29,090 nucleotides of DNA from a virus (taxonomy: Duplodnaviria > Caudoviricetes). A program made the position numbers and the translations under genes. The notes under the pieces were generated by a model. That model had not been told where the DNA came from. It made no database searches and saw nothing but the letters and a program-made list of their open reading frames with translations. Shown here in pieces: positions 1-29,090 of this stretch. The DNA lies in the IMG/VR virus record IMGVR_UViG_3300032243_000118, positions 1 to 29,090 of that record; one strand, given 5' to 3'. Within the stretch, counting starts at the first letter, position 1; each line of letters starts with the position of its first letter.

Positions 1-123
1 AATCTAGTTCTTCTTGGTGAACAGTAATTGCAGTTTCAAGCGTGACCAATGCAGCCATTGACGATGCAACCGATTCAGCATCGTTGATTTTTTCAGCGAT
101 CTGACGGTTAAGTTCATGCTGAT
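1..123. repeat. Terminal direct repeat, copy 1 (circular assembly overlap)
   Basis: 1..123 is identical to 28968..29090, and an ORF reads through the junction. Confidence 0.97.
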
Positions 124-211
124 ACGCTTCGCCAGCAAATTGCTCAATGCGCTGTGTTAATAAGTTGCGCTTGTGTTCATCTGTTAGAAGTGTGTTGAAG
201 TCAATAGCCAT
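1..211 (-). CDS. 73-aa hypothetical protein spanning the circular junction (possible fibre assembly chaperone)
   Basis: Not in ORF track. ATG at 211 after AGGGAAA RBS. MAIDFNTLLTDEHKRNLL...HQEELDLLG continues across the junction to TAA at 28957..28959. Confidence 0.8.
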   Translation of the reverse strand, partial: MAIDFNTLLTDEHKRNLLTQRIEQFAGEAYQHELNRQIAEKINDAESVASSMAALVTLETAITVHQEELD

Positions 212-221
212 TTGTTTTCCC

Positions 222-1679
222 TTAGGTTTGTGGAATGTTGTCTAGAATTGTTGTTTCTGCGCCAGCCGTTCCAGCGCGAACAACAAGTTTTAGGGTGCCA
301 GCGGTTGTGCCATCACGAAGATAAATCTTGGCTTGGTTGGCTAATGGATTGGCTGCTGCCGAAGTCATCTTTGTAAGTCGCAAACGACCACCACTATTTT
401 CTTCAACCAATGTTGCCAAATCTGTAATGGTATTTATGTTTGTCGCTCTCAATACGCCTGCAGAACTCATTGTTGCCAATGCAGTACCGCCAGAGTTTTG
501 CCATTGTTGTAAATCGCTAGATTGCGAAGCAGCACCACGAATAATCTGCCCAATAGTTCCAGCACTACGCGCTGTCACACTAGCCTGAGCAGGTGCGCTT
601 ACAGTTCCAGCGACAGTCTGCGCTCCAGTTGTTGCGTTCAAATACGAAACTGTGAACGGTGAAGTATTGCTAACTGCCGTTACTAATGCGCCTGTTGTGT
701 TGTAACCCGTAGGAGTTACGCCAGCAACAACTATCAGATCACCAACGGCAAGGTTAGTCGCGCTAGTCATTGTCAAAGTTGCAGTTGTGCCATCGCCAGA
801 TGCAGCCGTTGTCGCGCCACCAACGCCAGAGTTAATTGTTGTTGTTGAGCCTGAATAGATTTGGGCAACTGCGTTACGACCGCCAAGGATGGTTGAAGCG
901 GAGTTCATGTATTGCATTGAATCAACATTTGCGCTTGATGCCATGCGAACAATGATTCCAAGTTGCGATGCAGCAAAAGGTTTTACGCTTAATAAGTTGT
1001 TGTTAATAACTCCTGTGCCACCGAGAGATAAAAAAGCATTTGAATTCATAGCAGAGCGAATTGTTCCGCCGTCAATTTGCCATTCTTGCAAGTTGGCTGT
1101 TTGTGATGCCACTCCACGAATTATTGAAGTAACAATAGATACTCCGCCACCCACTATTCCAAGTCTTACGCCTAACGAAGTTGTTGAACCAGCCGTAATA
1201 TTTCCTTGAGCAATAAAAGAACCAGCAGATGAAAAAGCATTTAAAAGTGCATCAGCAGAACTTCTAATTTCTAGAGTGTTTACGCTTTGACCAGCAACAC
1301 CAATTATTTTCAAACCAATAACATCGCTAGCGTTTGTAATCGTATGACCGCCAACTGTGAAAGCGTTGGCTGAACCTAGTCGCGCATAGCGACCATCATT
1401 AGTTGTATTTTGTGCAGTTTGGTCAAAGCCTAATTGCGCTGAAGTCAAAGTTCCAGAGTTAGTGATTGGAGCAGTAACGCCAATTACACCACTTGATCCT
1501 GTCGCGCCTGTGGCTCCAGTTGCACCCGTTGCTCCAGTAGCCCCTGTTGCCCCTTGAATGCCTACGTTTGAAGTCGTAATATTTGCCGTAGTTTCAGTTA
1601 CTGAAATTGTTGCCGATGTATCGGAAGTGACTACAACGCTTGCATTGGTTTCAGCTATGACAATTGTTGCATCAGCCAT
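222..1679 (-). CDS. Fibre-like virion protein with collagen-like repeat
   Basis: 485 aa, G/S/T/A-rich. (GAT)x6 collagen tract and four copies of an IIRGxASQxxxLQxWQ-like module. Confidence 0.7.
   Translation of the reverse strand: MADATIVIAETNASVVVTSDTSATISVTETTANITTSNVGIQGATGATGATGATGATGATGSSGVIGVTAPITNSGTLTSAQLGFDQTAQNTTNDGRYARLGSANAFTVGGHTITNASDVIGLKIIGVAGQSVNTLEIRSSADALLNAFSSAGSFIAQGNITAGSTTSLGVRLGIVGGGVSIVTSIIRGVASQTANLQEWQIDGGTIRSAMNSNAFLSLGGTGVINNNLLSVKPFAASQLGIIVRMASSANVDSMQYMNSASTILGGRNAVAQIYSGSTTTINSGVGGATTAASGDGTTATLTMTSATNLAVGDLIVVAGVTPTGYNTTGALVTAVSNTSPFTVSYLNATTGAQTVAGTVSAPAQASVTARSAGTIGQIIRGAASQSSDLQQWQNSGGTALATMSSAGVLRATNINTITDLATLVEENSGGRLRLTKMTSAAANPLANQAKIYLRDGTTAGTLKLVVRAGTAGAETTILDNIPQT
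1491..1562 (-). repeat. Collagen-like Gly-X-Y repeat GIQ-(GAT)6-GSS
   Basis: Read directly from the translation; codons are synonymously varied. Confidence 0.9.
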
Positions 1680-2026
1680 TACTTCGTAACCTCTGGATCA
1701 ACTAGGAAAGTTCCCTGAATAAGTCTTGTCACCGCGCTACCGCCAGATACAAGTTCCAAGTCATAAACGTATTGTCCTGTTGCTACGCCTGCCGTTGTCG
1801 TAGCTGTCGCGTTGATAAGAATCGTGCCGGCAGTTCCACCTAGCGTGATTCCTGAACCGCTAGTTAAATTCAAGATCGCAGTATCAGAAGCAAAACTTGA
1901 GCGAACCTGCATACGGCCTGTATATCCCGTTAGATTGACAGGTAAAGAATTAACATTCCAAGTAAGCGATAAATCAAAAGTCGCGCCCTGATACATTGTG
2001 ACGTTGTAAATTGCTGGATTCTGCAT
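1679..2026 (-). CDS. Small beta-rich virion protein (BppU-N/Ig-like fibre adaptor)
   Basis: MYQGATF...VNLTGYTGRMQVR...YVYDLEL...LIQGTF pattern, typical of adaptors upstream of collagen fibres; TAATG coupling to the next gene. Confidence 0.6.
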   Translation of the reverse strand: MQNPAIYNVTMYQGATFDLSLTWNVNSLPVNLTGYTGRMQVRSSFASDTAILNLTSGSGITLGGTAGTILINATATTTAGVATGQYVYDLELVSGGSAVTRLIQGTFLVDPEVTK

Positions 2027-2035
2027 TGAAAGTCC

Positions 2036-2644
2036 TTAAGTTGTCATCGCGGCTGTTCGCGAGATTTCATTTAATTTATTGCCGTCTGAAATAAAACTGA
2101 TTGTATAGGTTCTAGCAAGTCCTGCCGAACCAAGAACTGTCAAAGTACCTGTTGTTCTAAAGTGACTCGGATTAAAAGTTATGATTCTAGATGTTGAAGC
2201 AGTAGCTGATTTAACAATTAAATTGCAGAAAGTTCCAGCAGGAACAGATATTGATTGCGAAAGTGTAAAGGCAGCACCGCCATTTTCAAGTCTTATGACG
2301 TTATATTGTTCAAACGACAAATCTTGAGCCGCGCTAATAATTCCAATGTCAAGATAAGAACCACTAATGATTCCGCTACTAACTATTTTTATGCCGTTGA
2401 TTCCTGCAATGAAACCTGAACCAGTTATGTCTGTGCTATTAACGATAGGAACGTCAAAAGTCGCTTGTGTTGTATTGACTAGAAATGCACTTGATAATGA
2501 AAGATAGTCAAAAGCATTGATAGTTAAAGCCTGAAGTTGATCTGAAAGATAAATAGAACTTGCATTCAAAGCTCCTAAATCATCTCGCAAGACAACTGAA
2601 TTTGGAGTTTCAGTATTAGTAAATAAATATTTCGATTGAGTCAT
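2036..2644 (-). CDS. Putative virion fibre/decoration protein
   Basis: 202 aa, S/T/G-rich beta-type C-terminus (YTISFISDGNKLNEISR); translationally coupled to the portal gene. Confidence 0.5.
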   Translation of the reverse strand: MTQSKYLFTNTETPNSVVLRDDLGALNASSIYLSDQLQALTINAFDYLSLSSAFLVNTTQATFDVPIVNSTDITGSGFIAGINGIKIVSSGIISGSYLDIGIISAAQDLSFEQYNVIRLENGGAAFTLSQSISVPAGTFCNLIVKSATASTSRIITFNPSHFRTTGTLTVLGSAGLARTYTISFISDGNKLNEISRTAAMTT

Positions 2645-4002
2645 TATTGAACACCATAAACTGATTCAGGATTTAGTGGATCAATTTGTGCAATTGATTG
2701 CAACGCAGTCGATGGAAGTCCCGTATGTGAAATCTTAGGTAGGTTTAATGCCACCAAAACAGAAGCAGGATCAAAGCCCGATAAAATAAGTTTTTGAGCC
2801 ATCGTAACGCGCTTATCAGTTTCAACAAGAGAAGCTGCGCCAAGATCAACGTTAGCCAAAGGCACACGATAAACATCGCCACCATCGACTGGTCGTAAAT
2901 CCTCAAATCGTCTAATGTCATTAACACTTAAGAATCCTGCCTGCGAACCGATTGAATAACCATTCATGCGAGTTGCAAAGTCACCACGCAAAAGTCCATC
3001 TACGTTAAAGCGAATGAACGCGCCTTGTGGCAGTAGTGCGCTATAAGCATCTTCCATTTTGGCAATGTATGGGCGCAAGGTATGAGTCACAAAGTTAATG
3101 CTGTTTTGTTCTACGGATGCGTAAGACTGCGCTCCCGGTGTTGTTACGCCGATCATGTGCGGTGGAACTCTAAACATTCTTGCTACTTCTTCAATGGCTA
3201 ACTTGCGACTATCTAACATCTGCGCTTCGTCTGGATTCACGCCAGTTCTAACAAACTTTGCGCCACCTGTTAGAAGTCCAGTTTTGTTTGACTTTCTAAA
3301 TCCGCTATGACGTTGATTAAATCCATCAACAAGGTTCTTAGCTTGATCGCTGTTTAGGCTTTGTGGAGTTTCGATAATTCCTGAAGTTGTTGCGCCTTGT
3401 CCAAAGAACCTAGAAGCAAAAGATTGCAGGGCAGTTGTTAGACCTAGATTGTCTTTAAGTTCTGTGACTCTAGACATTCCGCGCAGATCGCCAGCCTTGC
3501 GCAATTCTGTAATCTGAAGCATATCTTGTTTGCTTACTGCTACTGATTCGTTTTCGTCAATGATGTATTCGATCTCACGAGTTACTTTGTTACGAGATAC
3601 ACGAACCCGATACGGGTCTATGACAACAAGGTTGATAACCTGACCAGAGTTATCGCGGAATACTCGAATGAAAGCGTTGCCGTCTAACAATAAAGAAATA
3701 AGAACTTGTTGGTAATGTTCTGAACGCAACAGATCAACGTCTGGTCTTTGAATCCAAGCAGGTTGCGGGCGATAAGGCACACGATCACCATCACGCCGAA
3801 TGAAGGAATCAACTGGAAGCGTTGAGATCGTGTCAGAGATTAAAAGAACGCAAGCGTAGAAAGCATTAATTTTCATCGCTTGAGTTTGATCTATGTTTGT
3901 GCCGGCTTCAGTTGTGAATGCAAAAGAATCGCCTGCGCCCCAAATGGATTGAAAGCTGATCGCGCGTTCTTCTTCATTGCGACCTGTTAAATTACCAAGC
4001 AT
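2644..4002 (-). CDS. Portal protein, HK97 family
   Basis: YACVLLISDTISTLP, LLLDGNAF, EEVARMFRVPPHMIG, FNVDGLLRGD, SVNDIRRFEDL motifs; follows TerL. Confidence 0.95.
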   Translation of the reverse strand: MLGNLTGRNEEERAISFQSIWGAGDSFAFTTEAGTNIDQTQAMKINAFYACVLLISDTISTLPVDSFIRRDGDRVPYRPQPAWIQRPDVDLLRSEHYQQVLISLLLDGNAFIRVFRDNSGQVINLVVIDPYRVRVSRNKVTREIEYIIDENESVAVSKQDMLQITELRKAGDLRGMSRVTELKDNLGLTTALQSFASRFFGQGATTSGIIETPQSLNSDQAKNLVDGFNQRHSGFRKSNKTGLLTGGAKFVRTGVNPDEAQMLDSRKLAIEEVARMFRVPPHMIGVTTPGAQSYASVEQNSINFVTHTLRPYIAKMEDAYSALLPQGAFIRFNVDGLLRGDFATRMNGYSIGSQAGFLSVNDIRRFEDLRPVDGGDVYRVPLANVDLGAASLVETDKRVTMAQKLILSGFDPASVLVALNLPKISHTGLPSTALQSIAQIDPLNPESVYGVQ

Positions 4003-4139
4003 TATTGACCCTTCTCAAATGCAATACCAACTAGCAAAAGACTTACGCCAGCTGCGACTATGCCTAATGGCAGGATGAACAAACCTAGACCTAGTGAGAT
4101 TGTTGCTAGACCAACCACTTGCAAGATAGACGGGATCAA
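4002..4139 (-). CDS. 45-aa two-helix membrane protein between TerL and portal
   Basis: Not in ORF track. TTG start after TAGGAG RBS; MIPSILQVVGLATISLGLGLFILPLGIVAAGVSLLLVGIAFEKGQ; stop overlaps the portal ATG. Confidence 0.75.
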   Translation of the reverse strand: MIPSILQVVGLATISLGLGLFILPLGIVAAGVSLLLVGIAFEKGQ

Positions 4140-4147
4140 TGCAACTC

Positions 4148-5665
4148 CTAGAAACTAAAGAACTGTGGCACAACGGGTTCTTCTCTGGAAACAGTTGCCC
4201 TATCAAATCCTATGATACTAGCAACGGCGGCATCTATCTTTCGTGGTGAACCACGATGTTCTTTCACGATGCGTGGCCCTAGTCTGTCGGTCTTAACAAC
4301 TGCGTTCTGCAAGTGACGTAGAAGCAACGGATTTCCATCATGCGTTAGTTTGCCTGACACAACCGCATCATAGAACTTTGAACACGCTGGAACCATGCGA
4401 GCAGGTGACGTACTAGGCCATTCAACTATCGGGAATCCTGCTTCATCTAAAACCTGCATTGTTCGTTGCCAACGGAAAGGATCACAAGCAATTTCTCGCA
4501 CGTTATGAGTTCCGCAAAATTCAATGATCGTATTTTCAACTTCAAGAATGTCCACTCGCCAATCATCTTGATCTTCTGGTTGCTTTTCCCACGCCTTGAC
4601 CATAAAGACAAACGGCTGTTCTTCACAAGTAACGCCGACAATAACAGAAGCATCACCACTAAACGAACCATCGAAACCTAAGACAACTGGAACGTCTGGA
4701 TCAATTGTGCGTTTAGTTTCTAGTTGTTCCCATGCACCATTAGGTAGCCACGCGGTTTGACTGCTCACCCATTGATTGCATCGCTTAGTTCTGAACTCTG
4801 CTTCTGGTGTTCGCTTGACCATAGCTGCAAAATCTTTTGGATCATTGAGATCGCCAAATGCCGGGTTCGCTTGTTTCCAAGTCGCTTCTGAATGGTGATC
4901 TGCTTCCCCTTCTGCTTCCCACCATGCCATAAAAAAACTGGTATCAACAATTTCTTTTTGGGCAACTCGTTTGCCGTATTGATAAAGGTTGTAAGCGATT
5001 GAATCTTGACCAGTTGAATCCGCTTTGACTCCTGCGGTAGTTAATGAGATCAACATTGGTTCACGCCTTGCGCCCATTCCAAGTTGCATAACGTCAAATA
5101 GTTCGCGATTAGGTGATGCGTGAAGTTCGTCAAAGATAACGCAGGTTGGACTTAGACCTTCTTTAGAATAAGACTCACTTGAGAGAACGCGATAAACAGA
5201 ACCAGTTGCCGGTACTTCTATGGCATCGCGGTACACGTTGCAAAGTTCCGCAAGTTCTGGTTCTGCTTCAATCATTCTCTTAGCATCGCTGAACACAATA
5301 CGCGCCTGATCTTTATCAGCTGCACAAGAATAAACTTCACCACCAGCAGGCCCCATGATCAATGACCAAAGACCAATGCCAGAACCTAATGCGGATTTAC
5401 CGTTCTTGCGAGCCATGCCAATTAGCGCGGTGCGGTGTCGAAACTTTCCATCTGTGCCGACTGCGAATAAATGCCTAAACAATTCGTGTTGCCAATCGCG
5501 TAGTTGCATCTTGTCACCTGCAAACCCGGCAACGGTTTCTTTAGTTTGAATAGCGAACGTGTCTATGAAGTCTGAAACTTGTGCGCCACGAGATTTTGTC
5601 AGCGCGGCTTTATTAACAGGTGTCAGCCAAGTTGGCGGCCATGACTCAATTTTTTTGACTGGCAC
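4148..5665 (-). CDS. terL: Terminase large subunit
   Basis: Walker A ARKNGKS, Walker B VIFDELH, LTTAG coupling motif, nuclease motifs GFDGS and KIDAAVA. Confidence 0.97.
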   Translation of the reverse strand: MPVKKIESWPPTWLTPVNKAALTKSRGAQVSDFIDTFAIQTKETVAGFAGDKMQLRDWQHELFRHLFAVGTDGKFRHRTALIGMARKNGKSALGSGIGLWSLIMGPAGGEVYSCAADKDQARIVFSDAKRMIEAEPELAELCNVYRDAIEVPATGSVYRVLSSESYSKEGLSPTCVIFDELHASPNRELFDVMQLGMGARREPMLISLTTAGVKADSTGQDSIAYNLYQYGKRVAQKEIVDTSFFMAWWEAEGEADHHSEATWKQANPAFGDLNDPKDFAAMVKRTPEAEFRTKRCNQWVSSQTAWLPNGAWEQLETKRTIDPDVPVVLGFDGSFSGDASVIVGVTCEEQPFVFMVKAWEKQPEDQDDWRVDILEVENTIIEFCGTHNVREIACDPFRWQRTMQVLDEAGFPIVEWPSTSPARMVPACSKFYDAVVSGKLTHDGNPLLLRHLQNAVVKTDRLGPRIVKEHRGSPRKIDAAVASIIGFDRATVSREEPVVPQFFSF

Positions 5666-6098
5666 GAGCCTTCAAGTCCTCAAGTTTTGACACACGTTTG
5701 ACTTCAGCTACGCCAAGTCGTGAACGGTCTGTTGGTGTGAATCCAAGCAACGATAAATTAGCAACCAGTTGGCGATCTAGTTCACGCAACGACTTGCGTT
5801 CATCTGGTCTATTGTTTTGCAATACCTGAATACGCAAGTTGCGCCGTTCGTCTAGTAGCTCGCAAGTCATAAGCAGAATTTCAATGTCGGTTAGTGGGCT
5901 TAACCACGTTTGTCCCATGCCCCAGATGCGTTCCCAAAGTTCTGTCCCGGCAGACCCTAGTGGTCTGTTGGGTTCAGGGATTGAATAGGCAGATGGTAGA
6001 AGCACAAGTTCTTTCTGGTCTGGCAATGTTCGTTTGCCCGGATTGCCAGTAATGCGTTTCTGTTCAATTGGTTTTGGTGGTCTGCCACGCGGAGCCAT
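5646..6098 (-). CDS. terS: Terminase small subunit (P27-like)
   Basis: GRPPKP...GNPGKR N-terminus and LGFTPTDRSRL C-terminus; directly upstream of terL. Confidence 0.9.
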   Translation of the reverse strand: MAPRGRPPKPIEQKRITGNPGKRTLPDQKELVLLPSAYSIPEPNRPLGSAGTELWERIWGMGQTWLSPLTDIEILLMTCELLDERRNLRIQVLQNNRPDERKSLRELDRQLVANLSLLGFTPTDRSRLGVAEVKRVSKLEDLKARASQKN

Positions 6099-6100
6099 AT

Positions 6101-6574
6101 TTATTCCTTAACTGAAGAACCGCAAGTTGGACAAACTTTATCCTCTTTGAATTTTAACGGTTCGTCACTAACGTCACCTATTGGCGGTTGTAAAGATTCA
6201 AAACCTAGTTGTTCAAGTTCCCAACCGTTCGCATCAAGTTCTAGTAACTGATCTGCAAGAACCTTGTCATCCCATTCTGCAAGTTCTGCGGTGCGGTTGT
6301 CAGCTAGTGCGAACGCGCGTATCTGTTCCCAACTCCAACCAACTGGAGTTCTGGCAATAACGATTTCAATCCAACCCAAATTCTTTGCGGCTTCAAGTGT
6401 GCCGTTGCCGGCAACAACGATTGAGTCAGGTGTTACGCAGATTGGTTTGCGTTGTCCAAATTTCAGTAGTGAGTTCTCAATTGCTTGCAGGTTTCGCGCA
6501 TCATGCTTCCGCGCATTTACTGGATCAGGCGTAAGGCTGCTGATCGCAACGGTTTCAATTTTCAAATCGGTCAT
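6101..6574 (-). CDS. ParB/sulfiredoxin-like domain protein with C-terminal CxxC
   Basis: LTPDPVNARKH, SLLKFGQRKPI, VVAGNGTLEAA, ALADNRTAELAEWD, CPTCG. Confidence 0.85.
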   Translation of the reverse strand: MTDLKIETVAISSLTPDPVNARKHDARNLQAIENSLLKFGQRKPICVTPDSIVVAGNGTLEAAKNLGWIEIVIARTPVGWSWEQIRAFALADNRTAELAEWDDKVLADQLLELDANGWELEQLGFESLQPPIGDVSDEPLKFKEDKVCPTCGSSVKE

Positions 6575-6586
6575 GTTTTGAGTCTA
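6575..6586 (-). promoter_or_regulatory. Leaderless promoter -10 (TAGACT) of the packaging operon
   Basis: TAGACT at 6581..6586, then 6 nt, then ATG at 6574; no SD. Confidence 0.6.
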
Positions 6587-6700
6587 ACCAAAAACCGCGC
6601 AAATCCGCCATTTTCCCAAACTCTGAATTTCGCGGAGACCTGCGAAAGTTTGGGTCGGGGTATGCTGTGTAACGCTTGTATGAGATTTTGACCCGCCCTA
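6587..6700. other. Probable cos/packaging-site region
   Basis: GC-rich non-coding gap after the HNH gene and ahead of ParB-like/terS, with GGGCGGGTCAAAA and the inverted repeat TTTCGC..GCGAAA. This is the usual position in HK97-like cos phages (inference). Confidence 0.45.
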
Positions 6701-7006
6701 CCCTTTTTTTGGTGGAGTATTGCCACGCCTTGAGTTACAAGACCTATGCGCTGGAATCAACGGACTAGATGGATCGCCGGGGTAGTAGTGATCAGCCGTA
6801 AACGGATCATCCAACCTGCGGCCTTGTCCGCAAAGCCAACAGACCGTAGCCGTATCTCGTACTTGTTTAGCCTGTTTAGCGTATGAACCCTTGTAATGCG
6901 GTCTATTGGCGTTCCTATTGGCTTCTGCAACCTTCTGACAGTCGTTACAGAGTGATGGGTTACGGTGTAAGGCTTTGCACTTTAAGCAGGGTTTATTGAA
7001 CGCCAC
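6698..7006 (-). CDS. HNH endonuclease (terminase-associated, gp74-like)
   Basis: CWLCG...TADH...AHRSCNSRRG plus N-terminal CxxC pairs; upstream of the terminase genes. Confidence 0.9.
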   Translation of the reverse strand: MAFNKPCLKCKALHRNPSLCNDCQKVAEANRNANRPHYKGSYAKQAKQVRDTATVCWLCGQGRRLDDPFTADHYYPGDPSSPLIPAHRSCNSRRGNTPPKKG

Positions 7007-7553
7007 GTTGCATGACTTTGCCGTTGGTGTAGCTGCGGTACTGGTCTAGTGTTCCGCGTGTATTTGGATCGTGCATAGATGCGGCTTCCATTGCCCGTAG
7101 CGCAGATAAGTCGTGGTTCTTGTTCCAGTCGGGTTTGTATTGCTTATCAGCTAATGAACCCAATGCAAGGTTCGCTCCTGATCCAATTGCCCAATAAGGC
7201 TGCGCAGATAGAACGCTTAAGTCCTCGCCAATTAAGAATGACTTGCCATGCGTTACAAGGATTGCTTCTGCATCCATTTCTTTATCTTTGACAACGTGAT
7301 CAATCAATGGGATCACTTTAGTCACTAACCACTTGAGCCATGCGCCAGACTTAACAACATCTAGTGGTGGTTTAGGGTAATCAATGCCGTATTGCAACTG
7401 ATCGCAGACTCTTGCGCTACCGGCAACGCCAATCAGCCAAGTATCTTGTTGAACGATCTTCTTCATGTTGGGATGAATAACGTCTGAAGTAATACCCTGA
7501 TCTGCCGTTAATGCGCAGAAGTTATTTCCCGTTGTCGTGATGATCGTTGTCAT
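6993..7553 (-). CDS. Proteasome beta/HslV-like Ntn-hydrolase protease
   Basis: After Met removal: Thr1, Asp17, Lys31, GVAGS, AIGSG and DPNTRG, matching the beta-subunit catalytic layout. Confidence 0.85.
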   Translation of the reverse strand: MTTIITTTGNNFCALTADQGITSDVIHPNMKKIVQQDTWLIGVAGSARVCDQLQYGIDYPKPPLDVVKSGAWLKWLVTKVIPLIDHVVKDKEMDAEAILVTHGKSFLIGEDLSVLSAQPYWAIGSGANLALGSLADKQYKPDWNKNHDLSALRAMEAASMHDPNTRGTLDQYRSYTNGKVMQRGVQ

Positions 7554-7565
7554 GCGCTTAGTCTA
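7554..7565 (-). promoter_or_regulatory. Leaderless promoter -10 (TAGACT)
   Basis: TAGACT at 7560..7565, then 6 nt, then ATG at 7553; no SD. Confidence 0.6.
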
Positions 7566-7679
7566 TTAAGGTCTAAGGCTTGTCTTGTCTATAGACACAT
7601 TGGCAGCTTGTAAGCATTCCCAATAACTGTTGTGATCTTGTGTAGCACAACCTGAACGACAGATACCGTTGGATTCCAT
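7566..7679 (-). CDS. 37-aa Cys/His small protein
   Basis: Not in ORF track. MESNGICRSGCATQDHNSYWECLQAANVSIDKTSLRP; TAATG coupling; fills the gap. Confidence 0.7.
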   Translation of the reverse strand: MESNGICRSGCATQDHNSYWECLQAANVSIDKTSLRP

Positions 7680-7960
7680 TAGTCATCCCAACTATTCTTA
7701 AGCCAGCCTTCAGATTTACCTTGTGCCGGGTTCTGTGTAATAAAAGTATGACAAGGCCTGCAAAGCAAAGCTAAGTTGTCCTTGTCGGTGATGCTTCCAC
7801 CTCTAGCGCGTGTCTTAATCTCGTGAACATCTGTTGCGTAGTTGCTCTGGCAACGCTGGCATGGTGGAAAGTCGCGCAGTAGTTCTATGACCAACGCACG
7901 CCGTTCTGTCGCATAAATGGCTTCCATGCGCTTAGAACGGTGATGTATTGGTTTAGACAT
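7679..7960 (-). CDS. HNH endonuclease
   Basis: CQRC...DVHEIKTRARGGS...NLALLCRPCH. Confidence 0.9.
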   Translation of the reverse strand: MSKPIHHRSKRMEAIYATERRALVIELLRDFPPCQRCQSNYATDVHEIKTRARGGSITDKDNLALLCRPCHTFITQNPAQGKSEGWLKNSWDD

Positions 7961-8219
7961 TAAATTCAGTATCCCTAACTAAGGCTTCGCATCGCAGTTT
8001 CATTAACTCCATGCCCATCTTAATATCGGGTTCTGAATGACTTAACTTAATTGATCTGATCGCTTCTAGTAACGTGTCGCGGTATGCCTTGATGCTTCTG
8101 TTGCGATAGCAAGCAGGACAAAGTGAATAGTCACCTCTAGCTGGATGTTCAATGACGTGCCACCAACCATCCGTTTGATTAGATGATCGGTGACAGTCGT
8201 TACAGTTATTTGTCATCAA
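7953..8219 (-). CDS. Hypothetical protein with two CxxC motifs
   Basis: CNDC and CPAC; overlapping operon packing. Confidence 0.65.
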   Translation of the reverse strand: MMTNNCNDCHRSSNQTDGWWHVIEHPARGDYSLCPACYRNRSIKAYRDTLLEAIRSIKLSHSEPDIKMGMELMKLRCEALVRDTEFNV

Positions 8220-8412
8220 ACGGCCTGTTCAAATCATCGGTATATTTCCATTCCCGATCTAGTCGCGCAAAGATTGGTTCCATTGAGTGTGATTCGTGAC
8301 CTAGTTCGATGTAACGAATTTGCTCATTGCGTAACGCTAAGTTGTAACCACTAAAGAACGTTATTAACAGAATTGCAAGCCCGGCAAGAATAAAGATGAT
8401 TGTCATAACCAC
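8206..8412 (-). CDS. Small membrane-anchored hypothetical protein
   Basis: N-terminal hydrophobic helix; start may be ATG at 8406. Confidence 0.65.
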   Translation of the reverse strand: MVMTIIFILAGLAILLITFFSGYNLALRNEQIRYIELGHESHSMEPIFARLDREWKYTDDLNRPFDDK

Positions 8413-8777
8413 GGATCAACATCTGCGTTAGCTTCTTTAACTTTGTTTGCTTTGACTACGGCTGCAATCTCATCGGCAGTAATCTCTACGGCAGTACGCT
8501 CAACGCCGTTTTTGTCCTCATACTTTGAAACGCGAACTTTGCCAGTAACAAGAATTGATTGGCCTTTCTTAAACTGATCGCCAGCGGCTTCAGCTAGTCC
8601 ACGCCATAGAACAATGTCGAAGTAACTGGTGTCACCATCTGACCATTGACCTTTGTCATCTTTCTTTCGTTCGTTACACGCGATGCGCAACTTGCAACGG
8701 CTAATGCCTGATGCAGTAACGGTGAAGTCTGGATCGAATACCAGATTTCCCTGCGCAATGATTGTTGGTAGTGCCAT
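8403..8777 (-). CDS. ssb: Single-stranded DNA-binding protein
   Basis: GNLVFDP, YFDIVLWRGLAE, KGQSILVTGKV, actinobacterial-type DPW tail; start refined to MALPT after AGGA. Confidence 0.93.
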   Translation of the reverse strand: MALPTIIAQGNLVFDPDFTVTASGISRCKLRIACNERKKDDKGQWSDGDTSYFDIVLWRGLAEAAGDQFKKGQSILVTGKVRVSKYEDKNGVERTAVEITADEIAAVVKANKVKEANADVDPWL

Positions 8778-8781
8778 TTGT

Positions 8782-9105
8782 TTATCCTGCTTCCTTTTGA
8801 TCGCGCAAAGTGCGCTTGTATTTTGCTTCTTGAGTTTGCGAACCAAATGAATCTTTGTATGGTTCGTCAATCCGTACTGGAGTTATGCCAAAGAACCTGC
8901 GCATTTCCTCTCGTACCTTTTCATTCGTGCCTGCCCAATAACCGCTTACCTTGACCTTTAGTGCGTAGTCAATGCAACCATCAAATACCGGGCAATTCAT
9001 GCAAGTCTTTTCCAATAACTTTTCTATCTTTGGTGCCATGTTGTTAGTTGGAAAGAACAGTTCTGGGTCTAGCCCAATGCAACTCGCGCCGTCTGTGTTA
9101 AACAT
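8782..9105 (-). CDS. whiB: WhiB-family transcription factor
   Basis: C..DPELFFP...CMNCPVFDGC...GYWAGT; four Fe-S cysteines; start refined to MFNTDG. Confidence 0.9.
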   Translation of the reverse strand: MFNTDGASCIGLDPELFFPTNNMAPKIEKLLEKTCMNCPVFDGCIDYALKVKVSGYWAGTNEKVREEMRRFFGITPVRIDEPYKDSFGSQTQEAKYKRTLRDQKEAG

Positions 9106-9508
9106 CCGAAATCTCGCTTGCAATTACCTGACAACCAATGCGATCTGTTGCGTATTGCTTTGAAGCACTAACGGCAATAACCAACGCATCGTCTGTATAA
9201 AGTCCGCCAGTTGTGAGTCCATCAAATGTGCTGCGAATCAGCTTGTCGAGATCAGGTTTAACCGCAGGCCACTTGCGCGTGACAGTCTTAGGTCTAGGCA
9301 AGTGAAACACCAGCGCGATCTCTACCGGTGTGTCCATTGAGTTAAGTGTTGCCCAACTCATGTGTTGCGCGGTCTTGATCGTTACGGCTTCGCGCCACGG
9401 CTTAACCTTTTTGCTTGACTCAACGATGACAACGCGCCCGTTCTTTACAAAGCCATTCTTAGAACCTTGTGGCGCAGGTTCGCCGTCTATCCAAAAACTA
9501 ATCATCAT
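9098..9508 (-). CDS. rusA: RusA-like Holliday junction resolvase
   Basis: GEPAPQGSK, KPDLDKLIRSTFDGL, DDALVI motifs. Confidence 0.92.
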   Translation of the reverse strand: MMISFWIDGEPAPQGSKNGFVKNGRVVIVESSKKVKPWREAVTIKTAQHMSWATLNSMDTPVEIALVFHLPRPKTVTRKWPAVKPDLDKLIRSTFDGLTTGGLYTDDALVIAVSASKQYATDRIGCQVIASEISDV

Positions 9509-9647
9509 CGACTACTAACCGCAGTTGAGCGATTAAGGCATCTTGTGTTTCTTGTAACTGGCGTGGCAGGGTTTGAGCGAATGCCATTGTCAGCATTCCA
9601 AAGAAGCCACCAAGCAAGAATAGAACTGATCCCAAGATAAATGTCAT
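9498..9647 (-). CDS. 49-aa membrane protein
   Basis: Not in ORF track. MTFILGSVLFLLGGFFGMLTMAFAQ...; ATGA overlap with the SSAP stop; GGAG upstream. Confidence 0.7.
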   Translation of the reverse strand: MTFILGSVLFLLGGFFGMLTMAFAQTLPRQLQETQDALIAQLRLVVDDD

Positions 9648-10219
9648 GCCGACTCCATGATTTCTGTTTTCTTGTTGTTGAATATAAGTCGCAAGTTGCG
9701 CTTCTCTGCTTCGCTAAATGCACCGCCTTGAATCAACGGCACGACTTCACTTAGTTCTACAAGTGACCCGGCATTACCAATGCGGTTAATCATCTTTTGA
9801 GTAGCTGTGCTTAGTTCTTTTGTTGCCTTTGGTGCAGGCTTTGATTCAACTGGTGCAGGCTGTTCTTTTGCCCATAGGTCTAGTGCCACGCCAAACCGCA
9901 TTGCTGCGTTTCTGATCGCGTTACCAATCGCGCCTTTGGTTTGATCGAACTTGTCGCGGCCTTGCGGTTCGCCGTAGCCATAGCGAGTAACACCGCAGAC
10001 CGTAAGTTCAATCCATAGACCGCCGTTTGAATCGAACGCTGGCAGTCCGGCATCCGTAAACGCTAACGGCTTCCAACTCCATGCAGAATCAACTTGAAGC
10101 AATCTATCTGTCACCCAAGCATGACTAACGTAATCAAGCTGCAAACCGCCAGTTGGAAGTTTCTGTATTTGTTCTTTTGGAAATGGTGCGCGTAACGCAT
10201 CCTGCTGTTCTTGTTTCAT
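9644..10219 (-). CDS. Rad52/Sak-like single-strand annealing protein
   Basis: LRAPFP, LDYVSHAWVTDRL, KGAIGNAIRNAAMRFGVALDLW. Confidence 0.85.
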   Translation of the reverse strand: MKQEQQDALRAPFPKEQIQKLPTGGLQLDYVSHAWVTDRLLQVDSAWSWKPLAFTDAGLPAFDSNGGLWIELTVCGVTRYGYGEPQGRDKFDQTKGAIGNAIRNAAMRFGVALDLWAKEQPAPVESKPAPKATKELSTATQKMINRIGNAGSLVELSEVVPLIQGGAFSEAEKRNLRLIFNNKKTEIMESA

Positions 10220-10437
10220 GCTTTGTTCCTGTTCTCTTGTATGTTTTGAATCTTCGTGACAAGTGTGTAAAAGTCTTGTCTCGTCATCTTGCTTGTGTTA
10301 AATGGTTTATCAAGTAGGACAGACATAAACTCAACTTGTTGTGCCGGATGAGTCACTCCCAAATACTCCAGCATCTTTCTGATCTTGTGCTTATCGTCAA
10401 GTGTTGCGCGTTCCATTCCAAACGGTACATATCCCAT
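10216..10437 (-). CDS. Hypothetical protein (73 aa)
   Basis: Start refined to MGYVPFG by TAATG coupling. Confidence 0.65.
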   Translation of the reverse strand: MGYVPFGMERATLDDKHKIRKMLEYLGVTHPAQQVEFMSVLLDKPFNTSKMTRQDFYTLVTKIQNIQENRNKA

Positions 10438-10559
10438 TATTGACCGCCCAAGATAAACCAAGTGCCAACGAATAGAACCCAACCAATGCCGATAACAACA
10501 ACGGCTTCGATCACTAAACCAATGAGTCTTGCTAGTGGTGTCCAGTTCCAATGACGCAT
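10437..10559 (-). CDS. 40-aa membrane protein
   Basis: Not in ORF track. MRHWNWTPLARLIGLVIEAVVVIGIGWVLFVGTWFILGGQ; TAATG coupling at both ends. Confidence 0.7.
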   Translation of the reverse strand: MRHWNWTPLARLIGLVIEAVVVIGIGWVLFVGTWFILGGQ

Positions 10560-10750
10560 TATGCCAGCCCATCGCATTCATTACAAAATGATGAACAGTC
10601 ACCACTGCAGCAATCGCAAAAATCTACTGTCTTGAGATTTTGTAATTCTTTCTTAGTGTCTGCAACTGTTACGTTTGAATGATCGTTACAAACAACCATC
10701 CACTTCCATTCTGTGTTGCTTTGGTCTGCCTTTATAAATGTCACGTTCAT
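10559..10750 (-). CDS. Cys-rich small protein
   Basis: AGGA RBS; CNDH and FCDCCSGDCSSFCNEC. Confidence 0.7.
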   Translation of the reverse strand: MNVTFIKADQSNTEWKWMVVCNDHSNVTVADTKKELQNLKTVDFCDCCSGDCSSFCNECDGLA

Positions 10751-10797
10751 TTGCTTTGTTTCCTTTGCTTCTCAAGAACCATTGTGGTTCTTCCTTA

Positions 10798-10833
10798 TGT
10801 GTATAACAATACACGATTTAGGGCAGTTGTCTA
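10798..10833 (-). promoter_or_regulatory. SigA-like promoter with repeated operator-like motif
   Basis: TAGACA-16 nt-TATTGT; TA(T/G)TGTTATACACA is shared with 12783..12796. Confidence 0.6.
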
Positions 10834-10856
10834 GCCCATTTGGAAATTTTTTTTAA

Positions 10857-11195
10857 CTAATTTAAGTACCCAAAAACCCTTAGAAATGCGCGTTTTTCTA
10901 GTCTTTCCTTTGGAATCTTGCCAGACTTTCGCAATTTCTCGCGTTCGATTGGATCAAATCCGCCCCACATTCCCCACTTTTCGTCAATGCCGATTTCTAG
11001 GCAGAATCCAACTACCGGGCAGATTTCACACAAGCGTTTGGCTATGGCGTATAGGTGCGGTTCTTCATCTGGTGGAAAGCAAGTATCAGGGTTTGCATCT
11101 CTGCAAGCTGCGGAATACATCCACGAATCAGGCGCGGTGCAGATCAGGCACATACCTGATTCAAGCCAAGCTTCGTGATCGCAGTCTTTGAGCAT
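10857..11195 (-). CDS. whiB: WhiB-family transcription factor with N-terminal CxH..CxxC extension
   Basis: AACRDANPDTCFP...LCEICPVVGFC...GMWGG. Confidence 0.9.
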   Translation of the reverse strand: MLKDCDHEAWLESGMCLICTAPDSWMYSAACRDANPDTCFPPDEEPHLYAIAKRLCEICPVVGFCLEIGIDEKWGMWGGFDPIEREKLRKSGKIPKERLEKRAFLRVFGYLN

Positions 11196-11202
11196 CTTTC
11201 TA

Positions 11203-11544
11203 TTATGGTTGCTTAAGTCCTAATTCAACTAACTTGGCTCGCACATCATCTGGCATCCCCTGCGACTTAGGACTGGAACCAATTGCTCTAACGTTGTCCA
11301 GTTCGTGTTCGCGCGATCTGTAAGAAGTCCAGATTGCGTTCAGGTGCGCCGGCATAAGTGAATCTGTTGTGTTCTTGTAGTGTGTGCCAACGGCATCACG
11401 AGCAAACTCAAACGTCATTGTTTCGCTTAGTGCTAAAGACCAACCTTCAACTTTTGCTCGAAATCCTGATTCATCAACTGCGCCAAGTCTGGCATCTATC
11501 GCGCTTGCAATTGCTAAGACCTTGCCTATTTCTGCTTTGTTCAT
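11203..11544 (-). CDS. Putative helicase loader/inhibitor
   Basis: Follows the initiator gene; MNKAEIGKVLAIASAID...W...ARDAVGTHY...LMPAHL pattern. Confidence 0.55.
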   Translation of the reverse strand: MNKAEIGKVLAIASAIDARLGAVDESGFRAKVEGWSLALSETMTFEFARDAVGTHYKNTTDSLMPAHLNAIWTSYRSREHELDNVRAIGSSPKSQGMPDDVRAKLVELGLKQP

Positions 11545-12308
11545 TGTTCTATTTCCTTTGTGTCATTTTCTAGATTCTTTAACCAGTCCATTGTCTTAGT
11601 AAACTTACTTTGCTTCGTGTTCCGTTGCGCTGCCAATCGCAGTTGGTCGTATTGCTTGCGAAGTTTGCCGGGACTCATGATGTTTCCACGCCAGAAGTCA
11701 TCGGCCTGACACCATTCGATTGCTCTGGTTATCTGTTCCCAACTGCGTTCGTCAATACTGTTTAGGCGTTCCATGTCAGTTAGCCATTTGGCGTTTACAA
11801 CTGGTCGCTTAGAACCGTTGGACTCAATCAGGTCAGCTAATAGATTGCAGGCCGCATAAATCTCGTCACCATAGGTGCGAGATAGTTCATTGGTTCTAAG
11901 TTCTATATGGTTATAAGTTAGTGCATCGTTTTTGGGGCTACCCGTAGCATCATTTTTGAGGCTAGGTGGCTTCATTTTTGGGGCTAGGTAGTTGCATGAA
12001 TGAGTGCTGGCCGTGTGAACGTGATAAAGGTTTGAAGTCCAGTCCCCAGTATCGTTTTTGCGCTTGATATAACAGATTGCACCAATAACAATAAGTTCCG
12101 CTTTTGCTCTATCAACTGTCGCAATCGATGAACCCATCTGATCTGCAAGTTTCTTGCGTGACCAGTAACTTGTGCCGCGCTTATTGTCACCGTTCTTGCG
12201 CAGCACTAGATAAAGTTTGATCGCCGTAGCTGAAACATTTGACTCGAATACCCAATTTGGTATCTGTTGAAATGGTAAAGGCTCAACGTGTATTTCCTCG
12301 TTGTCCAT
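11541..12308 (-). CDS. Replication initiator (N-terminal wHTH, lambda O-like)
   Basis: SRKKLADQMGSSIATVDRAKAEL HTH; FWRGNIMSPGKLRKQYDQL C-terminus; internal iterons; start refined to MDNEEI. Confidence 0.85.
   Translation of the reverse strand: MDNEEIHVEPLPFQQIPNWVFESNVSATAIKLYLVLRKNGDNKRGTSYWSRKKLADQMGSSIATVDRAKAELIVIGAICYIKRKNDTGDWTSNLYHVHTASTHSCNYLAPKMKPPSLKNDATGSPKNDALTYNHIELRTNELSRTYGDEIYAACNLLADLIESNGSKRPVVNAKWLTDMERLNSIDERSWEQITRAIEWCQADDFWRGNIMSPGKLRKQYDQLRLAAQRNTKQSKFTKTMDWLKNLENDTKEIEQ
11923..11986. repeat. Three 18-bp iterons (putative replication origin)
   Basis: GCATCGTTTTTGGGGCTA 11923..11940, GCATCATTTTTGAGGCTA 11947..11964, GCTTCATTTTTGGGGCTA 11969..11986; AT-rich flank at 11881..11920. 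Confidence 0.8.
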
Positions 12309-12613
12309 TAAAGGTTCTCTTGCAGTTCTACCTTTGACCACTTCAAGCGCAACGCATCTACAACTGCTTGACGTTCCATGTCCGGCAGGTTAGCGATCTC
12401 GTCAAGGCTAACTTCTACCATTTCAGAACCGCACAAGAACTCCAGAACGGCTACAAGAACCAACTGATGTTCATCGAACTCTGGTTCGTCTATGTTGTCC
12501 ACGACTTCCCAAACCTTTGCCCAATCAACCGGGGTAACGGCATCGTGATTTTGAAACAATTTGTGGTCTGTCATCCATGTTGTTTGAATTAGCTGCTCGC
12601 TTGGTGTTTTCAT
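12308..12613 (-). CDS. Acidic hypothetical protein
   Basis: AGGAG RBS; coupled to both neighbours. Confidence 0.75.
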   Translation of the reverse strand: MKTPSEQLIQTTWMTDHKLFQNHDAVTPVDWAKVWEVVDNIDEPEFDEHQLVLVAVLEFLCGSEMVEVSLDEIANLPDMERQAVVDALRLKWSKVELQENL

Positions 12614-12765
12614 TGCTTTGCTCCTGTCATTAGTTCTATTGCCGATCTAATTACTTGACTTACGTTTGCGTTGTGTTGATGCGCCCATTGTCTAACTGCA
12701 AGCATCTGCTCGTTGTTAAGTCGTAGCGCGATCAGGTTGTCTTTATTTTCTTTCTCGTCAGCCAT
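12610..12765 (-). CDS. Ribbon-helix-helix (CopG/Arc-like) regulator, 51 aa
   Basis: Not in ORF track. MADEKENKDNLIALRLNNEQMLAVRQWAHQHNANVSQVIRSAIELMTGAKQ; GAAAGG RBS; IALRL strand and SQVIRSAI helix. Confidence 0.8.
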   Translation of the reverse strand: MADEKENKDNLIALRLNNEQMLAVRQWAHQHNANVSQVIRSAIELMTGAKQ

Positions 12766-12782
12766 TGCTAACCCTTTCTATG

Positions 12783-12819
12783 TGTGTATAACACTAAGGC
12801 AACTTATGGATAAATACAA
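12783..12819 (-). promoter_or_regulatory. SigA-like early promoter with operator-like motif
   Basis: TTGTAT (12814..12819)-17 nt-TAGTGT (12791..12796), followed by TATACACA. Confidence 0.65.
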
Positions 12820-12825
12820 GTAGGC

Positions 12826-12869
12826 AAAAGTAAACGCCACCTGACAAAGCATAAGCAGGTGGCGTTTAC
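12826..12869 (-). terminator. Intrinsic terminator, 14-bp perfect stem, 12-nt loop
   Basis: GTAAACGCCACCTG/CAGGTGGCGTTTAC at 12830..12869, followed by a short U run on the minus strand. Confidence 0.85.
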
Positions 12870-12885
12870 GGTCTCTTGTTTGAGA

Positions 12886-13107
12886 CTAGATTTGCGCAAG
12901 CCTTGCCAGTCTAGCGCGAAGATGCGCCAAATAAACAATTGCATCATCTAGTTCTTCAAGCGTTTCTTGTAGCACCTGACCACCAGACTTTGTTTCAATT
13001 GACTGTTCGTTACCGAGCGAATACTGCTGGTCACCTGTTCCAACAATGCGCGAACGTAACGACTCAACGCAGGCCGTAACTTGGTCAGCTAGTTCTTCAC
13101 TTGTCAA
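12886..13107 (-). CDS. Small MazG/NTP-pyrophosphohydrolase-like helical protein
   Basis: GDQQY...ETLEELDDAIVY (EExxD acidic helix). Confidence 0.5.
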   Translation of the reverse strand: MTSEELADQVTACVESLRSRIVGTGDQQYSLGNEQSIETKSGGQVLQETLEELDDAIVYLAHLRARLARLAQI

Positions 13108-13201
13108 TTTCCATCACCTCGTAACACTTGCGACATTCAACAACTGAATAAGTTGTAAACTGCAATTCGATCCAAACGTGCTTACAAAATTTTGAGGTCA
13201 T
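13097..13201 (-). CDS. 34-aa Zn-finger-like peptide
   Basis: Not in ORF track. MTSKFCKHVWIELQFTTYSVVECRKCYEVMEIDK; AAGGG upstream. Confidence 0.6.
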   Translation of the reverse strand: MTSKFCKHVWIELQFTTYSVVECRKCYEVMEIDK

Positions 13202-14360
13202 CCCATTTCCCTTCACCAACTGTTAGTGTGATCATTCCTGCCGGTGCTGCTGCGCCAGTTGAGTTCTCAAACCAAGTTGAACCACCGTCTAACGCAGGTG
13301 CTTGCAACCAAGTCTTTCGCCCTGACTGCTCAACGCGCAAGTGATGATAATGACCAGTCAATAACAAAGTTGCTTCACCAATGTCTTGTTGTCCATGCGC
13401 CATGTTCTTCCACCAGTCCACAACCTTGCCCCGGCATTGATGACCATGAGCAAGACCGACAACTGTTCCAGCCATATCTAAAGTTACGGTTAATGTGTCG
13501 TACTTAGGAAACACAAAACTAACGTGTTTGAAATTAGGATGATCTGCCAACGCATCGGCAACGGCTGAAGCTGCATCTAATGCGAACGAATCTGTGTATG
13601 TCGTTGCCATTGAGTTTCCAACGCGCACCGCTTCATCATGATTGCCGGGAACACAAGGCACAACAACACGGTCAGCTAGTGGCGCGAATGTTTTGACCAT
13701 GTGCAATAGCAAACGGCGATAGACGCGAATCTGTGAAGTTAGGTCTAAGTCTGTTCGCCAGATGTGCTTGCCACCTTGCGAGTTCATCCCTTCGATACAG
13801 TCACCAAGTTGCGGTAGATAGATCGTGTCAATCTCGCGGCCTGCCTTGCGGAGTTCTTTGAGTCTGGCAACGGCTAGATCGGTCTTGTGTAATACGTTCT
13901 TGATAATGCCTTCAGAACCGTCACCGTCAATCTTTCCAACCTGTGTGTCTGATAACACCACAACATAGGCTACGTTGCTTACAGACCCCTTTACGGGCTT
14001 AGAAACGGTATTCTGTGGCTTCCACTTGCCTACAATCTCAAGCAGATCATCTATGGGAACATGGTGTGCGCCTTTTGTAGGCACAAAGTTAGCGCGAAAC
14101 GACTCAAGCCATTCACCATCCCACCGTTGCCACTTGGAACGCCTTAGTCCTGTGATGCGCCACTTAGCAGGATCAAGTTCAAACTCCGCTAGAAGTTCAG
14201 CATGATCAGGTTCATCCCCTGCCGGGCGCGGTACTGATCGCAGAACGCCACCAGTTGAATCGTATTCAATGCCGGGTTCAAACCCTGCTGGAATAGATTT
14301 GGCTACGCGTTTTCGTTGTTCGTCATCGCCTAGCTTTGAAAGATCATCTGTAAGGCTCAT
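13182..14360 (-). CDS. Calcineurin-like metallophosphoesterase (Mre11/SbcD-like)
   Basis: SDTQVGK, GDCIEG, PGNHDE, AHGH, GHYHH; start refined to MSLTDD (ATGA overlap). Confidence 0.88.
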   Translation of the reverse strand: MSLTDDLSKLGDDEQRKRVAKSIPAGFEPGIEYDSTGGVLRSVPRPAGDEPDHAELLAEFELDPAKWRITGLRRSKWQRWDGEWLESFRANFVPTKGAHHVPIDDLLEIVGKWKPQNTVSKPVKGSVSNVAYVVVLSDTQVGKIDGDGSEGIIKNVLHKTDLAVARLKELRKAGREIDTIYLPQLGDCIEGMNSQGGKHIWRTDLDLTSQIRVYRRLLLHMVKTFAPLADRVVVPCVPGNHDEAVRVGNSMATTYTDSFALDAASAVADALADHPNFKHVSFVFPKYDTLTVTLDMAGTVVGLAHGHQCRGKVVDWWKNMAHGQQDIGEATLLLTGHYHHLRVEQSGRKTWLQAPALDGGSTWFENSTGAAAPAGMITLTVGEGKWDDLKIL

Positions 14361-14599
14361 GGGCAGGTACATCCTAAATCTTTTATGCCGCGATTGCGAT
14401 GTCTAGCGATTGTGTGGCGGCTTATGTCAATGCCGTTCTTGTTCAGAATCTTTGACAGACTTGTTGCTGAATTTTCAATGTCGTTGATTGCTTTGTCTAA
14501 CGCTTCTGCTTCTTTAGTTGGTAGTTCTCTAAGAGTGCGTTTAACCGCACATTCCGCTGTTACTTTTCTAACCGTTTCTAAATCGTCAAGTAAGGCCAC
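14357..14599 (-). CDS. Small HTH-like protein with terminal CxC
   Basis: SATSLSKILNKNGIDISRHTIARHR...CTCP; GTG start after GAAAGG. Confidence 0.7.
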   Translation of the reverse strand: MALLDDLETVRKVTAECAVKRTLRELPTKEAEALDKAINDIENSATSLSKILNKNGIDISRHTIARHRNRGIKDLGCTCP

Positions 14600-14625
14600 G
14601 ATGACCACCTTTCGTTTAGGTTAGT

Positions 14626-14922
14626 TTATGTTATACGAGCGACAGATTGTTGTTTTTTAGCGCGTGTCGCAGGTTGGGTAACCAATTCCTCTATGGAATT
14701 AAGACGATAATCAATATCACCAACTCGAACTTCAATGCGGTTTACGGTATGCGCTACATCTGCAAGCGACTTGCCACCATTTGTATTTGGGTGAATTGGA
14801 TACGTTGCCTGATCTATGTAAAGTTTGATCGGCTTAAGGATCGCCCACTTGATAAACATTCCGACAAGTAACGCGATTGCGCTTATTGCGCCAGCGTATT
14901 GACCTAGTTGCAAGATTCCCAT
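14626..14922 (-). CDS. Lysis-cassette membrane protein
   Basis: N-terminal TM helix, NGGKSLAD motif and coiled coil; follows the endolysin. Confidence 0.65.
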   Translation of the reverse strand: MGILQLGQYAGAISAIALLVGMFIKWAILKPIKLYIDQATYPIHPNTNGGKSLADVAHTVNRIEVRVGDIDYRLNSIEELVTQPATRAKKQQSVARIT

Positions 14923-14925
14923 GAG

Positions 14926-15324
14926 TTACTTTGCAAGGATCGCGGCAGGGTTTAGACCGCCACCTTTAACCCAATGAGATTGAGCTTGAAGTTCCATGTG
15001 TAGATGTGGCCCGGTGGCATTGCCTTCAGAACCAACGTGCGCGATTACTTGACCAGTTTTAACTACTTGCCCAACCTTGACTAGGTACTCGGAACAATGA
15101 GCAAACAACAAATAGCCTTCAGCTACTTTTAACAGAACTGAATGCTGACCGAATGCCTTACCCCAAACTTGACCAACGGAAACGATAGTTCCGGCACAAG
15201 GAGCAAGAATGTTAGTTCCAACTGGTGCAGCGAAATCTACGCCTTCATGCCTTTTACTTGACCAGCGACTACCTTTAACACCAAATGGCGTACTAATCGG
15301 ATGACCTTTAACTGGTAATGCCAT
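14926..15324 (-). CDS. Endolysin, stand-alone peptidase M23
   Basis: HEGVDF and GPHLH zinc ligands; VKVGQVVKTGQVIAHVG. Confidence 0.92.
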   Translation of the reverse strand: MALPVKGHPISTPFGVKGSRWSSKRHEGVDFAAPVGTNILAPCAGTIVSVGQVWGKAFGQHSVLLKVAEGYLLFAHCSEYLVKVGQVVKTGQVIAHVGSEGNATGPHLHMELQAQSHWVKGGGLNPAAILAK

Positions 15325-15326
15325 AA

Positions 15327-15530
15327 CTATTCCTTAACCCCAAAGCGATCATCGGCTGGATTCAACGCATTAACCAAAACAGGAAGCGAAGAAACAAGAG
15401 CGATAGCAAGAGCAGGATGAATACCAAGACTATCGATATTAAGAATAAGCCAACCAAGAATGCCTGCAACGAATACTCGCAGAAAGGATGCAACTGGACT
15501 TTTAGCAAACCAAATTTGAAACTGTTTCAT
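15327..15530 (-). CDS. Holin
   Basis: 67 aa, two TM helices, LNPADDRFG tail; adjacent to the endolysin; leaderless TAAACT-6 nt-ATG. Confidence 0.8.
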   Translation of the reverse strand: MKQFQIWFAKSPVASFLRVFVAGILGWLILNIDSLGIHPALAIALVSSLPVLVNALNPADDRFGVKE

Positions 15531-15539
15531 AATGTCAGT

Positions 15540-15674
15540 TTAACTTATGACTTCTTCGACTGCATCGGATTCAGAGTGGCAGATTGAACATAAAACTGGA
15601 TTAGTCACGTCACTTAAATAAACGGGATTAGTTTTATTTATGCACTCATCTGTTGAGCAAGTAAAGATCCACAT
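15540..15674 (-). CDS. 44-aa Zn-ribbon protein after the tail fibre gene
   Basis: Not in ORF track. MWIFTCSTDECINKTNPVYLSDVTNPVLCSICHSESDAVEEVIS. Confidence 0.65.
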   Translation of the reverse strand: MWIFTCSTDECINKTNPVYLSDVTNPVLCSICHSESDAVEEVIS

Positions 15675-15676
15675 TG

Positions 15677-16297
15677 TTACGCCGCTTCATAGGTAAGTGA
15701 AAAATTAAATTGATCGCCAATAGTCCAAAGTGCTGGAGTTGAAGCATCGATACCAGAACGTCTTAAATAAGTAGAAGAAGCATCCATAGCGAATAAAGTA
15801 AGTGTTGTTGTCGATGATACATAACCCCAAACTAAGGCAGTATTTACACCGGCACAAACTGCAAAACCAGTGGTGGTGCTATTTAGTGTATTTGAATTTG
15901 TTGATGCTGTCACCGGCAAACTTACGTTTAGCGTTGCACCTTTCGTAGTCGTACTTCCTAAAACAAATTTTCCACGAACATGAACTGTCTTTCCAACTTG
16001 TATATAGTCAGCAGTCCATATTCCATTGCCATTAGCCCAACCACCTGAAAGAGTAGGTGCCCAAGTTTTCCACGCACCAAAAGATAAACCAGCTGTCCAC
16101 GCAGAACCGTTGTAATAAGTTAGATCATCAAGATCGGTTTGAACAGAAACCATGCCTTCAGTTGGTGATGAAATGGCAGTCGAACGTGCAGCAGTTCCGG
16201 CAAAGACCATAACTGTCTGATCTTGTAAATAATCTTGAACCTGTGATGCCGTTAGAACGTCACCAGCGGTAAAAACTTTACGCCCTGCGCCTGCCAT
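15677..16297 (-). CDS. Minor tail/receptor-binding protein
   Basis: FTAGDVLTASQVQDYL N-terminus; YIQVGKTVHVR and SLPVTA; AGGAG RBS. Confidence 0.8.
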   Translation of the reverse strand: MAGAGRKVFTAGDVLTASQVQDYLQDQTVMVFAGTAARSTAISSPTEGMVSVQTDLDDLTYYNGSAWTAGLSFGAWKTWAPTLSGGWANGNGIWTADYIQVGKTVHVRGKFVLGSTTTKGATLNVSLPVTASTNSNTLNSTTTGFAVCAGVNTALVWGYVSSTTTLTLFAMDASSTYLRRSGIDASTPALWTIGDQFNFSLTYEAA

Positions 16298-16327
16298 AAT
16301 TACTCCTTGTGTTTATTAGATTCTATC

Positions 16328-17554
16328 TTAGTAAGCTAGAACGCCTGTATTGAGCAAGCCATAAGTTGTGTCATTGAGAATGAACGGATAGAAAGCAATT
16401 GACGCAAAATAGTAAGTAACTTCATGCTGATCAATTTCGACTCTATGTTGAATACCAATAATGATTGCATTCTGTGAAATAACGCTTCCGACCTTGTTTG
16501 GTGTAAACCTGATTTTCGCAGTATCACCAATTTCCGCTTTAACTAACTTGGCAACTTCATCAGAATTCTTGTCATGCAAATTGATCGTAACTTCATTTAT
16601 GCGTAGTTCAGGTTGGTCATACAAACCAACTAAATATTGCGCTAGAAGTAATGCTTCTGCATCGCTTTGCATGAGAACACCTGAAATGTTTAACGCAGAG
16701 ACTCCATAAAGATTTTGAGATGCAACCGAATCTGAAGTTTGTGATGTTCCATTGAGTCGCTGAACTGACACTCGATTGTAAAAATTTTCTGATCCATAAA
16801 GAACGGCAATGTTTGTGTATTTGATTCCACCAGCAGTTGAATCATCTGCAAAGGTTATTTCAGTTGCGGAAGGAACGGTTACACGATTTTTAAAAGTGAT
16901 CGCGCCAGACCTGTTGATAAATAGCATTCCATTTTCTGAAGTTTCAACAAGTTGCAAATAGCCCAAAGCATTTTCATTATCTGGAATTACGTCAGCCTGT
17001 AAAGTTGTTAGTCCTGTTTGAATGGAACGATTAGCAATAGGCCAAGCAACTTCTGGTTTGCTTAAGATCGTGTTGATTCTTGTCGAAGATAATTCGATAC
17101 TATTTGAAGATACATTCAATTCAGCAGCAGCCAAAAGCATAAAACCATCTAGCGCAGAAACGCTTGCATAAGACTTACCTGAAAGGTCGTAGCTGAAATC
17201 CCAATCATCAATGTACCCGGTAAAGATTCGATTGCCATTAGTTTCAATTACTATTTGTTTTCTTGGCACAATGTTGCCGTAGTAGATACTGGCGGTGTTG
17301 AATGGATCAAAGATTCTAGAATCGTTATGTAGAACTACGTTCAAAGTTGCAGCGGTGTAGCGATCTAACTCGCGCGACTTTCCACGATTGATAGAAACCG
17401 AAGCAACGTATTTAGTAACATCGGTAAGAATGTTACCGCTTAAGACATAACTGGAATTAAGAAGTCCTTTAGTCGTGTCATTAAGCGTAAAAAAATTACC
17501 GCCTTGTGCAGATAAGTCAAAGGCAATAAAAACCTTAGTTTGTGGTACTGCCAT
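16328..17554 (-). CDS. Minor tail (tail-tip hub) protein
   Basis: Follows the tape measure gene; DVTKYVASVSINRGKSRELD, IFTGYIDDW. Confidence 0.85.
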   Translation of the reverse strand: MAVPQTKVFIAFDLSAQGGNFFTLNDTTKGLLNSSYVLSGNILTDVTKYVASVSINRGKSRELDRYTAATLNVVLHNDSRIFDPFNTASIYYGNIVPRKQIVIETNGNRIFTGYIDDWDFSYDLSGKSYASVSALDGFMLLAAAELNVSSNSIELSSTRINTILSKPEVAWPIANRSIQTGLTTLQADVIPDNENALGYLQLVETSENGMLFINRSGAITFKNRVTVPSATEITFADDSTAGGIKYTNIAVLYGSENFYNRVSVQRLNGTSQTSDSVASQNLYGVSALNISGVLMQSDAEALLLAQYLVGLYDQPELRINEVTINLHDKNSDEVAKLVKAEIGDTAKIRFTPNKVGSVISQNAIIIGIQHRVEIDQHEVTYYFASIAFYPFILNDTTYGLLNTGVLAY

Positions 17555-19839
17555 TACGCACTCAAAAAGACAGGGCCGCTAACGCGTTCATACTTCTTGA
17601 TTGCATCAACAATGTCACGCCCGATAGTTGTTCCGTTCGCACCCATGCCGGCATTGACCGTTAAGTTAATTGTTGCGCCATTTCCAGTTTTGCTTGGTGG
17701 CGCAACTACGGCTTGTGAATTTCCAATTATTTTGTTTAGTTCTGTTACTTGACCTGATGTTAATGAACCTTTATTTATTGCGCTTTGCAATGGTTTAGGT
17801 AGCGCAGCCATGCCACCAGAAATTATGAAGCCAGCCTTTTTAATGCTTGCAATAATTCCATCAACCATTGCTTGACCTTGTGTTACACCTGCTGAATAGA
17901 ACTTGTCCGCGCCTGACTTTGCCAAACCTTTAGCAGCATCTTCAACGCTCTTTGTTAAATCATTCGCAGTTTTAATTGCTCCTGCGCCACCGGCAATAAG
18001 TTCATTAGCGATTGCTGTTCCAGCATCTGATCCAGCAGCAATTACTTGATCTATGCCTGATTGAGAAAGACCCATTGCAATTAAAGTTTTTACTTTGCTT
18101 GCAAAGTTTGTAGCCGCATCTGCTTGTTCTTTCAAACTTTCCAAAAATGTTTTCTTGTTTGCAGTAGCATCTGCATTTTGTTTTTGTGCAGTTGTTAAAT
18201 CATCTAATGCTTTTCGTGTCTTATCAATATCGCCAGACCTTAGAGCATCAACGTAATTATTTTGAGCATCTGTTAAATTTTTAGCAGCATCTTTAGCATT
18301 TTTTTGACTATCTATAAATCCTGTTAAGGCATTGGTGAAAGAGAATTGACCAGTTATCGCACTAACAATGCCATCGTAATAATCTTTGAATGCTTGTTTA
18401 GCATCTTTTAATTTGTCACGCGCAGCAGTTAATTTATCGTTCATCTTTGTTAATGCAGCAGTTGCAAGTTTAGAAGCAGCAGAAACTACCTTAGCCATCT
18501 CTTTAGCAGCGGCAGCGGCAGCATCAGCGGCAGCCTTAGAAGCATCAGCAATTTTCTTTTGAGAAGCAGTTATTGAATCGGCAGAAGCCTTAGCTGCATT
18601 TTCAGCATCTTTTTGAGCCTTGAGATCATAATTAATTTTTGATCTTGGAATCAATCTATTGTTTTCTAAAGTATCGCTGGCGTGTCTGGCAGCAGTGCTA
18701 ATTTCATCCATTTTTATAACTACACGATTGGCAGCAGCTTCCATAGTTTGAAATCTGCTTGTTCCTGTTTTGCCAAGAATAACTACGTCATCTGTTGTGT
18801 TATTAGATTGAATCCCCATTTCAATCAATTTGCCGATTATAAGGCCAACACCAATTACCAATAAGCCAATGCCTGAACTTGCCAGCGCACCTTTAATTGA
18901 AACACCTAAAACTCTGAATGCACCTGCACCATAAAGAGCAGCAATTCTAAGAGTTGTTAAACCAGCAGTTATTGCAGCAATGATTGGTGGAGCAACTGCA
19001 AAAGCAACAATTGCAATTTTGATTCCTATTAACGCAAAGATAACTTCTTTAACGACTTTCGCCATTCCAGATAGACCGTTGATCGCATTAGCAATTTCTA
19101 TGCCCAATTGTTTGAATCCACCATTGGCAACACGTTCAATAGCAGGCATGACATTTTGTAAAAAGTAATCTACAAGATTTGTTAATACTGGAATTAACTT
19201 GCCGCCGATAGTTTCTTTAGCTTCAGAAAGTCTTTGCCCAAGAATTGCCATCTTGCCTTCAAAAGTTCCGGCTGCAACTTGAGCCTGACCACCAAATAAA
19301 GTAGTTAAGTATTCCTGAACTTTTGCAAAGTCTTTGGATTTTTTAATGTTCTGTGGAATGACAATGCCTAAACGCTGTAAGGCTGTAAATTGTCCGCCCT
19401 GTGCTTTGGCTAAGGCTATTGAAATACTTTCTAAATCTCTACCGCTTCCAGCAGAAACGTCTAAACCAAGTTTCAGTAATCCTTGAGCCTTTGAAACATC
19501 GCCAGTTGCCCGAACTAAAGTTTCTAATGCGGGGCGAAGTTTTGTATCTGCAACACCAGTTGCGAACTGTTGCGCTGTTATAAACTGTTCAACTGCCGCG
19601 GTTTGTGCTTTTGTTGCACCTGTTACGTTTTGCAAAGTCTTTGCAAGTTTTAGTTGCGCTCTTTGATCTTCAGCGGCAGCTTTGACAGAATCGTATCCAA
19701 ACTTTCCAACGGCAACACCTAATCCAGCAAAAGCAATAGTTGCTGTTTTGGCAGTTCCACTTAAACCCTTGAATGCACGTTGAGCCTTATTGATTCCAGC
19801 AGGATCAAACGTGGACAGAATAGGAACGATAATAGCCAT
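17554..19839 (-). CDS. Tape measure protein
   Basis: 761 aa, Ala-rich helical; hydrophobic middle segment; INLTVNAG C-terminus. Confidence 0.92.
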   Translation of the reverse strand: MAIIVPILSTFDPAGINKAQRAFKGLSGTAKTATIAFAGLGVAVGKFGYDSVKAAAEDQRAQLKLAKTLQNVTGATKAQTAAVEQFITAQQFATGVADTKLRPALETLVRATGDVSKAQGLLKLGLDVSAGSGRDLESISIALAKAQGGQFTALQRLGIVIPQNIKKSKDFAKVQEYLTTLFGGQAQVAAGTFEGKMAILGQRLSEAKETIGGKLIPVLTNLVDYFLQNVMPAIERVANGGFKQLGIEIANAINGLSGMAKVVKEVIFALIGIKIAIVAFAVAPPIIAAITAGLTTLRIAALYGAGAFRVLGVSIKGALASSGIGLLVIGVGLIIGKLIEMGIQSNNTTDDVVILGKTGTSRFQTMEAAANRVVIKMDEISTAARHASDTLENNRLIPRSKINYDLKAQKDAENAAKASADSITASQKKIADASKAAADAAAAAAKEMAKVVSAASKLATAALTKMNDKLTAARDKLKDAKQAFKDYYDGIVSAITGQFSFTNALTGFIDSQKNAKDAAKNLTDAQNNYVDALRSGDIDKTRKALDDLTTAQKQNADATANKKTFLESLKEQADAATNFASKVKTLIAMGLSQSGIDQVIAAGSDAGTAIANELIAGGAGAIKTANDLTKSVEDAAKGLAKSGADKFYSAGVTQGQAMVDGIIASIKKAGFIISGGMAALPKPLQSAINKGSLTSGQVTELNKIIGNSQAVVAPPSKTGNGATINLTVNAGMGANGTTIGRDIVDAIKKYERVSGPVFLSA

Positions 19840-19847
19840 GAAGCAAC

Positions 19848-20363
19848 CTATCCTTTAAGTTTTCGATTGTATTCTTGTTGCAGTTTCTTAATTGTACCGC
19901 GCACTACATTTTCAATTTGAGGTATTTCACGCAAGGCAGCAGGATAGACATACCTTGAAGCCTGACCAGATGAATTGAGTTTGCGAATCATTGCCTGTCC
20001 AGCGCGTGTCTTACCTTTGCGTTTTCTTCCTGCAATATCCGCAATTTGAAATGCGGCTGAACCTTGTGAGTTCTTACCTTGTGACCCGGCAACAATTGAA
20101 ACTAATGATGTGCCTTTGCGTTCTGCTTTTTTACTAAAGTTAGTTTTGACTGTCACCTTAACGCCAGCAGGTTTCCATGCGGTTCTGCCGTTGTGAACCA
20201 TTCCGCGCAATGGTGATTCAGTTGGAATGTTTTTCTTAACGGCATCAGCTACTGGCTTTGCGCCTGTTCTTAAATCTTTACGCGCACGTTTAACTAGATC
20301 GTTGTCTATTGTCTTAAGAGTTTTAACAACTTCAGCGATACCCGTAATCTTTACATCAAGCAT
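19848..20363 (-). CDS. HK97 gp10-like tail completion/neck protein
   Basis: Basic 171 aa; ITGIAEVVKTLK N-terminus; RYVYPA near the C-terminus. Confidence 0.7.
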   Translation of the reverse strand: MLDVKITGIAEVVKTLKTIDNDLVKRARKDLRTGAKPVADAVKKNIPTESPLRGMVHNGRTAWKPAGVKVTVKTNFSKKAERKGTSLVSIVAGSQGKNSQGSAAFQIADIAGRKRKGKTRAGQAMIRKLNSSGQASRYVYPAALREIPQIENVVRGTIKKLQQEYNRKLKG

Positions 20364-20763
20364 TATGTCCCCTGACTATTGCGCCAGCGCAGATACATTC
20401 CCAACGTATAAAGCATACGTTCAGATTCCTGCATTAAAACTGATGGAGCAATACCAGTTTCAACTGCAAGATAAGCCAAATACCAATGTTGGGATGAGTC
20501 ACCCAACCCGATTATTTTGGGTCTTGTTCACTCGCTTCGATTGTTTCAACGTCATCGCACCATTCTTCAAAACTTTTCTTAGTCTTGCCGAATCGATGTA
20601 GCCAATGCCATGCCAACCAAAGTAGATCAGTTATGCGAAAGTCTGATTCAAGCGATGCAACAGACTTGGTGAACTTGTCCTCAAAAGCAACAAGGTCACG
20701 AGCAGTTGCAGAAACTTCTTCAACGCTTTCGTCATTAAAAGTTACGCGCAGGTTTACTTTCAT
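20363..20763 (-). CDS. Tail assembly chaperone, -1 frameshift (GT) product, about 133 aa
   Basis: C CCA AAA at 20515..20521; -1 frame open for 50 codons (IIGLGD...LAVETGIAPSVL...SQGT) to TAA at 20363..20365. Confidence 0.85.
20512..20763 (-). CDS. Tail assembly chaperone (G)
   Basis: Follows the major tail gene; DLVAFE, LLWLAW, FEEWCD; ends DPK at the slippery site. Confidence 0.85.
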   Translation of the reverse strand: MKVNLRVTFNDESVEEVSATARDLVAFEDKFTKSVASLESDFRITDLLWLAWHWLHRFGKTKKSFEEWCDDVETIEASEQDPK

Positions 20764-20766
20764 TTG

Positions 20767-21174
20767 TTAGACCGTACCGCGTGTAACAGTTCCGCTTGTT
20801 GGCCAAGTAACGCTGAATGTTGCTAGATCGCCAACAGATGAAGCGTGTGGACTGTATGAGTTCACTAGGCATAATGCGGTATAACTTGGGTTTGTTGCAG
20901 ATACTGATGAAGAAGTTGGAACGATAACAACTGTTGCAAGCGTGTTGAACAATGGGAATAGAGTTGCATCAATAGATGATGCGCCAAAATCCTGCATGAA
21001 CTGAAGTGTTAATGAACCAGTCTTAAGTCCACCAATGCGTTCGCGGAAAGTTCCACCGAATGCAGTTGTTTCTAAATCATCGGATGATAAAGCCAATTCA
21101 ACTTGATTAAGTGAAGTCGAAAAGTTTGTGCCGTTAATGGTCACCTTGTAATCGGTAGCTGCGAATTTCGCCAT
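20767..21174 (-). CDS. Major tail tube protein
   Basis: DDLETTAFG...IGGLKTGSLTLQFMQD, VGDLATFSVTWP; AGGAG RBS. Confidence 0.88.
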   Translation of the reverse strand: MAKFAATDYKVTINGTNFSTSLNQVELALSSDDLETTAFGGTFRERIGGLKTGSLTLQFMQDFGASSIDATLFPLFNTLATVVIVPTSSSVSATNPSYTALCLVNSYSPHASSVGDLATFSVTWPTSGTVTRGTV

Positions 21175-21186
21175 GCTGTTTTGCTC

Positions 21187-21594
21187 CTAGTCTGCGTAGC
21201 AGAGAACTACGAACTCTGCCGATAAATAGTTTACCTCACCAACAATTAGTTCCCCGTAGTTACGCATATCCGTAACTCTTAGATCGAACGCTTTGCCAGC
21301 AAGAGTCTTATCTGATTCTATCGCTAGTTTGATACTGTTAGCCCCGGTACTTGAGCAGTAAGAATCTATTGCGCTTTGACCAGATCGTTCTGACACTTTG
21401 CCAACAATTACTTGAACGGCGAATGTGTAGGTTTGCATTCCTCTATGAAATGTTTCGTCATAGTTAAGTGATACCGGAAAGACAATTGCAACTGGTGGGT
21501 TTATGTTGTCTGGCTGATAATCAGAAACTCTTAAACCGTTGATAGTTGCAAGGTTAGTTTTGATTCCAATGCGTAGTTCTGAAATCGAAGCCAT
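21187..21594 (-). CDS. Tail terminator protein
   Basis: Between adaptor and major tail genes; PDNINPP, SIKLAIESDKTLAG. Confidence 0.75.
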   Translation of the reverse strand: MASISELRIGIKTNLATINGLRVSDYQPDNINPPVAIVFPVSLNYDETFHRGMQTYTFAVQVIVGKVSERSGQSAIDSYCSSTGANSIKLAIESDKTLAGKAFDLRVTDMRNYGELIVGEVNYLSAEFVVLCYAD

Positions 21595-22199
21595 TAGACC
21601 AAGTTACGCATTCTGCGATACGGAGCAACAAGTTGCTCAACGTCTGGATCAAGATAACGACTAACTCGCATTGCGCCCATGTCACCAAATCCAGCTATGC
21701 CCAATGGACTATCTAAACGCTTAAAGATTCTGCTTGCCTGAATGACGCAGGCTTGAGTAATTGAAGTTGGAACGGCAGGCCAACCAAATACTCCAGTTAC
21801 CTTAACCAAAGCATCACCGCCTTGAATTGGGAACAGATAGTTTTGAACTGCACGAATGCGTGTATAGGGAACAACTAAGCCATCAACAACACCGTTAGTT
21901 GGTTCTAGCTGGTAGTCACCAACTGCCCATGTAACGTCAAAGTTTCTTTGTGCATTAGATGAACTTTGAAGCGTTAGCGCAGTTCCAGCAAGATCATCAA
22001 TTTCACAAACAAAAGATTCATCTGCGGTGAAGTAGCGTGTAGCAGTTCCCGATGAATAGAAGTATCGCCCGGCATGACCATCAATAGCGCGAGAAGCAGA
22101 TTCAACCGCCATTTCTAATAACGAATCATCAACGCTATCTTGAATGCGAGCTGCTGCCTTGATTTGGGCAAGTGTGCAATAGCCATTTGTAATTGCCAA
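21594..22199 (-). CDS. Head-to-tail adaptor (gp6-like)
   Basis: YCTLAQIK, ESASRAIDG, GWPAVP, DPDVEQLVAPYRR; TTG start after TAGGAG. Confidence 0.88.
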   Translation of the reverse strand: MAITNGYCTLAQIKAAARIQDSVDDSLLEMAVESASRAIDGHAGRYFYSSGTATRYFTADESFVCEIDDLAGTALTLQSSSNAQRNFDVTWAVGDYQLEPTNGVVDGLVVPYTRIRAVQNYLFPIQGGDALVKVTGVFGWPAVPTSITQACVIQASRIFKRLDSPLGIAGFGDMGAMRVSRYLDPDVEQLVAPYRRMRNLV

Positions 22200-22247
22200 A
22201 GTAACTCCTAAGTCTTGTTTATTCTACCAAGCCAAAAGATAGATAAC

Positions 22248-22955
22248 TCACAAACCTAGTTCTGATCTGACTTGTTGTATGTGCGCTTTGCCAATTGAAT
22301 CATGCTCTGATGGTCTGCCTATTCCACTCATTGTTACTCTGCCGTATCCAATGTCATAAATACATCGAATAGTTGTAGCGTGAAATGGTTTTGCTCCAGC
22401 TGCCACGCAACGAATGTAAAGTTCCCAATCATCAAAAATCGCGCCTTTAGTATGTCCACCAGTTCGTTGAAATAACTCACGTTTGATCGGAGCGGAACCT
22501 GGGCAGGTCATTTGGCTAGGTATCAATTCAGGAATCCATCGGCCTTCCATAATTGATCCATCATGCTTGAACTGCAACTTGTCAATGTAAATGTCGCAAC
22601 CTTCTGCATCTGCTTGATCTAGTTCATCAAATGCACCGGGCAGATAACAATCATCAACACCAATAAGTGAGAACCAATCGGCAGTTTGTTCTGTTTGGAT
22701 TTTAAGCATGAAGTCTGCAAACTCGCCTTGCATCTCAATAATCTTTGTGATCTTTTTATACTCTTGTGGAATTGTTGAATGCACTAATTCTTTATTTTGT
22801 GAATCGTGCGCAAAAACTATTGAATCTGGTTGTCTTTTGAGTGATTGAACACCTGTCCAATAGGTAGGTAAAAACTCACTATAAGTTGTACCAAATAAAC
22901 AAACACCTAACCCAAGTGTTAATGAATCCTTTTTTATTTTTGAACCAATCGCCAA
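22248..22955 (-). CDS. Glycosyltransferase, GT-A fold (GT2-like)
   Basis: GVDDCY DxD-like motif; IKRELFQRTGG and FDDWELYIR; start uncertain. Confidence 0.75.
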   Translation of the reverse strand: MAIGSKIKKDSLTLGLGVCLFGTTYSEFLPTYWTGVQSLKRQPDSIVFAHDSQNKELVHSTIPQEYKKITKIIEMQGEFADFMLKIQTEQTADWFSLIGVDDCYLPGAFDELDQADAEGCDIYIDKLQFKHDGSIMEGRWIPELIPSQMTCPGSAPIKRELFQRTGGHTKGAIFDDWELYIRCVAAGAKPFHATTIRCIYDIGYGRVTMSGIGRPSEHDSIGKAHIQQVRSELGL

Positions 22956-23749
22956 AATGTATCCCCTGCATTATCAATCATGTGTCTTAAGTGGTCTTTG
23001 TCTTGCCAATCTTCAATGCTGGTAAGTCCTACGTTCTCGTTCGTATGAATTCTGCAACCTGACAATACGGCTTCCATAACTGCACGACATTCAGATTCAA
23101 ACGCTAAAGGTAAGTGAACAAACCATTCACACCTTGCCATTGCATCTAAGACTTCATCTCGCGGTACGTTGCTAAGTGCTTTAAATTTGTAACCGCCTTG
23201 CGCTGCCCAAATCTCTGCTTTGAGTTTTCCCTTGAGTGGATGACTACGCGCTGCCCATAATGCAAACGGTTGTTTGTCCATATGGTCATAACATTTTGAA
23301 GTATCGAAGTAGCTTAGAACTTGCGCGGCCTTTCGTGGTTTAGTCCATGCAAGTTCCCTGCGCAGATGTGCCGGCGTATGCGTTACGAATAAGCGACTGC
23401 TACGAATCAATGTGTTTAGTCCTGCGCGTGGTGTTTGTAAGTGATGCACAAAGACAAACGGCTCATGCTTGCTAATCTCGTTCAGCTGCTGATCCGTAAA
23501 CAAATCCGTTCCAGTTACAACAACAGAATCGAACTGGTGTATGTCATGTGTATCAAAAGTTTCTGGCGTGACGATTTGTATATCAAAACCTAGCGGTGCT
23601 TGAAGTCGGTATTCGTAGTCAGACATTTCCGCCCCACCTGCAAACCTGCCAGAGAACAGTCCATTGAGTGCCGATTCCTGCCCCGTAGAAGCATTGTAAG
23701 CCACGTTCGACACGTTCTCTATGTGATGGGTGTACCAACCTATTTTCAC
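22934..23749 (-). CDS. Glycosyltransferase, GT-B fold (GT4-like, compact)
   Basis: GGAE, R-x-HPLKG, and ESECRAVMEAVLSGC (EX7E). Confidence 0.8.
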   Translation of the reverse strand: MKIGWYTHHIENVSNVAYNASTGQESALNGLFSGRFAGGAEMSDYEYRLQAPLGFDIQIVTPETFDTHDIHQFDSVVVTGTDLFTDQQLNEISKHEPFVFVHHLQTPRAGLNTLIRSSRLFVTHTPAHLRRELAWTKPRKAAQVLSYFDTSKCYDHMDKQPFALWAARSHPLKGKLKAEIWAAQGGYKFKALSNVPRDEVLDAMARCEWFVHLPLAFESECRAVMEAVLSGCRIHTNENVGLTSIEDWQDKDHLRHMIDNAGDTFWRLVQK

Positions 23750-24927
23750 GCCGTAGGCCGTTCTGTACCTTTAGCCCCTATAACCTCTATTGCAGGTTTC
23801 CAGTATGCGTTAAACACTATGTCTGCGCTATACGCCTTTGCAAAATCTTGCGCCTTTTGTGAGCGACCTCTGCCACGCTGATACGCCTGTTCCAGCGCAT
23901 CGACAATGCCGGGAACGCTAGGCATATGAAACCACGCTGATTGCGGCGCATCCCATAAAGGCTGACCATCAACTAGCCAACCATCGCCAACGAGTTCTGT
24001 CGAAGCTGCAAAGTCTGAAACGATTACTGGAGTTCCGCAGGCTTGCGCTTCTACCGTTGGAACTCCAAAGCCTTCGCCGTAGCTAGTGGCAAGTAAAACA
24101 TCCATTGCCGTATAAAGAGTTGCTAAAGTCGATTGATCTATTCCTGTTCTAAGTAGATATGGATCAACGAACGAATACTGGTGTTCTTTGATTCCACAAG
24201 ATAAGATCAGTTCTTGAAGTTTGATTCCACCCAATGAACCACTTGCGTCTGTGTGCAGATAAAGAACAACGTCATCGTGCATCTGCGCAAAGATACTAAA
24301 CGCTAGAATGTTCTCACCAAAAGCCTTGCGGTTAGGTGACACGCCTTTGTTAGCCGCGTTCATTCCAACAATAAATACATCATCACTAGCACCAATGAAA
24401 TCTCTGCCAGTAACTCCCTTATGTCGCTTCATGGGTTTGAATGCAGAATCAATAGCGTGTGGAATGTATAACGCTTCAATTCCTACGTTCTCTAACATTG
24501 CTTGCCCGTACTGACTCATGGCAATTGGAGTTACAAATTCTTGTCTGCACCATGAAGCAACTGCTGGCGGTGCTGGAATGTGATCAACTGGAACCCAACT
24601 AGCAACGTTCCAATCTGACCATCGTTTGCCTTTAAGAACCCAAACGTCATAAAGCGTAAACAAGATGTGATTCTGATTTTTATTATGTTCTGTCCAATTA
24701 AACATATGAGCAGGAATAACGTCATTGGAATACATATCTGCACCGCGCTGATAAATCGGGATTCCGTTCCAGTCGCTGTTGCTTCCCTCTAGACCGTAGT
24801 TGTTAAAGACTGCAACATTGTGACCCATTGCTTTCATACGGCTAGTGACTTGAGCAGTTGCTACGCCATAACCCGTATTAGCCCACGGTGCGTTTGATAC
24901 CCAACCAATACATAAAGAATCCTGCAC
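23746..24927 (-). CDS. Glycosyltransferase, GT-B fold (GT4)
   Basis: TGYG, RKAF, EGFGVPTVEAQACGTPVI (EX7E). Confidence 0.93.
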   Translation of the reverse strand: MQDSLCIGWVSNAPWANTGYGVATAQVTSRMKAMGHNVAVFNNYGLEGSNSDWNGIPIYQRGADMYSNDVIPAHMFNWTEHNKNQNHILFTLYDVWVLKGKRWSDWNVASWVPVDHIPAPPAVASWCRQEFVTPIAMSQYGQAMLENVGIEALYIPHAIDSAFKPMKRHKGVTGRDFIGASDDVFIVGMNAANKGVSPNRKAFGENILAFSIFAQMHDDVVLYLHTDASGSLGGIKLQELILSCGIKEHQYSFVDPYLLRTGIDQSTLATLYTAMDVLLATSYGEGFGVPTVEAQACGTPVIVSDFAASTELVGDGWLVDGQPLWDAPQSAWFHMPSVPGIVDALEQAYQRGRGRSQKAQDFAKAYSADIVFNAYWKPAIEVIGAKGTERPTA

Positions 24928-24980
24928 AGATAATCCTTTGTTCGCAGTTAGTAGAAACTTATCTTAAAACCTACCTAAAC

Positions 24981-25022
24981 AAAAGCAGAACCCCACCAAG
25001 CCTGCGCTCCCGGTGGGGTTCT
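24981..25022 (-). terminator. Intrinsic terminator after the capsid gene
   Basis: AGAACCCCACC/GGTGGGGTTCT stem at 24987..25022, followed by a U-tract on the minus strand. Confidence 0.85.
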
Positions 25023-25040
25023 ACGTTTAGTGTTTCCGAA

Positions 25041-26225
25041 TTAGGAAGCAGCTCCAGCGAAATACTTAACGTGTGACGTTTGTGGCAAGTTGCCATCCAC
25101 GCGGAAAGTAGCTCTGAAGGTGATTAGGTCATTCTGGAATGCGTAATCATCTGAACGATCCAAACGAATGCCACCAACAGAACGAACATAGTAGCTAGGT
25201 AGGTGTCCGAAGATAACCGACTTTGCACTTGTTGCTGCGTTTGCCATTGCTGGGTTTTCGTAGATTGGGTAACCAAGAAGCAAGTCACGAGCTTCAGCGG
25301 TTAGTGATGGGCTGAACAGGTAGTTGCCAACGCTGTCCTTCAATTTACGAACGCGACCAATGGTTTGTCCGTTCATCTGCCAACCAGTTCCCGGCATTGT
25401 GCGACCTGCAACATCGACAGAGTAAACCAAGTCGATTAGGTTGTCTGCGGTGAACACACCAGCAACACCAGTTCCACCGGTGATGCCTGAACCTGCTGCG
25501 GTTACGATGCCTGTTGGCTGTACCGTTCCAGTTCCAGTTGTTAGTGCGGTATTGACTGCATAGCCAAGTGAGTTACCAACCTGTGATGCAAGGAATCCAA
25601 GAATGTCCACGCCTGCATCAGAAACCATTTCGCGGCTGATCTGTGTTAGGAATGAATACTTGTAAGCACTCAAAGTAGTAAAGCTATTGAAAGCCATGTC
25701 AGACTCACCAATTAGTGCTGCTTCACTAGTTACAGTTCCAACGGAACGAGATGCAAGTGAAGGAATCTGCAAGTTCTCGCCGCCAGTGGTATTGATTGTT
25801 GTTGAAGTTTCCAACATTGGGCCTACATAACGTGCAATTTCAATTACGTTGTTGTAAAAACTGGTAGGTACGGGTGCGCCAGTATTCGACTTTAGAATGT
25901 CGCGCTTTTCAAATGAAAGTGAACGAACATCACCAAGAGCAAGCGAACGAATCATTTCTGCTTCGTCTGTGCCACGAGTTTCCGTGTTTGCCTGTGCTTC
26001 AAATCCAGCCATTGCTTCAGCGGCGCGAGTTTCGCGTTCTACTGATGCCTTGATGGTGTCGATTGTTGCAGCACGCTGATCAAGATCAGACATGATGCGA
26101 TCATAAGTTTGATTTTCTTCTGCGGATAGATCGCGCTTTTCAGCTGCTGCTGAGTCAAGAAGAGCCTTTGCTTCTTCCCAAGCCTTTGCACGAGCTTCCA
26201 CTTGCTGACGAATGTAGTCAGACAT
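25041..26225 (-). CDS. Major capsid protein, HK97 family with delta domain
   Basis: Coiled-coil N-terminus; GTGTVQPTGI, LKDSVGNYLF, LLGYPIYEN, IFGHL, RVDG; TAGGAG RBS. Confidence 0.96.
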   Translation of the reverse strand: MSDYIRQQVEARAKAWEEAKALLDSAAAEKRDLSAEENQTYDRIMSDLDQRAATIDTIKASVERETRAAEAMAGFEAQANTETRGTDEAEMIRSLALGDVRSLSFEKRDILKSNTGAPVPTSFYNNVIEIARYVGPMLETSTTINTTGGENLQIPSLASRSVGTVTSEAALIGESDMAFNSFTTLSAYKYSFLTQISREMVSDAGVDILGFLASQVGNSLGYAVNTALTTGTGTVQPTGIVTAAGSGITGGTGVAGVFTADNLIDLVYSVDVAGRTMPGTGWQMNGQTIGRVRKLKDSVGNYLFSPSLTAEARDLLLGYPIYENPAMANAATSAKSVIFGHLPSYYVRSVGGIRLDRSDDYAFQNDLITFRATFRVDGNLPQTSHVKYFAGAAS

Positions 26226-26266
26226 AGTTACTCCTAAAGTGTTTGATTGGATTGGACTTACATTTT

Positions 26267-26307
26267 CTGCGTGGCTCCACGACAGTTGCGCAATAGCGGC
26301 TCCGCAT
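26267..26307 (-). promoter_or_regulatory. Twin GAGC-loop hairpins in the capsid 5' leader
   Basis: GCG-GAGC-CGC (26296..26305) and CGTG-GAGC-CACG (26270..26281) flank the palindrome TTGCGCAA (26286..26293). Confidence 0.55.
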
Positions 26308-26329
26308 AATGCTTATCTAATTATGTCAC

Positions 26330-26374
26330 AAAAAAAAGTTAGACCCACATCCTTTCCCTGATGCAGGTCTAACT
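26330..26374 (-). terminator. Intrinsic terminator between protease and capsid genes
   Basis: AGTTAGACC/GGTCTAACT stem at 26337..26374, followed by a long U run. Confidence 0.85.
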
Positions 26375-26384
26375 AAGAGAAAGT

Positions 26385-28688
26385 TTAGAACGCTTTAAGC
26401 ATTAGATCAAGTTGCTTACGCTTGATCTCAAGTAGATCGTTCTGATTAGGAACATCTGCCCGTAGCTTTGAAACAACTTCGCTAATCAAATTCGCATGAT
26501 CGGCTTCTAAAGTTTCGCCTGCTTCTAGTCGTGTGATCGCATCGCTTAAGGCATCTACATCTACGGCAGTACGAGTTGCAAGAATGTCTAATGAACGAAC
26601 GCTTGCAGTTGTCGCTTCGTAAGCAGGGAATCCAGTCACAATAGAAACTTCATGCAAACGAACTTGATGGAGTTCGCGTGTGTTTCCATCTTGACTCCAT
26701 GAATCACCTTTAGGTGGAACGCTAAAGCCAAATGACATTGAAGAAACATCGCCACGCTTCATAAGTACCGATAGATCGCGCCCGGAAGTCGTGTCTGGTA
26801 GATCGGCAGTTGCAAGTAATCCGCGTGAATCTTCAGTTAGTCGTAAAGTTCCAGCGCGAGTTGAACCTAAAACTACGTCTGTGTTGTGGTTCATAAACAG
26901 TTTGATTTCGTTTCGAGATTTTAACGAACGCTTAAATGCACCTTCTTTGATTACTTCAGTAAACGGCAACGGCTCACTAGGACTATTGAATACGGCTGCG
27001 TATCCTGTAAAACTCATACCATCGATTGATGCTTCAGCTGCGCGAATGTCAAACTCAACATTATTAACGCGGCGTTCTACTGTAGTTTCCATTGACTGCC
27101 CTTCTTTACTTCTTAAGTTTAACGTGACTGATTTCCAACGTGCATTCATTTCATTAACTGTTTCAGTCATTGATTCTTGTATGCCTAAGTAACTTTCAGG
27201 AATAACCCAAAGTTTGCAGATCGCTTCAGGCTCAATCATGCCTTCGACTATCTGACATTGTTGCGCGTTTTCATTGTAAAAAATGCAGTTGTTACAAATT
27301 AGTCCATCAGCCTTAAAAGGATTGTTAGCCGCTGGCGCGTAGTGCGCTCCATCTGCATCTGTTGATTGGTTATACATTCCGTATTCCAAAGCAACATTGG
27401 CTTGATTCTCTGCTTGTTCTTGCTGGCGATCATTAAGCAAATCCCATTCGCCTACATCGCGGATTTCATAACCAGTCATTTTGTTACTCCTATTTGCTTG
27501 ATCAAGTTTAACGCGATCAGAAACTGCTTGTGCATAATCTAAGGTTCGTTGTGCTTGTCTGCGGTTTGATCCTGAACCCCAAAGTAAATGAGCAACCACA
27601 CCCGGTGATGGGTAGTTAGGTGAAGTTGGATCGGCATCTAGTGAATCTAGATCGCCAATGTGTCGCGCAATCCAAGCTGCAAGTCGAACCCATTTATCAT
27701 CTGAAACTTTGCCATCTGCCATCAATCGTGCTTCGCGTATGGTTCTTTCAACTAAACCTTGACCACCTTTGCCCTCTGCGTAGTAGGCAAGACCACGCCT
27801 AGCGTTGGCTCTCATGTAAGCAGGAGCATCTTGATTTACTGCGCGAGATTCTAGGCTTCGCATTGACTCTAGTTCTGATGGATGAATTGACTTAATGCCT
27901 AATGCTTCAAATGCCTTGCGATTGGCTTCATCATTATCAATGGCTAGAACAATGTCATAACGAGTAAGTAATCTTTTGGCTATTGATGCTTTCCATTCTG
28001 GCGTTGGCTGATCAACATCTTTCATGAATAGCGCGGTGTAATTAACTCCAAATTCATCTAGTTGCTTTACAGTTTCTTCACGTTGCGCAACTGGTCTAGC
28101 AGTAACAATCATCTTGCGCCCATCCATAGCGTTTATGGCATCTATAACGCCTTGCATGGGTTTGCCGAAGTGAATCAAAGTATCGTCAATGTCCACGATT
28201 ATTGCCTTTGGATCACCAACTGCGCGAGTCATGTCTTGAATCAAAGTTTCATTTTGTGCTTGTGGTAACTGCTCAAGTTTCGTTAATGGTGCTAATCGCT
28301 TCATCACGAATAGTTGTGTATCTTGCAGACCCCCGTTAAACATTTCATAAACCTGAATACTTGCAACTGGTGATTCTTGCGTTGCGATCATCTGACCGCC
28401 TGTTGGAGTATTGACTTGACCAAAAGTTGAGATGAAAGTTATTTCACCATATAAAGTATTTCCAGTTTCATCCCATGAAACATAATCGCCAACTACTAAT
28501 TCATAAAGCAAAGCCCGCATTGAATCTTTGAGTTCGCCACCGGGAACAATCTTTTCAGCTAGGGAAACGGCAACCATCTGATCAATTGCGCCTTGCTTGT
28601 TTGCATGGCAACCAACGACTTCACCATCGGCCTTGACAGTTGCCCAACCGTTGCATGAAGTTTCTTTATCTGTGATGAAATACGGCAT
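26385..28688 (-). CDS. Multidomain prohead protease (767 aa): unknown domains, HAD phosphatase, HiPIP-like 4-Cys domain, HK97 S78 protease
   Basis: Protease motifs FTGYAAVF, MNHN, SMSFGF, LHEVSIVTGFPAY; HAD motif DIDDTL; start refined to MPYFITD by TGATG coupling. Confidence 0.9.
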   Translation of the reverse strand: MPYFITDKETSCNGWATVKADGEVVGCHANKQGAIDQMVAVSLAEKIVPGGELKDSMRALLYELVVGDYVSWDETGNTLYGEITFISTFGQVNTPTGGQMIATQESPVASIQVYEMFNGGLQDTQLFVMKRLAPLTKLEQLPQAQNETLIQDMTRAVGDPKAIIVDIDDTLIHFGKPMQGVIDAINAMDGRKMIVTARPVAQREETVKQLDEFGVNYTALFMKDVDQPTPEWKASIAKRLLTRYDIVLAIDNDEANRKAFEALGIKSIHPSELESMRSLESRAVNQDAPAYMRANARRGLAYYAEGKGGQGLVERTIREARLMADGKVSDDKWVRLAAWIARHIGDLDSLDADPTSPNYPSPGVVAHLLWGSGSNRRQAQRTLDYAQAVSDRVKLDQANRSNKMTGYEIRDVGEWDLLNDRQQEQAENQANVALEYGMYNQSTDADGAHYAPAANNPFKADGLICNNCIFYNENAQQCQIVEGMIEPEAICKLWVIPESYLGIQESMTETVNEMNARWKSVTLNLRSKEGQSMETTVERRVNNVEFDIRAAEASIDGMSFTGYAAVFNSPSEPLPFTEVIKEGAFKRSLKSRNEIKLFMNHNTDVVLGSTRAGTLRLTEDSRGLLATADLPDTTSGRDLSVLMKRGDVSSMSFGFSVPPKGDSWSQDGNTRELHQVRLHEVSIVTGFPAYEATTASVRSLDILATRTAVDVDALSDAITRLEAGETLEADHANLISEVVSKLRADVPNQNDLLEIKRKQLDLMLKAF

Positions 28689-28954
28689 CAGTCTTGTGTC
28701 TGCCTTAACCAAGAAACTTGATGTGATCCAGTTGCGCTAATTGCGTGTAACGCTTCGCCCGGATTCATAATAAGTTCAATGCTATCTAACTTCATCAAAC
28801 GCAAACCGTTAGTAGTTGTAACTGAACCATTGCCTAAAAATAGATCATTCGTATTGTCGTTATTGTGAACGTGCAAACGAGATGGACTCGTTGAGATTCC
28901 ATCTATCGCAGTCGCTGAAGTTGTGACTAATAGCTGACCTGAAGTTATAGCCAT
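28688..28954 (-). CDS. Small beta-sandwich virion/decoration protein
   Basis: 88 aa; LHVHNND...LFLGNGSVTTTNGLRL; lies in the head operon. Confidence 0.6.
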   Translation of the reverse strand: MAITSGQLLVTTSATAIDGISTSPSRLHVHNNDNTNDLFLGNGSVTTTNGLRLMKLDSIELIMNPGEALHAISATGSHQVSWLRQTQD

Positions 28955-28967
28955 GATTAACCCAGTA

Positions 28968-29090
28968 AATCTAGTTCTTCTTGGTGAACAGTAATTGCAG
29001 TTTCAAGCGTGACCAATGCAGCCATTGACGATGCAACCGATTCAGCATCGTTGATTTTTTCAGCGATCTGACGGTTAAGTTCATGCTGAT
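28968..29090. repeat. Terminal direct repeat, copy 2
   Basis: Identical to 1..123. Confidence 0.97.

Follow-up and report, generated by a model that had tools for sequence, protein, structure and literature searches.

Shuffled modules ahead of an HK97-type prohead protease: a candidate self-processing cargo chain in tailed phages

Results and Discussion

The Protease Gene and Its Genomic Context

The window analyzed here (the whole stretch of DNA, 29,090 nucleotides) comes from a freshwater phage; it is a genome of ~29 kb, circularly permuted, with a terminal repeat of 123 bases. On its minus strand, a 767-aa open reading frame (ORF; 26385..28688) encodes a chain of candidate cargo modules, an HK97/S78 prohead protease, and a C-terminal tail. 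This gene directly precedes that of an HK97-type major capsid protein with a delta domain (25041..26225, minus strand; maturation is predicted to cut it after Arg108, codon 25902-25904), and the portal (2644..4002, minus strand) begins with a short N-terminal peptide that extends up to Arg13 (EER|A). A preliminary description of the sequence had held that extra domains precede the HK97/S78 protease, and this is borne out: all five upstream modules are present, and the S78 domain lies at residues 546-699 (PF04586, Pfam E 2e-44), with TIGR01543 also above its curated cut-off. Residues H601, S652, and E680, which from the S78 family we take to be the catalytic residues of the protease, do not vary across 63 sequences (alignment A1).

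The ORF gives no sign of being a chimera or of running through a missed stop, two readings raised in the same description. They are left unsupported by a full-length protein that is 97% identical (P0002, possibly from a related sample) and by contigs from two runs belonging to other studies (X2 and X3), in which neither a joint nor an indel occurs within the ORF; the X2 contigs listed cover it end to end. No RNA dataset carrying the sequence was among those listed, which has no bearing on its expression. A single X2 contig diverges at position 27860, the border between the HAD and RRGL modules described below, as expected of a variant with a different upstream module.

Two WhiB-like genes (8782-9123 and 10857-11195, both on the minus strand) and presumably encoding Fe-S regulators, make an actinobacterial host likely. 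Of the named phages in the GenBank phage collection, phiPsal1 is the closest; its protease carries the N-module, 4-Cys, and RRGL types seen here, again with Arg at the junctions. It appeared as a minor contig in DNA prepared from Pontimonas, and the phage is no longer available (PMC6106888).

Modules of the Chain

The chain opens with an N-module (aa 1-58; 28515..28688, minus strand, as are all segments of the ORF), a beta-beta-beta-alpha unit with Cys12, Cys27, and His28 that ends in the junction Arg58 (codon 28515-28517). Next come an all-beta Tudor/SH3-like module (aa 59-155; 28224..28514), which ends in Arg155 and is homologous to modules matching Pfam Hva1_TUDOR, and a HAD phosphatase module (aa 156-282; 27843..28223), which ends in Arg282. 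The latter carries HAD motifs I-IV and the T4 Pnkp phosphatase fold, with intact catalytic motifs; its best match is the T4 Pnkp 3'-phosphatase (E 5e-6), and lipin/Nir2 HADs also match structurally. The catalytic motifs are conserved in 118-123 of 123 copies (the first Asp being the alignment anchor), and PF25109 matches homologues, the copy in the 767-aa ORF falling under the Pfam cut-offs. The basic, helical RRGL module (aa 283-410; 27459..27842) ends in Arg410 and retrieves nothing from PDB sequences below E 0.3. Neither it nor the N-module belongs to a named family: the Atlas gives only unnamed viral clusters, and the PHROG match is PHROG 2859, whose function is unassigned.

The fifth module (core aa 412-503; 27111..27458) is predicted to bind a [4Fe-4S] cluster in the manner of a high-potential iron-sulfur protein (HiPIP). 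Its four Cys ligands (C-x2-C...C...C, then Trp) are invariant in 47 sequences, and modeled alone it reaches a pLDDT of 91. An HMM comparison matches it to HiPIP 3h31 (E 7.6e-4), and the top nine of 12 Foldseek matches are HiPIPs, albeit weak ones (E 0.12-7.5); a Pfam search of the 767-aa ORF yields no HiPIP match. The preliminary description had the protease carrying enzyme domains; among the modules of this protein, only the HAD is a recognizable enzyme, and the rest are binding or Fe-S domains of small size. The recurrence of HiPIP-like, ferritin, and phosphatase modules (the ferritin being found in relatives, below) suggests that the cargo handles iron and redox and repairs the ends of nucleic acids.

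The S78 protease core (aa 550-698; 26595..27041) is bounded by Arg549 and Arg698, and a helical C-terminal tail follows (aa 699-767; 26385..26594). Bare proteases keep this tail as well, and by analogy with tail-mediated packaging in HK97 it likely binds the prohead. The N-module leads in 350 of its 356 occurrences and in 9 of 14 chains with intact 5' ends that are split from the protease, and may thus be a further, head-targeting candidate. In an AlphaFold model built on a 63-sequence alignment, confident domains span residues ~1-50, 63-144, 160-276, and 286-401, and the stretches with pLDDT<50 between them (52-62, 145-159, and 277-285) contain R58, R155, and R282, respectively. The domain parsing proposed earlier therefore places all three judgeable junctions in low-confidence linkers between predicted domains; residues 402-556 of the full model are uninformative.

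Arginine at the Module Junctions

The preliminary description had assigned x-R-[A/S/D] motifs to the domain borders as candidate cleavage sites. The positions are correct, both in the ORF (R58 at 28515-17, R155 at 28224-26, R277/R282 at 27860/27845, R410 at 27459-61, R549, and R698) and in the capsid (R67 and R108) and portal (R13), and an Arg does precede each module; the pattern itself is too loose, the following residue being variable. Among 374 junction 9-mers, Arg is followed by A (51%), Q (16%), E (8%), I (8%), N (5%), or V (5%). By hand count the pattern occurs 14 times in the ORF, at least four of these within folded domains (R293, R587, R611, and R637), so that the concern over motifs lying inside domains was partly justified; the border residues are nonetheless conserved (R58 in 43/43, R155 in 47/47, R282 in 61/61, and R410 in 9/9 sequences). 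Not all of the motifs named are cargo borders: SMRS (R277) is conserved in just 3 of 55 sequences, DIRA and SVRS lie on either side of the protease core, and in the capsid EKRD (R108) is invariant in 41/41 sequences but ETRA (R67) is not. Given the variability of SMRS and the occurrences inside domains, the motif as first written is not proof by itself, and it was dropped in that form. Conservation of Arg alone was likewise set aside as non-discriminating, given that many internal Arg equal those of the junctions in this respect.

A more discriminating feature is position. In unique sequence contexts, Arg occurs at one fixed offset upstream of the RRGL (77% of 332), Tudor (81% of 111), HAD (89% of 106), and second 4-Cys (90% of 83) modules; elsewhere in the 25 residues upstream of these modules, its frequency per position is 0-8%. 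The linker preceding the junction Arg is acidic, and the Arg is present regardless of the upstream partner (509/532, in more than 30 different neighbor pairs). In stand-alone modules, Met occupies the junction position, which suggests a requirement for a free N-terminus at this point of the module. All six Arg codons occur at junctions, which rules out DNA microhomology as the origin of the residue.

Shuffling of Modules Among Relatives

Relatives were identified with the protease domain as the sole query (best 80 of 591 confirmed), the scan covering 8 of the collection's 64 parts. Among the 67 ORFs with intact 5' ends in this set, 56 bear cargo, in 16 arrangements. As anticipated in the preliminary description, cargo swaps while Arg linkers persist: modules are shuffled, duplicated, and exchanged, and the junction Arg stays. 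The RRGL module is found in nearly every chain. Modules beyond those of the 767-aa ORF comprise DUF5824, DUF3721, a Dps-like ferritin, and a second 4-Cys module, whose likeness to HiPIP was judged by eye only. DUF5824 also has a match in the cultured Roseobacter phage CRP-822 (purified in PMC12629253). The ferritin-like domain lies within the cargo chains of P0212, P0228, and P0261, the last two of which include the protease as well.

The chain may also be an ORF separate from the protease (17 loci among those listed), in most cases adjoining the protease gene and retaining the junction Arg. Such detached chains add zeta-toxin, ADP-ribosyltransferase (ART), GNAT, and SprT-like domains, and these additions often begin after an Arg with short leaders, e.g., R|HLPGKHxQKxH or R|xxPxQPR. 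One split chain terminates in a zeta-toxin domain (L057:960-2782); in another, the final domain is ART-like as judged by eye, and a RelA/SpoT-like ORF lies behind it (L069:2348-5567). Both effectors start at R|HLPGKHxQKxH, and the small ORF after each could be an antitoxin. Identical module types are also joined to portals, to the protease-capsid fusions of the cultured phages S-CBS1 (a Synechococcus phage), CRP-701, and CRP-811, and to a minor head protein of a Nodularia phage. On large head-region proteins of the 129-kb actinophage DSL-LC01 (L263:119-5234), the RRGL, HiPIP-like, and another 4-Cys module are accompanied by repeated A-A-G / V-A-S motifs, which might mark yet another specificity. 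At two further loci (L195:2774-5461 and L208:2207-5255), N, HiPIP-like, Tudor, RRGL, and HAD modules occur as genes of their own beside others that, as judged by eye, are ferritin/Dps-, thioredoxin-, GroES-, and Hsp20-like, at a distance from any head gene seen in the locus. Such company suits the iron/redox theme and would equally suit a role in the cytoplasm.

The Junction Residue Matches the Capsid and Protease Sites

The more distant carriers listed number 150 of 1144 for the RRGL module and 80 of 133 for the HiPIP-like module. Among the carriers listed are phages with Lys at the capsid delta junction or the protease flank, and in these the same modules follow Lys. In the Arg-type phages, Arg occurs in 512/528 junction windows vs. 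60/528 adjacent control windows; in the Lys-type phages, Lys occurs in 46/47 vs. 8/47, the sole exception being a mis-typed Arg phage. This comparison leaves out modules at a protein start, and its junction windows were chosen after the offset profiles had been seen. At the tip of the portal, most Arg-type relatives have E-x-R or E-R at the place matching Arg13.

The reference residue was defined, after one change of rule, as the last basic residue of a run. Under the initial rule, which misread K-R|D capsid sites, 57 units had included three Lys/Arg and one Arg/Lys mismatches. When the capsid serves as reference, 40 de-replicated units comprise 29 Arg/Arg, nine Lys/Lys, one uncalled, and one mixed (Fisher p 6e-9, kinship ignored), and with the protease flank, 62 units comprise 46 Arg/Arg, 11 Lys/Lys, three discordant, and two mixed. 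The switch is confined to the junction: in Lys-type phages the internal R342 remains Arg (13/13), whereas the junction is Lys (12/12). In the RRGL-module tree the reference switches six times and the junction seven times; a tree-corrected test has three well-supported independent pairs, all concordant, a number that cannot reach significance (p=0.25), and the HiPIP-like tree offers one independent pair. Base or amino-acid composition was ruled out as the cause of the switch (mean GC 0.58 vs. 0.50; K/(K+R) 0.39 vs. 0.41 between the two types).

HK97 provides a calibration, as its known capsid site, K103/S104 (PMC10275583), falls where the calling rule looks. Inspection by eye places Lys at both protease flanks of HK97 gp4, where the 767-aa ORF has R549 and R698; the D3 protease is annotated as ClpP-like and offers no control for the rule. 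In some carriers (P0177, P0205, P0226, and L082:5392-10369) inspection by eye places the same modules after F-x-E or E|A motifs, and those of the Nodularia phage after F-x-E; a third, Glu-cutting class is possible.

Proposed Processing and Fate of the Chain

The architecture of these chains, their shuffling, and the match of the junction residue to that of the capsid and the protease are direct observations. The protease-cargo chain is real, modular, and widespread, and comparative evidence that it would process itself is strong. In the reading that we favor, to which we give a probability of roughly 0.7, the chain is cut inside the prohead, and the small proteins released are probably kept in the head. 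That the phage's own protease does the cutting is, on comparative grounds, likely; of the earlier proposal that the protease releases its attached domains, it is the cleavage that is favored by module swapping with persistent Arg, by the placement of the linkers, and by the switch to Lys.

The chain would join the prohead during assembly, as other HK97-type proteases do, brought in, it is likely, by the protease tail and/or the N-module. Cuts would fall behind the junction Arg, within linkers that are acidic and flexible, and the capsid delta domain and portal tip would be cut alongside. A point against self-processing is that many conserved internal Arg could be cut by a trypsin-like enzyme; those within folded domains would likely be protected. 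The predicted pieces are 6.1, 10.8, 14.2, 14.2, and ~13 kDa, and these 6-14 kDa products would stay in the head and be delivered with the DNA. By analogy with T4 internal proteins, we regard retention followed by ejection as an even bet. The HAD piece would heal 3'-phosphate nucleic-acid ends, and the HiPIP-like piece would carry its [4Fe-4S] cluster.

The released modules might instead be disposable assembly or scaffold aids, cut off at Arg and digested so that they leave the head as the delta domain does. The near-universal RRGL module would suit such a role, internal Arg are plentiful enough for digestion, and T4 loses some cleaved core proteins, e.g., gp68 (PMC9026906, table). Disposable aids would hardly be expected to preserve HAD catalytic motifs and four invariant Cys to the extent seen here, or to be optional, swappable, and joined in the chains of relatives by ART, zeta-toxin, and ferritin domains, and we consider this explanation unlikely.

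Release of the modules from a late-expressed polyprotein into the infected cytoplasm, where they would serve iron, redox, and nucleic-acid-end repair functions, is quite unlikely. It draws on the stand-alone copies in stress-gene clusters of other phages (L195 and L208), whose distance from any head gene seen is also a point against virion cargo, and on the chains encoded apart from the protease. Those split chains, however, mostly sit beside the protease gene with their junction Arg kept; the fusion partners observed are head proteins (protease, portal, capsid, and MuF); and HK97-type proteases co-assemble in the prohead, at ~60 copies in HK97 and 90 in D3 (PMC12749128). Finally, that the junction Arg is an uncut structural cap or recombination scar is very improbable: Arg is common and other Arg are as conserved, but this one precedes six unrelated modules, is encoded by all six codons, changes to Lys along with the capsid junction while internal Arg stay as they are, and gives way to Met in stand-alone genes.

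If cargo release in the head is correct, each copy of the protease would bring several small proteins into the HK97-type heads of a large group of siphoviruses from fresh and marine waters, heads that are commonly regarded as holding nearly DNA only. The residue preceding each module would then predict protease specificity and mature N-termini, the proteins that uncultured phages hold in the head or eject could be named from sequence, virion-borne Fe-S and ferritin cargo would be directly testable, and the chain would represent a modular route for loading proteins into capsids. Trypsin-based virion proteomics would be blind to these cuts. More speculatively, and on balance doubtfully, small aquatic tailed phages may share cargo cassettes re-tuned to their protease (Arg, Lys, possibly Glu), which load an iron/redox and nucleic-acid-repair kit (HiPIP-like, Dps-like ferritin, 3'-phosphatase) and host-takeover enzymes into the virion as an encapsulin-like payload, for protection of the genome in the water column or for injection.

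Relation to Known Systems

The closest precedent is the polyvalent proteins of Iyer 2017 (PMC5512222), some ending in an assemblin-like peptidase and proposed to be packaged in the virion and processed. As there, disparate domains are joined in one phage polypeptide with a C-terminal head-maturation peptidase, and the chains of relatives share ART, GNAT, RelA/SpoT-like, zeta-toxin, and SprT-like domains with that repertoire; in the 767-aa ORF itself, profile searches recovered no zincin MPTase, ART, GNAT, BECR, or other typical effector domain of that study. The available main text mentions no cleavage motif, Arg/Lys co-variation, Tudor, RRGL, HiPIP-like module, or DUF5824, some of which the supplementary architectures may list. 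Protease-fused cargo was thus already predicted (Iyer 2017), and what our literature search did not find is a specificity-matched cassette library. That search, to which most subscription papers were closed, returned no motif-delimited array or matched-junction cassettes and no virion proteome of a carrier, and the available portions of PMC7824862, PMC10052503, PMC12629253, PMC13669383, and bioRxiv 2022.09.09.507160 contain no account of a cassette array.

In T4, IPI-III and Alt are loaded into the prohead, freed by gp21 at a short motif, and vary between relatives (PMC9026906). These cargoes are encoded by separate genes with a 10-residue targeting peptide, and gp21 cuts after Glu (PMC9026906); the 767-aa chain, by contrast, places several cargoes on the protease itself and is likely cut after Arg or Lys, so that it would work in a T4-like manner and is not a member of that system. 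HK97 gp4/gp5 share with it the S78 protease, the delta-domain capsid, and a basic residue at the junction and both protease flanks (PMC10275583, PMC12749128), but gp4 is a bare, cargo-free protease of 225 aa with Lys specificity. Effectors fused to MuF, portal, or protease, including a Nudix domain fused to a head peptidase (Iyer 2022; PMC9503650), similarly place enzyme domains on head proteins as a proposed delivery route; those are single fusions, whereas the chains here form a shuffled array of cassettes with matched putative cut sites. Encapsulins likewise co-assemble an HK97-fold shell with protein cargo (PMC13669383), and the same source speculates that procapsids could contain biochemical cargo; they do so without protease, portal, or genome. 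As points of caution, most SPN3US head proteins are uncleaved (PMC10052503), and the delta-domain cleavage sites of actinophage capsids were reported as not predictable (bioRxiv 2022.09.09.507160).

Other Genes in the Window

An 88-aa gene with no known family (28688-28954, minus strand) overlaps the start of the protease gene and possibly encodes a small head protein; a similar small gene lies between portal and protease in L057, L069, L095, and phiPsal1. Between the portal and the 88-aa gene (1-2644, minus strand) are a 202-aa ORF, a 115-aa ORF (PHROG 1084/3304), and a 485-aa, fibre-like ORF with collagen repeats. In relatives this region is often empty or holds other inserts, making it a second place at which the head operon varies. 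Directly after the capsid gene are three ORFs (22248-24927, minus strand), two of which have glycosyltransferase Pfam matches; glycosyltransferases follow the capsid gene in phiPsal1 as well, and are candidates for capsid glycosylation. This 29-kb phage also encodes an HslV-family peptidase (PHROG 1040; 6993-7553, minus strand).
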